NCBI GenBank assembly: GCA_963826785.1
Contig: CAWGYD010000008.1
Location: 192,001 to 256,000 of the forward strand
Direction: 5' to 3'
Length of the DNA: 64,000 nt
Source of the DNA: an uncultured delta proteobacterium
GTDB lineage: Bacteria > Desulfobacterota > Desulfobacteria > Desulfobacterales > Desulfosalsimonadaceae
Below, in pieces: positions 1-64,000 of the stretch. The position numbers and the translations under genes are program-made. The first letter of the stretch is position 1, and the number at the start of each line of letters is the position of its first letter. The notes under the pieces were generated by a model that saw only the letters and a program-made list of their open reading frames with translations, did no database searches and had not been told where the DNA came from.

Positions 1-28
1 GAAGAAATTTTTCACATCCTTTATCATT

Positions 29-1117
29 GTGCCGTTCATGCTGATGTCCATGTTTTTTTCTTCAGACGCATACGGCATCTCCGTCATATCCAAGAATCCC
101 TATCTCGGCGCCGTGGTGGTGGATGCGGCCACCGGCAGGGTTCTTTTCGAGGACAACGCCGATGTTCGCGCATACCCGGCCAGCATGATCAAGCTCATGG
201 ATCTGCTGATCATCCTCGAGGCGGTTCAGTACGGGCATTTGACCTTAAACGACCAGGTGACCGTCACCGCCAAGTCCGCCCGGATCGGCGGCTCCCAGGT
301 GTATCTGAAAGAGCACGAAGTCTTCACGGTGGATGAACTCTTAAACGCGCTGATCATCCAGTCCGCAAATGATGCGGCCACTGCGCTCGCCCTTCATTAC
401 GCCGGCACCACCGCGGCGTTCGTGGATCTCATGAACAAGCGGGCACAGGAACTGGGCATGAAGGACACGGAGTTTCATTCGGTGCACGGGCTGCCTCCCG
501 GAAAAGGCGACAGCCCGGATATCGCCACCCCGCGCGACATGGCCCTCCTCTGCCGTGAAGTGCTCAAGCACCCCGAAGCGCTGAAATACACTTCCACCAA
601 GGTCTGCGAATTCCGGCCGGACGCGGAGCAGCCCTTCATCATGCGCACCCACAACCACCTGCTGGCCAGTTTCGAGGGATGCGACGGGCTGAAAACCGGA
701 TACTTCTCCGCCGGTGGCTATTCCATCGCGGCCACCGCCCAGAAGAACGGTCTGCGCGCCATTGCCGTGGTCATGGGCAGTAAGGACTACAAGACACGGG
801 ACCGCAACGCCCGGGAAATCCTTTCCAAGGGCCTGATGGAAATGCTCATGGCATCCACGCCGGCAGCTCCGGCCGTTGAAGCGAAAACCGCCCCGGAAGC
901 CCGGATCACTACCGCCTCGAGCACGGCGCAGGAGGAGGTGGATGAAGCAATTTTTGAAGAGGGCTCAGCGCCGGAAACGCCGGAAAGCGATGTCATCACC
1001 ATCACCATCAAAAAGAGCAACATCAAAATGACCCTGGGGCTGGCCGGCGGCATTTTCCTCCTGTTTGGCCTCTTTTTCCATTTCAAGAACAACAGGCGCA
1101 GAAGAAGAAAATACTGA
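29..1117 (+). CDS. D-alanyl-D-alanine carboxypeptidase (peptidase S11) with C-terminal membrane anchor; true start may lie upstream of the window
   Basis: SxxK (ASMIK), SxN (SAN) and KTG motifs; C-terminal hydrophobic helix followed by RRRRRKY. Confidence 0.9.
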   Translation: MPFMLMSMFFSSDAYGISVISKNPYLGAVVVDAATGRVLFEDNADVRAYPASMIKLMDLLIILEAVQYGHLTLNDQVTVTAKSARIGGSQVYLKEHEVFTVDELLNALIIQSANDAATALALHYAGTTAAFVDLMNKRAQELGMKDTEFHSVHGLPPGKGDSPDIATPRDMALLCREVLKHPEALKYTSTKVCEFRPDAEQPFIMRTHNHLLASFEGCDGLKTGYFSAGGYSIAATAQKNGLRAIAVVMGSKDYKTRDRNAREILSKGLMEMLMASTPAAPAVEAKTAPEARITTASSTAQEEVDEAIFEEGSAPETPESDVITITIKKSNIKMTLGLAGGIFLLFGLFFHFKNNRRRRRKY

Positions 1118-1361
1118 TCCCTGCCCGTTTGCTGCGGGTATGCGGACACACGATGAAAATCCCGCATACCCGCCCGTTTCCCTCACCTGCTCCGTATCTG
1201 CCCCATATCCTGAATTGACATTTTCGACGATTTCTGCCATCGTCCATTAAGTCCATCCCTCCCGTTCTCCGTTCTTTTTTCGAACAGATGATTCGGTCCT
1301 TTGAGAACGACCCGACGGCAGGGAGTATTTCCGATCCCCCCTTTGTACAAGGTTTTTGCAA

Positions 1362-2538
1362 TTGGCTGATGAAGGATACGATGAACTGATCACCCGGGTC
1401 AGGAAGCTCGAAGAAGAATTATCCGATTGCCGGCGCGATTATGAAGATCTTCAGGAAAACGGGAATACAAGCGCTTCGGGATGCGGATATCAAATACCGA
1501 ATCGTCGCCGAGAACACCTATGACTGGGAATGGTGGCGTGACCCGAAGGGCGACTTCATCTATATTTCCCCTTCCTGCGAGCGGATTACCCACCACCCCG
1601 CAGCGGAATTTTTCAATGATCCGGACCTGCTTTACAACATCATCCATCCGGATGACAAATCCGCCTTTTTCAAACATCACATCAGTATCGAACAGCAGCT
1701 TTTTTCCGGCGAGATCGAATTCCGGATTGTTCGACCGGACGGCACTTTCAGGTGGATTGGACATGCCTGCCAACCCGTATTCGACCGCAAGGGCAGGTTT
1801 ATGGGACGCAGGGGCAGCAACCGGGATATTACGGATCGAAAAAGGGCGGAAGAGAAGCTGAAGGAATCCCAAAACCAGCTTCGCCATCTTTCCTCCCGGC
1901 TGCTGACGGCCCAGGAAACAGAGCGGAGACGGATTTCGAGGGAACTCCACGATGACCTGGGCGGCGCGCTGTCTTTGCTGAAACTTCGCTGCAGCCTCAT
2001 CGAAAAGAAGCTGGCAATCGGCCTTCGGGAAGAATGCCGGCAGAATCTTGCGTTTATCGATCAGATCATCGACAGTGTGCATCGCCTCTCCCGGGATTTG
2101 AGCCCGTCCATCATCGAAGATCTCGGCCTTATGCCCGCTATCCGCTGGCTGGTCGACAATTTCGCCACGCATCACCAGATCAAAGTCATATACGATATCT
2201 CCGATGTCGGTTCACTGCTGGCAAAAGAGGACCATGTTCACGTGTACCGGATCTTCCAGGAGGTCCTGACCAATCTCGGCAAGCATGCCCGGGCGAAAAC
2301 GGTGATCGTCAAAATTTCAGAAAACGATGAAGCCGTCTCTTTCTGCGTGGAAGACGACGGCGTGGGCTTCGATATGGAGGCGGTCTCCATGCGGCCAATT
2401 TCGGAAAAAGGACTGGGATTGGCCACCATGGATGAGCGGGCGAGGATGCTCGGCGGCTCGCTTGAGATTTCCAGCCCCGAAGGAAAGGGCACCCGGATGA
2501 CGCTTCGCATTCCCAGGAAAAAGGATCGCCACGGTTGA
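1362..2538 (+). CDS. PAS/PAC sensor histidine kinase (HisKA_3, NarX/UhpB type); 5' end probably frameshifted near 1455
   Basis: ERRRISRELHD H-box; EVLTNLGKHA, DDGVGF and GLGL boxes; PAS domain. An upstream frame from TTG 1362 encodes a coiled-coil leader YDELITRVRKLEEEL; main ORF is 1441-2538. Confidence 0.88.
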
Positions 2539-3176
2539 AAGTTTATCAGATTGTCATCGCAGATGATCATGCCCTGTTCCGGCACGGCTTGAAAGGGCTT
2601 TTAGACGGGGCCTCCGATCTGCAGGTCATCGGTGAGGCCGGAGATGGTTTTGAACTGATCCGCTTGCTGAAATCAAGTAAGAACAGCCCCAACCTGATCA
2701 TCCTCGATATCTCCATGCCGAACCTGCGGGGAATTGAAGCGATCCAGGAGATCAAGACGCTTCACCCGACGACCAAGATCATGATCGTCACCATGCACAG
2801 CGACAAGGAATATCTTTTCGAAGCACTGGCCGCCGGCATCGACGGGTACTTTCTGAAAAAGGATGCCGGCGATGAACTCTTGTCGGCAATTGACAAAATT
2901 CGGAAAGGCAAAGTCTATATATCCCCCCAGCTGTCATTTTCACTGGAGGACGGTTGGAATCAGATGCGGCAGGTGATGAAAAAATCGGTAGTGACCCCCA
3001 GGGAAAAAGAGGTCCTCAAGATGATTGCCGAAGGAAGAGCCAACAAGGAAATCGCCGATCTGATGTTTATCAGCGTCCATACGGTCGAGCGGCACCGCGC
3101 CAATATCATGAAAAAACTGGATCTGAAAAATACGGCCGATCTGGTGAAGTACGCCATCCAGAAAGGATACGTCTGA
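2535..3176 (+). CDS. NarL/LuxR-family response regulator (REC + HTH)
   Basis: IADDH, ILDISMP, TPREKEVL...SVHTVERHRANIMKKL; overlaps the kinase stop. Confidence 0.93.
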   Translation: MKVYQIVIADDHALFRHGLKGLLDGASDLQVIGEAGDGFELIRLLKSSKNSPNLIILDISMPNLRGIEAIQEIKTLHPTTKIMIVTMHSDKEYLFEALAAGIDGYFLKKDAGDELLSAIDKIRKGKVYISPQLSFSLEDGWNQMRQVMKKSVVTPREKEVLKMIAEGRANKEIADLMFISVHTVERHRANIMKKLDLKNTADLVKYAIQKGYV

Positions 3177-3324
3177 TCCGGTGAAAGCCTCTTTCTTAAA
3201 ATATCACCATCGAGTGATATGCTGTTTCAGACACGGTCCCGCTGATGCACGTACATAGTTTCTACCATATCGCCTGCATGGCTCATGTGGTGAATTAATA
3301 TAACCAAATCAGCCATATAGATCA

Positions 3325-3792
3325 ATGGTCGATACATTAACCCAGCGTTTCCCGGGAGATGAAGTGGCCGAAAAAACCCCGTTTCGAATCGTGATTGCCG
3401 ATGACCACGCGATGTTTCGCCACGGCATGAAGTGGATTCTTGAAAAAGAATGCCGGGCGGAGGTGATCGGAGAGGCATCCGACGGCCAGGAATGCCTCGA
3501 TCTGCTGGATCGCCTCCAGCCCTCGCCCCATCTGGTCATCCTCGATATTTCCATGCCGAGGATGGGCGGAATCGAGGCGGCTGTCCGCATCAGGAAAACC
3601 CAACCGGAGATCAAGATCCTGATCCTGAGCATGCACAAAGAGCGTGCATACGTGGAAAAAGCCCTGGATTCAGGGGCGGACGGATATCTTCTCAAAACGG
3701 ATACGGGCGATGAAATGGCCCATGCCGTCAAAACGCTTCAGCAGGGAAAAATCTACATTTCCCCATCCATTCCCTTTCCGCCCAAATCCTGA
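3325..3792 (+). CDS. Receiver-only response regulator (NarL-type REC, no HTH)
   Basis: IADDH, ILDISMP, LSMH and GYLLK present; ends right after YISPS. Confidence 0.85.
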   Translation: MVDTLTQRFPGDEVAEKTPFRIVIADDHAMFRHGMKWILEKECRAEVIGEASDGQECLDLLDRLQPSPHLVILDISMPRMGGIEAAVRIRKTQPEIKILILSMHKERAYVEKALDSGADGYLLKTDTGDEMAHAVKTLQQGKIYISPSIPFPPKS

Positions 3793-4202
3793 CTTCACGG
3801 TGCTTAAATCCAATCAGGCACTCCGTGCCGCCGCCGTTTCAAAATCCCATTATCAAGCCAATTTTTCGGCCTGCGCCTTTGTCCCGAACCTGATCCGGTG
3901 TTTTTTCAAACCCCTCCTACATACATTTAACCATATCAAAATAGTCGATTCATCGGATTGTTCTGATACCCCGTTCTGCCGCATATTCATCTCACGATCA
4001 TCGTTATCATAAAGCCATAAGATTTGTTTTCATCCGGCCGGCGCCATTCGCGGCCTGTTAGCGGATTGAACAGGGAGGGCAGGTCCGGGATTCATCAACA
4101 ATTATTTGGAGAAGGAGGCGATCCGGTCAAAAAAATGTTCCAGGCGCATTTACTCACTTTTAAAAAAATTGAATTGAATTTTAAAAAATAGGAAGGTCAC
4201 GC

Positions 4203-7200
4203 ATGCAAAAGGTCAAATTATCAAGTTATTTTTTGGTTTTGGCTTTTGCTGTTTTTGCCTTGGCCCTGGGCGTCGACCAGGCCGGTGCGAAAAAAGCATT
4301 GAACGACAATACGAATCTCACAGACAAGGCCCTTAAACATCACGGGAAGGTCACCACAACAGAACAAAAGACCGCTGCCGCCACGTTCCAGATGCAATAT
4401 CAGCCCGCTTTAATGGCCGGGGCCGCCGCTCCGGCAGCCCCGGATCCAGGCGGTATTCCGCATTATTTCGGTCCCTATCCAAACTGGGCCAACAGCCCCA
4501 TGCCCACGGGCGCGGTCGGCAGCGTCACCTTGATTGATCCGGGCGCCGGTTATACCGCCCCGATCGTTACCATTACCGATCTTTACGATTCCGCGGGGGC
4601 AGATGGCGCCACGGCAGCAGCCGTTATTGATCCGGTCTCCGGCGCGATTACCGATATTGTTCTTTTAAGCGGCGGCGCCGGCTATACCGCCCCCATCGTT
4701 ACCATTACTGACGACACCGGCGCGGGCGCTTCCGCCGCGGCCGCATTGGATCTGACAAGCCTCACCGGAGGCATCCGGAAATTCATGGACGCCCTGCCCG
4801 GCCTGACATCTTCCCAAGCCAACCTGCTCGGACAGTACATCCCCGTCGCAGTCGCCGATACCACATCATATTCTGCAGGCGGCGCCGGCTATACATCAGC
4901 ACCGACGGTGGCCATCACCGATGCCACCGGCACCGGTGCGACCGCCATCGCGACTTTGAACGGCGATAAAGTGATCAGTGTCGAAGTCACCAATGCCGGC
5001 AGCAACTATTCTCAAAACCCGCTGGTCGTCTTTTCCGGCGGCGGCGCCGCATCCCAGGCCGTGGCCATTGCCACCGTGGATCCCACAACCAAAACCGTTA
5101 CCGATGTGACCCTGACCGGCGCCGACTACTATGAAATCGGGGTCGTCGATTTTAACGAAAAGATGCATACGGACCTGCCGCCCACGCGAATCCGGGGATA
5201 TGTGCAGATAGCCACGCCAGTGGTGCCGGGTTCCCACATTGCGCTGACCGACCCGAACGGCAATCCCGTAACGCTGCCCGACGGATCGCAGGCATATGCC
5301 GTGGATAATCCCCACTACATGGGGCCGGTCATCGTCTCCAGGCGCAACGTGCCGGTGCGGGTGAAATTTTACAACCTGCTCCCCACGGGTGCCGGCGGCA
5401 ACCTGTTCCTTCCGGTGGACAAGACGGCCATGGGGGCGGGAACAGGCCCCCTCGGCGGAACTGAGACGTACACCGAAAATCGCACCGTCAGCCATCTGCA
5501 TGGCAACAACGGCGTCTGGATCAGCGATGGCACCCCCAACCAGTGGATCACGCCGGCCGGCGAGTCCACTTCTTATCCCAAGGGTGTGAGCGTGCGGAAC
5601 GTTCCCGATATGCCCGATCCCGGCGATGGTGCGGTAACACTGTATTACACCAACGCGCAGAGCGCCCGCCTGGAGTTCTACCACGACCATGCACTGGCCA
5701 TCACCCGCCTCAACGTCTATGCCGGTGAAGCCGCACCCTACCTGATCACCGATGACGTCGAGGAAGATCTCATCAACGGCACCAACTACACCGGCGTCAA
5801 CCCCGGCGGACTCAACGTGCTGCCCGACATCGGCATTCCCCTGGTCATTCAGGACAAGGGATTTGTGGATGCAAGCACAATTTCCTATCAGGACCCCACC
5901 TGGAACTCGGGCACCACCGCCCCGGCCCCCAATACCGGCGACCTCTGGTACCCGCATGTCTACATGCCGGCCCAGAATCCGTGGGACCCGTCCGGAATCA
6001 ATGCGTTCGGCCGCTGGCATTACGCCCCCTGGTTCTGGCCGCCTGCAACGGATCTGATGTATCTGCCGGTGGATAACGAGTATTATGACCCGATCAATGC
6101 GCCCTGGGAGCCGCCGCAGCGGCCCGCCACCCCCAATCCGTCCATGGTGGGCGAGGCCTTCATGGATACCGCGGTGGTCAACGGCACCGCCTACCCGTAC
6201 ATGGAAGTGGAGCCCGAAAGCTTACCGTTTCCGCATCCTGAGCATTGCCAACGACCGGTTTTTCAACCTGCAGTTTTATGTGGCCGATCCCGCCGTGACC
6301 ACCGCCGACGGACGGACCCATACCGAAGTCAAAACGATTCCCTCCGCGGGGATGACAGGTCTCCCGGCTGACTGGGCGGCCGGCGTGCCCGATCCGACCA
6401 CCAAGGGCCCGGACTGGATTCAGATCGGCACCGAAGGCGGCTTTATCCCGGCCCCGGTGGTGATCCCCTCACAGCCCATCACCTGGAACATGGACCAGAC
6501 CGCATTTAACTTCGGCAATATGGATCAGCATTCGCTTCTTGCTGGGACCGGCTGAGCGGGCGGATGTCATCGTGGACTTCTCCCAGTTTGCCGGAAAGAC
6601 GATCATCCTTTACAATGATGCGCCCGCGGCTTTCCCCGCATACGACGCGCACTATGACTATTTCACCGGGGACCCGGACAACACCGATATCGGCGGCGCC
6701 CCGACCACCCAGGCCGGATTCGGCCCCAATACCCGCACCCTTATGCAGATCAGGGTCGGCACCGATGTGACCACGCCCACTGCAGATGTGACGCTTGCCA
6801 ACCTGCAGACCGTGTTTGCCAAGACTGCGGCGAAGCAGGGGGTTTTTGAGGCGTCCCAGGACCCCATCATCATGCCCCAGGCGGATTACAACACCGCGTA
6901 CAATGCGAGTTTCCCCAGCAGCCCGACAACGGCTTATGTGCAGCTCAGCAATTTCCAGAAAAGCTTTCAGCCGATCGATTCATTCGGCAATTTTTTGAGC
7001 CCGGTGACGCTTCCCCTGCAGGCTAAAGCCATCCAGGATGAAATGGGGGAGGCTTACGACAATGAATATGGACGGATGAGCGGGATGCTCGGGCTGGAAC
7101 TGCCGGTGACGAACTCCACTACCCAGCAGTTCATGCTCTATCCATTCATGTCCCCGCCCGTCGACCTCATCAAGGGTTCGATGTACGCCGACCCCGTCGG

Positions 7201-8689
7201 TTCGTTAGCGGACGGCACCCAGATCTGGAAAATCACCCACAACGGGGTGGACACCCACGTAATCCACACCCATCTGTTCAACGTGCAGATGGTCAACCGG
7301 GTCGCATGGGACGGTGCACTCATTCCGCCCGATGCCAACGAGCTGGGCTGGAAGGAAAGCTTCCGGGTCAATCCGCTGGAGCACACCATCGTTGCCCTGC
7401 GGCCCCTGCTGCCCAATGCGCCTTTCCAGGTTCCCAACAGCATCCGTATGATCGATCCGACCAAACCGGATGGATACATGCTGATGGGGCCGCCCACGGG
7501 ATTCATGGATCCGCTGGGCAACCCGGTGACCGTCATGAACCACCTGGTCAATTACGGATATGAATACATGGAGCACTGCCACCTGCTGGCCCATGAAGAA
7601 ATGGACATGATGCATGCCATTTCCATCAGCGGCCCGCCGACGGCGCCTTCCGACCTGAGCGCCGCCCTGGTTCGGCAACGGCAAAAAACGCCGGGTCGAC
7701 CTGGCATGGCTGGACAATTCGGTCAATGAAACGGCGTTCGTGATGGAGCGGGCCACCAGCATTGCCGGTCCCTGGGCCGTCTTGGCGACCCTCTCCACAG
7801 ATGGAAACGCGATGGGTCCGATGTTGTATCCGGATGCCATCGGAAACACCAACTTAACCTTCTATTACCGGGTGAAAGCCATCAACGTGGTCGGTGATTC
7901 CGACACTCTCGGTTTCCCCACCATCAATAGCGAATCCGCTTATACTGCACCGGTCAGTTTTTCATCGGCATATCCCGATGAAATCGGCGTTTTTCAAAAT
8001 GGTACATGGTATTTAGACAAAAATGGAAACGGTGTATTCGACAGCGGAGTGGATGCCATGTTCCATTTCGGAATAGCCGGAGACATGCCGATCGCAGGCG
8101 ACTGGAACGGTGACGGATATGACGAAGTAGGCGTCAAACGCGGCAACAGGTGGTATCTGGATTATAATGGCAACGGTACATGGGATGCCGGTGATGTCAC
8201 TATCCCCCGTTTCGGCTTGGCTTCTGATGTTCCCATCGTGGGCGACTGGAACGGTGACGGAAAAGACGATATCGGCGTCAAACGCGGCAACAGGTGGTTC
8301 CTGGATTACAACAACACAGGCGCCTGGGATACCGGCGATATTACCTATAACAACTTCGGGCTGTCTTCTGATCTACCTGTCGCGGGCGATTGGAATGCCG
8401 ACGGGTATGACGAAATCGGCGTCAAACGCGAACCAGGTGGTACCTGGATTACAATGGCACCGGTGCCTGGGATGCCGGTGATGTCACCTATAACAACTTC
8501 GGGCTGTATTCTGATCTACCTGTTGCAGGCGATTGGAATGCCGACGGGTATGACGAAATCGGGGTGAAGCGCGGAAGCAAATGGTTCATGGACTACAATG
8601 GCACAGGGGCCTGGGACTCCGGCGATATCACCTATGCCAGCTTCGGACTGGCTTCTGACCTGCCTGTCGTCAGTAAATGGGCACCCTGA
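4203..8689 (+). CDS. Large secreted multicopper oxidase with FN3-like domain and C-terminal FG-GAP-like repeats; split by about 4 frameshifts (ORFs 4203-6371, 6085-6555, 6539-7729, 7740-8567, tail to TGA 8689)
   Basis: Signal peptide; Cu motifs HLHG, YHDH, HVIHTH, HCHLLAHEEMDMM; the pieces read continuously across the frame switches. Confidence 0.85.
7975..8680 (+). repeat. About 5 tandem ~147-bp coding repeats (GDWNxDGxDEIGVKRGNRWxLDYNGxGxWDAGD)
   Basis: Near-identical nucleotide and peptide units visible in the sequence. Confidence 0.85.
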
Positions 8690-8907
8690 TAGAAATAGCA
8701 CGGGGGGGTGTGGAGACGCGCCCTCCGGATTCAACTTTATTATAGTTTTCCTCCAGCGGGAACGACTGTAAATGATATATCGTTCCCATATACCCACCGG
8801 GTTCCGACTGGCATGCAGCCAGCCGGAACCCGATGGGGAAAAATTAAAATGACCGTCAAATCGAACTCTCATCTACATCAACCATACCAGGAATCACTAA
8901 AAAGAAG

Positions 8908-9336
8908 ATGGCCAGACAAAAGCCTTACCGCGTTGTGATTGCCGATGATCATGCCATGTTTCGCCAAGATCTGAAATGCATTCTCATCATGGAATGCGAA
9001 GTCGAGGTCGTGGGCGAGGCCTGCGACGGCCAGGAATGCCTTGATCTTCTGGAAGGAATGGACGCTCTTCCCCAATTGGTGATTCTGGACATATCGATGC
9101 CCAGACTCGGCGGCATCGAAACCGCAGCCTCCATCAAGACCGCCCATCCGGAAATCAAGGTGCTAATCCTGAGCATGCACCAAGAAAGCGCCTATGTGGA
9201 AAAAGCATTTTCCTCCGGGGCAAACGGATACCTTCTCAAAAAGGATTCCGGTCCGGAAATAGCGCATGCCGTGGAAAAAATCCGGCAGGGCCAGAATTAT
9301 CTTTCCCCCTCCATTTTTCCTTCTCCGTATTCCTGA
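8908..9336 (+). CDS. Receiver-only response regulator, close paralog of 3325-3792
   Basis: Shared VIADDHAMFR, GQECLDLL, LVILDISMPR, ILSMH and AYVEKA; no HTH. Confidence 0.85.
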   Translation: MARQKPYRVVIADDHAMFRQDLKCILIMECEVEVVGEACDGQECLDLLEGMDALPQLVILDISMPRLGGIETAASIKTAHPEIKVLILSMHQESAYVEKAFSSGANGYLLKKDSGPEIAHAVEKIRQGQNYLSPSIFPSPYS

Positions 9337-9396
9337 CGATCCCGTCTGAGCCTGTCTGCATCTGACTTAAAAAGTGATGATGGAATAGGCCTTCAT

Positions 9397-10602
9397 TTAT
9401 TCAAACAACGGCAGATATTTCCCGTACCCTTCCTTCTCCAGATCGGATTTGGGGACAAACCGCAGGGCCGCCGAGTTGAGGCAGTAGCGCAGGCCGGTGG
9501 GCTCGGGGCCGTCATTGAACACGTGCCCCAGATGGGAGTCGGCATGCCTGCTGCGGACTTCGGTTCGGATCATGAAAAAACCCCAGTCCTTTTTTTCAAC
9601 GATATTGTCCGGTTCCAGGGGACGGGTGAAGCTGGGCCAGCCCGTGCCGGACTCGAACTTGTCCTTTGAGCTGAACAGCGGCTCACCCGAGACGATATCC
9701 ACATAGATGCCATCTTCGTGGTTGTCCCAGTAGGCGTTTTTAAACGGGGGCTCAGTCCCCTCTTCCTGGGTCACCTTGTACTGCAGCGGGGTGAGCATCT
9801 CTTTGAGTTTTTCATCATCCGGCTTCTGATAGTTGCTCATGGAGATATTTTCCATATCTGCGGATGCGGCCATATTTTCACCCGGCATGTTCATGCCCAT
9901 CTCCGCAGTGCCGGTTTTTTCCATTGAATCGTTTCTCATCGTTTTTCCGTGCTCCATTTTCATCGGTTCATCGCCCCATGCTTTTTCCAGAAACTGGTCC
10001 CGGCCCGAATTCCACCGGTAGAACTTATAACGGATGGGGTTCTTTTTATAGTAGTCCTGATGGTATTCCTCGGCCGGGTAAAACGGCCCCAGGGGCAGGA
10101 TCTCGGTGACGATGGGTTTGTCGAACACACCGGATGCGGCCAACTCCTTTTTGGAGGCTTCGGCCAGCTGATGCTGATGATCATCGGCATACCAGATGAC
10201 GCTGCGGTATTGAGATCCCCGGTCCACGAACTGCCCCCCCGCGTCCGTGGGGTCGACATGCCGCCAGAAGACATCGAGCAGCTGTTGGTATGAGATCTTT
10301 TCCGGGTCATAATAGACCTTGACCGATTCCACATGCCCGGTCCCGCCGGCGGAAACCTCCTCATAGGAAGGGTTTTCCACATGGCCGCCGGTATAGCCGG
10401 AAATCACTTCAATCACACCATCGGCTTTCTCAAAATCCGACTCGGTGCACCAGAAACACCCGCCGGCAAAAACAGCCGTCCGGGCATTTTCCAGGCCTTT
10501 TTGACTGTCGGAAATTTCCGAAGCATGCGTGCCGGTCCAACCGGAATATCCGAAAAATAAAACCGCCACCATAATGATGATGATAAGCAAGGACTTGTTC
10601 AT
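9397..10602 (-). CDS. msrAB: Exported peptide-methionine sulfoxide reductase MsrA-MsrB fusion
   Basis: [15 protein letters not shown] (MsrA); GWPSF, HLGHVF, RYCLNS (MsrB); N-terminal signal/TM segment. Confidence 0.95.
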
Positions 10603-10721
10603 AAAACACCTCCTCTGGTTCTGATCGCAAAATTAACTTCTTTTTAATAAAGGTAAGACCGTTTGAACTAAAAATAAGGAGGCGATTTGAAGAAAGGTAA
10701 AAGGATAGACAAAAAAAACAG

Positions 10722-10882
10722 TCTGGTTATCCGGAATACTCCAGTCAGAATTCCGGATTCAAAGTCCCCCTTTGGAAAAGGGGGATTTAGGGGGATTTGG
10801 CGCCTCCCGGGAGAAATCCCCCCCGCCCCCCTTTTCAAAAGGTGGGAGAAAAACGAATACTGGATTTTTCGGGATAACCAGA
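10722..10882. mobile_element. MITE (~161 bp) with 24-bp imperfect TIRs and 9-bp TSD, containing a REP-like hairpin
   Basis: TCTGGTTATCCGGAATACTCCAGT vs reverse complement of right end TCTGGTTATCCCGAAAAATCCAGT (21/24); AAAAAACAG at 10713-10721 and 10883-10891. Confidence 0.75.
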
Positions 10883-10893
10883 AAAAAACAGAT

Positions 10894-10930
10894 TTGACTT
10901 TAAAGAGTAACACCGTTACTGTAACAGTGT
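10894..10930 (+). promoter_or_regulatory. Putative sigma70 promoter with overlapping palindromic operator (TetR)
   Basis: TTGACT-N17-TACTGT; imperfect palindrome ACACCGTTACTGTAACAGTGT at 10910-10930. Confidence 0.55.
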
Positions 10931-10963
10931 CGTTAAAGATAAACTTCTCACGGAAATCCGACC

Positions 10964-11633
10964 ATGCCCAAAACCCAGCGAAAGCCCGAAGAAATCGAAG
11001 CCGTAAAGGAGCAGATGCTGGATCATGCACTCGAGCTGATCGCCGAATCAGGATACAAAGGCTTCAGCATGCGCAAGCTCTCCGCCCGGCTGGGGATTGC
11101 GGCGAAAACCATTTACAATTATTATGTCAACAAGGATGAGATCTACCTGGTCATCCTGACCCGGGGATTCGAATACCCTTTACGACACCTGCCTGGCCGC
11201 CGGCCGCCCCGCAAAAAACCCCATGGACAGGATCGCCGCCATGAGCCGTGCATTCGTGGACTTCGGCATCGAACACGCAAACCTGTACAACCTGATGTTC
11301 ACCTGGCATGTGCCCAAGTTCAAGGATTACCTGGGCACGCCCATGGAAGGCGCCGCCCAGGTGGAACTGGAAACCGCACTGAAGCTTTCCGAACTGTTCA
11401 TTGACGCCATCAAGGCGTGCGGGCAGGGTTCGGCACCCCTGTCTGATGAGGACGCCCGCTTCCTGATGATCCAGATCTGGGTACAGGGGCACGGGTATGT
11501 GGCAGGTCTCAACAACACCCTGCTCGACTACATGCACGAAGCCCCGCTGACGATCAAGGACCGGCTGGTGGAATCCATGATGCAAAACATCAGGTCCGCT
11601 TTGAAGGCGAACTTTATAAGGAGCATTAGTTGA
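10964..11633 (+). CDS. TetR/AcrR-family regulator (frameshift near 11178)
   Basis: GYKGFSMRKLSARLGIAAKTIYNYY HTH; C-terminal half continues in ORF 11223-11633. Confidence 0.85.
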
Positions 11634-12544
11634 AAACCCCGCTCATACTCGAAATCAAGGGAAACTCGCTGGATGATGGACCGGGCATCCGATCGGTGGT
11701 CTTTTTCAAGGGATGTCCCCTCTCCTGCGTCTGGTGCCACAACCCGGAAAGCAAGAAAACGGATGCGGAGATCGGGTTTGAGGAGAAAGAATGCGTGGGG
11801 TGCAATACCTGTATGGAAACCTGTACGGAAAAGGCGCTTTCCCGAAATAACCCTTACTTCGTGGACCGCAGCCGCTGCAGCCTGTGTTTTGCCTGCACGG
11901 ACGCCTGCCCCTCCGGCGCATTGAGCCGCATCGGAAAATCCATGGGCGTCGATGAGATTGCGGCTCAAATCATCCGGGACAAGCCATTCTTCGATACCTC
12001 CGGCGGCGGGGTCACCTTTTCCGGAGGGGAACCCACGCTGTTCATGGAGTTTGCCGGGGAACTGGCCAAAACCCTCAGGCAAAGCCATGTCCGTGTCCTG
12101 CTGGAAACCTGCGGCCTTTTTGATTTCAGCAAATTCAAAGACTATCTTTATCCCTATCTGGATGAGATATACATCGACATCAAGCTGATGGATGACGCGC
12201 TTCACCGGCAGCACTGCGGTGCGGGCAATGCGGTCATCATGGACAATTTCAGAAAAATTCATGCCTTGTCGCAAAACGGCGGCATCCCGGTCACGCCCCG
12301 CACCCCCCTGATTCCCGGGATCACTGACACGACGGAAAACATGTCCGCCATTGCCGAATTCCTGATATCCTGCGGCGCCAAACAGGCCCGGCTGCTTCCC
12401 TATCATCCCCTGTGGCAGGAAAAAAACCGGAAGATCGGCATCGGCAGGACAAAAAATCAAGACCCGGCCATGGACCGCTGGCTGGACAACCAGGTGCTGG
12501 AGCAATGCCGGGCTGTTTTCATGGAAGCCGGGATTAAACTGTAA
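11630..12544 (+). CDS. Glycyl-radical enzyme activating enzyme (radical SAM with 2x[4Fe-4S] insert)
   Basis: DGPGIRSVVFFKGCPLSCVWCHNPE; two CxxCxxCxxxC clusters; GGVTFSGGEP. Confidence 0.95.
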   Translation: MKTPLILEIKGNSLDDGPGIRSVVFFKGCPLSCVWCHNPESKKTDAEIGFEEKECVGCNTCMETCTEKALSRNNPYFVDRSRCSLCFACTDACPSGALSRIGKSMGVDEIAAQIIRDKPFFDTSGGGVTFSGGEPTLFMEFAGELAKTLRQSHVRVLLETCGLFDFSKFKDYLYPYLDEIYIDIKLMDDALHRQHCGAGNAVIMDNFRKIHALSQNGGIPVTPRTPLIPGITDTTENMSAIAEFLISCGAKQARLLPYHPLWQEKNRKIGIGRTKNQDPAMDRWLDNQVLEQCRAVFMEAGIKL

Positions 12545-12550
12545 GGGAGA

Positions 12551-12779
12551 ACACCCCCCTGCGCCCCCCTCAAGGGGGGATTACAATTTCCCATCTCGAG
12601 GGAGGATTAAAGCTACGATTTCCCCTCAAGGGAGGATTAAAGCTGCAATTTCCCCTCTCAAGGGGGGATTAAGCTACAATTCCCCTCTGAATTGGGGGGT
12701 TATGGTACTTACGCAATTCCCACCTCAAATGGGGGCGCACACAAACAATTCCCCCCTTGAGGGGGGTCAGGGGGGTGTT
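12551..12779. repeat. REP-like hairpin array (about 7 units of TTCCCC(C)TC(A/G)AGGG(A/G)GGA) bounded by ACACCCCCCTG / CAGGGGGGTGT inverted ends
   Basis: Direct reading; ~30-bp period. Confidence 0.8.
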
Positions 12780-12844
12780 TGGACACAGAAAAAAAAACAT
12801 TCTTCCATTTTTTTAGAATCATCAACCATCAACGGAGGTGATTT

Positions 12845-15800
12845 ATGCTGCTCAAAACCGATCCCGCAACAAGTGTGACGAACGGCTCCCAAAGCAAGAC
12901 CCTGACCCATCTTTTGACCAAAACCCTGCTGCGGACCATGGCGGCCACCTTCAACCTCCGGCCCGGACTGAAGAAATACCTGAAAACCGATGCCGGCTGG
13001 TTCGACTTCACCGTGGGCATCCGCACGGAGAGCCGCTCGGTGGAGACGGCCATCCGGTTTCGCGGCGGCAAGGTCGGCATCCTTAAAGAACATCCCCGAT
13101 GACTGCGAGGTCTGCCTGATCTTTTCGTCGGACGGCGCCATCCGCAAACTGCTCTCGGCCACCCCCACCGAGCAGATCTTCATGATCATGAGAAGCGAGT
13201 TCCGGACGGTGGGGAACCAGTCCTATATGAACCTGTTTTTCTATTTCCTGTCGCTGCTGCTGCACAAGAAGCAGAAGAAGCTGATGCTAAAAGAGCGCGA
13301 CACGGATCAGAAAAACCTGTTGAAGGCATCGCCGAGCGCCCGGTCCGACCTGAGCAACGAACTCAAGCAGCGAAGCGCCTACCGCATGCAGGCGGAAAGC
13401 ATCGACCCGGGAGTCAGGTTCCTTCAAGACCCGTATCTTTCCGCCTATGCCATCGACGATTTCCCCAGGATCAAGGATTTCCTGGAGATCCATTTCACGG
13501 CCCGGGCCGAAGTCTGCCCGGAGCGGCCGAAGCTGATCACCGAATGGTACAAGAAAAACGGGTTTGAAAAAGACAGCCGCGGCAATGACTGGATTCCCGA
13601 ACTGCGCCAGGGGCATGCCTTCAAGTACCTGATGGAAAACCGCAAACCCATCATCGGGAAGAATGACCTCATCGCGGGCACCACCACCGCAAAGGATATC
13701 GGGGTGGTGGTATACCCGGACAGCCACGGCACCATGATCTGGAACGAACTGCTCACCGTCCCCCACCGGACCTTGAACCCCTATGATCTTTCCGAGGAAA
13801 CCGCCGATTTGCTCCACCGGGAGGTGTTTCCCTTCTTTATCCGCCGCAATTTCAAGGAATGGGTCCGGGACAACTATGATGCCCCGCTCTGCCAGGCCAT
13901 CGACGAACGGTTTGCCGTCTACTTCATCTGGAAGCAGGCGGCCCTGTCCCACACCATTCCCGATTTCCCCAAGATCATGGCCAAAGGTGCATCCGGCATC
14001 ATCGAAGAAATCAAGGGCCATTTGGCCAGACCGGGCCTGGATCCGAAGCAAAAGGCCACCCTGGAAGCCATGGTGCTCTGCCTGGAAGGGCTGATCGCCT
14101 ATGGTCGAAAAACCTGGCCGGGCAGGCGAAAGCCGATGCGGCAAAAGAAACAGACCCCGTGCGCCGGAAAGAACTGGAGCATCTGGCAAAAATCTGCGCG
14201 CAGGTGCCCGAGCACCCGGCCCGCACCCTGGACGAGGCGGTCAACGCCATGTGGATCACCTGGGTGGGGCTGCACATGGAAAACACCAATGCGGGGCTTT
14301 CCCTGGGCCGGCTGGACCAGTGGCTGCAGCCCTATTTCGCCGCGGACATGGAAAAAATCGACGATCCGGGCGAGCGCCAGGCCTTTATCAAGCATGCCAT
14401 TGAAATGGTGGCCTGCTTTTACATGCGCTGCACCGACCACCTGCCGCTGACCCCGGACCTGGCCAACTGGTACTTCGGGGGAAGCTCCTCGGACCAGGCC
14501 ATCACCCTGGGCGGGATCACCCCGGAAGGAAACGACGCGGTCTGCGATATGACCTACATCTTTTTGAAGGTCACGGAGATGCTCTCCATCCGGGACCCCA
14601 ACGTCAATGCCCGCTTCCATCCGGGGATCAACAGCGATGCCTACCTCAAACGCCTGTGCGAGGTCAATCTCATCACCGCGGCCACCCCTTCCCTGCACAA
14701 CGACAAGGCAATCATGGCATCGCTTGCAGAATTCAATTACGCCCCCGAGGACCTGCGCAACTGGTCGGCGACGGGGTGCGTGGAGCCCACCCTGTCAGGC
14801 CGGCACATCGGACATACCAATTTCCAGATGATGAACATGGTGGCGGCCGTGGAAATGGCGCTGCACAACGGCTATCATCCGCCCATGAACTGGAAGCTGG
14901 GGCCGGACACCGGCGAGATCGCAGATTTTGCCACATTCGATGATTTCTTCACCGCTTTTACCGAACAGTTCAAGTTCCTCATCGACCACTCCATCGCATA
15001 CAACAACATGCTGGGCCTTGCCCACCAGTACATCCGGCCCACACCGCTCCTCTCGTCGCTGATCGAGGATTGCATCTCCAAAGGCGCGGACGTGACGCAC
15101 GGCGGCGCACGGTACAACAGCTCCGGGGCGGCCTGCATCGGGCTCGCCGATGTGACCGACTCCATGATGGTGATCAAGAAATTGATTTATGATGAGAAGA
15201 AGATCGATTTTACCCGGCTGAAAAAAGCGGTGGACGAAAATTTCGAAAGCGACCCGGCACTGCATGCCATGGTGACCAAAAAAGTGCCGCTGTTCGGATC
15301 GGGAAGCGAAGAGGCCGTGGCCATGGCCGACCGGATCACCAAATTCGCCCACGACTATTACGGCAGCCACGTAAACTACCGGGGCGGGCCGTACACGGTG
15401 GGGTTCTGGTCCATGTCCAACCACGTCATCTATGGGACCTTGAGCTCCGCCCTCCCCTCGGGCAAGCTCTACGGGAAACCCTTCACCCCCGGACTCACCC
15501 CGGAGCCCCACGCATCGAGCAGCCTGCTGGACAATATCCGGGATGTGGCCCGGCTCAACCCCCAATACATCAACAACAACATCGCCTTTAACGTCAAGGT
15601 GGTCCCCGGCGGCGCCGACACCCGTGAAAACGTCATCGCCCGGATGTTCTCCTACACGAAGACCTTTTTCGACCTGGGGGGCATGCAGATGCAGATGAAC
15701 GTGGTCACCTCCGAGACGTTAAAAGACGCCATGGCCCACCCGGAAAACTACCGCAACCTCCTGGTGCGCATCTCCGGATACAACGCCTATTTCGTGACCT

Positions 15801-15853
15801 TAAACCGCGATCTGCAGATGGAGCTGATCGAGCGGGCGGAATACGGGTTGTAA
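12845..15853 (+). CDS. Glycyl-radical enzyme (PFL-like, eliminase-type motif) with N-terminal SCP2-like extension; frameshifts near 13085 and 14105
   Basis: TGCVEP Cys loop; LLVRISGY Gly loop; SLGRLDQ; ORFs 12845-13102, 12990-14450 and 14159-15853 join to ~1000 aa. Confidence 0.9.
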
Positions 15854-15866
15854 AAGGGGGGAAAAA

Positions 15867-17087
15867 ATGGCCACGCTCGAATGCAACCGCAGGCACTTTC
15901 TGAAACTGACCGGCGCGGCGGCCGCCGCGGCGTTATTGCCGGCCTGCAGCCACAGCATGAAGCGGCTGGAGGGCGAGGCAAACGCCATGCCGTTGATCGA
16001 TGCCCCGCATGCAAGGGCCTCCGGGGCCTGGATCGCCAAAGATGCGGGGGATGCCGAGTCCTATCCGCTCTTCAAGCAGGCCCTCGAGGCGGCAACCGAT
16101 TTTTCCTGGCTCTCTCCGGGCGACCCGGTTTTTGTCAAGATCGCCATCAACTCGGCAAACCCCTATCCGGCCACCACCGACCCCTGGGCGCTTTCCTCCA
16201 CCATCCGGCTTCTTAAGGAAAAAGGGGCCGGCAAGATCATCGTCGGCGACTCCAGCGGGGTCGAATCGGTGCACTGGACCCGGGATAAACAGCGGGGATC
16301 ATCACGCGAGAACTGCGAAAAGGCCGGGCTCCTCAAGGTGATCAACGAAAACGGAGCCGAGGCGGTCTTCTTCGAGGAGGCGGGGTATGATGCCTTCATC
16401 CCCGTCTTGCCCCGGGGCGCCCACCACTGGAAAGAACCGCTCTGGATAACCAGGGCCGTGGCATCGGCCGCGCACATCGTCTACCTCCCCCGGGTCAGCT
16501 CCCATGTGATGGGCGACATCACTTCGGGGATGAAGATCGGCGTCGGGTTTTTGCGGGAAGACAGCCGGCGAATGTTTCATTCCGGCGGGGACGATTTTTA
16601 TGCCATGTACGAGGAGATCAACCACGTCCCGGAAATCGCGGACCGGCTCCGCCTCACCGTTTCCTCGGGGCGGAAAGTGCTGGCCACCTTCGGCCCGGAC
16701 GACGGGCATGTCACCGCCCCCGCGTTCGCCCCGGTGATCGCCTCCGAAGACCTGCTGTCCCATGAAATGGCCGCCTATGCCTGGCTGTGCTACAACCGCG
16801 AGTTTGAAACCTCCTTTTTCGACGCCGGGTTCACCGGCGGCCTGACCAAACGGCGCTCGTTCATCAACCGGGGGTTTGTCTGGTACATCTGGGACGAGGG
16901 CAGTTTCTTCGGCACCCCGGGGATTCCCCTTTATATCGCGGGAAACCTCTACGCCCACCCCTCGATTTTAAACGCGGCAAAGCGTCTGGGCGGCCGGCCT
17001 TCCCGAATCGATTTCGAATCGGTAAACGCCCCGGCAAAAGCATCAGAAATGGCCGCCTACATGCAGCGGCGGATAACGCAGGGTTAA
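15867..17087 (+). CDS. Tat-exported DUF362-family lipoprotein
   Basis: NRRHFLK twin-arginine motif, LPAC lipobox, VFVK...ATTDP...GAGKIIVGDSSG. Confidence 0.7.
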   Translation: MATLECNRRHFLKLTGAAAAAALLPACSHSMKRLEGEANAMPLIDAPHARASGAWIAKDAGDAESYPLFKQALEAATDFSWLSPGDPVFVKIAINSANPYPATTDPWALSSTIRLLKEKGAGKIIVGDSSGVESVHWTRDKQRGSSRENCEKAGLLKVINENGAEAVFFEEAGYDAFIPVLPRGAHHWKEPLWITRAVASAAHIVYLPRVSSHVMGDITSGMKIGVGFLREDSRRMFHSGGDDFYAMYEEINHVPEIADRLRLTVSSGRKVLATFGPDDGHVTAPAFAPVIASEDLLSHEMAAYAWLCYNREFETSFFDAGFTGGLTKRRSFINRGFVWYIWDEGSFFGTPGIPLYIAGNLYAHPSILNAAKRLGGRPSRIDFESVNAPAKASEMAAYMQRRITQG

Positions 17088-17104
17088 AGTCGGAATCACC
17101 GCTT

Positions 17105-17217
17105 CAAGTCCCCCTTTTCAAAGCCACGCTCTTTGTAAGCCTGCCTCGGGTATCTGAAAATCGCGACAATCGCTTTAAAGTCCCCCTTTTTTTCAAAGGG
17201 GGATTTAGGGGGATTTA
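17105..17217. repeat. REP-like element AAAGTCCCCCTTT..AAAGGGGGATTTAGGGGGATTT (same family as 10761-10798)
   Basis: Near-identical motif at 10761-10798 and 17177-17217. Confidence 0.7.
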
Positions 17218-17229
17218 AAATGGTAATTA

Positions 17230-19117
17230 GTGTTTGAACGAAAACAATTTTAATCAATAAAAAGCGATGGCTATATATTTAGTATGGTATCAAGAATTTT
17301 AAAAAAATTGTCACTTATTCGATTTTTTCACTTGATTTTTATCTTGTACTAATTGTATAATATCCTGAATTTTTTATTTAAAATCTTATAATCCGGAATC
17401 CGGTGAAACGCTTCCAATCAAAAATCTTCAGGAAAAAATATGCGAAGAGTTATCGACCCCCAAATGAAAATCGGTGAAAAAGCAATCGCCAGCATCAAAT
17501 TTGATCTCCGCTGCCGGGACGAAATCCCCAAACTGCTTCGCGGGTTGCAGGCCATATACTGCAACCGGGAACTGCGCGAAAAGGTCTTCGCCGTTCTCAC
17601 TGAGATCATCCCGGATCATATCGATCCCAACAATGGCCGCAAGGGCATGGATCTGTGGAAAATATTCGTCCTGGGCACCCTGCGGCTCAACTGCGACTGG
17701 GATCATGATAAACTCCATGACATCGCCAATAATCACAAAACACTCCGGCAGATGCTCGGCCATGGCACAATGGATGCCGATTATCAGTATTCACTGCAAA
17801 CCCTCAAGGAGAATATCTCCTTGTTTACACCGGAGGTGTTGGACAAAATCAATCAGCTCGTTGTCCAGTACGGTCATCAGTTGGCCGGTAAAAAAAAAGA
17901 TCGAAAATTGGCCGGAAGCTGTGATTCTTTCGTCGTTGAAACCGATGTTCATTATCCAACTGATATTAATCTACTTTTTGATGCCATGCGAAAAATGATC
18001 ACGCTGATCATGCGTATCTGCGAACATATGGAGATTACTGATTGGCGCCAGGGCGAACACCATATTCGTAAAGCAAAAAAATTGTATCGAAAAGCCCAAC
18101 GGTTAAAACACTCCTCATCAAAAGATAAGACCAAAAAGGCCGAAAGGGCACAACTGATCATTGATGCTCACAATGAGTACATCAATCTGGCCCGCTTTTA
18201 TGTTGATAAAATTAGGCAATCGTTCACTTTATTGCTGACATCCAATATCCTCACCCAAATGAAAATAGCTGAAGTAAAAGATTATATGGTTCATGCCGAA
18301 AGGCAGATCGATCAGATCTGCAGAAGAGTTGTTCAAGGCGAAACGATCCCCCATCACGAAAAGGTGTTCTCACTCTTTGAGCAACACACCGAATGGATCA
18401 GCAAAGGCAAAGCCGGTGTTCCGGTGGAACTCGGTTTAAAGGTTTGCATTGTCAAAGATCAATACAATTTCATTTTGCATCATCATGTGATGCAAAATGA
18501 AACCGACGACAAAATCGTCGTTTCCATTATCAAAGAAACGCAGCGCAGATTTGCCGATTTTAAAAATTGCAGTTTCGACAAAGGTTTTCATAGCCCAAAC
18601 AATCAGAAAGAATTGGCAATTCTGCTGGACAGAGCCGTGCTTCCCAGAAAGGGGAGGCTTTCGGCTATTAATAAAGAAATCGAGAACTCCGAAGAATTTA
18701 AAAAAGCGAAAAGAAAGCATTCGGCAGTTGAATCCTCGATCAATGCACTGGGCAATCACGGACTGGACAGGTGCCGGGACCATGGCATTGAAGGTTTCAA
18801 ACGCTATGTCGCCTTGGCCGTTGTAGCACGCAATATTCAGCTCATCGGTCATATGTTACAACAAAAAGAAGTCACTCGGTTGCGCCGCCAGGAAAAGAGA
18901 GAACGAAAAGCAGCTTAAACAAGCGATATTTGAGGCACCGGCAGGATACCTGCGTTCAAAAATAAGAAATGGGCCGAAAATCATAGCTTTTTGCGATATT
19001 GAAAATAGTTTTGACCAATGCCGCTTGGATCTCATGCTGAATTTCCCCTAGCCGGCACAAAAATCCGGCGAAATTTTCTGCCGGAAAAATTAAAAATCCG
19101 GGTTTTCGTTCGGGCAC
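17230..19117 (+). mobile_element. Insertion sequence (ISNCY/IS5-like DDE) with 16-bp imperfect TIRs and probable 6-bp TSD TAATTA
   Basis: GTGTTTGAACGAAAAC vs reverse complement of right end GTGCCCGAACGAAAAC; TAATTA at 17224-17229 and 19118-19123 (palindromic, so it could instead be part of the TIR). Confidence 0.85.
17440..18918 (+). CDS. DDE transposase (ISNCY-like)
   Basis: DSFVVETDVHYPTD, SFDKGF, RKHSAVESSIN; intact 492-aa ORF. Confidence 0.9.
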   Translation: MRRVIDPQMKIGEKAIASIKFDLRCRDEIPKLLRGLQAIYCNRELREKVFAVLTEIIPDHIDPNNGRKGMDLWKIFVLGTLRLNCDWDHDKLHDIANNHKTLRQMLGHGTMDADYQYSLQTLKENISLFTPEVLDKINQLVVQYGHQLAGKKKDRKLAGSCDSFVVETDVHYPTDINLLFDAMRKMITLIMRICEHMEITDWRQGEHHIRKAKKLYRKAQRLKHSSSKDKTKKAERAQLIIDAHNEYINLARFYVDKIRQSFTLLLTSNILTQMKIAEVKDYMVHAERQIDQICRRVVQGETIPHHEKVFSLFEQHTEWISKGKAGVPVELGLKVCIVKDQYNFILHHHVMQNETDDKIVVSIIKETQRRFADFKNCSFDKGFHSPNNQKELAILLDRAVLPRKGRLSAINKEIENSEEFKKAKRKHSAVESSINALGNHGLDRCRDHGIEGFKRYVALAVVARNIQLIGHMLQQKEVTRLRRQEKRERKAA

Positions 19118-19136
19118 TAATTAAAATCCCTGATGT

Positions 19137-19754
19137 TTATCCGCCCATACGAATAAGCCCCACATATTTCCCCACGATCCTGACCTTCTTCCGCCCCCCG
19201 CCCTTCAATATGATCGGCGGGTAATCCTTGTTCGCCGAGTGCAGTTCAAGGACGCCCTTTTTCCGGCGGATTATTTTCAGCGTCGCCTCGGGCAGCATTT
19301 CATCCACAATGACTGCAGCAATGGCGCCGTTATCCACATCATCACGCGGTGCGATCACCGCCAGATCGCCCTCCTGGATATGCGCTTCGATCATGGAATC
19401 GCCAACCACCCGCACGGCAAAACAGGCCTCGTGGCCGTACAAAGCGGGATCAATGGGAAGATAAGCTTCAACATGATCAAAGACGCCGATGGGCGTTCCC
19501 GCTGCGATGCGCCCGGCCAGGGGAATGCATTTCGACTCCACAGCAACGGCTGTCGGCCGCCATGACCGTTTTTTACCGCGAATAGATTCAATAAACCCCT
19601 TCTCAATCAACACATGCAAGATCCGGTGCACCCCCGCGGGCCCCTTGAGCTCAAAATGCTCGCAGATCTCCCGCACGGTCGGGGCCATGCCGGTTTCCTG
19701 GTGGTGATGGAGAATGTATTCATATACACTCAACTGTCTGTCGGTTAATTTCAT
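19137..19754 (-). CDS. lexA: LexA repressor
   Basis: LTDRQ...PTVREIC wHTH; IAAG cleavage site; GDSM serine; ATLK lysine. Confidence 0.93.
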   Translation of the reverse strand: MKLTDRQLSVYEYILHHHQETGMAPTVREICEHFELKGPAGVHRILHVLIEKGFIESIRGKKRSWRPTAVAVESKCIPLAGRIAAGTPIGVFDHVEAYLPIDPALYGHEACFAVRVVGDSMIEAHIQEGDLAVIAPRDDVDNGAIAAVIVDEMLPEATLKIIRRKKGVLELHSANKDYPPIILKGGGRKKVRIVGKYVGLIRMGG

Positions 19755-20203
19755 GAGATGCCTTTTACTCTCAGGCGCACACATTCCATGACCCGCAGCC
19801 CGGCCCCATACATGAGCTGCCCCATCAGCCAGCTCCTGCCGTCGAGTTGATTTAGAATTTCCCGGACTTCCGGTTTTGAATATACGACCGGCAGCCTTCT
19901 GGGCTTTTTCGCGCGGACCACGTCCTCTATCAGATTAAATTCCTGCTTCAACACTTCCCGGTACAAAAACAGCAGTGCATTGAAAGCCTGATTTTGCGTT
20001 GAGGCGGCAACTTTTCGATTTACCGCCAAATCAGTCAGAAATTGACTGATTTCCTTTTCGCCCATTTCTTTTGGGTGACGTTTATCATGATACAGAATAT
20101 ACCGCCTTATCCATCCGACATAGGTTTCCTCTGTTCTGATACTGTAGTGCTTCAAGCGAATGCGATTGCGTACCTGATCCAGAAGTTTTGGCGAATTTGA
20201 CAT
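19751..20203 (-). pseudogene. intI: Integron integrase, N-terminal 150 aa only
   Basis: KLLDQVR..IRLKHYSIRTEETYVGWI, ASTQNQAFNALLFLY, YGAGLRVMECVRLRVK, then stop; lacks the HxxR and catalytic Tyr region. Confidence 0.9.
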
Positions 20204-20261
20204 AAAATACCTCTTTTGATGGATAAGTATAAGTGATATGATCAAACCAAAAATCAAAAAG

Positions 20262-20275
20262 TGAACATTTGTTCA
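20262..20275. promoter_or_regulatory. Putative LexA (SOS) box GAAC-N4-GTTC upstream of intI
   Basis: Inverted repeat TGAACA-TT-TGTTCA, 59 bp upstream of the intI ATG. Confidence 0.55.
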
Positions 20276-20404
20276 TATGGCTTATAAGGTATCATATTGA
20301 AAAATGTGATATCAAGAACTTTTTCTTCATATAACCACTCTGAGGGGTGATATTGACCCAATTCGCTCGATATGAAGATTTCGTAAGCAAATTGGCTGTA
20401 AAAT

Positions 20405-20439
20405 AAAACAGCGATTAGTACATATATTTCTTGTTAGGG
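20405..20439 (+). other. Probable attI site (core GTTAGGG at 20433)
   Basis: Divergent from intI; GTTAGGGC is complementary to GCCCTAAC at the end of cassette 1. Confidence 0.6.
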
Positions 20440-20458
20440 CTCAACGTTAAAAGAATCA

Positions 20459-20833
20459 ACGTGTCAGAAATGCAAAGCAGCTCTGTTCGAAGACAACGCC
20501 GAGATTCGTCAGCCTTGTCCTGTTTGTGACTGTATGACCCGCTCCTCTGTTGAATCGCTGCACGATACGATTGTGGCTCTTGACCATATGCGCATGAAAG
20601 GAAGGCACGCTGATAATAAACGCCCCTATTTTGATGCTCGTACTGGCGCCAGCTATTACCGCAAGGACGGTGAATGCCATCTTTACCGACTTATCGACCG
20701 TGATAATGATCGTTACGTCGAGACGATAAAGCGCCTGAGCACTGGAGAAATCATTTATCACGTAGATGAACCGCTTTCAAAACACATCGGCCACGGCAGC
20801 GCGAAATCCTTAAACGAGTCGGTGGAGCCCTAA
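20459..20833 (+). CDS. Cassette 1: CxxC/CPxC zinc-ribbon hypothetical protein; frame extends upstream of ATG 20534 without a start codon
   Basis: In-frame TCQKCK...CPVCDC precedes ORF 20534-20833; stop lies inside attC R''. Confidence 0.55.
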   Translation, partial: TCQKCKAALFEDNAEIRQPCPVCDCMTRSSVESLHDTIVALDHMRMKGRHADNKRPYFDARTGASYYRKDGECHLYRLIDRDNDRYVETIKRLSTGEIIYHVDEPLSKHIGHGSAKSLNESVEP

Positions 20834-20955
20834 CCAGAAAGCTCAAGGGGCAGCCAGGGCAGTCGGGTTTTGAAAATTTGGGGGAAATTGAACATTAACC
20901 ATCTTTAAGACAAGTCAGTGGAAGCCCTGGCCCCCATTGGCTGCCGCCGTTAGCA
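20828..20955 (+). other. attC site 1
   Basis: CCCTAAC...GTTAGCA with internal stem GGGGCAGCCAGGGC / GCCCTGGCCCCC. Confidence 0.75.
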
Positions 20956-21035
20956 AAGGTCTTTTCGGGTGCGCCCACAATTTGGCGTGAAAAGCAAGTT
21001 CCTATTGATTTGTTGGACTTCAAAAATCGGAGTAA

Positions 21036-21860
21036 ATGATGAAGTGTCCATTTTGTGCAGAAGAGATAAAAGACGAAGCAATAAAATGCAAACATTGCGG
21101 TGAGTGGTTAGAGGCCAAAGGCGCTCCACAGCAATCAAGGGCTTTTACAGACAGTTCAGTCCAAAATAAACCCCCAGTATTTGAAAAATCAATGAGATAT
21201 GGCGGCAATTCACAGCCTTTGTAGATATTGGCGAAACAATTGAGCAATCGGCAAACCTCCCAGAGAAGTATCTTCCTGAAGAGGTTTTTAAAAAAGAAAA
21301 AATCAATATACCAGACATAATGGAAGCCAAAATGCTCAAGACTAAAAACGGATGGATCCTGCTATACTCAAATCTTCTTTTTAAAGGTTGGGGTTTCTAC
21401 GATATGGTATTTACAAATAATAGAATCGTTTTAGTTGCAACAACACCACGAGAAAAGTTTAATAGTCCATCTGCTGGTATATTTGGCCTCTTTGGGATTA
21501 CGTTATCGGCGGCATTCAAGAAATACCAATAACTAACAAAGGATAAAAAAATTGATCTAAATATTATTGATCAGTTAATTGAAAATAGAGCAGCTATTTA
21601 TATAGAAGTTGACAACATTAAAAAAATGATTATTGCATAAGAAAATTTCTTTTGCGGAAGATTTTTTCGGCGAAAAGCATTTAGAGTGATTATTTCGGGC
21701 AATTTTAACTACAACAAAACGATTCGAATTGGTTTCCTCTGTTTTTTTTCAGAAGGCAACAAGATTAACGAAAGGAAAAAAATGATAGATCAAAATATTA
21801 ACTTCCAGACTATCTTGCGTCAGAGAAAGTGGATGCTGTTTCTGATATTGGAGATACTTT
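21036..21860 (+). pseudogene. Cassette 2: degraded gene(s) starting with a double zinc ribbon
   Basis: MKCPFCAEEIKDEAIKCKHCGEWL followed by multiple stops; AT-rich. Confidence 0.55.
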
Positions 21861-21949
21861 AGCAAAGTTTTAGCGGTTTATGTGAAGAGAACTAATCTTA
21901 TATTAAGAAATTGAGAAAAATAGGTGACCCCATTCACGGAAATGATTAT

Positions 21950-22021
21950 GCCTAAGCAAATGCACACGGACGCCGGACTCCGCTGCGCTCCGTTTGCTGC
22001 CGGTGATTTGCAACGTTAGGG
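21950..22021 (+). other. attC site 2 (R'' degenerate)
   Basis: GCCTAAGCAAATGCAC...GTGATTTGCAACGTTAGGG; similar to attC 5. Confidence 0.7.
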
Positions 22022-22041
22022 ATCGAGAGAAAGGACATGAC

Positions 22042-22961
22042 ATGCCGCGCTACTGGGTCATGGCTCCCGTTGAGTCGAAGCCGTCAGGTCTGTTCGACGC
22101 AGTATGGCAATTCGACCGTGACCAGAACGTGATATCTATCGGCTGGAGCCAACTTGGCGATATCACGGGCATGACCAGTGAAGAATTGGCCCAGGCTGTC
22201 GCAGCATCATATCCAGACAAGCCGCCACAGACCAAGGGGCTATACACAAACATGTTGTGGGCGTTCTACCACGAGATGCTTCCCGGTGACTACGTGATAG
22301 CACGGCGCGGCCGGAAGACCCTTGCCGGTGTGGGCAGGTTCCCGGACCCGCCGCATACGCGCCGGGCCGGAACTCGCCCGTCAATCATCCGGGGTTCATC
22401 GACGTTGCTTGGCAAGAGCAGCCCCGTGACAAGACGTTTCCCACGATTGTCTTTCCCATGCATACACTGGCGGAGTTTTCGGGGGAGCAATTCCGCAGCA
22501 TTGTAGAGGGCTCTGGCCCTCCCATTGCCCCACCGGGTGACGAACCCGAAGTCGAAGACCCGAGCGAGTTCGTTCTGGAGAAATATCTTGAAGACTTCAT
22601 CGTCAGTAACTTCGCGACGATCTTCAAAGGACACTTGCGGATTTTCGAAGATGCGGAAGGGAACGACGGTCAGCAGTATGCGACCGACATCGGCCCCATC
22701 GACATACTGGCAGTCGATGCACAGTCCAAAGCATTAGTCGTGATTGAGCTGAAGAAGGGACGGCCCTCCGACAGAGTCGTCGGGCAGATCCTACGGTACA
22801 TGGGATGGGTGAAGAGGAATCTGTGTTCTAATGGACAGATGGTGAAGGGGTTGATCATCTGTCGTGACCACGATCCAAAACTGAGCTATGCCCTGGAAAT
22901 GACAAACAACATCGACGTGCGATACTACAATGTGTCGTTCAAATTGAGAGAGAATCCCTAA
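22042..22961 (+). CDS. Cassette 3: N-terminal EVE/PUA-like domain fused to NucS-like PD-(D/E)XK endonuclease; frameshift near 22340
   Basis: YWVMAP..ISIGW..GDYVIAR; LEKYLEDFI, IDILAVD, VIELKKG, GQILRYMGWV. Confidence 0.75.
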
Positions 22962-23044
22962 CCAGAGCGTGGAGCGCGACTTCGGGCTAGCCGCGCCGCT
23001 ACGCTCTGCGGCCAACCCGAAGCGGCTCACGCTCGACGTTATGC
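22956..23044 (+). other. attC site 3
   Basis: CCCTAAC...GTTATGC; stem GAGCGTGGAGC..TTCGGG / CCCGAA..GCTCACGCTC. Confidence 0.85.
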
Positions 23045-23069
23045 TAACAAATTTTTACCAGAGGAATAA

Positions 23070-24296
23070 ATGGCAGCAGAAGTTCAGAGCACGATCAAAC
23101 CATTAATTATGCAATTTTTAAATGAGTTAATGAAGAATTATTGGGGACCTCTTTATCATCATATTAAAAATAATTCAGAGTTGATGCTCACAGTTCCAGG
23201 GTTTTTGTTAGATCTTGAGAAAATAATTGTATTTGTCGGAAGAACACATATCGCAGTAGAATATATAGGCTCTGAAGTGTTGCAAGAGCTCAAGTCATTA
23301 GGGGAACTCGAAGTGCAATATCATGATTATTCTGTAAAAGACTGTAATCTCCTTGAGCAAGTCATTGGTTTCGAATATGACTCGACTTCAAACGTTCGAA
23401 TGCAGCTAACACCTGTAAGTGTTGATTATCTTTTCCCGACCAACCGTGGGTGGGATAAACTTTCTGAATTGGGCTGGAATTTTGCAGCACAAAATAGCGT
23501 CATGGGATTCAATATACCTTGTCCAGAACCTATTCCAGGTAAGTTTCATAGAATTGTTAATGGAATGTTTTTTGACGCTGATGAATCGGGGTTGAAATCA
23601 AGGCATATTAAATGGTTAGACTTTTTTCCTATCCTGTTTGATGGGAGTGATACAGAGTTTGATACCATCTCTTTTAGCTTAGAAAAAATAAAAAATTTAG
23701 TAGAGCAAGATGCAAATTACCAATATCCACTTCCTGATGACTATAAGTTCAAACAACTACCAAAGATAAATCGTTTTTTAGAATTATGGGGAAATTCCAA
23801 TAGCACAGAAACGGATATCACTACTTTTTTGGCAAAAGAAGAGAATGAATTTATCCTAACCATGAAATTCGGGGCAAAAGAAATTTATCCTGAGTTGACC
23901 TGTGAATGGCAGAGCACTGAAAGGGATGACATAAGGCCAGATTTCTTTGTTGTGCAGCCAAATGGTTATGCTGACATCGTTGAATTCAAACTTCCCAATA
24001 TTAATAAAAATTTTATCGTTGGAAGTAAAAACAGGGAAACTTTTTCTGCATGGCTAAATTCATATATATCTCAGACGCGTGTTTATAGAACTTATTTCGA
24101 TGACCCGAATAATAGAAAATGGTTCGAAGATAAATATGGCTTTAAAGTTCACAACCCGCGCCGATGGCTTGTGGTAGGCCGCAGAAATGATTTTGACTCT
24201 GACATATGGAGGGAAATCATAGCAGATTATAAAGACATAGAGATATTAACTTTTGATGATTTAATCGATGGTGTAGTTGTTCAATTTTACAAGTAA
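23070..24296 (+). CDS. Cassette 4: Shedu-like (DUF4263/SduA) anti-phage nuclease with unrecognised N-terminal domain
   Basis: RPDFFV..IVEFKLP..SQ..Y..NPRRWLVVGRR..IEILTFDDL. Confidence 0.75.
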   Translation: MAAEVQSTIKPLIMQFLNELMKNYWGPLYHHIKNNSELMLTVPGFLLDLEKIIVFVGRTHIAVEYIGSEVLQELKSLGELEVQYHDYSVKDCNLLEQVIGFEYDSTSNVRMQLTPVSVDYLFPTNRGWDKLSELGWNFAAQNSVMGFNIPCPEPIPGKFHRIVNGMFFDADESGLKSRHIKWLDFFPILFDGSDTEFDTISFSLEKIKNLVEQDANYQYPLPDDYKFKQLPKINRFLELWGNSNSTETDITTFLAKEENEFILTMKFGAKEIYPELTCEWQSTERDDIRPDFFVVQPNGYADIVEFKLPNINKNFIVGSKNRETFSAWLNSYISQTRVYRTYFDDPNNRKWFEDKYGFKVHNPRRWLVVGRRNDFDSDIWREIIADYKDIEILTFDDLIDGVVVQFYK

Positions 24297-24314
24297 TCAA
24301 TTTATAAATATTTT

Positions 24315-24402
24315 GCATAACCTGCGGCTCCACGCGACCGCGGGCCAGCGCAGTCATTTATCATAGGGCATAGGCGCGGTCGCGTGAGCCTATGCGTTGG
24401 CA
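24315..24402 (+). other. attC site 4
   Basis: GCATAAC (perfect complement of the cassette-start GTTATGC)...GTTGGCA; stem GGCTCCACGCGACCGCG / CGCGGTCGCGTGAGCC. Confidence 0.88.
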
Positions 24403-24445
24403 AGCAATCAATGATGACAACATGCATATAAAAAAGAGGCTGAAC

Positions 24446-25423
24446 ATGGATAATAATATACCGTTTCGCGACTTAGGGGATAAACTTCTTTCATTGCCTG
24501 AGCGTGGGGCTGTTACAAACTACGAGTTGGTTCACCTTTTGGAAACAAGTATGCCAAACGTGTCGAATGCATGGACGCATGTGGTTCCGGCACTGGCCAA
24601 GTATGCCAAGCATGAAGGTAAACGAAGCCTTTTGGGGCACGATAAAGGAGAGACTGCATATCGAGAATTGGAAGAGAAGCTTTATCTTGTGATTTTGGGT
24701 CTCTATGGAGATAATCTGCTATCTCAAGGAGCAAACATCAAGGAATGTCTATTGACCTTACTCCGTTCACTTGTCTCATTCAAAGAAGCTTATCCAAATT
24801 GGGGCGACGCCTATTCTGCTGGTTATAGGGTGTTCGTGGAAGGAAAAGATGAGATAAGTTCCATTTTGGATCGGCACCAATGTGCCGTGGAGGCCAAACT
24901 CTTCAAATTACGCAAGCCAGTTAAAGAATTATCCAGAAAGACACTTTTGGAAAAGGCTCAGGATGCTCCGATTTCGTTACGTATTTTAATGGATAGCTTA
25001 CAGAACAGACTTGAACGAGACTATCATCAGGTTCTCCTTCTGCGCAGATGGGATACTTTCTCGTTCGCTGGCACGGTTGCAGGTTGTGTTGGCCTTGCGT
25101 TACGGCTGCACTTTGACGTTCCTGAACGGGAAAGGACTTCTATTGAACTGGCGATGAGAGACGTGCTTCAAAAAAGGTTCCCAGAAGCTGAGCAGGTATA
25201 TGGGGATTGCAATAGATTTTTGACTGAGAGCCTTGCGGAGATCCCTCGAGCAGAACGCGGGAAACACTTATTCGTCCTGCTTGGGCTTTGGGTTTTTGCC
25301 ACCGTAGCCGACGGAGAGACGGTGGAGAAAGAAGAATGGATTGTGGGGCAAATAGCCGAAATGCTTCAGAATGAAACTATTGGATTTTGGAAACAACCTT
25401 ATCCATCTTATTCAGATGCATGA
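24446..25423 (+). CDS. Cassette 5: hypothetical protein (~325 aa, probably all-helical)
   Basis: Intact ORF with GAGG RBS between two attC sites. Confidence 0.7.
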   Translation: MDNNIPFRDLGDKLLSLPERGAVTNYELVHLLETSMPNVSNAWTHVVPALAKYAKHEGKRSLLGHDKGETAYRELEEKLYLVILGLYGDNLLSQGANIKECLLTLLRSLVSFKEAYPNWGDAYSAGYRVFVEGKDEISSILDRHQCAVEAKLFKLRKPVKELSRKTLLEKAQDAPISLRILMDSLQNRLERDYHQVLLLRRWDTFSFAGTVAGCVGLALRLHFDVPERERTSIELAMRDVLQKRFPEAEQVYGDCNRFLTESLAEIPRAERGKHLFVLLGLWVFATVADGETVEKEEWIVGQIAEMLQNETIGFWKQPYPSYSDA

Positions 25424-25426
25424 AAT

Positions 25427-25500
25427 GCCCAACAAGGCAAATTAACTCGGATGCAAACTCCGCTGCACTCCATTTGCACCGGTTATTTGCGACGTTATCA
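25427..25500 (+). other. attC site 5
   Basis: GCCCAAC...GTTATCA; stem GCAAATTAAC.CGG.TGCAAA / TTTGCACCGGTTATTTGC. Confidence 0.8.
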
Positions 25501-25547
25501 AAGAGGAATAGGCATGTAATCAAGTATATCTGAAAGTGAAAATCAGA

Positions 25548-25869
25548 TTGAAAATCTTGATTTCCGCATACGAACAGGCGGAGTTGATAAGGAAGCTGAT
25601 TGCCGGAAGAGTTGCCGTTTTCTCCAACATCCCTGTCCGTTTTAAAGGAAATCATGTTCATCAAGCAGACTGGCCGCGGGATTTTATACGGCAAGACAGG
25701 ATCGGGGGCCGATGATCACGGGGCTTTCGTCCTGGGATGGTTTGTCGGCTTCGTCATCAGCAATGACGATGCATATTCTTTCGCGTGCATTGCGGAAGGA
25801 GAAAATGTCATGGGCACGGACGTCCGCGGCATGGTTGAAATTATTCTGGAGAAACAGGGATTCCTGTAG
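25548..25869 (+). pseudogene. Cassette 6: C-terminal fragment of class D beta-lactamase / BlaR-like transpeptidase
   Basis: ISAYEQAELIRKL / ELPFS...LYGKTGSG...GWFVGFV; no SxxK-bearing N-terminal half. Confidence 0.7.
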
Positions 25870-25878
25870 CAGATCAAT

Positions 25879-25935
25879 GCCGAACAGGCCGGACGCATGC
25901 GACGGAATACAGCCGCGCGCGGCATTCCATTAGGT
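25879..25935 (+). other. Degenerate attC site 6
   Basis: GCCGAAC...ATTAGGT (G>A in core). Confidence 0.4.
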
Positions 25936-25946
25936 GAGTTGACTTC

Positions 25947-27002
25947 ATGAAATTGCAAGATCTGGGTTTCGACCCTTGGTTTGAGCCATACATCAGCGAG
26001 CTGCAGCAGGCGGGGCGCGGCATTGCCCGCATATCGGCGGTTGACCGCGGGTCATACCGCATCAGAAATGAAGCCGCAGAAGTTTCGGCCGAACTCGCGG
26101 GGAGGCTTTCTTACCAGGCTGAAAGCCCCGCCGACCTGCCATGCGTCGGAGACTGGGTGACGGTGCAGTATTATAATGATGACACGGAGGCGATCATCCA
26201 CGGGGTGTTTCCGCGAAAGACGTTTCTTCGCCGCAAGACCGCCGGTCAGAATGTCGAGTTTCAGATGATTGCAGCCAACATCGACACGGCGTTTATCGTT
26301 CAGTCCTGCCATTTCGACTTCAATCCGCGGCGGATGGACCGCTACCTGGTGATGGCAGCCGATGGAAAAGTCGAGCCGATCGTCATCCTCACCAAGACGG
26401 ATTTGATCAGCCGTGAAGAACTGGAACAGAAGCTTGCCATCACCCGGTCAACCGCGATGACGGCCAGCGTCATTGCGCTGAGCAGCCTCAGCGGTGACGG
26501 GTTTGACGAGTTTAAGGGGATGCTCGCCCCGGGAAAGACCTATTGCCTGCTGGGTTCATCGGGCGTCGGGAAGACCACGCTCATCAACCGCCTGATCGGC
26601 CAGGATGCTTTTGACACAAAGGCCGTCAGCGCAACGGGAGAAGGCACCCACACGACGTCGCGCCGGCAGCTCATCGTACTTGGCCAGGGCGCCATGTTGG
26701 TGGATACGCCCGGAATGCGGGAACTGGGGCTTTTGGGCGCCGGAGACGGGGTCGATCAGGGCTTTGAAGATATTCTCCTGCTTTCCCAAAACTGCCGCTA
26801 TACCAATTGCAGCCATGAACACGCGTCCGGCTGTGCAGTGCAGGCTGCGGTAAAAAGCGGTGAATTGAATGAAGATCGTTACGCCAGCTACATGAAGCTC
26901 AAGAAGGAATCCGATTTTCACGAGATGTCTTACCTGGACAAACGCAAGAAGGACAAAGCATTCGGACGTTTCATTAAATCGGTCAAAAAGCAGATAAAAT
27001 AA
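25947..27002 (+). CDS. rsgA: Ribosome small subunit-dependent GTPase A
   Basis: VGDWV, TKTD, GSSGVGKTT, HTT, DTPG, CRYTNCSHEHASGC. Confidence 0.92.
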   Translation: MKLQDLGFDPWFEPYISELQQAGRGIARISAVDRGSYRIRNEAAEVSAELAGRLSYQAESPADLPCVGDWVTVQYYNDDTEAIIHGVFPRKTFLRRKTAGQNVEFQMIAANIDTAFIVQSCHFDFNPRRMDRYLVMAADGKVEPIVILTKTDLISREELEQKLAITRSTAMTASVIALSSLSGDGFDEFKGMLAPGKTYCLLGSSGVGKTTLINRLIGQDAFDTKAVSATGEGTHTTSRRQLIVLGQGAMLVDTPGMRELGLLGAGDGVDQGFEDILLLSQNCRYTNCSHEHASGCAVQAAVKSGELNEDRYASYMKLKKESDFHEMSYLDKRKKDKAFGRFIKSVKKQIK

Positions 27003-27019
27003 GGGATCGACCCTGATTT

Positions 27020-27540
27020 TGGCATGGGGGCATGCCTGGATGACTTTTAAGGACTTAACTTCGGCAATCAGAGTAAGCGACTTTTTTTTTGTTATCCGCA
27101 GGTCCGACACCCCCCTTGGTCCCCCCTCGCAGGGGGGAATGGCATTCGTATTCCGCAAAGGTGGACAGTGATTCCCTTGGTTCCCTTGGCAGGGGGGAAT
27201 AAAAATGGCGGTCCCCCTGGAGGCGGGCGGTCGGACACCCCCCTGCGCCCCCCTCAAGGGGGGAATGAGGGAAGGGCTGCCCCCCTCGATCGCTTTTCTA
27301 TCCCCCCTCGATCGCTTTCTCTATCCCCCCTCGATCGCTTTTCTATCCCCCCTCGATCGCTTTTCTATCCTTCCTCGATCGCTTTTCTATCCTTCCTCGA
27401 TCGCTTTTATCCTTCCTCGAGAATACGCTTTCCAATTCCCCCCTCGAGGGGGGCCAGGGGGGTGTACTGGCGGCGGCCGTTAGGATTAAAAAGTTGTTTA
27501 CTGCAAAAGCACCGCGCAGCGGGGTGGAGCGCTTCTAAAA
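27020..27540 (-). repeat. Composite dispersed repeat: conserved arms + REP-like hairpins + about 6-7 tandem ~20-bp units CCTCGATCGCTTTTCTATCC
   Basis: Arms match those at 42685-42950 and 57205-57590 in opposite orientation. Confidence 0.75.
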
Positions 27541-27637
27541 AAGCGCGGATCGGTAAATTCCATTATACGGACAGACGATCTTGCCCCATCACGGGTACCC
27601 TTGACACCCGCGCCTTCCCAGACTAAAGTATAGGCTT

Positions 27638-29005
27638 ATGAGCGGCATAACGGATATCTATAAACTAATCGCATCGAAAGTAATGGGGCTGTTTTCGGAA
27701 CAGCTTTTAAAGCCTGCCCAGCGGTTTTTCTCCCATGAGGCCATGAGCAGTGTCCTGCTGCTGGCTGCCGCAACTGCAGCCATACTCCTTGCCAATTCCC
27801 AGTGGCGCACGGCCTACGAGCATCTCATCCACACGGAAATATCCTTTGGCCTGGGCACCATCCAAATCACCAAATCCCTGTTTCACTGGGTAAATGACGG
27901 GCTGATGGCCCTGTTCTTCTTCACGGTGGGACTGGAAATCAAGCGCGAGATGATGGTGGGTGAGCTCTCTTCATTCAGGCGGGCGATTTTCCCGGCTGTG
28001 GCCGCCATAGGGGGGATGATTGTCCCCGCCGTTATCTACGGGGCGTTTACCCACGGCACCCCGTACACCGACGGCTGGGGAATCCCGATGGCCACCGATA
28101 TCGCCTTTGCGCTCGGGGCGGTGGCGGTTTTCGGAAAGCGGCTTCCGGCCGGGCTGCGGGTCTTTCTTGCCGCATTCGCCATTGCCGACGACATGGGGGC
28201 GGTCATGGTGATCGCTCTTTTTTACACCAAGACCATTGTCTGGATGAACCTGCTGATCTGCATCGGGTTCATCGTGATTCTTGCCATCGTCAACCTGTTG
28301 TGGGTGCGCCATACGCTCATCTATGCGCTGCTGGGTCTCGGGGTGTGGATTTCGGTGCTCGGTTCCGGCGTACACCCCACGGTGGCCGGGGTGATCGTCT
28401 CTTTGTTCATCCCCGCCCGGGGCAAGCTCGATACCGACCTGTTCATTAAAAACATACGTAGCCATCTGGATGCCTTCGAATGCGAAGAGCAGAGCTGCGG
28501 CTTTTCCATCCTGCTCAACAACAATCACCTTAACGCGGTTCAGTCCATCGAGATTGATTGCCACAACGTGGAAACCCCCCTCCAGCGGCTCGAACACGCC
28601 CTCCACCCATGGGTGGCGTTTGTTATCCTTCCCCTGTTTGCCTTCTGTAATTCCGGGCTCGATTTTCACGGACTGAGTTTATCCGCAATGATCCTTCATC
28701 CGGTCACCCTGGGTGTGATTACCGGGCTGGTTGTCGGCAAGCCCATAGGGATCCTGCTGTTTGCCTTCCTGGCCGTCAAGACCGGCCTGGCCGCCCTGCC
28801 CCGCGGCATCCGGTGGGGGCACATCTTCGGCGCGTCCCTGCTGGGCGGCATCGGCTTTACCATGTCGCTGTTTATATCGGAACTTTCCTTTTCCGCCATC
28901 GAACTGCTGGATCATGCCAAATTCGGGATATTTGCCGGCTCCATTCTGGCGGCAACCCTCGGGATCGGCTATTTGTATTTCGAATCCGTCAGGGAAAGGA
29001 CATAA
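27638..29005 (+). CDS. nhaA: Na+/H+ antiporter NhaA
   Basis: WVNDGLM, GLEIKRE, ATDIAF, AIADD, GIGFTMSLFI. Confidence 0.95.
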   Translation: MSGITDIYKLIASKVMGLFSEQLLKPAQRFFSHEAMSSVLLLAAATAAILLANSQWRTAYEHLIHTEISFGLGTIQITKSLFHWVNDGLMALFFFTVGLEIKREMMVGELSSFRRAIFPAVAAIGGMIVPAVIYGAFTHGTPYTDGWGIPMATDIAFALGAVAVFGKRLPAGLRVFLAAFAIADDMGAVMVIALFYTKTIVWMNLLICIGFIVILAIVNLLWVRHTLIYALLGLGVWISVLGSGVHPTVAGVIVSLFIPARGKLDTDLFIKNIRSHLDAFECEEQSCGFSILLNNNHLNAVQSIEIDCHNVETPLQRLEHALHPWVAFVILPLFAFCNSGLDFHGLSLSAMILHPVTLGVITGLVVGKPIGILLFAFLAVKTGLAALPRGIRWGHIFGASLLGGIGFTMSLFISELSFSAIELLDHAKFGIFAGSILAATLGIGYLYFESVRERT

Positions 29006-29067
29006 AGCGGATTATACGGGTTTTTGGGGAGGATGCCGGTCCTTGCAGATCACAGCATGTGCCCCCT

Positions 29068-30147
29068 TTAGTTTCGTCCGTAAATATGGGGTCGTTTGAA
29101 GCGGAAAAAATCTTCCTTTTCCTCGAGTTCAATGGTTTTGGCTTCATCCTGGAAATATTTCGCCCTGAGCGCCTGGAGCTGTTCCTCCTGCTGCGCTCCT
29201 TCGAATTGAGATGCGATTGCTTCACGCTCCTGCATGTACTTCAAGCCGGTTTCCCATCGCCGGCTGCGATCCGCGTCCAGTACCTCCATGTTTTCAATTT
29301 CTTCTTCTGAAAACCCCATCTCCCTGCGGACCTGGTTGATTTTAAACTGGCGCTGCTCCGGGCTCAATGCGGTAAGTTCTTCCTGGACCGAATCGATGCT
29401 GAAAAAAACTTTGGCCAGCATGAAGTGCTGATCCAGTACATGGGCATCGGCTGAATTTTCATACGTCTGGCGAAGCGCATCCTGATACATATCGAGTTTC
29501 TCCTCGATGGTCATGTCCCGGGATTCACCCAGAACCGACATGATGTCCTGCATGGCCCCGGTTCTGGCTTCCGTGGCCAGAAGCTCTCCGGTCCATATTT
29601 CCTCCGCATCTTCGCCGAACAGCTCATGACGTTTTTCCCACAGGGCGTTTAATCGCTCCAGGGCGGTCATAGAGGCTAAAAACCCTTCATTATCTGCCAG
29701 CCAGCGCTCATATTCTTCCAACTTATCAATGGTTGCCATGATTTGATCGGCCAGATCCGGAAAAGCGCGCTTGAGAATCATATAGAATTTTGCCCTTCCA
29801 TCTTCTCCGGGGAATAAAGAGCTGACGTATTTTTTTACATCCAGAAGCGCGGCCTGGGTGCTGATGCTGGATATGGTTTTACCGTAATTTCGCTGCAGTT
29901 CCAGGACAAGCCGGTCTTCAATCGATGCATTGGGCATTTCCGGTTTCATCGGCGTTGTTTCCGCATCATCGTATCCAACAGGCAGCACCGGGGAAGCGGC
30001 CACCCGGGATGGGGTCGACTGGACAGGCATAATGGCGGTCATATCCTGCTCCGGTTCGGATAAGATGAAACAGGCCAAACCGATCACCATTGCCAATACG
30101 ATGCCAATGATCCCTGAGATGATTTTATTGCCGCGGCTGATCTTCAT
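29068..30147 (-). CDS. Membrane-anchored helical protein resembling a lipase chaperone (Lif/LimK-like)
   Basis: N-terminal TM; C-terminal W..YMQEREAI..QEEQLQALRAKYF pattern; directly downstream of an SGNH lipase. Confidence 0.5.
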   Translation of the reverse strand: MKISRGNKIISGIIGIVLAMVIGLACFILSEPEQDMTAIMPVQSTPSRVAASPVLPVGYDDAETTPMKPEMPNASIEDRLVLELQRNYGKTISSISTQAALLDVKKYVSSLFPGEDGRAKFYMILKRAFPDLADQIMATIDKLEEYERWLADNEGFLASMTALERLNALWEKRHELFGEDAEEIWTGELLATEARTGAMQDIMSVLGESRDMTIEEKLDMYQDALRQTYENSADAHVLDQHFMLAKVFFSIDSVQEELTALSPEQRQFKINQVRREMGFSEEEIENMEVLDADRSRRWETGLKYMQEREAIASQFEGAQQEEQLQALRAKYFQDEAKTIELEEKEDFFRFKRPHIYGRN

Positions 30148-30256
30148 GTGCAACTCCGTGTATACTGCATTTTTTTTGCCGTTGACCCGATCCTGAGTAT
30201 TGAAACCCGTTTTTAGACAAATAGCCGGAGAACGATATTTCATCAATCATCAAATC

Positions 30257-30296
30257 AAAAAAAACCCTCATCCAAAAGGAGCTTTTTGGATGAGGG
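30257..30296 (-). terminator. Rho-independent terminator after the SGNH hydrolase gene
   Basis: CCCTCATCCAAAA / TTTTGGATGAGGG stem followed by an 8-U tract on the minus strand. Confidence 0.75.
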
Positions 30297-30351
30297 CATG
30301 TTGCGCTTGTATTCGGGCGTTTTGGGGTGAAAATCGACGCCCCTGAAATAA

Positions 30352-31110
30352 TTAATAGGGCAAATATTTGAGTTTGGCCCAGATCAGGCCGGCAAGCTTT
30401 TTCGATCCCGAATCAGCCGGATGAACACCGTCGATAATGATATCGGAATTGACGATGCTGCTTCTCGGATCGATGAATACGCGATTATTGTTCGCGGCTG
30501 TGGCATTGGTGACGGCAGCCTTCAGCTTCAAATCGCCGTAATCGACTGCCGCGTTCAAGGTCGTGGAACCGATCAGACCGGTTTTGATGTGGTAGTATCC
30601 AAGAAAAAGGACATTTTTGACGCCGTCGCGCCCCATCTGGTTGATCAGATTGACCGTGTCCACATATACATCGTTGATCAAATTCTTACAGGAGGAGGAA
30701 AGGCCGGATTCCCACCAGTCTTTCTTGCAGTTGTAAGGATCAAACGCCATGGTTGCGGGGATCAGGATATCATTGCCGCCGCCATCCATGATGATGGTGT
30801 CGATGAGGCTGTACTGGCTTTTGGCTTTTGCATACTGGGCAGCGACATCAAAGGAGGTGAGGATATTGCTCCCTTTTATTTCCGCTCCGGAAGTTGCATA
30901 TCTGCGAAATGTTTTGCCCGCATAGCTGTGAAGATAATCACTGATTTTGCCCGACAATGCGAATATGGAATCCCCTATATTGACGATCTTATTGTTGCCG
31001 GCACTGGTGATATTGGGAACGCTTAAAAGACTGCAGGCCCCGAAGGCAACGGAAATAAACAGGCATAGCAAAATACTGGCGATCCTTGAATTCAATAGAA
31101 TCCTTTTCAT
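30352..31110 (-). CDS. SGNH/GDSL hydrolase lipoprotein
   Basis: IGDSIF, ATSGA, GGGND, DGVHP blocks; FGAC lipobox. Confidence 0.85.
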   Translation of the reverse strand: MKRILLNSRIASILLCLFISVAFGACSLLSVPNITSAGNNKIVNIGDSIFALSGKISDYLHSYAGKTFRRYATSGAEIKGSNILTSFDVAAQYAKAKSQYSLIDTIIMDGGGNDILIPATMAFDPYNCKKDWWESGLSSSCKNLINDVYVDTVNLINQMGRDGVKNVLFLGYYHIKTGLIGSTTLNAAVDYGDLKLKAAVTNATAANNNRVFIDPRSSIVNSDIIIDGVHPADSGSKKLAGLIWAKLKYLPY

Positions 31111-31464
31111 TTTTCCCCCTTTTGATTTTTTAGAATTGAATGACATGTTTTAAACCAGGAATCCCGTCTTTGTTCCGAAATGAATCACATGCTGCTTTTT
31201 CTTTACCTGATATCTGACATGAACCGCTTACAACCTTAAAATTCAGGTTTGTTCATGTAAACAATGTTTATAACTTTCTAAAAAAATATACAATCGGGTA
31301 AAACCTGATTTTGAAATTCGAAAAACCTGATGTCATCATATGATCATGAAAAAAACTGACTTTACGAGACCGTCAATTTTCACTATCAAGAACCTATTGT
31401 TAATGCGAAAATCAATTTTCGTGCGGTTCGTGCACGTTTTCAAAAAGCAGAGCAGAGGAGCGGG

Positions 31465-32700
31465 ATGAATCTGTTTCAAGTGGTGTCCGGACTGGTGAGT
31501 CTGGCGGCGGTGCTGGCCTATCTGAATCACCGGCTGCTGAAGCTTCCCATCACCATCGGGCTGATGCTGGGGGCGCTGGTGATTTCCCTTGCCATCATCG
31601 GACTGGGAAAGGTGGGCATTCACTTCGAGTATGTGGCCAAGGAGGTGATCGGCAGCATCAATTTTGACGAAACCGTCCTTCAGGGGATGCTCAGCTTCCT
31701 GCTGTTTGCCGGTGCACTGCACATCAACCTCGATGACCTGTCCCGACAGAAATGGGTGATCCTCCTGCTGGCCACATTCGGTGTTCTGGCCTCAACCTTC
31801 ATGGTGGGGTATGCGAGCTGGCTGGTGCTGGGGCTGCTGGGTGTGGATATCCCCCTGATATACTGTCTCCTGTTCGGCGCACTGATTTCACCCACCGACC
31901 CCATTGCCGTGCTGGCCATCATCAAGACCGTGGGCGCGCCCAAGGACCTGGAGACCACCATTGCCGGCGAATCCCTGTTCAATGACGGCATCGCCGTGGT
32001 GGTATTTTTGACCATCCTCAATATCGCCGCCGGCGGGCATGATATCGGCTTCTCGCAGGTGGCGGCCCTTTTTGCCCGGGAAACCCTGGGGGGAATCGCT
32101 TTCGGCCTGGCCAGCGGGTACGTGGTCTTTCTCATGCTGCGCAGGATCGACAACTACCAGGTGGAAGTTCTGCTCACCCTGGCCCTGGTCATGGGCGGAT
32201 ATGCACTGGCCGGTGCGCTTCACCTGTCGGGCCCCATCGCCACGGTGGTGGCCGGGCTGCTCATCGGCAATCACGGGCGGATACTGGGCATGTCTGAAAA
32301 AACGCGGCAGAACCTGGATATGTTCTGGGAACTGGTGGATGAAATTTTAAACGCGGTGCTGTTCGTGCTCATCGGTCTTGAAATTCTGCTCATTCCCATG
32401 GACCCCAAACTGTTCTGGACCGGACTGGCCATGATTCCCACGGTTCTTGCGGCACGGTTTCTCTCGGTGTCCATTCCCATAACGGCGATGCGGTTTCGCC
32501 GCCGTTTTCCCCGCGGTGTCATCCCGATCCTCACCTGGACCGGGCTCCGGGGCGGAATTTCAGTGGCCCTGGCCCTGTCGCTTCCCGCAAGCGCCTCCCG
32601 GGACATCATCATCAGCATCACCTACATCATCGTTATTTTTTCCATTCTGGTCCAGGGCCTGACCTGCGGGAAGCTGATCCGGGCGCAAAGCCGGAAATGA
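31465..32700 (+). CDS. CPA1-family Na+/H+ antiporter (NhaP-like)
   Basis: LLFAGAL, ISPTDPIAV, GESLFNDG, GLRGGIS. Confidence 0.92.
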   Translation: MNLFQVVSGLVSLAAVLAYLNHRLLKLPITIGLMLGALVISLAIIGLGKVGIHFEYVAKEVIGSINFDETVLQGMLSFLLFAGALHINLDDLSRQKWVILLLATFGVLASTFMVGYASWLVLGLLGVDIPLIYCLLFGALISPTDPIAVLAIIKTVGAPKDLETTIAGESLFNDGIAVVVFLTILNIAAGGHDIGFSQVAALFARETLGGIAFGLASGYVVFLMLRRIDNYQVEVLLTLALVMGGYALAGALHLSGPIATVVAGLLIGNHGRILGMSEKTRQNLDMFWELVDEILNAVLFVLIGLEILLIPMDPKLFWTGLAMIPTVLAARFLSVSIPITAMRFRRRFPRGVIPILTWTGLRGGISVALALSLPASASRDIIISITYIIVIFSILVQGLTCGKLIRAQSRK

Positions 32701-32714
32701 TGTCTTTTTGTACG

Positions 32715-33096
32715 GACACCCCCCTGCCCCCCTCGAGGGGGGAATTGGTTTGGGGCATGCGCCTGAACAGACTACCTACCTCGTGACCATCCACAAATGG
32801 CTAATTTGCCCAATTTCTGCGTCAGGCTCAAATTTTAATCCTCAAAATACCTTGAGTATTCCTGCGGTTAAAATTTTCGCCTTCCTTGAACTCGAACAAA
32901 TTATCTCATTCGTGGATGGACACTACCTCGTATTATTTCCCATTACGGGGCTTCATTGACAATTGGCGATTGGCGATTGTTTTTTTTCGCATTTTTCAAT
33001 TGTGAATTGTGCATTTGTCTGATTTTCCAGGCTAATCAACGCTCATAGTGACAAGAGTTTACAATTCCCCCCTCGAGGGGGGCGAAGGGGGGTGTT
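32715..33096. repeat. Pair of inverted REP-like ends (32715-32746, 33063-33096) enclosing a MITE
   Basis: GACACCCCCTGCCCCCCTCGAGGGGGGAATT ... AATTCCCCCCTCGAGGGGGGCGAAGGGGGGTGTT. Confidence 0.7.
32783..32923. mobile_element. MITE (141 bp), 17-bp TIRs, 6-bp TSD TACCTC
   Basis: GTGACCATCCACAAATG vs reverse complement of right end GTGTCCATCCACGAATG (15/17); TACCTC at 32777-32782 and 32924-32929. Confidence 0.8.
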
Positions 33097-33142
33097 GAAG
33101 CTGTCGGGCGGGCGGATATCGACTGGCTTTTCTGGACCCAAA

Positions 33143-33733
33143 CTACAGAATATCAATGATCCTTCTCTGGAAACCGGTGAGCACCTCGGCGATATCGACG
33201 GCTTCCGGATCGAGGATAATTGAAAAAAGCGACATTCCTTCCAGGAAGGCCACAATGGCCATACTGATGCGGTTTGCCTGGGCCGGGTCCCGGGTCACCC
33301 GGATTAAAATGGCCGAGAGCACTTCCATCCATTCCGCATAGGCCCGCTGCAGCCGCTGCCGGACAACCGGATTGTAGGCGGCGATTTCCCAGATTTCGAT
33401 AAACACCTTCGACAGCTGCCGGTTGAGCGTGATCCGGTCATTCATGAAGTCAAAAAAAGACCCGATCAGCTGCTTTTCATCGATTTCATCCACGTCTTTG
33501 CCGTTGAGCCACTCTTCGAACATGGACCGGTAATGCAGGATCGCGTAATCGATATAATTGATCAGGATGTCTTCCTTGCTCTTGAAGTAATAATGGAGCA
33601 ATCCGTGGTTGACGCCCGCGACCCGGGCGATGTCCTTGATGGAGGTCTTGTTGAAGGGTTTTTCCTGGAGGCATTCGTTTAATGCATCCAGTATGCGGAT
33701 TCGTTTTTCTTCCTGACCATTGTTGCGGGCCAT
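33143..33733 (-). CDS. TetR/AcrR-family regulator
   Basis: TSIKDIARVAGVNHGLLHYYFKSKE. Confidence 0.92.
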   Translation of the reverse strand: MARNNGQEEKRIRILDALNECLQEKPFNKTSIKDIARVAGVNHGLLHYYFKSKEDILINYIDYAILHYRSMFEEWLNGKDVDEIDEKQLIGSFFDFMNDRITLNRQLSKVFIEIWEIAAYNPVVRQRLQRAYAEWMEVLSAILIRVTRDPAQANRISMAIVAFLEGMSLFSIILDPEAVDIAEVLTGFQRRIIDIL

Positions 33734-33854
33734 TTCTTTATCCCTTATATTTAAATTCTTTCGATTCTTCAGCAGGCATAAACCCGGGATTCCAGTTGAC
33801 CGGGCATGCAAAGGGACGGATCATCTCAAACTGAAACCGGATTGTAAAAATAAA

Positions 33855-33900
33855 TTGACAAAGCGTTCTGCTTTTCTTATTTAGTTAGTTAACTAACTAA
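33855..33900 (+). promoter_or_regulatory. Promoter with perfect 20-bp palindromic operator
   Basis: TTGACA at 33855; TTAGTTAGTTAACTAACTAA at 33881-33900, between the divergent tetR and oxidase genes. Confidence 0.7.
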
Positions 33901-33951
33901 TATCATCTTTTCAAATGCCCGTCAATCCCAATTTCCTTCAGGAGGTGCGCC

Positions 33952-35290
33952 ATGTCCGATTATCGACAGAAAAGCTGGTGGCTTGAATCCCTTCCCCGAG
34001 AAATCACCCCCAACCCGCCCCTGACCGGCCGCGAAAAGGCGGATGTGGTCATCATCGGCGGCGGATACACCGGACTTTCCACCGGATATCATTTAAAGCA
34101 GTTCAAGCCCGATATGGATGTCCGCCTGATCGAGTCCGATGTCTGCGGATACGGTGCCTCCGGCCGGAACGGCGGTTTCTCCATGACCCTGTTCGGACTG
34201 ACCAAGGGGATCACCAAGTTCCGGTTCAACGACGAAAAGGCGAGATCCGCGCACGTGTACATGGAAAATGCGGTGGATTATCTTCATGACGTCATCACCC
34301 AAAATCACATCGACTGTGATTACGAAAGGAGCGGCTACCTGCTGGTGGGGACCAGCCCCAGCCAGGTCAAGCGGGTGGAGCATGATTTTCACATCATGGA
34401 GAAATGGGGGCTCGGCGGGGTGGAGCGATGGGACCGGGCGCGGCTGGCCGAAGAGTTCAACACCGATTTTTACCAGCTGGGCTGGTTCGAGCCCCGCTGC
34501 GGCATCCTCAACCCCGCCCGGCTGGCCCGGGGCTTGAAAGAACCTGGCCGAAAACCAGGGGGTGATCGTTTACGAGAATTCCCCGGTGAAAAGCTTCGGC
34601 CGAAAAGGCGCCGCCGGGTCCGGATTCATCGTAAAGACCGAGACAGGCGAAATCCATGCGGAATACCTGGTGCTGGCCACCAATGCCTACTCCATCCTGT
34701 TTCCGGATTTAAAAAAGCTCCAGTATCCGGCATTCACCCACATTGTCATGTCTGATCCCCTGACAGACGCACAGTACGATTCCATCGGCTGGAAGAACCG
34801 GGCCGGCATCGAGGATGCCCGGGATCTGATCCATTATTACCGGCTCACTGCGGACAACCGCATCGTCATGGGCGGGGGGGACGTTTCCTTCGGCTACGGC
34901 GCAGACCTTGACAGGGACTTGAACGATGATATATTTGCCCACCTGAAGAAACATGTCACCGACGTTTTCCCGCAGCTGGAGGGGATCGGTTTTACTCACC
35001 AGTGGGGCGGCCCCGTTTCCGTGACCATGGACATGGCGCCGGTGATCGGGTATCTTGGATCGGATAAAAAGGCCGTTTTCTCCATGGGATGTATCGGCCA
35101 TGGCGTGTCCATGACCACCATGAACGGCCGCACCATCGCCGAGATGATCACCGGCCGGCAGACCGAACGCACGGAGATGTTCTTTGTGGGCCGCAAAATT
35201 TTCTCCTGGCCCCCCGAACTGATCACCTATGGCCTGGCCCACGCCATCCGGGGGTTTATGAAGATGGAAGACCGCTTTATTTACAAATAA
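33952..35290 (+). CDS. FAD-dependent oxidoreductase (DAO/PuuB-like); frameshift near 34545
   Basis: GGGYTGLS, GASGRNGG, WGGPV, GHGV; ORFs 33952-34755 and 34562-35290. Confidence 0.85.
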
Positions 35291-35304
35291 GGAAGCATCG
35301 ATCC

Positions 35305-36273
35305 ATGATTATCGATATACACACCCATTTGGGAGATATTTTAAACCCCGGCGGTGGAAAGCTCATCGATCAGACCGGCGTCCGGAAGAAAATTCTCTAT
35401 GACGTGATTTCCAATTCCGAACTGCTGCTGCACAGCGGCTTTCCCAGGCTGATCGAAGAACAGATCTACTATAAACTCTATCCGCTGGTGACCCGGGCAT
35501 CCCGGGCCCGGAATGCCACCGCCACCCTTGAGAACATGCGGACATCCCTAGATGAGGCGGAGGTGACTTTTTCCGCCTGCATGCCCATCCCGCCCTACTT
35601 GACCTTTGCGGATCTGAAAGCCGCACGGGAGAAAGAACCCCGCATCATTGCTTTCACGGGGATCGATTACACCGCTGACTACGATATCGAATCCGCGTTG
35701 AGCGATGATGTCGCAAACGGCGCCCGCGGACTGAAGCTGCACCCCATCATTCAAAAAATGCCCCTAAACAGTGAAAAAACCTTCGAGGCCGTGGAAGCGT
35801 TTGCCGTTTATGGGCTGCCGGTGCTGTTTCACTGCGGGGTCTCCTCCTATTATCTCGAGCCGGAAAAACAGGCCCGGGAAGATGCAAGCCTGGGCGAAAT
35901 TCATTATGCCCGGGAACTGGTGGCGGCCTTTCCGGATGTGACCTTTATCGCCGGACATGCCGGGTTGTTTAAATATCGGGATGTGATCAAGATGCTCAGC
36001 CCCTATAAAAACGTCATGGTGGACACATCCGTTCAGTCCCCGGCCCACGTGCAGTTACTGATCAAAGCCTTCGGTCCGGATCGGGTGCTGTACGGTTCGG
36101 ACTGGCCCTACGGCAACCGGCTGCCGGCCATCAAGATCATCAAAAAAGCCTGCAAAGGGGATGCGTCTCTGGAAAAAATGATATTTTTCGATAACGCCGC
36201 TTCCATTCTGGGGCCGGAATATGTCAATGAGGCTTTAGCAGAAGTCAACGCACATACGGCGGCTCGCAGCTGA
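35305..36273 (+). CDS. Amidohydrolase-2 family protein
   Basis: IIDIHTH, GLKLHP, VLFHCG, GHAG, YGSDWP. Confidence 0.88.
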   Translation: MIIDIHTHLGDILNPGGGKLIDQTGVRKKILYDVISNSELLLHSGFPRLIEEQIYYKLYPLVTRASRARNATATLENMRTSLDEAEVTFSACMPIPPYLTFADLKAAREKEPRIIAFTGIDYTADYDIESALSDDVANGARGLKLHPIIQKMPLNSEKTFEAVEAFAVYGLPVLFHCGVSSYYLEPEKQAREDASLGEIHYARELVAAFPDVTFIAGHAGLFKYRDVIKMLSPYKNVMVDTSVQSPAHVQLLIKAFGPDRVLYGSDWPYGNRLPAIKIIKKACKGDASLEKMIFFDNAASILGPEYVNEALAEVNAHTAARS

Positions 36274-36289
36274 CCAGCCGCCCGGGGCT

Positions 36290-37597
36290 TTACCGCCGGG
36301 TGTCGGACCGGGTGATGCCGGCCCGGGGGAACAGGACAAACACCAGCACCACCTGGATGGCGAGTCCGATCATCACCAGTATCATGCCGGACAGGTATGC
36401 GGACCGGTAGGCCATCACTTCCCCGGATCCCCGGCTGAGCATGAAATCCACAATGGGCCCTGAAATCAGGGTGCCGGCCAGGCCCCAGGAGAGAAACAGG
36501 GTGGCGTTGAACAGACCGAACAGCTGGCCCCGGCGCTCGGGGGGGATCAGGATGGAAGCCAGGGCATAGGAGGCCGCCAGGATAATCACATCGGCCGCAC
36601 CCCAGAACAGGCTTCCCACGAAAATCAGCGTCAGATGAGTGGCAAAGGCGTACAGGAGCAGATAAATCATCGCCATCAGACCGCCCAGGCACACCGCACG
36701 GCCGTTGCCCATCCACCTGCCGATCCTTCCGGCCAGCAGTCCGAACACGATCAGTGCAGCAGACGAAGTATTGAAAATGTAGCTCAGCATCCGGCTGGAG
36801 ACCCCGAAACCCGAATCCAGCACCAGGTACTGGGACTGGATGATCATGACGCCGTTTCGTCCGAAATTGATAAAGACCATGGCCGCCAGGAACACCCAGT
36901 ACAGGCGCAGGGAAGCGGCCTGGCACGCGGCATCGCAATCCCGGCGGTCCATCTCTTCCGCCCGCACCCCGCCTTCGGGAAGATAGCGGATGGGGATGAT
37001 GGAGACCAGCATGACCGCGGCGGCGATGAAAAACAGGATGCCCGAGTGAAACCCCCAGCCCTCGTACATCTTCCCCATCCCGTCATAGAGCAGCCCCCCG
37101 ATCCAGATGCCCGCCAGCCGCCCCAGACCGCCGATGGACGTCAGATACCCCATGACCGTGTTCCGCCGCGCTTCGGGAAACACATCGGATATCATGGCGC
37201 TCCAGCCGATATTGCTCATGGACCAGAACACTTCCGTTACCGACAATCCGATGATAATCGAAAACCCGGACAGATGCGGGCTTTTGATCAGCACATGGAC
37301 AAACCAGATCAACACCGTCCCGATGGCCCCTGAAATCTCCCCCCACAGGATCAGCGTCCGCCGCAGCTGCTTCCGGTCGGAAAACCGCCCCCAGATGAGA
37401 TTCTGGGCGGCAATGTTGCAAATCATGGGAAGGGTGGCGAACAGGGTGGTTTCGGTGACCGAAAGCCCCAGGAAATATCGCAGATATATGGACAGATAGG
37501 CATAGAACAGGCCCCGCCGGAACATGGCCAGGGCCTGAAAAGAGCCGATCCCCCACAGGACTTTGGTGGCGGGGAGGATAAAGGGTCGGGGTGTCAT
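36290..37597 (-). CDS. MFS transporter
   Basis: 12-TM pattern, WGRFSDRKQLRR motif A; start overlaps the upstream stop. Confidence 0.85.
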   Translation of the reverse strand: MTPRPFILPATKVLWGIGSFQALAMFRRGLFYAYLSIYLRYFLGLSVTETTLFATLPMICNIAAQNLIWGRFSDRKQLRRTLILWGEISGAIGTVLIWFVHVLIKSPHLSGFSIIIGLSVTEVFWSMSNIGWSAMISDVFPEARRNTVMGYLTSIGGLGRLAGIWIGGLLYDGMGKMYEGWGFHSGILFFIAAAVMLVSIIPIRYLPEGGVRAEEMDRRDCDAACQAASLRLYWVFLAAMVFINFGRNGVMIIQSQYLVLDSGFGVSSRMLSYIFNTSSAALIVFGLLAGRIGRWMGNGRAVCLGGLMAMIYLLLYAFATHLTLIFVGSLFWGAADVIILAASYALASILIPPERRGQLFGLFNATLFLSWGLAGTLISGPIVDFMLSRGSGEVMAYRSAYLSGMILVMIGLAIQVVLVFVLFPRAGITRSDTRR

Positions 37598-38748
37598 TTG
37601 ACCGTCACGGTTTCCGGTAATCGCCGGGTCAGGATGTCGGCGGCTTCTTCCACCATTTCGGCCACAATCTGCGCGGCCGGTTTGATTTCGCTGATCATGC
37701 CGGCCACCTGCCCGGAGAACGGGCCGATATATTCCTCGTGGTTGGCCCGGCTGAACATCTCCACCATGGCCGAGGCCAGCATCACCTGGACCGGGAAAGG
37801 CAGCGGCTCCAGGCCCGATTTGTCCCACAGGTCATGAAACTGGTTGTAGATGGCCCGGGAGGTCTTCCCGGTGTACAGATAGGTCCTGCGGGTATCTTCA
37901 TCCGTTGCCTTTAAAATCGCCTTTTTCTGGACATCCATGGCGCCGCCCTCATTGGAGGCGAGGAATCGGGTTCCCACCCACACCCCGGCGCAGCCGATGG
38001 CCAGTGCAGCGGCCAGACCCCGGCCGTCTCCGATGCCGCCGGCGGCCAGGACCGGCACCGGCGTGGCCGCATCCACCGCCTGGGGCCACAGGGCCACGGA
38101 GCCGACCCGGCCGGTATGCCCGCCGCCCTCGTACCCCTGGGCCACCACCAGGTCCACCCCGGACCGGGCAATCCGCCGAACGTTCTTGGTGTTGCCGGCA
38201 ATTCCCAATACTTTCATGCCCGCCGCATGGGCTTCATCCACCATGAACCCGGGATTGCCCAGACCCGAACAGAACAGGGGCACCTTGTGCTCGATGCACG
38301 CTTTCACCGCGGCATGGGGCCGCATGGTGGTAATCTTTAAGCCCACCATCAAGTCGATGTCCGGCAGCCCCATCTCCTCCTTTGTCTTCATCATCCATTC
38401 GTAATGGGCTTTGGGGAGCGTTTTTAACAGATCGGCAAGGGGCATCTCGTCCGGGCCGTCGGCCGACGCATCGCCTGCGCTCACGATCTGTTCCGGCAGA
38501 AGCAGGTCCACGCCGAAGGGCTTGTCCGTGAGCTTCCGGATTTCCCGGATGGCATCGACGGTTTCGTCCACCGAGTATCCGGCAGCGCCCAGCACGCCCA
38601 GCCCCCCGGCTTCGGAAACGGCCACCACCAGTTCCACCGGCGCCCCGGTCTTCTCCCCCACCAGGCTCGGCCCCATCCCCGCACTCAGGATCGGATATTC
38701 GATCCCCAGCATGTCGCACAGCTTTGTCTTCAGTGTTCGTTTGCCCAT
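37594..38748 (-). CDS. Nitronate monooxygenase / FabK-like flavoenzyme
   Basis: AVSEAGGLG, EGGGH, AAGGIGDGRG, VGTRF. Confidence 0.9.
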   Translation of the reverse strand: MGKRTLKTKLCDMLGIEYPILSAGMGPSLVGEKTGAPVELVVAVSEAGGLGVLGAAGYSVDETVDAIREIRKLTDKPFGVDLLLPEQIVSAGDASADGPDEMPLADLLKTLPKAHYEWMMKTKEEMGLPDIDLMVGLKITTMRPHAAVKACIEHKVPLFCSGLGNPGFMVDEAHAAGMKVLGIAGNTKNVRRIARSGVDLVVAQGYEGGGHTGRVGSVALWPQAVDAATPVPVLAAGGIGDGRGLAAALAIGCAGVWVGTRFLASNEGGAMDVQKKAILKATDEDTRRTYLYTGKTSRAIYNQFHDLWDKSGLEPLPFPVQVMLASAMVEMFSRANHEEYIGPFSGQVAGMISEIKPAAQIVAEMVEEAADILTRRLPETVTVK

Positions 38749-38893
38749 GGGGCCCCTCCCTCGATACTCAAAAAGAATGATTGTTTATCCGCCGGATATG
38801 GGCGGCATGGTAAAAGCGGCCGGCTGCCGGTGAGCCCCCTGCCCTTCAGGGGGATTGGACCGCCGCGGCTTTCTCCGTACAGAATGTTTGAAA

Positions 38894-39154
38894 TCATCGA
38901 ATCCTTCTGACACGGCGGATCACCAGCCGGCTTTTCGGAATCGCCGGCATGCGGGATTGCCTGACCCTCAAATCCTGTTCGGGTATATCATAGGTCATCG
39001 AACGCGTCAGGCGTTTTACCCCGGTTTTCATTAACGCGATGGTGATCCACTCCCCTTCAATGAAACGATAGCCGTCCAAAAGGAAAAAAAGAGTGCTCTC
39101 CGGGCTGTTGTCCCGGGGCATGAAAGCCATAACGTCCCCCGTGAATGGATTCAA
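38894..39154 (-). pseudogene. Internally deleted remnant of a CYP152-type cytochrome P450 (fatty-acid peroxygenase)
   Basis: N-terminal MPRD..ESTL..LLDGYRFI joined directly to C-terminal GEWITI..YDIPEQDL...RMPAIPKS. Confidence 0.65.
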
Positions 39155-39169
39155 CCAAATGGCGGGGCC

Positions 39170-39379
39170 CTAATCGACTGCGATCATCACGCTGGAGGCC
39201 TTGACCATGGCGTACACCTCCTTGCCGATTTCCAGCCCCAGCCGCTTGGCCGAGTTGATGGTGATGATGGATACCACTTTCTGGCCGTCGGGAAGCTCGA
39301 TTTCGATTTCCGAATTCACCGCGCCGGTGGTGATGCTGGCAATTTTCCCCCTGAGCATGTTCCGTGCACTGGTTTTCAT
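39170..39379 (-). CDS. mop: Molybdenum-pterin-binding protein (Mop/TOBE)
   Basis: SARN.L.G, SIIT..S..RLGL, A.VKASSV. Confidence 0.92.
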   Translation of the reverse strand: MKTSARNMLRGKIASITTGAVNSEIEIELPDGQKVVSIITINSAKRLGLEIGKEVYAMVKASSVMIAVD

Positions 39380-39567
39380 GAATCCCCTCCTTTCATTATT
39401 GTCGTTAGGTTATGGTAAAAAATGGTTTAGTTTTATCGAAATTGCAAACCCGAAAAAAAAGCGGCATCCCATCAGGTGATTTCCGAAACCGAATGCCGCT
39501 TGGTTCGATAACCCCGGGCGTTATGGTCCGGCAGGACATGATTCGACAGTTGCCGCTGACACCCGGA

Positions 39568-40809
39568 TCATCCGGACAGGATGTCATAATATACTTCCTG
39601 CACCCTGCCAAATGTCTTCGCCCAGGAAAAAGTCGCCATTTTATCTTCAACTGCCGATAAATCGATCTGCGGGTATCGGCAGGCGGCCTCCATTTGCGCC
39701 AGCAGCGCCTGCTTCAGATCCAGCGCAAACCGCTGCTCATCCTGCTCATAGGGCTGATCCACACGCCGAAGCCGCGGCATTTGAACCCATTGGACATAAT
39801 CGGTTTTGACATCGCCGAGAATTTCGATGATCCCGGGCAGGGCCGTGGCCACGATCCGGCATCCGGAAGCAAGCCCCTCCAGCACGACCAGGGGGAGACC
39901 TTCGTAAAAAGAAGGCAGCACGAATATGTGAGACTGCTTCATGATGGCCGCCAGCTCCGGCTGGGACAATGCGCCGTGGATGATCACCCGGCCGCCCAGC
40001 TGCCCGGCAAGCGCCAGGCAGTCGGCTTTTTCCTCCCCGCTGCCGCCCCCCACCAGGTGAAGCTGCCAGGCGGGCGAATCGATTTCAGACAATGCCCGCA
40101 ACAGCCAGGGCACACCCTTGGCCCTGCTCAGCTTGCCGGCATAGGTCAGCTGCACCGGTGCCGGCGCCGGCTTTGTACCCATGGAAAAAAGGACATCATT
40201 GTAACCTGCGCCCACGGTAAAAACAGCTTCCGGCGAAAAGCCGTAAAGCCTGACGATTTCTTCTTTCTGCTCCCGGCTCAATGCCATGACGGCATCGAGG
40301 CCTCGGCATCCGCTCAGCACCAGGTCCCGGAGATGCGGGCAGTTCCGGAACTGGCGCAGGTCCGAACCGTGGCAGGTGGCGGCCATGGGAATTTCGGGAA
40401 ACAACCGCCGGGCCAGGGAACTGACCACCCACAGATGATGGCTGTGGATGATATCGGGTTCAAATGCCGCCACCGCTTTCTTGAGCACCCGGTCGAAGGC
40501 CGTTTCATATTCCCGGAGTTCTTTTTCGGAAAGGTCGCAGAACCGTCCGCTGGAATAAGGCATGACATCGCTCATGCCGATGATGGGATAGGAAACATCG
40601 GCATGATGAAATTTCACGAACCGGCATTGGTCCTTTTCAATGCAGTCCAGTTCGGCGGCCCAGTCCGACTGAATGCCGGCCACCAGAAAATTTTGATGGC
40701 CGCATGCCGCCGCCTCCCTGAGCATGGCCTGGACATAAATGCCGGAGCCGGTGGAATCCGGCCGCTGGCTGAGCAAATGAAGTATCTTTAATTTTCGTTT
40801 ACGGTTCAC
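39568..40809 (-). CDS. Glycosyltransferase family 4
   Basis: HSHHLW, YAGKLSRAKG, LPSFYEGLPLVVLEGLASG. Confidence 0.9.
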   Translation of the reverse strand: MNRKRKLKILHLLSQRPDSTGSGIYVQAMLREAAACGHQNFLVAGIQSDWAAELDCIEKDQCRFVKFHHADVSYPIIGMSDVMPYSSGRFCDLSEKELREYETAFDRVLKKAVAAFEPDIIHSHHLWVVSSLARRLFPEIPMAATCHGSDLRQFRNCPHLRDLVLSGCRGLDAVMALSREQKEEIVRLYGFSPEAVFTVGAGYNDVLFSMGTKPAPAPVQLTYAGKLSRAKGVPWLLRALSEIDSPAWQLHLVGGGSGEEKADCLALAGQLGGRVIIHGALSQPELAAIMKQSHIFVLPSFYEGLPLVVLEGLASGCRIVATALPGIIEILGDVKTDYVQWVQMPRLRRVDQPYEQDEQRFALDLKQALLAQMEAACRYPQIDLSAVEDKMATFSWAKTFGRVQEVYYDILSG

Positions 40810-41139
40810 TCTATTCGGCCTGCATACTTTCAGCAGATAAAGCCGAAAGCCCTGATTCATCTCACATGATAAGGTTAAAAAATCCGGAAATTCCCTCACT
40901 TCGGCCAATTTTTCAGATCAGGAAAATGCGCGGCTTATATGGGTCACCATATATGAACCCATGAACATTTGGCAAGCCATCGAAAAACATTTTCATGCCA
41001 GAATCATTTAAATCCAGGGAGCTTATCAATTTATATCATCAAAAATTTGACTCCTGTCACTCATATCACTAGATTATCATAATCTCAGATTCAGCTTTTA
41101 TAATGCTCTTAATATCATAAACCGGCCAGGAGGTGTGTA

Positions 41140-41679
41140 ATGCCGAAATCCCAGAAGCGTGTGCCTGAAATGATCGTGGATGTGCTTAGAAGCGGAAAGG
41201 AAATGGAGTTATCCGAAATCGCCGAATCCGTTTCAAAAATGTCCGACGCGGAAGTCAAATTTTCAAATATCGCCAATCATATGACCCGACTTTTCCACAA
41301 GACCGAAATCGGAAATTTCATCATCCGAAAACGGCCCCGGGACCGGTATGTCTACGCTCTGGCCAAGGGCGCACTCGGGCTGAATCCACAGCAGATTTAT
41401 GACCTGGTATGCGGGGTCGGAAAAAACAAACCGGCATTGCAAAAAGCCTTGAGGGCCAAACCGTCCCTGAAAAGATATCTCAAGGGCCAGGAGAATATGA
41501 TGAAGGCGGAAGCACCCGGGGCCAAAATGAAGGAACCGGCGAAGAAAAAAATGCATGCTGCCGAAGTGCTGACACCGGAAAAAAAGAATGGATCCGATTC
41601 CAACGGCTTGAACATCAACCTGCATGTAACGGTCCGTTTTCAGCCGGCCAGCCGGGAAAGCGCCTCCTTGCAGGGATAA
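41140..41679 (+). CDS. Hypothetical basic protein, possible N-terminal winged helix
   Basis: Strong RBS AGGAGG; MELSEIAESVS pattern. Confidence 0.55.
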   Translation: MPKSQKRVPEMIVDVLRSGKEMELSEIAESVSKMSDAEVKFSNIANHMTRLFHKTEIGNFIIRKRPRDRYVYALAKGALGLNPQQIYDLVCGVGKNKPALQKALRAKPSLKRYLKGQENMMKAEAPGAKMKEPAKKKMHAAEVLTPEKKNGSDSNGLNINLHVTVRFQPASRESASLQG

Positions 41680-41978
41680 ACGCCCGGCGGATGCGCCCGT
41701 TCAGAAAGAAAACAACGCCTGTAAATGGCGATGCAGCTTTTTTTGTCCATACTCTGGCGGGCGCCGCCCGGCGCTCATGCTTTTCCGGCGCAGCAATAAT
41801 CTCTATCCCCGATTTTAAGAACCGGCCGCGGTGATTGACGGATCGGTTTCCCGCAGTTACTGTTTCGATTATATGCCTTGAAAGAATTTACTGCGAAATC
41901 CGAATGCATCCTTTTTTTCTGTTCCTTATAAAGATGCGCAGCGCGGTGGTGCACGATTATACAAAAGGGAGAATTTAC

Positions 41979-42677
41979 ATGGATGTCAAATCAATTCGAA
42001 TCGCACTGGCACTGGCGGCCGCCGTCGGCTGCTTCATGTTCTGCCCGCCGCTTGAGGTTCGGGGAGCGCAGCCGTCCGAACCTCAGGCCCGCACGGATAT
42101 CAGCCAGGGAAACGCGCTTTTGCTGGAAGCGTCTTCTCCATTTGAGGACATGATCGAAGCGGCCCTCGCGGGAAACGGAAGCGGCGTTCAAAAAGCACTT
42201 GCCAGCTATGGCCGCATGGCCGCCAAAGTTCCCGACGCCCTGCCCGCGGCTGCCCGGCCGGATCTGGAAAAAAGGGTGGCGCAGATCCGTGACGCCGAAG
42301 CCCGGAAGGATCTGCAGGCCGTGGCTGAAAACGCGGTGGAGGCGTACCGGATTCTGATCAATGGGCTCAATCCGTTACAGGCCGCCGTTCCCGTTTCCGT
42401 TTCGCAGCTCGACTACGTCGGCTTCAAACAGCGGGTCCTTCTGCACGCCCAAAACACCGACTGGGCCGCCCTTTCCGAAACCGTCCGGACGGCACAGCAG
42501 AACTGGCAGTCCTTGTCGCCGCTGATTCATGACAGCGGGCTTCGGGACGCCGTGCAAACCATGATCAACGGCATGGAAGCGGGCATCTCCCTCAAGCACC
42601 CGGCGATGGCTGAGTTTGCCGCCCGAATGGACCTTGCGCTGGTCGATCTGATAGAAAATTATTTTACCCGGGGTTGA
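41979..42677 (+). CDS. Hypothetical exported helical protein
   Basis: GGGAG RBS, signal peptide, host-like codon usage. Confidence 0.6.
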   Translation: MDVKSIRIALALAAAVGCFMFCPPLEVRGAQPSEPQARTDISQGNALLLEASSPFEDMIEAALAGNGSGVQKALASYGRMAAKVPDALPAAARPDLEKRVAQIRDAEARKDLQAVAENAVEAYRILINGLNPLQAAVPVSVSQLDYVGFKQRVLLHAQNTDWAALSETVRTAQQNWQSLSPLIHDSGLRDAVQTMINGMEAGISLKHPAMAEFAARMDLALVDLIENYFTRG

Positions 42678-42684
42678 ACGTAAG

Positions 42685-42950
42685 AAACTCCCGACCCCGC
42701 TGCGCGGTATTTATACAGGAAGGAGCTTTCGAATCGTAACAGCCGTCGTCCGTACACCCCCCTTTTATTCCCCCCTCAAGGGGGGACTCATTTTTGTGTA
42801 CCCCTTACTCTCTTTTTGTTCTCCCCTGCGAGGAGGGACTTTTTTTTATTCCCCCCTCTCAGGGGGGACCAAGGGGGGTGTTGGACCTGCAGATAACGAA
42901 GTAAATGAAACCACTTAATCTGTTTGCCGGGTTAAGTGCTTTGGAAGGTC
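42685..42950 (+). repeat. Composite dispersed repeat (conserved arms + hairpin array)
   Basis: CCCCGCTGCGCGGT...GCCGTCGTCCGTACACCCCCC [hairpins] GGGGTGTTGGACCTGCAGATAAC...TTGCCGGGTTAAGT. Confidence 0.7.
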
Positions 42951-42962
42951 AAAGATTTTCTA

Positions 42963-44546
42963 TTAGTTGTGCCCGCCCGTTTTGGGCGGCCGGTCCGCCC
43001 TGCCGGGGAGCAGAAATATCAGGGGGATGGTGCACAGAAAAAGAATGCCGAAGACGATGGACACGTCATTGTAGGCCATCATGGTCGCCTGGCGGTTGAT
43101 GATCCGGTCGGTGAGGGCATAGATGGCATGCTGCATGGCGGCGGGATTCAGTCCGGAATGACCCAGCGCGTTTTCGGCAATACGGCGGTATTCAGTGTAA
43201 ACCGGGTTGAAGACATTGACGTGATCCACCATGTAGGCCCGATGGATCTGCTGCCCCCGGGCCACCAGGGTGGCGGCCAGCGCATATCCGATATTGCCGC
43301 CGATCCGGCGCGCCAGGGTGTAGACGCTGGTGGCGTCGGTCATGTCCGGTCTGGGCACCATGGCCAGCGACACGGTACTCAGCGTGACGAACATGAAGGG
43401 CATGCCCACCCCCATGATCAGCAGCGTGGGGACCAGGTTCCAGAATCCCGCCGCCAGCGACAGTTTGGACAGGTCCTAATAGGCCCAGAAGGTGATCACC
43501 ACCCCGACCAGCACCAGCACCCGTGCATCCACACGGTTGTAAAGCCGGCCGACGATGGGCATGAACAGCATGAGCATCGCCGCGCGGGGGGCGAGCACCA
43601 TTCCGGCCTCCAATGCCGGGTATCCGAGCAGATTCTGGGTAAACTGGGGCAGGATAAAGGTGGTGCCGAACAGCGCCACTCCGAAGATGATCCCCATGGC
43701 CGAACCGATGGACAGGGGTATATTCTTCAAGATGCGGAAATTGATCACCGGCTCCGGGATTTTCATCTCCCACCAGACCAGGAACAGTGCGGTCACCGTA
43801 CCCACAATGGTCCCCATGACGATCATGTTCGATTCGAACCAGTTTTCGCTCTGTCCCCGCTCCAGCACCACCTGCATGGTGGTCAGGGCAACGGACAGCA
43901 GGGCGATTCCCACCCAGTCGATTTTTTTGACCCCCCGGCGCAGGTAGGCCGGATCATGGACGAAGGCACCGACCATCAGCATGCCCACAACGCTGACCGG
44001 GATGTTGATGAAAAAAATCCATGGCCAGCCGTAATGGTCCGTGAGCCAGCCCCCCAGAATCGGCCCCACGGCCGGGGCCAGCACCACCCCCATGCCGAAG
44101 ATGGCCATGGCCATCCCCTGCTCCTCCTGGGGAAAGGATTCCCGCAGGATGGCCTGGGATATGGGGATCAGCGCCCCGCCGCCGATTCCCTGGATGACCC
44201 GGTAGACCAGCATCTGGTGAAAGGTGGTGGCTGTGCCGCACAGGATGGATCCGACCGTGAACAGCCCGAAGGACCACAGGTAGAGCCGTTTCCGGCCGAT
44301 CAGCGTACTCCACCAGCCGGACATGGTCACCATGATGATTTCGGCGATGCTGTAGGCGGTGGCCACCCAGGTGATGGCGGACAGGTCCTCGCTGAAGCTG
44401 CCCATCATGTGCGGCATGGACACATTGACCACGCTGATGTCCATGACCGCCATGAACGCGCCGAACATGACGGTGATGGCCACGACCCACTTATTGACCT
44501 CTACCAGGGGGGCTGAAGCGGGAGGGGGTTGATTTGCCGAATTCAT
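42963..44546 (-). CDS. DHA2/EmrB-family efflux MFS transporter with in-frame TAG at 43476-43478
   Basis: DISVVNV, RVIQGIGGG, GPILGG, FFINIP; the frame continues unchanged after TAG. Confidence 0.88.
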
Positions 44547-44550
44547 GGGG

Positions 44551-45771
44551 TCAGACGCCGGCCGCACCGGCCTTTGCCGGCGGCGCCGATTTTTCTCCGC
44601 CGACATCGGCAGTGATGTTGACTTCCGGCACCACCGACATGCCCGGAGCGAGCAGGAGATTGTCCATTTCCGTTGACGGATCGAAAACGATCTTTACCGG
44701 TATGCGCTGGACCACCTTGACATAGTTGCCGGTGGCGTTTTCCGGGGGGAGAAGGCTGAAGCGAGATCCCGTCCCGTGCTGAAAGCTGTCCACATGACCA
44801 TGCAGGGTCAGGTCCGGATACGCATCCACATGGATGATGGCCGGCTGCCCCTTCCGCATGCGGGTCAGCTGCGTTTCCTTGTAATTTGCCGTCACCCATC
44901 TGTCCCGGGTCACCAGGGCCATCAGCGTTTGGCCCACCTGAACGAAGGTACCCGGCTCCACCGCCTTTTTGGTGACAAACCCGTCTTCGGGCGCATGGAT
45001 TTTGGTATATGACAGGCTGAGTTCGGCCTGCTGCATCCGGGCGCCGGCCTGATCGACATCGGCTTTGGCGGCTTCCACCCGGGCAGCAGACTGGCGGCGG
45101 GCATCTGCGGCGGAGTTCACGGCCGCTTCGGCCTGCTGCACCATGGCATCGCGGGTATCGACATTCTTGCGGGCGGCGGCCAGCTGGGCCGCTGACACCT
45201 GCTCCGCAGCCACGGCATGGTCCAGCTGCTGCCGGGCAATGTTGTTGGTCTTGGCCATTTTTTCGGCGCGCTTCAGATCGACCAGGTCGCGTTCATGAAC
45301 GGCCTCTGCAGATGCCACTTCAGTTTTGGCCTGGGCCAGGGTCGATCTGGCGATGGCGAGCTGGGCCAGGGCCTCATCATACTGGCTTTTCGCCAGGGCC
45401 TCGCCCGCCTGCGCGGCCTGCATTGCCGCCCGGGCCGATTCCAGCGCCGCCCGGGCGGCATTCAGACCGGCCTGGAGGTCGTTGGGGTCGACTTCGACCA
45501 GCAGGTCGCCGGCCTTCACCTGCTGATTGTCCTTGACGAGAACCCGGGTCACATGTCCGTTCACCCGGGGGCTGACCGCCACGATATGGCCGTCGATAAA
45601 GGCATCATCAGTGGATTCATACGCAATGGCATGCAGGTAATAGGGAATGCCGAACGCCAGCCCCGCGATGATCAGGGCCGCCAGGGACAAGCGCAGAAGC
45701 AGGCGGCGGCGGTTCATGGGTTTGGGTATTGGGCTGCCGCCTTCGTCTGAATTCGTTTTTGTCTCTGCCAT
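44551..45771 (-). CDS. EmrA/HlyD-family membrane fusion protein
   Basis: STDDAF, ANYKETQL, FSLLPPENATGNYVKVVQR. Confidence 0.93.
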   Translation of the reverse strand: MAETKTNSDEGGSPIPKPMNRRRLLLRLSLAALIIAGLAFGIPYYLHAIAYESTDDAFIDGHIVAVSPRVNGHVTRVLVKDNQQVKAGDLLVEVDPNDLQAGLNAARAALESARAAMQAAQAGEALAKSQYDEALAQLAIARSTLAQAKTEVASAEAVHERDLVDLKRAEKMAKTNNIARQQLDHAVAAEQVSAAQLAAARKNVDTRDAMVQQAEAAVNSAADARRQSAARVEAAKADVDQAGARMQQAELSLSYTKIHAPEDGFVTKKAVEPGTFVQVGQTLMALVTRDRWVTANYKETQLTRMRKGQPAIIHVDAYPDLTLHGHVDSFQHGTGSRFSLLPPENATGNYVKVVQRIPVKIVFDPSTEMDNLLLAPGMSVVPEVNITADVGGEKSAPPAKAGAAGV

Positions 45772-45933
45772 TTACACGTACTTTCCCCGGTTTTCCCGCC
45801 GCCCTTCAGGACCGGCAGGGATGAACTGCATTGGTAAATGATGAATCGTGACAAAAAATACACAGATGCAGCCGCAGCGTCAAGTCGATAAACCCGCGGC
45901 CATTGGCGGCTTCTATTTTGAAGCCTCTGGGAT

Positions 45934-47607
45934 TTAAGGTAAAATCAGGATGGAGGTAGCGCCAGGATCGGCATGAATCTTCAACCGGCGGGCATCGGGC
46001 AGGACAAGGTGCAGGGTGCAGGGCCGGGTCCCGGTGTTGCGAAGGATCATCCGCCCATGGCCGATCGGCCGTATCCATGCCGTGGTGCCCCGCATCCGTT
46101 TGATCGCTGCATTTTGCGTCCGCAGGGTCCAAGTACCGCCTGAAATTGCCATCGCCGGTTCTTCGGCAAATTCGGATCGATTGCCCACCACACCGCGGCA
46201 GCGGCTTTCATCTCCGGCCAGCACATGGTAATTCAGCTCCGCCGGTAAAGCGGAAAGCAGGGTCGATAGATTTTCGGTGGCGACAAAGACCGCTTCCGGT
46301 CCGGCGAGCAGTTTGGCCGCCTCCCCTGGATTCAGGCAAAGCCGGTTGACCCCCAGCCGATATTGCAGGTCATCGGAAAAGATGAAGCTCAACGGGAAAA
46401 AAGGTCCGCAGTCGGCTTCCAGGCGTTGTGCAAACTCCCGGTTGGCCAGGCCCCGGGCCACCATGGGATTGCCGGCCCGGGGAACAGCCAGGTACCAGGA
46501 TTCATAGAGGAGAAACAGGAGTGTGAATGCAGCCAGGGCCGACCACCGGCGAAAGCGCCAGGATTGGGACCAACGGCCCAGTAAACGACCCTCCAGGATG
46601 GCCACCGCGGGCAAAAGCGGGAACACCAGGTCCCCCCGCTTGTGGCTGGCCAGCATCAGCGCCAGCAGGCCGATGCCGATTTGCGCCGCGATATATCGTT
46701 CCCCCCGCCGTTCAGAGGGCTGCGTTGCCGGATGCCGGAAGATGCGATACAGTTCCCAGAGGAAAAGCGGCGTCCATGGCAGCGCTCTGGAGAGAAGATA
46801 CAGCGGCGGCTTGACGGATGAAAGCAGCCGATGCATGTCCATGCTGTGACCGACGGCATTTCCCCACAATTCGCGCATAAACACCCGTTCGTGAAATGCC
46901 GGCCCCATGTCCCACCAGGCCATTGCCGCCCATCCGCCCGCCAGGACAAGCGGAAGAATCACCCCGTGCCACCAGGTCCGGGGGAGCCCTCTGGCGGCAG
47001 CACTGCTGCGATTCCAGAAAACGGCGGACAGCCCGGCAAAGCCCAGCAGGATGGCAAACGGCCCCTTGGTCAGCGTGCCCAACGCCGCCCAAAGCCAGGC
47101 CCACCACCATCCCCGGCCCTTCTCCCATGCCCGCCAGGCCTGCCAGGCGCAGAGCACCACAAACCCCGTAAACAGGCCGTCGGTGCGCACCAGCGCGGTC
47201 TGCTTGATGGCGGCATTGGTGGCCAGGTAGCAAAGGACCGCAAGCCAGGCCGAGTGCTCATCCGATGCCAGGTCCAGGGTCCAGCGCCAGATCCCCCAGG
47301 CGGCGATAACCGTCCCCAGCAGCGCGGGCAGCGCATAGGAGAAGCGGCCGGCCCCCAGCATCAGGACGACCAGGGCGCCGAGCCAGTTATAGAGCGGCGG
47401 CTTGCTTTCCACCCCCCCGATGTTGTCCACCTGGCAGATCCAGTTTCCATTGTAGGCCGCATCCAGGATATAGGCGCAGACCTTGACCTGATCCCGGTTG
47501 CGCAGGTCATCCGGGGTGGCCATGCGCAGAAGAAAAGCGCCCCCTGCCAGCAGAAAAATGATCAGCGCTGCCCGGAGGCCCGGTTTGATTCCGATTTTTA
47601 GCGGCAT
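45934..47607 (-). CDS. ArnT/PMT-family membrane glycosyltransferase
   Basis: ESKPPLYNWL, RTDG, LTKGP; multiple TM segments. Confidence 0.8.
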   Translation of the reverse strand: MPLKIGIKPGLRAALIIFLLAGGAFLLRMATPDDLRNRDQVKVCAYILDAAYNGNWICQVDNIGGVESKPPLYNWLGALVVLMLGAGRFSYALPALLGTVIAAWGIWRWTLDLASDEHSAWLAVLCYLATNAAIKQTALVRTDGLFTGFVVLCAWQAWRAWEKGRGWWWAWLWAALGTLTKGPFAILLGFAGLSAVFWNRSSAAARGLPRTWWHGVILPLVLAGGWAAMAWWDMGPAFHERVFMRELWGNAVGHSMDMHRLLSSVKPPLYLLSRALPWTPLFLWELYRIFRHPATQPSERRGERYIAAQIGIGLLALMLASHKRGDLVFPLLPAVAILEGRLLGRWSQSWRFRRWSALAAFTLLFLLYESWYLAVPRAGNPMVARGLANREFAQRLEADCGPFFPLSFIFSDDLQYRLGVNRLCLNPGEAAKLLAGPEAVFVATENLSTLLSALPAELNYHVLAGDESRCRGVVGNRSEFAEEPAMAISGGTWTLRTQNAAIKRMRGTTAWIRPIGHGRMILRNTGTRPCTLHLVLPDARRLKIHADPGATSILILP

Positions 47608-47789
47608 ATTTGCTTACAGATTCAGCCTTGAACCGTTGATATCTGATTTTTCCGGGTGCCGGACAGACACATGCCCTGTTTCGGCCCGCGCAAGGTATTC
47701 TTCATCGATAATTTATGAACATGATGATCAACGGATGCAAAAGACGAAACGAAAAGAAGGGAAAAAGATGACGGCTGTGGGGGGAAGTT

Positions 47790-48390
47790 TCAGGAGTGGT
47801 GGAGGTTCGACAATGCCTGGTCTATTTTTTTCTCGAATCGCAAAATCCGGTCCCCGGTCAACTTTTCACTCCTGTACAGCGAAAGGTATTTCAATCTGCT
47901 CTTTTTCGCACATGCGCCCAGCAGGGCCAGCTTCAGAACCTTTCTTACCGGCCGGCGCATGATCAGATGATCCACCCACCAGGGGGCGCCCAGGGAGGTG
48001 ACCGCCACCAGCTATTTTCAGTTTTTCGAGCCGGGGCGTTATCGGTCCGAAGTCGTTTGCATGATCGTAGGCGATGCCGGGGCCCCAGACGCGGTCGAAC
48101 CACCCTTTGAGGATGGCCGGAAAGCCGAACCACCAGGTGGGAAAGACCAGGATGAGCGCTTCGGCCCCCAGCAGCCGGTCCACCTCTCCGGCCACCGCGG
48201 AGGCGTCATAGGGGTTCTGGTAATAGGTGCTGCGCTCCTGTTTGGTCAGGACCGGCTGGAAATTCTGCGCATAAAGGTCTTCCAGGATGACCTCGTGCCC
48301 CAAATCACCCAGCCTGCGGACAACCCTTCGGGTCAGACGCATGCACAGGCTTTCGGATACGGGATGTGAGGAAACGACGAGACACTTCAT
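47790..48390 (-). CDS. NAD(P)H dehydrogenase (quinone), flavodoxin-like fold; frameshift near 48010
   Basis: SHP, DLY..F.P, FPTWWFGFPAILKGWFDRV. Confidence 0.85.
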
Positions 48391-48397
48391 CGATTCA

Positions 48398-48799
48398 TCA
48401 TGCACTTTCATCCACGGCGCTCAGGTTGTTCTCATCAAAAACCTGTTTGGCGATAAAAAGTCCGTTCAGCGCCGCGGGAAACCCCGCGTAAACTGCCATC
48501 TGCATCATCACTTCCACGATCTCCCGCGGCGTCCAGCCGATATTGATCGCATTGTTCACATGCCCCTTGAGCTGGGGCCCGGCGGTGCCCAGGGCGGTCA
48601 AAGCCGCCACCGTGCAGATCTGGCGGGTTTTCAAATCCAGCCCGGGCCGGCTGTAAATGTCGCCGAAGGGAAATTCGATGGTCAGATCCGCAAAATCCGG
48701 GGCAATATCCTTTAACGATTCGATCAGCCGATCGGGCTGCTTCTCATCGAACTGGGCCAGCTTCTGATATCCCCGTTCATATCTTTCCGATTTCATCAT
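48398..48799 (-). CDS. Carboxymuconolactone decarboxylase family protein
   Basis: FGDIYSRPGLD, QMAVYAGFPAALN. Confidence 0.9.
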   Translation of the reverse strand: MMKSERYERGYQKLAQFDEKQPDRLIESLKDIAPDFADLTIEFPFGDIYSRPGLDLKTRQICTVAALTALGTAGPQLKGHVNNAINIGWTPREIVEVMMQMAVYAGFPAALNGLFIAKQVFDENNLSAVDESA

Positions 48800-51798
48800 C
48801 TCTCCTTGTTTTGTAAATTTCACGAGCCGTCTTCATGCGCGGCCGCATCCGGGGCCGAAAGCAGGTCGATGAGTTCCTCGGAGGAGAAGGTTTTAAGCAG
48901 ACCCGGATCATCTTCGGCGATAACTCATCCATGAGGTTTTTCTTACGGGCGATAATGGCGGAAATCTTTTCTTCCAGGGTTCCCTCGGTGACCAGCTTGA
49001 ACACCTGCACACCCCGTTTCTGACCGATCCGGTGCACCCGGTCCGTGGCCTGATCTTCCTTGGCGGCATTCCACCAGCGGTCATAATGGATCACAACCGA
49101 GCCGGCGGTCAGGTCGATCCCCGTGCCGCCGGCCTTCAGGCTCCCGACGAATACCCGGCAATCCGGATCTTATTGAATCTGGATCGATCTGCTTCCGCCG
49201 TTTCCGGGTCTGGTCCCGGTAAGGGTCGCATACCCGATGTCGCTTGCGTCTCAGGTAATCGGCGATCATGTCGATCATTGTCAACAAACTGGCTGTACAC
49301 CACCACCTTCTGTCCGTTGTCCAGGCACTCGTCCAGAAGTTCCAAAACAGGTCCCACTTTCCGGAATCGAGCTGTTCCGCCGGTCGTTATCCACGGTTGT
49401 CCTTGACGAGTGCAGGATGGTTGCAAATCTGCTTGAGCAGCATCAGCAGGGCAAAAATGTGGATATAGTCGATGCGGCTTTTTCCGCTTTGCAGGTCTTT
49501 CCGGATCCGCCCCCCGGTCCGTCCACTGGCTTCCCGGTACAGGCGGACCTGGATATCGGTCAGGGTGCAGTAACGGATGTCTTCTATTTTTTCAGGAAGT
49601 TCCGATAAGACGGATGTCTTCATCCGGCGCAGGGTAAAGGGGGAAATCAGGCGGCGCAGTTCCCGGCGTCTTTTTGGCATCGAAGAAGATGAATCCGCAC
49701 CGTAGCGAAAGGCGAAACGATCGTCCTCCCCCAGAAATCCCGGCAGCACCAGGTCCATCAGCGCCTTGAGCTCGGTGAGCCGGTTCTCGACAGGTGTCCC
49801 GGTGACGCCGATCTTGATTTCCGCCCGGATAGCGCTTGCCGCCTTGTATGAGAGGGTATCCGCGTTTTTAATGGACTGGGCTTCATCAAAGGCAGCCAGG
49901 GCAAAGATTTTTTCGGATAAAACCCCGGCATCCCGAAGCAGTATCCCATAGGAAGTGATCATCACCCGGCCGGGGACAGCCCTGGAAGGAAATTCCCGAT
50001 TGTACCCGTGATATACAACCGGCTTCAGGGCCGGCGCATGCTGCTGAATTTTTCGTTCCCAGTGGGAGATCACCGTGGTCGGGCAGACCACCAGGAAGGG
50101 TTGGTCGACTTTCCGCTCTTCCAGCAGCCAGACCATCAGCGCCATCACCTGGTGCGTCTTGCCCAGTCCCATATCGTCGCACAACAGTCCGCCGAACCGG
50201 TTTTCATACAGGAAGGTCAGCCATTCCACGCCATACTTCTGATAATCCCGCAGGGGGGAGGAAAGGCCGGCCGGCTGTGTAAATGCCGCCGGAGATTTGA
50301 GTTCCAGCAGAGCGGCCAGATCCTGTGCACCTGCAGTATTACCCGAGATCATCACGGGTTTGTCCGTTGCGGCTTTTAACCTGAACAGGTCCAGCCGGGA
50401 CAGCTTCAGATTCCTGTTTCCTGCGGCCAGTGCGGCAAGCACCGGATTTCCGGGCTGACCGGTAAATGCATCCAGGTCAAAGGCGGCGACATCGATCCAC
50501 CCCCGGCTCACCGGAAGGAAGCGCTTTTTAGCCAGTTTGGCCTGGTAAATGTCGGCAAGGGAAACGCTAACATCTTCACCAAAGCCATAGTGGACGGAAA
50601 GCCAGCACCAGTCCCGGTCGATAGCCTCCGGCGTGACCTCGATGCGGCTGCAATCCTTGAATACCGTGATATTCTGGATCGATTCATCGATGATATTGGG
50701 CGGGGCAAAGAGATCCCGCCCCAGTTTTTCCAGGATATCCGGGACTTTTTCCGGCCTGATCCGCCGGGTGAGTTTGCCGCCGAAGGTCTCTATGAGATGA
50801 TCCGGATCCGAAACAGAGGCGAACAACTGCTGCTCGGGAAGATAAAAGAGATCGCCGTATTGAAATTGCCGCACACGGCTGCGGTCGATGGCGGCTGTAT
50901 TTCCTTTTCCATCCGAAAAAAGGAAATGCAGCTTGAGCACCAGGCGGTTTTGATCGTCTGCCGACACTTTCACGATGGAAGTCAGGGGATGCGGGTGGAC
51001 TGTGAAACGCCCCTGGTTATCCAGGCGGCCGGCCAGTTGTGAAATAAGAGCCGGTACTGCCGCGTGCGGGACGGAAACGGTCATCATCGGACCGAGCATA
51101 TCCCGGCAGCGGATGGAAAACAAACCGTCGGACATATCCATTTCACCCGAGATGGCGGTACTTTCCACGTCCGAAATCCGCATGCAGTGGTAAAACAGCT
51201 TAAACCAGAAGCTTTCCTCCAGTGACTGGCGCCGGGTGCGCACGCCTTTTTTGATCATCTGGTATTCGGTTTCGGTGAGGGTCGCCCGGCGCAGCATGTC
51301 AATGATCTCCCCCCTGTTAAACGGTTTTTCTTCGGGGGCGATTCCGCACCGTTCCAGCAGAAGCCGGTTTTCTGAAATGGGAGAGGATTCCGGCAGCCGG
51401 CCTTTGGAAAGATATTCGATCCGGAGGGCATCTGCCGGCATCAGCACAAGGGTTTCTTCTTCCCTGTGACTGACGGCATCCGGTTTGAGACGATACATTT
51501 CCTGGAACACAGTCGCCAGGTGAAACCAGATGCTCCTTCGAAACCGTCCGTCAAAGGCAAGGCAGTCCGTGGGGCTGACAAGGGAGCTGATTTCGCCGAT
51601 ATGATTGCAATGCTTTTTCTTCCGGTACATCCGGCAGCCGCAGCTGAAATGAATTTCCGGATTCCGATCCGGGCAGACCATGATGGAAACACCCGGATCA
51701 TCATCTGAAATATCCGGAACCAGGGCTGCTGCATTGCGGAAATATTCCAGCCGGTGAAAATCCGGCCGATTTTCCGTTTTTGCCAGAACCGCTTTCAT
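48777..51798 (-). CDS. SWIM-SNF2 family helicase; C-terminal part (48777-49400) disrupted by several indels
   Basis: CGC..CNH, DDMGLGKT, DEAQ, TGTPVEN, QICNHP; downstream fragments VVYSQF and DRWWN..EDQATDRVHRIGQ. Confidence 0.88.
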
Positions 51799-51951
51799 AT
51801 TTTCCTTGCCCGGCGCATAGGCAGAATAAATGACTGCACTCGATTGATGTGAAATCTTATGGATATTGGCATGTTCTGAAAATGGGTGAATCAGGACCGG
51901 AGTTTAGAACGACCGCTGTGCAGTGTCAAGAATTGAGCAAGAATTTGCGAA

Positions 51952-52317
51952 TCAACTTCTGCCAGATACCACCAGATGTTCCAGATAATCTTTCAATACC
52001 GCTGCATTGTTGCGTTCTTCATCCTTTGCGCTGAAAACCAGGGTCACGCGGCCGCCCCTGGCCCGCTGGGCCAGCTGGCGAAGGGCGTCTTCATGTTCTT
52101 TCAACTCCGAAAGATAGCGTTTTTGAAATGCCTCCCACTGGTCCGGGTCACTGTGAAACCATTTCCGAAGTTCATTTGACGGCGCCGCCTCTTTCAGCCA
52201 TTCATCCAGCCTGGCCTCATCTTTGGAGACGCCGCGCGGCCACAGCCGATCGACCAGCACCCGGTAACCGTCTTCAGGGCCGGGCGTTTCATATGCACGC
52301 TTTAACGCGATGGTCAT
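51952..52317 (-). CDS. DUF488 family protein
   Basis: DGYRVLVDRLWPRG, APS.ELRKWF. Confidence 0.88.
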   Translation of the reverse strand: MTIALKRAYETPGPEDGYRVLVDRLWPRGVSKDEARLDEWLKEAAPSNELRKWFHSDPDQWEAFQKRYLSELKEHEDALRQLAQRARGGRVTLVFSAKDEERNNAAVLKDYLEHLVVSGRS

Positions 52318-52528
52318 AAAACGCCTCCTTCTTTTGGCGGGTCAATGTACGGAAAAAAAACCTGATCTGATTAAAATCCTAAGCACCTGGACAATTTATG
52401 CAATTTTGGGTGAGATGCATGCTCGAAACCCAGGAAAGGTCCGGTTCAGACAACCGGAGCAAAAATTGATGTCACATAACCGCCAATATCGGCTTTTAAA
52501 ATAATGGGATCGCCTGAATCTTTCGACA

Positions 52529-52933
52529 TCAACCCGCGGCGACATGGGTGCTGGTGACTTCCGCCAACAGCTTCCCCTCATTTCCCACGACGCGCGTTCT
52601 GACGACAAAGACCTTTCGGCCTTTCTTGACAAACCTTGCCTCGGCCGAAATTACACCGTCCTTCTGGTTTCCGACCAGCGCGGTATGGACATCGATAGCC
52701 AGCGGAAATCCCCGGCCCTCTTCATCCAGGACCTGCCCCTCCAGGACGAGGATCGATGCGGTGACATCTGCCAGCCAGATCAGGGCGCCGGCCTGTACAA
52801 CGCCGAAAGGATTTCTCATCCCGTCGGTGATCGGCATGCGGCTGACCACAAGATCTTTACGCCTTTCTTCGATAAAGAATTCGATGCTGCCGGTCCTTTT
52901 GGAAGATTTGACATGTTCATGCAAAGTTTCCAT
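52529..52933 (-). CDS. PaaI-family thioesterase
   Basis: NPFGVVQAGALIWLAD hotdog motif. Confidence 0.8.
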   Translation of the reverse strand: METLHEHVKSSKRTGSIEFFIEERRKDLVVSRMPITDGMRNPFGVVQAGALIWLADVTASILVLEGQVLDEEGRGFPLAIDVHTALVGNQKDGVISAEARFVKKGRKVFVVRTRVVGNEGKLLAEVTSTHVAAG

Positions 52934-53154
52934 CGAATTTTCCTTTTTTGATAGTAGCAAAAGCAGACACGCGGTTTTCGGAAACGATCATGCTCGAAAC
53001 CAAAAGATACCGCCTCGGTCCCAATGATCCATCCCGGACAATCGATTTTGAGTTTTCCTTTTTTGACTAGATTCCATACGAGAATCTGGACAGATTAAGA
53101 TAGCAGATCTATACTGGAAACAATATGTCATCAAACGGATTCGGAGGAAATAAA

Positions 53155-54141
53155 ATGGAACACCCCATGGAAGTTCTTGAAAGTGTGCGCGGGTTTATGA
53201 AAAGCCGGATTATTTTGTCGGGCGCAGAGCTTGATCTGTTTACCCTGATTCACCGGGGGGCGGATACGGTTGAGGTGCTTTCCGAAAAAACCGGGGCGGA
53301 CCGGCGGGGGCTCACCCGACTGCTGGATGCCATTGTCACCTACGGGCTGGTGGCCAAGGAAAAGAACCGGTACCGGCTCACCAACGCGGGGCTGTTTTTG
53401 TCGGCGGATCATCCGGAGAGCACCCTGCCCATGGTGATGCACATGAACGAACTGTGGAATTCCTGGAGCCGGCTCACCGAAACGGTCATCCAGGGCAAAA
53501 ATCACCAGAGGATTCCTGTTTCCAAAAAGGACGAGGCATCCATGAAGGCGTTTATCGGGGCGATGCACGTGGTCGGCCGGGGGCTTTCCCGGGAGATCGC
53601 AAACGGGCTGGACCTGTCTCCCTATACCCGTCTGCTGGACATCGGCGGCGCTTCCGGGACCTACACCATCGCATTTCTGGAGAAAAACCCGGACTTGCAC
53701 TCCGTGATCTTCGATCTGCCCCAGGTCCTTCCGCTGGCGAAAGCACGGCTGTCGGAAGAAGGGATGGCCGACCGGGTGGAGCTTGCCGGCGGCGACTTCT
53801 ATGTCGATCCCATGCCCGGCGGATGCGACCTGGCCCTGCTTTCGGCCATTATCCACCAGAACAGTCCGGAACAGAACCTGGATTTGTACAAAAAGATTTT
53901 TGAGGCGCTCCTGCCCGGGGGGACCCTTCTGATCCGGGACCACATCATGGAAGAAGACCGGATTCGGCCCGCCGGCGGTGCGATTTTTGCCATCAATATG
54001 CTGTCGGTCACCGACGGGGGCGATACCTTTACGTTTGGGGAAATCCGGGAGAGCCTGGAAGCGGCCGGATTCACAGATGTCCGGCTGATCCGCCAGGGGG
54101 AGCGGATGGACGGCATCGTGGAGGCCAAAAAACCGGCTTGA
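53155..54141 (+). CDS. SAM-dependent O-methyltransferase (dimerisation + Methyltransf_2)
   Basis: LLDIGGASG, FDLP, GGDF, PGG.LLI. Confidence 0.88.
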   Translation: MEHPMEVLESVRGFMKSRIILSGAELDLFTLIHRGADTVEVLSEKTGADRRGLTRLLDAIVTYGLVAKEKNRYRLTNAGLFLSADHPESTLPMVMHMNELWNSWSRLTETVIQGKNHQRIPVSKKDEASMKAFIGAMHVVGRGLSREIANGLDLSPYTRLLDIGGASGTYTIAFLEKNPDLHSVIFDLPQVLPLAKARLSEEGMADRVELAGGDFYVDPMPGGCDLALLSAIIHQNSPEQNLDLYKKIFEALLPGGTLLIRDHIMEEDRIRPAGGAIFAINMLSVTDGGDTFTFGEIRESLEAAGFTDVRLIRQGERMDGIVEAKKPA

Positions 54142-54188
54142 CGGAATCGGTGACGGCTTCATGGATCAGCCGCATTCGATGCGGTTTC

Positions 54189-54572
54189 TCAGTTGTCCGG
54201 ATACACGGTGGGCTTTTCCGGGTCTTTTGATTCACGGTCTGACTTTCTGCCGATGATGCAGGCATCGAGGATGCTGATGATCCAGCAGGCCACGATGAAA
54301 TAGAAGGCTGCCCGGACAAGGGTGCTCTCAGGGGATGCTACCGCCCGGGTGGCGGCATCGGTGATGGTTTGCATATCGATGATGCCGCCCTGGGCCTGGA
54401 TCTGCGAAAGCGCCCGGATGGCGATCTTTTGCCCCTCGTAGATCATGACCCCGAGACCGGCCGCCACCGCCAGGATCAGTGCGATTCCCCGGACGTAATG
54501 TTTGAGCACGATCTGGCCAAGACCGGGCAGCACCAGGCCGGATAACAGCATTCCTCTGACTGCTTTTGACAT
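54189..54572 (-). CDS. Small hypothetical membrane protein
   Basis: LLS..VLPGLGQ motif and TM helices. Confidence 0.6.
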   Translation of the reverse strand: MSKAVRGMLLSGLVLPGLGQIVLKHYVRGIALILAVAAGLGVMIYEGQKIAIRALSQIQAQGGIIDMQTITDAATRAVASPESTLVRAAFYFIVACWIISILDACIIGRKSDRESKDPEKPTVYPDN

Positions 54573-54633
54573 AAACAAACCTCGTTTGAAACTCGTTTGG
54601 AATTTAACCGGTTCCGGGGTAGCTTTCAGGTGC

Positions 54634-54666
54634 GACACCCCCCTGGCCCCCCTCAAGGGGGGGAAT
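54634..54666 (+). repeat. Single REP-like unit
   Basis: GACACCCCCCTGGCCCCCCTCAAGGGGGGGAAT. Confidence 0.65.
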
Positions 54667-54685
54667 CAAATATAGTTTAGCGTTG

Positions 54686-56362
54686 TCAGGTTGCCTGTTC
54701 GGGAAGCCCGGCCAGGGCGCAGGCGCAGGAGAGTTCCCCCTCTCCCCGGAGGCATGTCATTACGGCTTCTGCCAGATGTTCCCCCACCATGTTTTCCTCA
54801 TCGATGATCAGGTGGGCGCCCGCATTTTCCAGTTCCCGGTTGTGGATGTGATACCGGCTGCGGGCGATCACGGTGGAATCGGGGGCGAGCCGGCGGATGG
54901 CTTCAATGGTGAACCGGGCCGCCCGGGGATCGGGAACGGTGACCACCGCCAAACACGACGAAGACATCCCCGCATGCTCCAGCACTTCTTCCTTGCCTGC
55001 ATCTCCGATATGTACCGTAAGCCCCTTTTTCTGGGCCTGGCGTGCGGTGGTGGGCCGCATCTCGATCACCACCGGCGCCAGGCCGCCGTTTACCAGGGCA
55101 TCTGCCACCCGCTGGCCGGCAGGGCCGAACCCGATGATGAAAATGCGCCCCCCTTCCGGGGCGGCATGGCCATCTCCATGCAGGACCCCCATGGTTCCGC
55201 CGGCGATCTTCCCGATGATCATTTCGGCGATTCTCGGGGCGTAAGCGACCAGATAGGCGGACAAAAACAGGGAAACGATGGTGACCGACACGGTCCAGTC
55301 GAAGGTGTCGGCATCGATCAACCCCATGCTTTTGGCGCTGATGGCCAGCACAAACGAGAATTCCCCGATCTGGGCCAGGGTGATGCCGGTGGCCAGCGCC
55401 TGGACCCGGTCAAACTTGAAAAGCCGCACAATGACATAGATCACGATGATCTTGCCGATCATCATCAGCACCAGACCGCCGGCCACCCAGTGCAGATGAA
55501 ACATGAACCACTTCGGATTGGCCAGCAGGCCGATGGCGGTGAAAAACAGGGTGACGAACAGGGTGCGCAGGGAGCCGATATCCGCCCGGATCTGGGTGGA
55601 AAAGGGCGATTCCGCCAGCAGCATGCCGGCCAGAAAGGCCCCGAGGGCCGGAGACAATCCCACGGAGTGGGCCAGAAAAACAGAGCCCAGCGCAATCACG
55701 ATGGCCAGCAGGATGATCAGGTCGCGGCTGGTGTGCAGGGCATCGGACCTGAGAATGAAGGGGACCACGTGATAGAAGAGCACGTAGAAAAGCGCCGCCA
55801 GGCCCAGCGCGCCCAGGCCGGTCATGGCGATGGAGGTCCAGACCGCCTCTTTCGTGCCGCCCTGGCCGATCATAGTGACCATGATCACCAGCGGGATCAC
55901 CGAAATATCCTGCAGCAGCAAAATTCCCATGGCGTTTCTACCCCGGGCAGAATCGAGCGCCGACCGGTCCACCAGTACCCGCATGACCACGGCAGTGGAA
56001 GAAAGCGCCACCATCGCCCCCAGCGCCAGTGATTCGCCCAGGCTCCAGAAACGGGAAAATCCCCAGGCAAATATGGCCAGGGTGGAAGCCACCTGAAGGG
56101 TGCCGCCGATGACGGCAATGGCGCCCAGCCGTTTGAGCCGGCTGAAGGAAAACTCCAGGCCGATGGAAAACAACAGGAGGCTCACCCCGAGTTCCGCCAG
56201 CTGGAATACCGCATCGATGTTGAGCACCCAGGGGCCGATGGCCACGCCGGCCAGCAGGTATCCCACGATGGGGCTTTGCTTCAGCCGCTCGGCAACCAGC
56301 CCCAGGACAAACGCGCCGGTCAAAAGCAGCAGGATCTGGAGCAGCAGGGACCAGAATTCCAA
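54686..56362 (-). CDS. CPA2-family cation:proton antiporter with TrkA-N (Kef-like)
   Basis: GLEFS, LSSTA, QD, QIGEFSFV, GFGPAG. Confidence 0.9.
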   Translation of the reverse strand: MEFWSLLLQILLLLTGAFVLGLVAERLKQSPIVGYLLAGVAIGPWVLNIDAVFQLAELGVSLLLFSIGLEFSFSRLKRLGAIAVIGGTLQVASTLAIFAWGFSRFWSLGESLALGAMVALSSTAVVMRVLVDRSALDSARGRNAMGILLLQDISVIPLVIMVTMIGQGGTKEAVWTSIAMTGLGALGLAALFYVLFYHVVPFILRSDALHTSRDLIILLAIVIALGSVFLAHSVGLSPALGAFLAGMLLAESPFSTQIRADIGSLRTLFVTLFFTAIGLLANPKWFMFHLHWVAGGLVLMMIGKIIVIYVIVRLFKFDRVQALATGITLAQIGEFSFVLAISAKSMGLIDADTFDWTVSVTIVSLFLSAYLVAYAPRIAEMIIGKIAGGTMGVLHGDGHAAPEGGRIFIIGFGPAGQRVADALVNGGLAPVVIEMRPTTARQAQKKGLTVHIGDAGKEEVLEHAGMSSSCLAVVTVPDPRAARFTIEAIRRLAPDSTVIARSRYHIHNRELENAGAHLIIDEENMVGEHLAEAVMTCLRGEGELSCACALAGLPEQAT

Positions 56363-56364
56363 AT

Positions 56365-57156
56365 TTATCCTCCGATGATTTTCAGTGACTCCGGAATTTT
56401 CACCACCGGTACGGGGTCCATCTTGTGACGGTTGGCGGCGTGCAGTTTCCGAAAAAGCATCAGCACCTCATGCTGACGGGGGCTCAGGGCGGATTCATTG
56501 CCCCCGGCGGCCTCAAACGTCATGGCCCATTCCAGTTCGTCATAGGTGGCGCCCAGCTGATCTTCGTCGGAGCGGTTGTCATGCCAGAGCCCATCGGTGG
56601 GCGGCGCGCTGATGATCCCCTCGATGATGCCCAGGGACCGGCCCAGGGCGTACACCTCGGATTTCATCAGGTCCCCGATGGGAAGCAGGTCCACGCCGCC
56701 GTCGCCGTATTTGGTGTAGAACCCCACCCCGAAATCCTCCACCTTGTTGCCGGTACCGGCCACGAGCAGGTTGTGATGGCCGGAGAACGCATACAGGGTG
56801 AGCATTCGAAGCCGGGCGCGGGTATTGGCCATGGTGAGGTGATCCTGGAGTTCGGCGGGGATTGTCTGGTGGATGGCATCAAATACGGGGGATAAATCCA
56901 CTTCGACGCCCTTTACCCCCGGATAATTGGACTCCAGCCATTTGATATGCCGGCTGGAAAGCAAAAACTGGTCCTTGGCCTGGTAGATGGGCATATTCAG
57001 GACATAGACCGGCCTGCCCGTCCTGGCGCAAAGGGTGGAGGTGACCGCCGAATCGATGCCGCCGGAAACCCCGGCCACAAATCCCCGCATGGCGGAATGT
57101 TCGCAGTAGGTATTGAGCCAATCCACAATGTAGTCGATTACGTTTTCCGTTTGCAT
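56365..57156 (-). CDS. nadE: NH3-dependent NAD+ synthetase
   Basis: SGGIDS, N..ARLRM, GTGN, TKYGDG. Confidence 0.95.
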   Translation of the reverse strand: MQTENVIDYIVDWLNTYCEHSAMRGFVAGVSGGIDSAVTSTLCARTGRPVYVLNMPIYQAKDQFLLSSRHIKWLESNYPGVKGVEVDLSPVFDAIHQTIPAELQDHLTMANTRARLRMLTLYAFSGHHNLLVAGTGNKVEDFGVGFYTKYGDGGVDLLPIGDLMKSEVYALGRSLGIIEGIISAPPTDGLWHDNRSDEDQLGATYDELEWAMTFEAAGGNESALSPRQHEVLMLFRKLHAANRHKMDPVPVVKIPESLKIIGG

Positions 57157-57204
57157 AGTTTTTCCCCTATGACCCCTTTAGTTCTCGTGGCGAGTTCCTT
57201 GAAA

Positions 57205-57590
57205 GTCCCCCCCGGCAATGTTTTTGCAGTAATGAACTTTCGCATCCAAACGGCCGTCGCCGGTACACCCCCCTTTAATTCCCCCCTCAAGGGGGGATTA
57301 GGCCTTGAAATTAAGATCAAATCCCCCCATTGAGGGTCCTATTGAGGAGGGACTCTTTTTTATTTCCCCCCTGCGAAGGGGGGACTCCTTTTTATTCCCC
57401 CCCCCTGCGAAAAGGGACTCCTTTTTTATCCCCCCCTGCGAAGGGGGACTCCTTTTTTTATTCCCCCCCTGCGAAGGGGGACTCCTTTTTTATTCCCCCC
57501 TCGAGGGGGGTCAGGGGGGTGTACGGACCTGCGGAAACAAAGAATGAAATTAATTAAACCACTTGCCGAGTAAGTTCTTTAAAAGCTCGA
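57205..57590 (+). repeat. Composite dispersed repeat with about 4-5 tandem ~30-bp hairpins (CCCCCCTGCGAAGGGGGACTCCTTTTTTATT)
   Basis: Direct reading; arms shared with 27020-27540 and 42685-42950. Confidence 0.8.
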
Positions 57591-57945
57591 ATCTCTTCGC
57601 CCATATGCAAAGACCGCAAAGGTATGTGTTTGCAAGTCAATCCTAACCCGTACGGCCTTGTCGCGCAACCTCCGCATTAAACCGTGTATACGCCATTTTA
57701 AATCATTTTGCCATTCCATTTCATGTTCAGCGCCAACAGCGTTGGCTGCGCCATCAGCTTCCCGATGTACTTTCCTGTGGGCTTTATCGCCCCTTCCTGC
57801 CGCCGGGGACCTATATGCAAATATACAATTTGGTAATTTTTAGTTATTTTTAGTAATTAATTTCTAATTATTTGACATAAAATATCACTTTAAGATAATT
57901 ATTAACTTCTTTTAACTTTTATGCCTCCCCTGGAGAAAAAAAACG

Positions 57946-59247
57946 ATGAACTGTTTGAATTGGCGAAGCGCAATCATGGCTCTTCTTTTATGCCTTCTTC
58001 TGGTCCCCTCCCCTGCTGTTTTTGCGCAAGCCCAGACCGCCGGAAACGTATTGAACATCAATCTGGCCACCCCGCTGTCGGATGAAGCGATCACCTTTGT
58101 CCTGGGGGGCGTATTCCAGACCGATTACCGTTACTATATGAACGAAAACCAGGACGACAACCGCTTTTTGATCCGGCGGGCGCAGCTGGAACTGACCGGG
58201 TATGTCCGATCCTGGCTGAAGCTCAATCTGGAATACGAATTCAAAAACGACGTAAACGATCACCTGATGGACACCTTTGCGGAAATCGAGTTTAATAATC
58301 AGGCCCTGCGCATCGGTCATTTCAAGAAACCCTTCGGCCTGGAATGGCAGACTCCGGAATCCGCCATCTTTTTTGCCGAACGATCCATGGGCTATTATCT
58401 CACCCCTCACCGGGATGTGGGACTCGCTCTGGGGGGATCGCTTTTAGACGAGCACCTGTTCTATGCAGGCGGCCTGTTCAACGCCGAAGGCGAAAACGTA
58501 ACCAACCGGGGCGACGGCAACGATGATCCCGAGGCGCTTGCACGGATTGTCGCTGCCCCATTTTCCGGCATGGATGCGGACTGGCTCCGGCAGCTGCAGT
58601 TTGGCGGATCGGCATCCTGGGCCCGCATCAATCTGTCCAACCTGGATGTCGAGGTCAAAACCACCGGAATGGTGGGAACGAGCCGAAATATTTTCGTGCT
58701 CTCCCACGACACCAAATTCGGCGTACTCCAGGAGGCGGACAAACGCCTTCGGTATGGCGCCGAGGCGGCCTGGGCCTATGCCTCCCTTGCCCTGCAGGCG
58801 GAATTTATCCATTTGACCTATACGGACCTGAAGCCGGCTACCGGCCCGGCCCGGGACGCGGATTTTTCCAACTGGTATGCCAGTGCGATCTATTTTCCCA
58901 CCGGTGAAGCGCTCGAATTTGTCCGGTCGGTCCCCGAAAGGGTTGTCCCCCTGAGGCCCTTTAACCCCTCCGTCGGCGGATGGGGCGCTCTGGGGCTTGC
59001 GCTCCGGTATTCTCATTTCAATGGAGATGAGGACTGGATTCAGCCGGGCACCTATGTCTCGGTGGCAGATGCGGATGCATGGAGTCTGGCGATCAACTGG
59101 ATCCTGCTGCCCATGCACCGCATCGTGCTTGACTACACCCATACGGACCTGTCCGACCCCATCCGGGTGCGGGTTCACCCGGACGGATCGGTGGATTACA
59201 TCAACGATGAAGAGGTGCTGGTGCTCCGATATTCAATCGATTTCTGA
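57946..59247 (+). CDS. Outer-membrane porin (OprO/OprP-like anion-selective)
   Basis: Signal peptide, IRRAQL, G.FKKPFGLE, ERS, RDVG; C-terminal Phe. Confidence 0.8.
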   Translation: MNCLNWRSAIMALLLCLLLVPSPAVFAQAQTAGNVLNINLATPLSDEAITFVLGGVFQTDYRYYMNENQDDNRFLIRRAQLELTGYVRSWLKLNLEYEFKNDVNDHLMDTFAEIEFNNQALRIGHFKKPFGLEWQTPESAIFFAERSMGYYLTPHRDVGLALGGSLLDEHLFYAGGLFNAEGENVTNRGDGNDDPEALARIVAAPFSGMDADWLRQLQFGGSASWARINLSNLDVEVKTTGMVGTSRNIFVLSHDTKFGVLQEADKRLRYGAEAAWAYASLALQAEFIHLTYTDLKPATGPARDADFSNWYASAIYFPTGEALEFVRSVPERVVPLRPFNPSVGGWGALGLALRYSHFNGDEDWIQPGTYVSVADADAWSLAINWILLPMHRIVLDYTHTDLSDPIRVRVHPDGSVDYINDEEVLVLRYSIDF

Positions 59248-59272
59248 AATCATCTAATAATCAAAAGGAGGA

Positions 59273-61009
59273 ATGATGAAAACCCGAAAATTAATCGGAT
59301 TATTGACGGCGGTGCTGTTATCCATGGCTGCCGTGGCTTATGCCGCCTATCACCACGAAGGGGAAATGGATGCGAACAAGTTTTTAGCCGCCTACCCGGA
59401 TACTGCGGGGACCAAACTGGACCACTGTGCCTTGTGCCACGGCGGCGGGGAATATGAAAGCAAGGGGAAAATGGTTTCCCTGGGCAGCTGCCAGTGGTGC
59501 CACTACGCTTACGGATATGACGGCGCCGGTGAGATCGAGGAGACCATCAACGCATACGGCGCCGCCTACAAGGCCGCCGGCCGGAATGCGGCTGCAGTGG
59601 CCTCCATCGATGCCCTGGATTCAGACAACGATGGATACACCAATGCGGAAGAAATCGCGGCCATGACATTTCCGGGCAGCGCCGGCGATCATCCGGGACT
59701 CGGCCAGGCCCCCTACCGCATCTACACCCGGGCGCAGCTCGAGGCCATGGATCAGCATACCCAGTTTCTGCTCATGAGCGGTTCGCGTTCCGATGACGAT
59801 TACACCGAATATACCGGCGTGCCCATGAAAGATCTGTTAGACGATGCCGGCATCACGGAATCGGCCACGGGGATCACGGTATTCGCCCCGGACGGATGGG
59901 CGCAGTACCATCCCCTATATTATGATGAAGATCCCGAACTGTACCACGTCTACGGCAACATGCCGGGCGCCGCATACCAGTATCCGCCCGCAAATTTTTA
60001 CTATAACCAGGAGGCGGACCTGAGCCTGAACCCGGATTACGGATGGGCCAACTACAGCGCCCCGTCCTGCGCCGGGCGGTCCAACGGCGACGCCATCAAT
60101 GTGGACGGCGGCCTGAAAGCGCTACTGGCCATCACCCGGGAGGGGACCTACCTCGATCCGGGGGTATTGTCCACTGAAAACAAGCTCGACGGCGAAGGCC
60201 CGTTCCGGGTGGTGGTTCCCCAGAAAACAGCCACCCCCCCGGACCAGTCCAGCCGGGCCGATGAGCAGGAGGTGGTCTGGCCGTATGAAAATGACTGGGA
60301 CCACAACGCCGGGTCCTGTTCACGCTCGGCGACCATCATCCGGGTAGAGCCCATGCCCGAAGGCACCACTGATATCGATATCCTGGAAGCCGGCTGGAAT
60401 TACGTGGACCAGGAGAAGGTCATCCTCTATGGGGCCATCGACGGAACCGACTCCAACGGAAACGGCGTACTGGACAGCGAAGAAAAGATCGATGATCAGA
60501 GTGATAATGACAATGACGGCACCCCTGACTATATGGATACGGATACCGCGCGGGTGCGCGAGGCCACCGGCGGGGGAACGATCCTGATTCACTGCGACAA
60601 AGGCGACCTGGTGCAGGTGGCGGCTTTCGGAGCAGATGACCCCGCAGTCAGCGAAACCGGTAAACCGGCCATCGCGTTTCCCCATGGCGCCCTGCGCTTC
60701 AACATTACCGGCATCACCCCCGGCGCTTTTGTGGATGTGAAAATCGAGTTCCCGGAAGATGTCCCCAAAGATGCCGAACTTTATAAAATTACCGATGCCG
60801 GCTGGCAGAAGCTGGATTTTGGCAGCAACAACGGAGATGCAACCATCACGGTCAGACTGACCGACGGCGACCCGGCTACGGATGCCGACGGCATGGTCAA
60901 CGGCATCATCGTGGACCCGAGCGCCCTGGGTGTGCCGGAAGGTTCCGGCAACGAGAATGGGGGCGGCGATGATGGCGGGACATGCTTCATCATGACCGTT
61001 TTAAAATAG
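59273..61009 (+). CDS. Secreted diheme c-type protein (GEGP motif) with Mo-co-oxidoreductase-like domain and C-terminal GG..CFI sorting tail
   Basis: CALCH, CQWCH; YTGVPMKDLLDDAG..APDG; DGEGPFRVVVP; DxDxDG repeats; GGGDDGGTCFI. Confidence 0.75.
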   Translation: MMKTRKLIGLLTAVLLSMAAVAYAAYHHEGEMDANKFLAAYPDTAGTKLDHCALCHGGGEYESKGKMVSLGSCQWCHYAYGYDGAGEIEETINAYGAAYKAAGRNAAAVASIDALDSDNDGYTNAEEIAAMTFPGSAGDHPGLGQAPYRIYTRAQLEAMDQHTQFLLMSGSRSDDDYTEYTGVPMKDLLDDAGITESATGITVFAPDGWAQYHPLYYDEDPELYHVYGNMPGAAYQYPPANFYYNQEADLSLNPDYGWANYSAPSCAGRSNGDAINVDGGLKALLAITREGTYLDPGVLSTENKLDGEGPFRVVVPQKTATPPDQSSRADEQEVVWPYENDWDHNAGSCSRSATIIRVEPMPEGTTDIDILEAGWNYVDQEKVILYGAIDGTDSNGNGVLDSEEKIDDQSDNDNDGTPDYMDTDTARVREATGGGTILIHCDKGDLVQVAAFGADDPAVSETGKPAIAFPHGALRFNITGITPGAFVDVKIEFPEDVPKDAELYKITDAGWQKLDFGSNNGDATITVRLTDGDPATDADGMVNGIIVDPSALGVPEGSGNENGGGDDGGTCFIMTVLK

Positions 61010-61128
61010 GAAAAATAACATCTTAAACGGATTGACGGCTTTACGCGCAATCGATATAACCGGGGGCATTGTGAGCGCAATCGCATGCCCCCTTACTTTC
61101 AACGATGATTCGTTGCGGAGAAATACGT

Positions 61129-62021
61129 ATGAAGCGCCATTTTCAAGTTTTGATGATCCTGCTGGTCATTCTTTGCTGAGCGGAATCGCTTCTGCCGAAG
61201 ACAAGGTCATCAAGATGTCCACCACCACCAGCACCCGGGATTCGGGGCTGCTGGATGTTTTGCTGCCGGCATTTGAAAAAGACACCGGCATTCAGGTCAA
61301 AGTGATCGCCAAGGGGACCGGCGCGGCCATCCGCGACGGCATGGACGGCAACGTGGACATCATCTTTGTTCACGCGAAAGACCGCGAGGAGAAGTTCGTG
61401 GCCGATGGCTACGGAACGAAACGATATGCCGTCATGCACAATGACTTTGTCATCGCGGGCCCCCCTTCCGATCCCGCCGGGATCGAAGGCATGCGAAATG
61501 CGGCCGGCGCATTTGAAAAGATTGCGGCAAAAGAGGCGACTTTTATTTCCCGGGGCGATGATTCCGGCACCCACACCAAGGAGCAGGATATCTGGAAGCA
61601 GAGCCATGTGCCGCTTGAAACCAAGACCACTGAGTTGGTCAAGGACGGAAAGGTCAGCCGCATTTCTTTTGTTTTTCCCAAAGACTCCCGGAACTGGTAC
61701 CTGTCCATCGGCCAGGGAATGGGGACGACCCTGACCATGGCGGCGGAGAAGCAGGCGTATGCCCTGACGGATCGGGGGACCTTCCTGGAATACAAGCTGG
61801 GCCGGAAAATGGGTCTCGATCTGGACATCCTGTGTGAAAAGGATCCCCTGTTGAACAATCCGTACGGCCTGATACCGGTCAACCCCGAAAAATTTCCGCA
61901 TGTCCGGTACGAACTGGCCCGGCAGTTTGCCGACTGGATGATGTCCGGAAAAGCCCAATCCATGATCGCCGATTATAAAGTTCAGGGAAAGCCGCTTTTT
62001 TATCCGGATGCGATGAAATAA
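61129..62021 (+). CDS. tupA: Tungstate ABC transporter substrate-binding protein; signal peptide frameshifted near 61172
   Basis: STTTS..DSGLL, GTG.A, SRGDDSGT, NPY; GGAG RBS and ATG 61129 give MKRHFQVLMILLVIL. Confidence 0.88.
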
Positions 62022-62075
62022 CAGCGTTTTCGGTACCTATCTGAAGCGAAGACGCAAAGAGGGGCATAACATCCC

Positions 62076-62774
62076 ATGTTCATCGACGGACTTTTATCCG
62101 CTTTCCAGCTGATTTTCTCACTGGATGCCGAGCTGCTCGAAATCGTATGGGTGTCGCTGAAGGTCAGTTTCAGCGCCACCCTGATTTCCGCTGCTTTGGG
62201 AATTCCTGCGGCCTTTGCCATCTTCATCCGAAAATTTTTCCTCAAACGGGCGCTCATCACCCTTTTAAACACCCTGCTGGCGCTCCCCACCGTGGTCATC
62301 GGCCTGTTCGTGTACGCATTTATCTCCAGAAAAGGCATTCTCGGCTCGTTTGATCTGCTCTATACCCAGCAGGCCATCATCATCGGCCAGGTCATCCTGA
62401 TCTTTCCCATTGTCACCTCGTTTACCCTGTCCGCCCTGAGCCGGATCGATCCCCGCTACCTAAAAACCGCCCTGACCCTGGGGGCCAACCGCTACCAGGC
62501 CTCCCTGGTGCTGATGCGGGAGGCGCGGTTTGCCATCATGGCCGCCGTTGTGGCCGCATTCGGACGGGTGATCTCCGAGATCGGCATCAGCATGATGCTG
62601 GGGGGAAACATCCGGGGGTTCACCCGGACCATGACCACGGCCATGGCCCTGCAGTACGACAAAGGGGAATTTATCCTCGCATTCGCCCTGGGCATCGTCC
62701 TTTTGGCCATCTGCCTGCTGGTCAATATCGCCCTCAACCATTTCCAGGGCCAGATGCCGGATCAATCGGCTTAG
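62076..62774 (+). CDS. tupB: Tungstate ABC transporter permease
   Basis: LPTVVIGL, FGRVISEIG, GGNIRGFTRTMTTA. Confidence 0.9.
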   Translation: MFIDGLLSAFQLIFSLDAELLEIVWVSLKVSFSATLISAALGIPAAFAIFIRKFFLKRALITLLNTLLALPTVVIGLFVYAFISRKGILGSFDLLYTQQAIIIGQVILIFPIVTSFTLSALSRIDPRYLKTALTLGANRYQASLVLMREARFAIMAAVVAAFGRVISEIGISMMLGGNIRGFTRTMTTAMALQYDKGEFILAFALGIVLLAICLLVNIALNHFQGQMPDQSA

Positions 62775-62862
62775 ATTTGCCCTTTCCCCGCCCTTTCCCA
62801 TCCGGTTATTGACCCTTTGCGCATAACCCGCTATATTCGCCTATATTTTTTCGGGAGGAAAC

Positions 62863-63777
62863 ATGAAAAAGCTGCTGTCCACAAGGGAAGTTGCCGAATT
62901 TCTGGGGGTGAATGAAAAGATGGTCTATACCCTGGTCTCTGAAAAGGGGCTTCCCGCATCTAAAATCACCGGCAAATGGGTTTTTCCGCTGCACCTGGTG
63001 GAGCAGTGGGTGGAGACCAACACCATCAATTACCCCGAAGCCGTGACCGAACTTCCCCCCTATGAGGGTGTGCTGATCATCGCCGGCAGCAACGATCTTC
63101 TGCTGGAAAAAACCATTTCCCTGTTCAACCGGATGTTTTCCGGGAACATCGCCGTATTCGGCAACCTGGGCAGCATGGGCGGCCTGCGGGCGCTTCGCCG
63201 GAATTTATGTCATATGGCCCCCTCCCACCTGCTTCAGGAGGAAGAAGACGATTACAATTTTGATTTCGCCGGCCAGGAACTGGACCGGATGCCGGTGATC
63301 GTCAATTTCTGTCGCAGGGAACAGGGATTTATGATCCCCAAGCAAAATCCGCAGAATATAAAAAGCGTCTCCGACTTGGCCCGGAAAGAGATCCGGGTGG
63401 TGAACCGGGCGCCCGGTACCGGCACCCGCCTGTTGTTTGACCGGGAACTGGGCAAGGCGGGAATCAAACCCGGCAGCATCGCCGGATACGACCACGAGGT
63501 CAACAGCCACCTGGAAGTCGGGTTGGAGGTCTTGACGGGAAAGGCGGATGCGGGGCCCGGCATCCGGGGCGTGGCATCCCTGCTGGGGCTGGAATTCGTC
63601 CCCCTGCGCTGGGAACGCTACGACCTGCTCATCACCAAAGAACGCTTCTTCGACAAAGGGATCCAGTATTTTCTGGGACTGCTCCATGACGCGCAATTCA
63701 AAGAACTGGCCGGCCACTTTACCGGATACGATATTTCCGCGAGCGGAAAGATCGTCTACCCCAGGGAAGCCGAATGA
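62863..63777 (+). CDS. Excisionase-type HTH + periplasmic-binding-fold regulator (TaoR-like, Mo/W responsive)
   Basis: LLSTREVAEFL HTH_17; GSND, GSMGGL, NR..GTGTR, ERYDL. Confidence 0.8.
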   Translation: MKKLLSTREVAEFLGVNEKMVYTLVSEKGLPASKITGKWVFPLHLVEQWVETNTINYPEAVTELPPYEGVLIIAGSNDLLLEKTISLFNRMFSGNIAVFGNLGSMGGLRALRRNLCHMAPSHLLQEEEDDYNFDFAGQELDRMPVIVNFCRREQGFMIPKQNPQNIKSVSDLARKEIRVVNRAPGTGTRLLFDRELGKAGIKPGSIAGYDHEVNSHLEVGLEVLTGKADAGPGIRGVASLLGLEFVPLRWERYDLLITKERFFDKGIQYFLGLLHDAQFKELAGHFTGYDISASGKIVYPREAE

Positions 63778-64000
63778 AGGCAAACGATTCTTTCAACCCG
63801 CACGTCCTGTTGAGAAACCGGCATGTACAGAGCATCATCAACAGCCTCCCCCTCCGGCGGCCTCTGGTGGCGCGGCGGGCCAGAAAGATGCTTTGCGCTT
63901 CCAAGCCGCACATCATCGATGCCGGCGAGGGCATACGCCTGCAGGGATACTATGCCGCACACCCGGAAAAACAGACAAAAGGCCTGTGCATATTGATTCA
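63774..64000 (+). CDS. Alpha/beta hydrolase (YheT-like), partial; runs off the window
   Basis: MKANDSFNPHVLLRNRHVQSI...GLCILIH. Confidence 0.65.
   Translation, partial: MKANDSFNPHVLLRNRHVQSIINSLPLRRPLVARRARKMLCASKPHIIDAGEGIRLQGYYAAHPEKQTKGLCILI

Follow-up and report, generated by a model that had tools for sequence, protein, structure and literature searches.

What reaction, and on which substrate, might be catalysed by a glycyl radical enzyme (GRE) of about 1000 aa that carries an additional N-terminal domain? We addressed this question for a locus within a window of 64,000 nucleotides (the whole stretch of DNA that was analysed) from an uncultured member of the Desulfosalsimonadaceae. On the + strand, genes for a TetR-family repressor, a GRE activase, the GRE itself and a Tat-signal DUF362 protein follow one another (Table 1); a sequence-only reading of this DNA had described them as an operon. 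The whole GRE spans 12845-15853 in three pieces (frames +2, +3 and +2), and the activase scores 277.9 bits against TIGR02494 in a profile search (cut-off 174). The array of short palindromes, whose core motif is present 228 times in the host genome, lies outside the GRE system, and a generic promoter and terminator scan returned matches at chance level only.

Table 1. Features of the GRE locus, in positions of the window.
Feature	Position	Strand	Remarks
Predicted TetR operator	10908..10932	+	Two 11-bp palindromic boxes just 5' of tetR
TetR-family repressor	10964..11633	+	PF00440 and PF13305 in two frames, break near 11175
GRE activating enzyme (radical SAM, ferredoxin-like insert)	11630..12544	+	Intact; Radical_SAM and Fer4 (Pfam)
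REP/MITE-like array of short palindromes, intergenic	12550..12779		Direct and inverted repeats
GRE, predicted SCP2-fold N-terminal domain and linker helix	12845..13340	+	Frameshift near 13090
GRE, catalytic core	13341..15853	+	PF02901, PF01228; frameshift near 14105
Tat-signal DUF362 protein, probable lipoprotein	15867..17087	+	DUF362 88 bits, TAT_signal 30 bits (Pfam)

The enzyme has the features of the glycyl radical enzyme superfamily, that is, a Gly loop, a Cys loop, a 10-stranded barrel and a cognate radical SAM activase. The Cys and Glu of its TGCVEP loop are encoded at 14777 and 14783, the Gly of RISGY at 15776 and the conserved His at 13950. His370, Cys645 and Glu647 are invariant in 188 relatives and GCVE occurs in all 188, in agreement with the single-Cys, eliminase-type CxE loop noted earlier. 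A full-length homologue was modelled with a pLDDT of 91.1 and a pTM of 0.92, and the fold is like that of glycerol dehydratase (1r8w) and propanediol dehydratases (5i2g, 9rco), with a TM of 0.93-0.95 over the target, 28-30% identity, and the GCVEP loop and the His at the His164/166 position in common; unlike the enzyme described here, with its extra SCP2 module, those have no reported accessory subunit. The CxE/GCVE motif is that of the GRE 1,2-eliminases, as defined in section 5.6 of a 2026 review, and is also common to isomerases (PMC13450708). His370 aligns with propanediol dehydratase His166, and in glycerol dehydratase, Glu435 deprotonates the hydroxyl while His164 protonates the leaving group (PMC13450708).

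Judged by its sequence, the GRE fits no characterised GRE family, as the sequence-only reading had proposed, and the family lies below every NCBIfam GRE-family cut-off. Glycerol/propanediol dehydratase was rejected on a score of 491.8 bits for the relative L041 against TIGR01774 (cut-off 678.2) and on replacement of what we take to be the substrate residues of these enzymes (His281, Ser282, Asp447, Tyr339/Phe and Tyr640). In the alignment, His281, Ser282 and Tyr339 of glycerol dehydratase become Ala, Gly and Asp, which would open the pocket; Asp447 becomes Asn or Gly and Tyr640 becomes Trp, so that diol binding would not be of the known type. At the Tyr339/Phe395 position, 176 of the 188 near relatives have Asp, which gives way to Asn or Thr in the wider clade; this loss and the replacement of Asp447 and Tyr640 count against the lipid reading set out below. 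For choline TMA-lyase CutC, the score was 372.6 against TIGR04394 (cut-off 1050), with His and Asp at the positions of the choline-pocket Asp and Phe; for HypD, it was 395.8 against NF043068 (1100), with Gln or Met at Cys+16 instead of Tyr450, one of the carboxylate-binding residues (PMC7077986). The C-S lyases IseG, IslA and HpsG anchor the sulfonate with two Arg and one Gln (IseG numbering: PMC13450708), and here Ala and His align with IseG Arg187 and Gln191, with the HpsG model scoring 357.9 against a cut-off of 1000. Pyruvate formate-lyase was rejected on the single Cys in place of a Cys-Cys pair and on the TIGR01255 score (114.1 against 994.2), and the fumarate-adding GREs (BSS, MASS) were among the weakest PDB matches. 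Recurring neighbours of at least 90 aa included no small-subunit cluster, and no shell protein genes appeared among the recurring neighbour clusters.

The N-terminal domain is predicted to adopt an SCP2 fold, a five-stranded sheet with packed helices. Sequence searches of Pfam and the PDB were by themselves insufficient to show this (best PDB E 0.65; Pfam SCP2 match at E<=0.1 in 20 of 68 family members, with PF02036 mostly under its cut-off); it emerged from the fold search. The homologous domain of L041, modelled with AlphaFold (pLDDT 86.4), had UbiJ-SCP2 and AF1534 as its top Foldseek matches (E 2e-6), and VIA-align superimposed 109 residues on human SCP2 (Z 11.9, rmsd 2.5), the best ten rows all being SCP2-family proteins or SCP2-bearing alkylsulfatase types. 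The SCP2-like extension suggested earlier is thus supported by the homologue model. Its top structural matches, the SCP2 modules of UbiJ and of the alkylsulfatases SdsA1, Pisa1 and YjcS, are 8-17% identical and sit on unrelated catalytic cores, and no solved GRE-SCP2 structure is among the structural matches listed. SdsA1 with dodecanol is a PDB precedent for SCP2 as a chain-binding enzyme module, and the module described here may likewise bind a ligand. A shared fold alone shows no function, which counts against reading a lipid substrate from it.

In relatives, the extension is truly fused to the GRE and is not a separate ORF: full-length relatives are single ORFs of 962-1076 aa, 186 of 188 of which also align to the first GRE piece, and the N-terminal domain is present in 58 of 62 non-edge metagenome ORFs. 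In a sister clade, the SCP2 domain is encoded by a separate gene between those for the GRE and the activase (7 of 10 stretches), and one partial protein (P0253) has a C-terminal SCP2 fusion, so the linkage occurs in three architectures. The fused and split forms separate with a support of 100 in a tree built by a quick method, with long outgroup branches and without characterised GREs, which does not give the order of events. The Atlas gives an SCP2 share of 15% for one cluster and no clue to DUF362.

The split SCP2 protein is predicted to dock on the GRE. Complex prediction for the split pair of another relative (L128) gave a score of 0.91, compared with 0.00 for the best of three controls; among solved complexes, 116 of 157 attain this mark, and among mismatched pairs 2 of 215, a calibration that holds only roughly here because the complex is that of a relative, modelled with alignments of our own. 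At least 74% of the contacts agreed among runs, and the partner pLDDT was at least 76. Predicted contacts include GRE residues W101, E103, L104, R110 and P131, all invariant in the fused and split forms, the invariant Gly-Asn of SCP2, and four residues of the helix preceding strand beta3, which in this model would fit the cap helix that the review describes as lining the substrate channel.

We consider it somewhat probable (roughly 55%) that the GRE, an oxygen-sensitive type of enzyme, is an uncharacterised 1,2-eliminase that works without oxygen on a lipid-type substrate with a free hydroxyl adjacent to a leaving group, the predicted SCP2-fold domain holding that substrate at the mouth of the active-site channel. 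In line with the known chemistry of GREs, the activase would install the Gly radical, the Cys thiyl radical would abstract a hydrogen from the carbinol carbon, the Glu of the CxE motif would deprotonate the hydroxyl, and the conserved His would protonate the leaving group. Such a 1,2-elimination would yield a carbonyl product, presumably a long-chain aldehyde or ketone, which could be passed to the neighbouring SDRs and then to beta-oxidation. A hydrophobic substrate is plausible; the most likely class, we infer, is a long-chain vicinal diol or a glycerol-backbone monoalkyl or monoacyl lipid, from which water would leave, with alkyl ethers and sphingoid-type amino alcohols ranked behind. A more tentative proposal, with the odds clearly against it, is that the enzyme founds a class of lipid-cleaving radical enzymes: it would be an oxygen-free ether or amino-alcohol lyase of anoxic sediments that strips alkylglycerol ethers or sphingoid bases of their chain, and the SCP2 carrier, as a new kind of GRE subunit, would feed that chain into the channel.

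Alternatively, the SCP2-fold module could be structural, covering a hydrophobic patch or acting as a tether in the manner of the gamma subunits of BSS and HPAD, with the core acting on a small polar substrate, as do the eliminases in the review (PMC13450708). The bulk of the predicted contacts falls on the N-terminal helices, residues 98-143, the region of the dimer interface, near which the solubility-giving gamma subunits bind (PMC13450708), and this counts for a structural role and against the lipid reading. The domain is also less conserved than the core (mean identity 43% versus 67%), and SCP2-like folds are found in Eis-type acetyltransferases too. However, the contacts extend to the cap helix, the VIA-align rows point to SCP2-family proteins and SCP2-bearing alkylsulfatases, and pocket residues of the small-diol enzymes are replaced by smaller ones, making a purely structural module possible but improbable. 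BSS, MASS and HPAD likewise have an accessory module on the catalytic subunit, and in BSS and MASS it is the beta subunit that gates a hydrophobic substrate channel (PMC13450708), but their small subunits are HiPIP- or rubredoxin-like FeS proteins instead of a predicted SCP2 fold, and the core chemistry of the enzyme described here is of the CxE eliminase type.

A further doubt concerns this copy and not the family. Relative to its homologues, the GRE contains one surplus base near 13090 and two near 14105, and TetR is also split, with TetR_N and TetR_C_33 in two frames where homologues are single ORFs. The sequence-only reading had joined the GRE pieces without flagging what the frameshifts imply for activity, and the N-terminal motifs quoted then straddle the first break. 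Because of the three frameshifts (about 11175, 13090 and 14105, within 3 kb and outside long homopolymers), the activity of the window copy is uncertain, and it could be a recently inactivated pseudogene, with an intact 1013-aa paralogue (54% identity) on contig C1 of the host genome active instead; an IS transposase downstream in the window would fit such decay. Still, each of the 229 GRE columns that at least 98% of relatives conserve is intact, splits likewise affect at least 6 of 90 orthologues elsewhere in the same assembly (an undercount), and the activase is intact, while the five GREs of the host genome have only two clear activases between them, this one included. Inactivation is rather unlikely, and the two GRE frameshifts are probably sequencing errors.

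SCP2-GREs occur in 21 of 24 genomes of the host's family, and the domain profile matched in 43 of 301 genomes of the phylum; hosts include Desulfosudis oleivorans and the cultured Desulfatibacillum alkenivorans DSM 16219 and Acididesulfobacillus acetoxydans. At 76 of 108 distinct loci, an activase is encoded no more than 5 kb from the GRE. Two recurrent catalytic neighbours favour the lipid reading: a classical SDR neighbours the GRE at 16 genome loci and 12 of 80 metagenome loci, and an extended SDR at 14 and 6 of 80, respectively; the homologue of the latter in the host genome lies behind a paralogous tetR with the same predicted operator. The extended SDR fell below every cut-off as an OleD, HpnA or PRK07201-type reductase. 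An acetoacetate-decarboxylase-like gene behind the contig C3 tetR, considered as a general partner, had no match in any GRE locus and one close homologue in 40 relatives. Most loci have no recurring catalytic neighbour, and the flanks of split-type loci hold metallophosphoesterases, DUF6765 and lipoprotein-like genes but no SDRs, both of which count against the lipid reading. In its favour, the host genome has roughly 24 loci for acyl-CoA synthetase, 21 for acyl-CoA dehydrogenase and 16 of the enoyl-CoA hydratase-like kind; against it, lipid genes are common background in these hosts.

A narrower version of the lipid reading would make the enzyme a C-N lyase releasing ammonia from a sphingoid-type long-chain amino alcohol, analogous to the release of trimethylamine by CutC. 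The Asp at the Tyr339/Phe395 position could bind the amine, Thr658 aligns by its spacing from the Cys with what we take to be Thr502 of CutC, class III aminotransferases, DUF6206 and PigE-like reductases occur close to 3-4 of 108 loci, and the neighbouring SDR presumably resembles eukaryotic 3-ketosphinganine reductase. Yet the bacterial KdsR model, with its cut-off of 400, gives that SDR 127 bits, no 3-ketosphinganine reductase is among its best 60 PDB matches, the Asp is not kept in the wider clade, and position 370 is His, versus Asp in CutC; we regard this version as quite unlikely.

Archaeoglobus fulgidus PFL2/PflD (2f3o), of debated function, is the best PDB sequence match of both the C-terminal piece in the window (E 7e-89) and the first 400 residues of the split GRE (E 4e-69). 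It, too, has residues that are small or polar where glycerol dehydratase has His281/Ser282 and Tyr339 but differs in its length of 776 aa, its lack of an SCP2 domain in the chain and the Asp kept at 447, at 29% identity. This match, the MASS role suggested for PFL2, and hosts such as D. alkenivorans and D. oleivorans could point to a fumarate-adding or formate-lyase GRE for alkanes, alkenes or long-chain 2-oxo acids, but the CxE motif with its single Cys, the weak MASS, BSS and PFL matches, the low TIGR01255 score and compact relatives such as L003, without room for small FeS subunit genes, make this very improbable.

The TetR likely controls the GRE locus. The site at 10908..10932, with boxes of the TAAC-N3-GTTA type at 14-bp spacing, is predicted to be a conserved TetR operator: the box is present upstream of 29 of 52 homologous tetR genes versus 40 of 13,888 background windows (133 bp), and the top PWM matches in the host genome are this site and that before the paralogous tetR on C3. 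In other genomes, 15 of 16 pattern matches fall within about 2.1 kb upstream of an SCP2-GRE; the raw count (18, versus 14 for the reversed-pattern control) is not clearly higher, and position alone is informative. Homologues of tetR adjoin the GRE in 46 of 108 distinct loci.

The DUF362 protein, probably a lipoprotein given the Cys after its Tat signal, also present in close homologues, had been proposed as a periplasmic partner, and this is the part of the earlier interpretation that found no support. Of 108 distinct genome loci, 2 have a DUF362-family gene no farther than 5 kb from the GRE, as do 2 of 80 metagenome loci, and the window gene itself had no tblastn match in 80 genome or 80 metagenome loci; in five genomes of the family, a 56-74% identical DUF362 is on a contig other than that of the SCP2-GRE. 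An obligatory partnership was rejected on these counts, leaving a weak link through L011, L130 and L216, where DUF362 directly adjoins the GRE or activase; the neighbouring DUF362 proteins of L011 and L130, the two scanned with Pfam, gave no Tat match. The protein has no PDB sequence match at E<=1. DUF362 is an occasional neighbour, not a core part, and a periplasmic partner is therefore unsupported.

We found no published description of an SCP2-GRE family in literature listings and in word searches of the review, and the only accessory GRE subunits in the 2026 review are FeS or rubredoxin-like (PMC13450708). A widespread clade that keeps a lipid-carrier module, fused to the enzyme or as its partner, would extend the known GRE subunits by a new type and provide a testable candidate for the anaerobic opening of polar-lipid backbones, such as diols, ethers or amino alcohols. 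With its conserved predicted operator, the TetR offers a ligand sensor by which the substrate could be sought.

The glycyl radical enzyme (GRE) under study lies in a short run of genes tabulated below. Its frame is broken twice, by one surplus base near 13090 and by two near 14105, and a sequence-only reading had already joined the pieces into an enzyme of about 1000 aa with an extension of about 170 aa. Relatives uphold this join: among 188 unbroken GREs of 962–1076 aa (complete genome ORFs plus the 120 best proteins), 186 align to the first piece too, and all 229 columns conserved at ≥98% in that set are intact in the window's GRE. Complete ORFs of at least 960 aa occur at 65 of 80 genome loci (the best 80 of 184), the others being mostly ended by contig edges. 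Split orthologues occur elsewhere in the assembly too: at least 6 of 90, an undercount, given that the method scored the GRE locus itself as intact. Assembly error is a likelier source of the breaks than decay; that this copy is a young pseudogene, a matter separate from its mechanism, is improbable. The same genome also holds three more distant GREs and, on contig C1, an intact paralogue of 54% identity.

Genes of the operon in the window
Feature	Position	Strand	Remark
tetR	10964-11633	+	one extra base near 11175
GRE activase gene	11630-12544	+	four-base overlap with tetR
GRE gene	12845-15853	+	read in three pieces
DUF362 gene with Tat signal	15867-17087	+	

Around these genes lie REP/MITE-like palindromic repeats (10722-10882, 12550-12779 and 17094-17228; one core motif recurs 228 times in the genome) and, right after the operon, an IS transposase (17440-18918; DDE, weak Pfam match), where a low-GC stretch at 18-26 kb starts. 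Upstream, at 4203-8567, is a long secreted-looking protein with C-terminal repeats and, by inspection, multicopper-oxidase-like motifs, broken over several frames.

The extension had been likened to an SCP2 fold, and modelling bears this out. Sequence evidence is weak: Pfam SCP2 was found in 20 of 68 members at E≤0.1 (best 5e-5), and a PDB sequence search reached sterol carrier proteins only at E of about 0.7-1. The AlphaFold model of the domain from a relative's locus, L041 (pLDDT 86.4), ranked UbiJ-SCP2, AF1534 and alkylsulfatase SCP2 domains at the top in Foldseek (E 2e-6 to 4e-5), and VIA-align placed ten SCP2-type chains at Z 8.3-11.9, ahead of the next group at 6.8, with human SCP2 best (rmsd 2.5, 109 aligned). 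The predicted fold is thus settled as far as a model can settle it.

The domain profile matches 458 representatives at E≤0.001, 43 of 301 genomes of the phylum and 21 of 24 of the family. Many weaker matches are stand-alone proteins of 141-181 aa, and seven of ten stretches fetched around such matches (L127-L133) carry the order GRE, SCP2 gene, activase, one with its GRE in two pieces and one with an intervening gene; of the others, one is SCP2 plus activase on a 3.6-kb contig and two are without a GRE. A C-terminal SCP2 domain was seen in one partial GRE (P0253). In a quick tree, fused and split forms separate with support 100; its outgroup branches are long, and it gives no direction of change. 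The split operons have metallophosphoesterases, DUF6765 and lipoprotein-like genes at their flanks, in place of TetR and SDRs. Two GRE-like proteins that keep the SCP2 domain (P0190, P0227), and a copy directly before an intact GRE (L129:3515-5974), are without the catalytic Cys or a normal Gly loop and are possible pseudo-enzyme partners. Tandem pairs of SCP2-GRE paralogues with one activase or none nearby (L063, L069, L070) might form heterodimers or divide specificity. Separately, a 118-aa SCP2-like gene precedes a TPP-dependent enzyme gene at L018, L135 and G000:C4:335454-337621 (the genome holding the window); at L018 and L135 it also adjoins a Zn alcohol dehydrogenase, and at L018 it is divergent from the GRE operon.

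Propanediol dehydratases, A. fulgidus PFL2 and glycerol dehydratase resemble the full-length model (pLDDT 91.1, pTM 0.92) to about the same degree, with identities of 28-30%. Three intact homologues score under every NCBIfam cut-off; for L041 the bits against cut-off are 491.8/678 (PFL2-3), 395.8/1100 (HypD), 372.6/1050 (CutC) and 114/994 (PFL). His281, Ser282, Tyr339, Asp447 and Tyr640 of the glycerol dehydratase structure 1r8w, residues with roles in glycerol binding, align with Ala, Gly, Asp, Asn and Trp. IseG's sulfonate-binding Arg and Gln have no counterpart here, nor do CutC's Asp and Phe. Cys645, Glu647 and His370 (L041 numbering) are invariant (n=188); in glycerol dehydratase, according to a 2026 review, the equivalent Glu deprotonates the C1 hydroxyl and the His protonates the leaving hydroxyl (PMC13450708). 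Because the catalytic residues are invariant, the scores sub-threshold and the pocket residues replaced, the SCP2-GRE would operate like an eliminase or isomerase, and belongs to no characterised family, as had been anticipated; on one side its pocket seems more open. Across the wider clade in the tree set the pocket Asp becomes Asn or Thr, the His is lost in one subclade and the catalytic Cys is missing in two proteins, variation that makes more than one substrate likely.

Complex prediction for a split pair (L128) scored 0.91, the best control 0.00; 116 of 157 solved complexes came up to the mark, as did 2 of 215 mismatched pairs, counts that hold roughly, the alignments being author-built. 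Runs share at least 74% of contacts, with partner pLDDT at least 76, and the model supports GRE-SCP2 binding. The predicted interface involves W101, E103, L104, R110 and P131 of the GRE, invariant in fused and split forms, and an invariant Gly-Asn of the partner. It also reaches a short helix between strands 2 and 3 of the full-length model (residues 331-336), which fits the cap helix described in the review as one wall of the BSS substrate channel (PMC13450708).

We propose, at a probability of roughly 55%, that the SCP2 module would deliver a lipid-type substrate to the core for radical 1,2-elimination; the likeliest case is loss of water from a long-chain or glycerol-backbone diol to give an aldehyde, and ether cleavage is a closely related option. 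The bulk of predicted contacts falls on the GRE N-terminal helices, near which the same review locates gamma subunits and the dimer interface (PMC13450708), so a structural module on an enzyme for a small polar substrate is an alternative, though a considerably less probable one. A C-N lyase for sphingoid-type bases is doubtful, and a fumarate-adding or formate-lyase type very improbable.

Gene neighbourhoods were compared at 108 distinct genome loci (10 duplicates removed) and 80 metagenome loci; many genome loci end early, making counts lower bounds. Within 5 kb of the GRE, activase occurs at 76/108 and 67/80 loci and TetR at 46/108 and 26/80. The only catalytic neighbours recurring across phyla are a classical and an extended SDR, at times fused. 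Zn alcohol dehydrogenases, acyl-CoA synthetases, an aldehyde oxidoreductase, PigE-like reductases, and class III aminotransferases with DUF6206 each appear at few loci; such metabolic neighbours fit a long-chain carbonyl product, yet are commonplace in these hosts. G000 encodes, in three copies, a protein of about 700 aa that has an acyl-ACP reductase/PigE-like domain and a homologue among the GRE's neighbours in L009 (copies at C8:26061-28154, C1:392389-394455, C4:46278-48359). The DUF362 protein, earlier cast as a periplasmic partner, finds no support in that role: DUF362 is near the GRE at 2 of 108 and 2 of 80 loci, in differing subtypes, and in five family genomes its close orthologue lies on another contig than the SCP2-GRE.

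A palindromic box, the predicted operator, precedes 29 of 52 tetR homologues (background 40/13,888). In G000 a double box stands in front of two tetR genes, the window's own and a paralogue on C3; the latter leads a run of an acetoacetate-decarboxylase-like gene, an extended-SDR homologue (43-46% identical) and an SDR. In that run (G000:C3:168721-172195, L167) several genes are frameshifted, and beyond it is a GH3 glucosidase. Among relatives, 15 of 16 matches are at most about 2.1 kb upstream of an SCP2-GRE, the total number of matches being close to control.

Literature searches for a GRE with an SCP2 or sterol carrier domain, subscription journals and supplements lying outside their scope, returned unrelated papers only. 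In the 2026 review, 'SCP', 'sterol' and 'carrier' do not occur, and the accessory subunits named are FeS and rubredoxin-like only (PMC13450708). As far as searched, then, the SCP2-GRE is a real and unpublished variant of GRE eliminases, to which this analysis adds a predicted complex with a conserved interface, a predicted operator and the demotion of DUF362.
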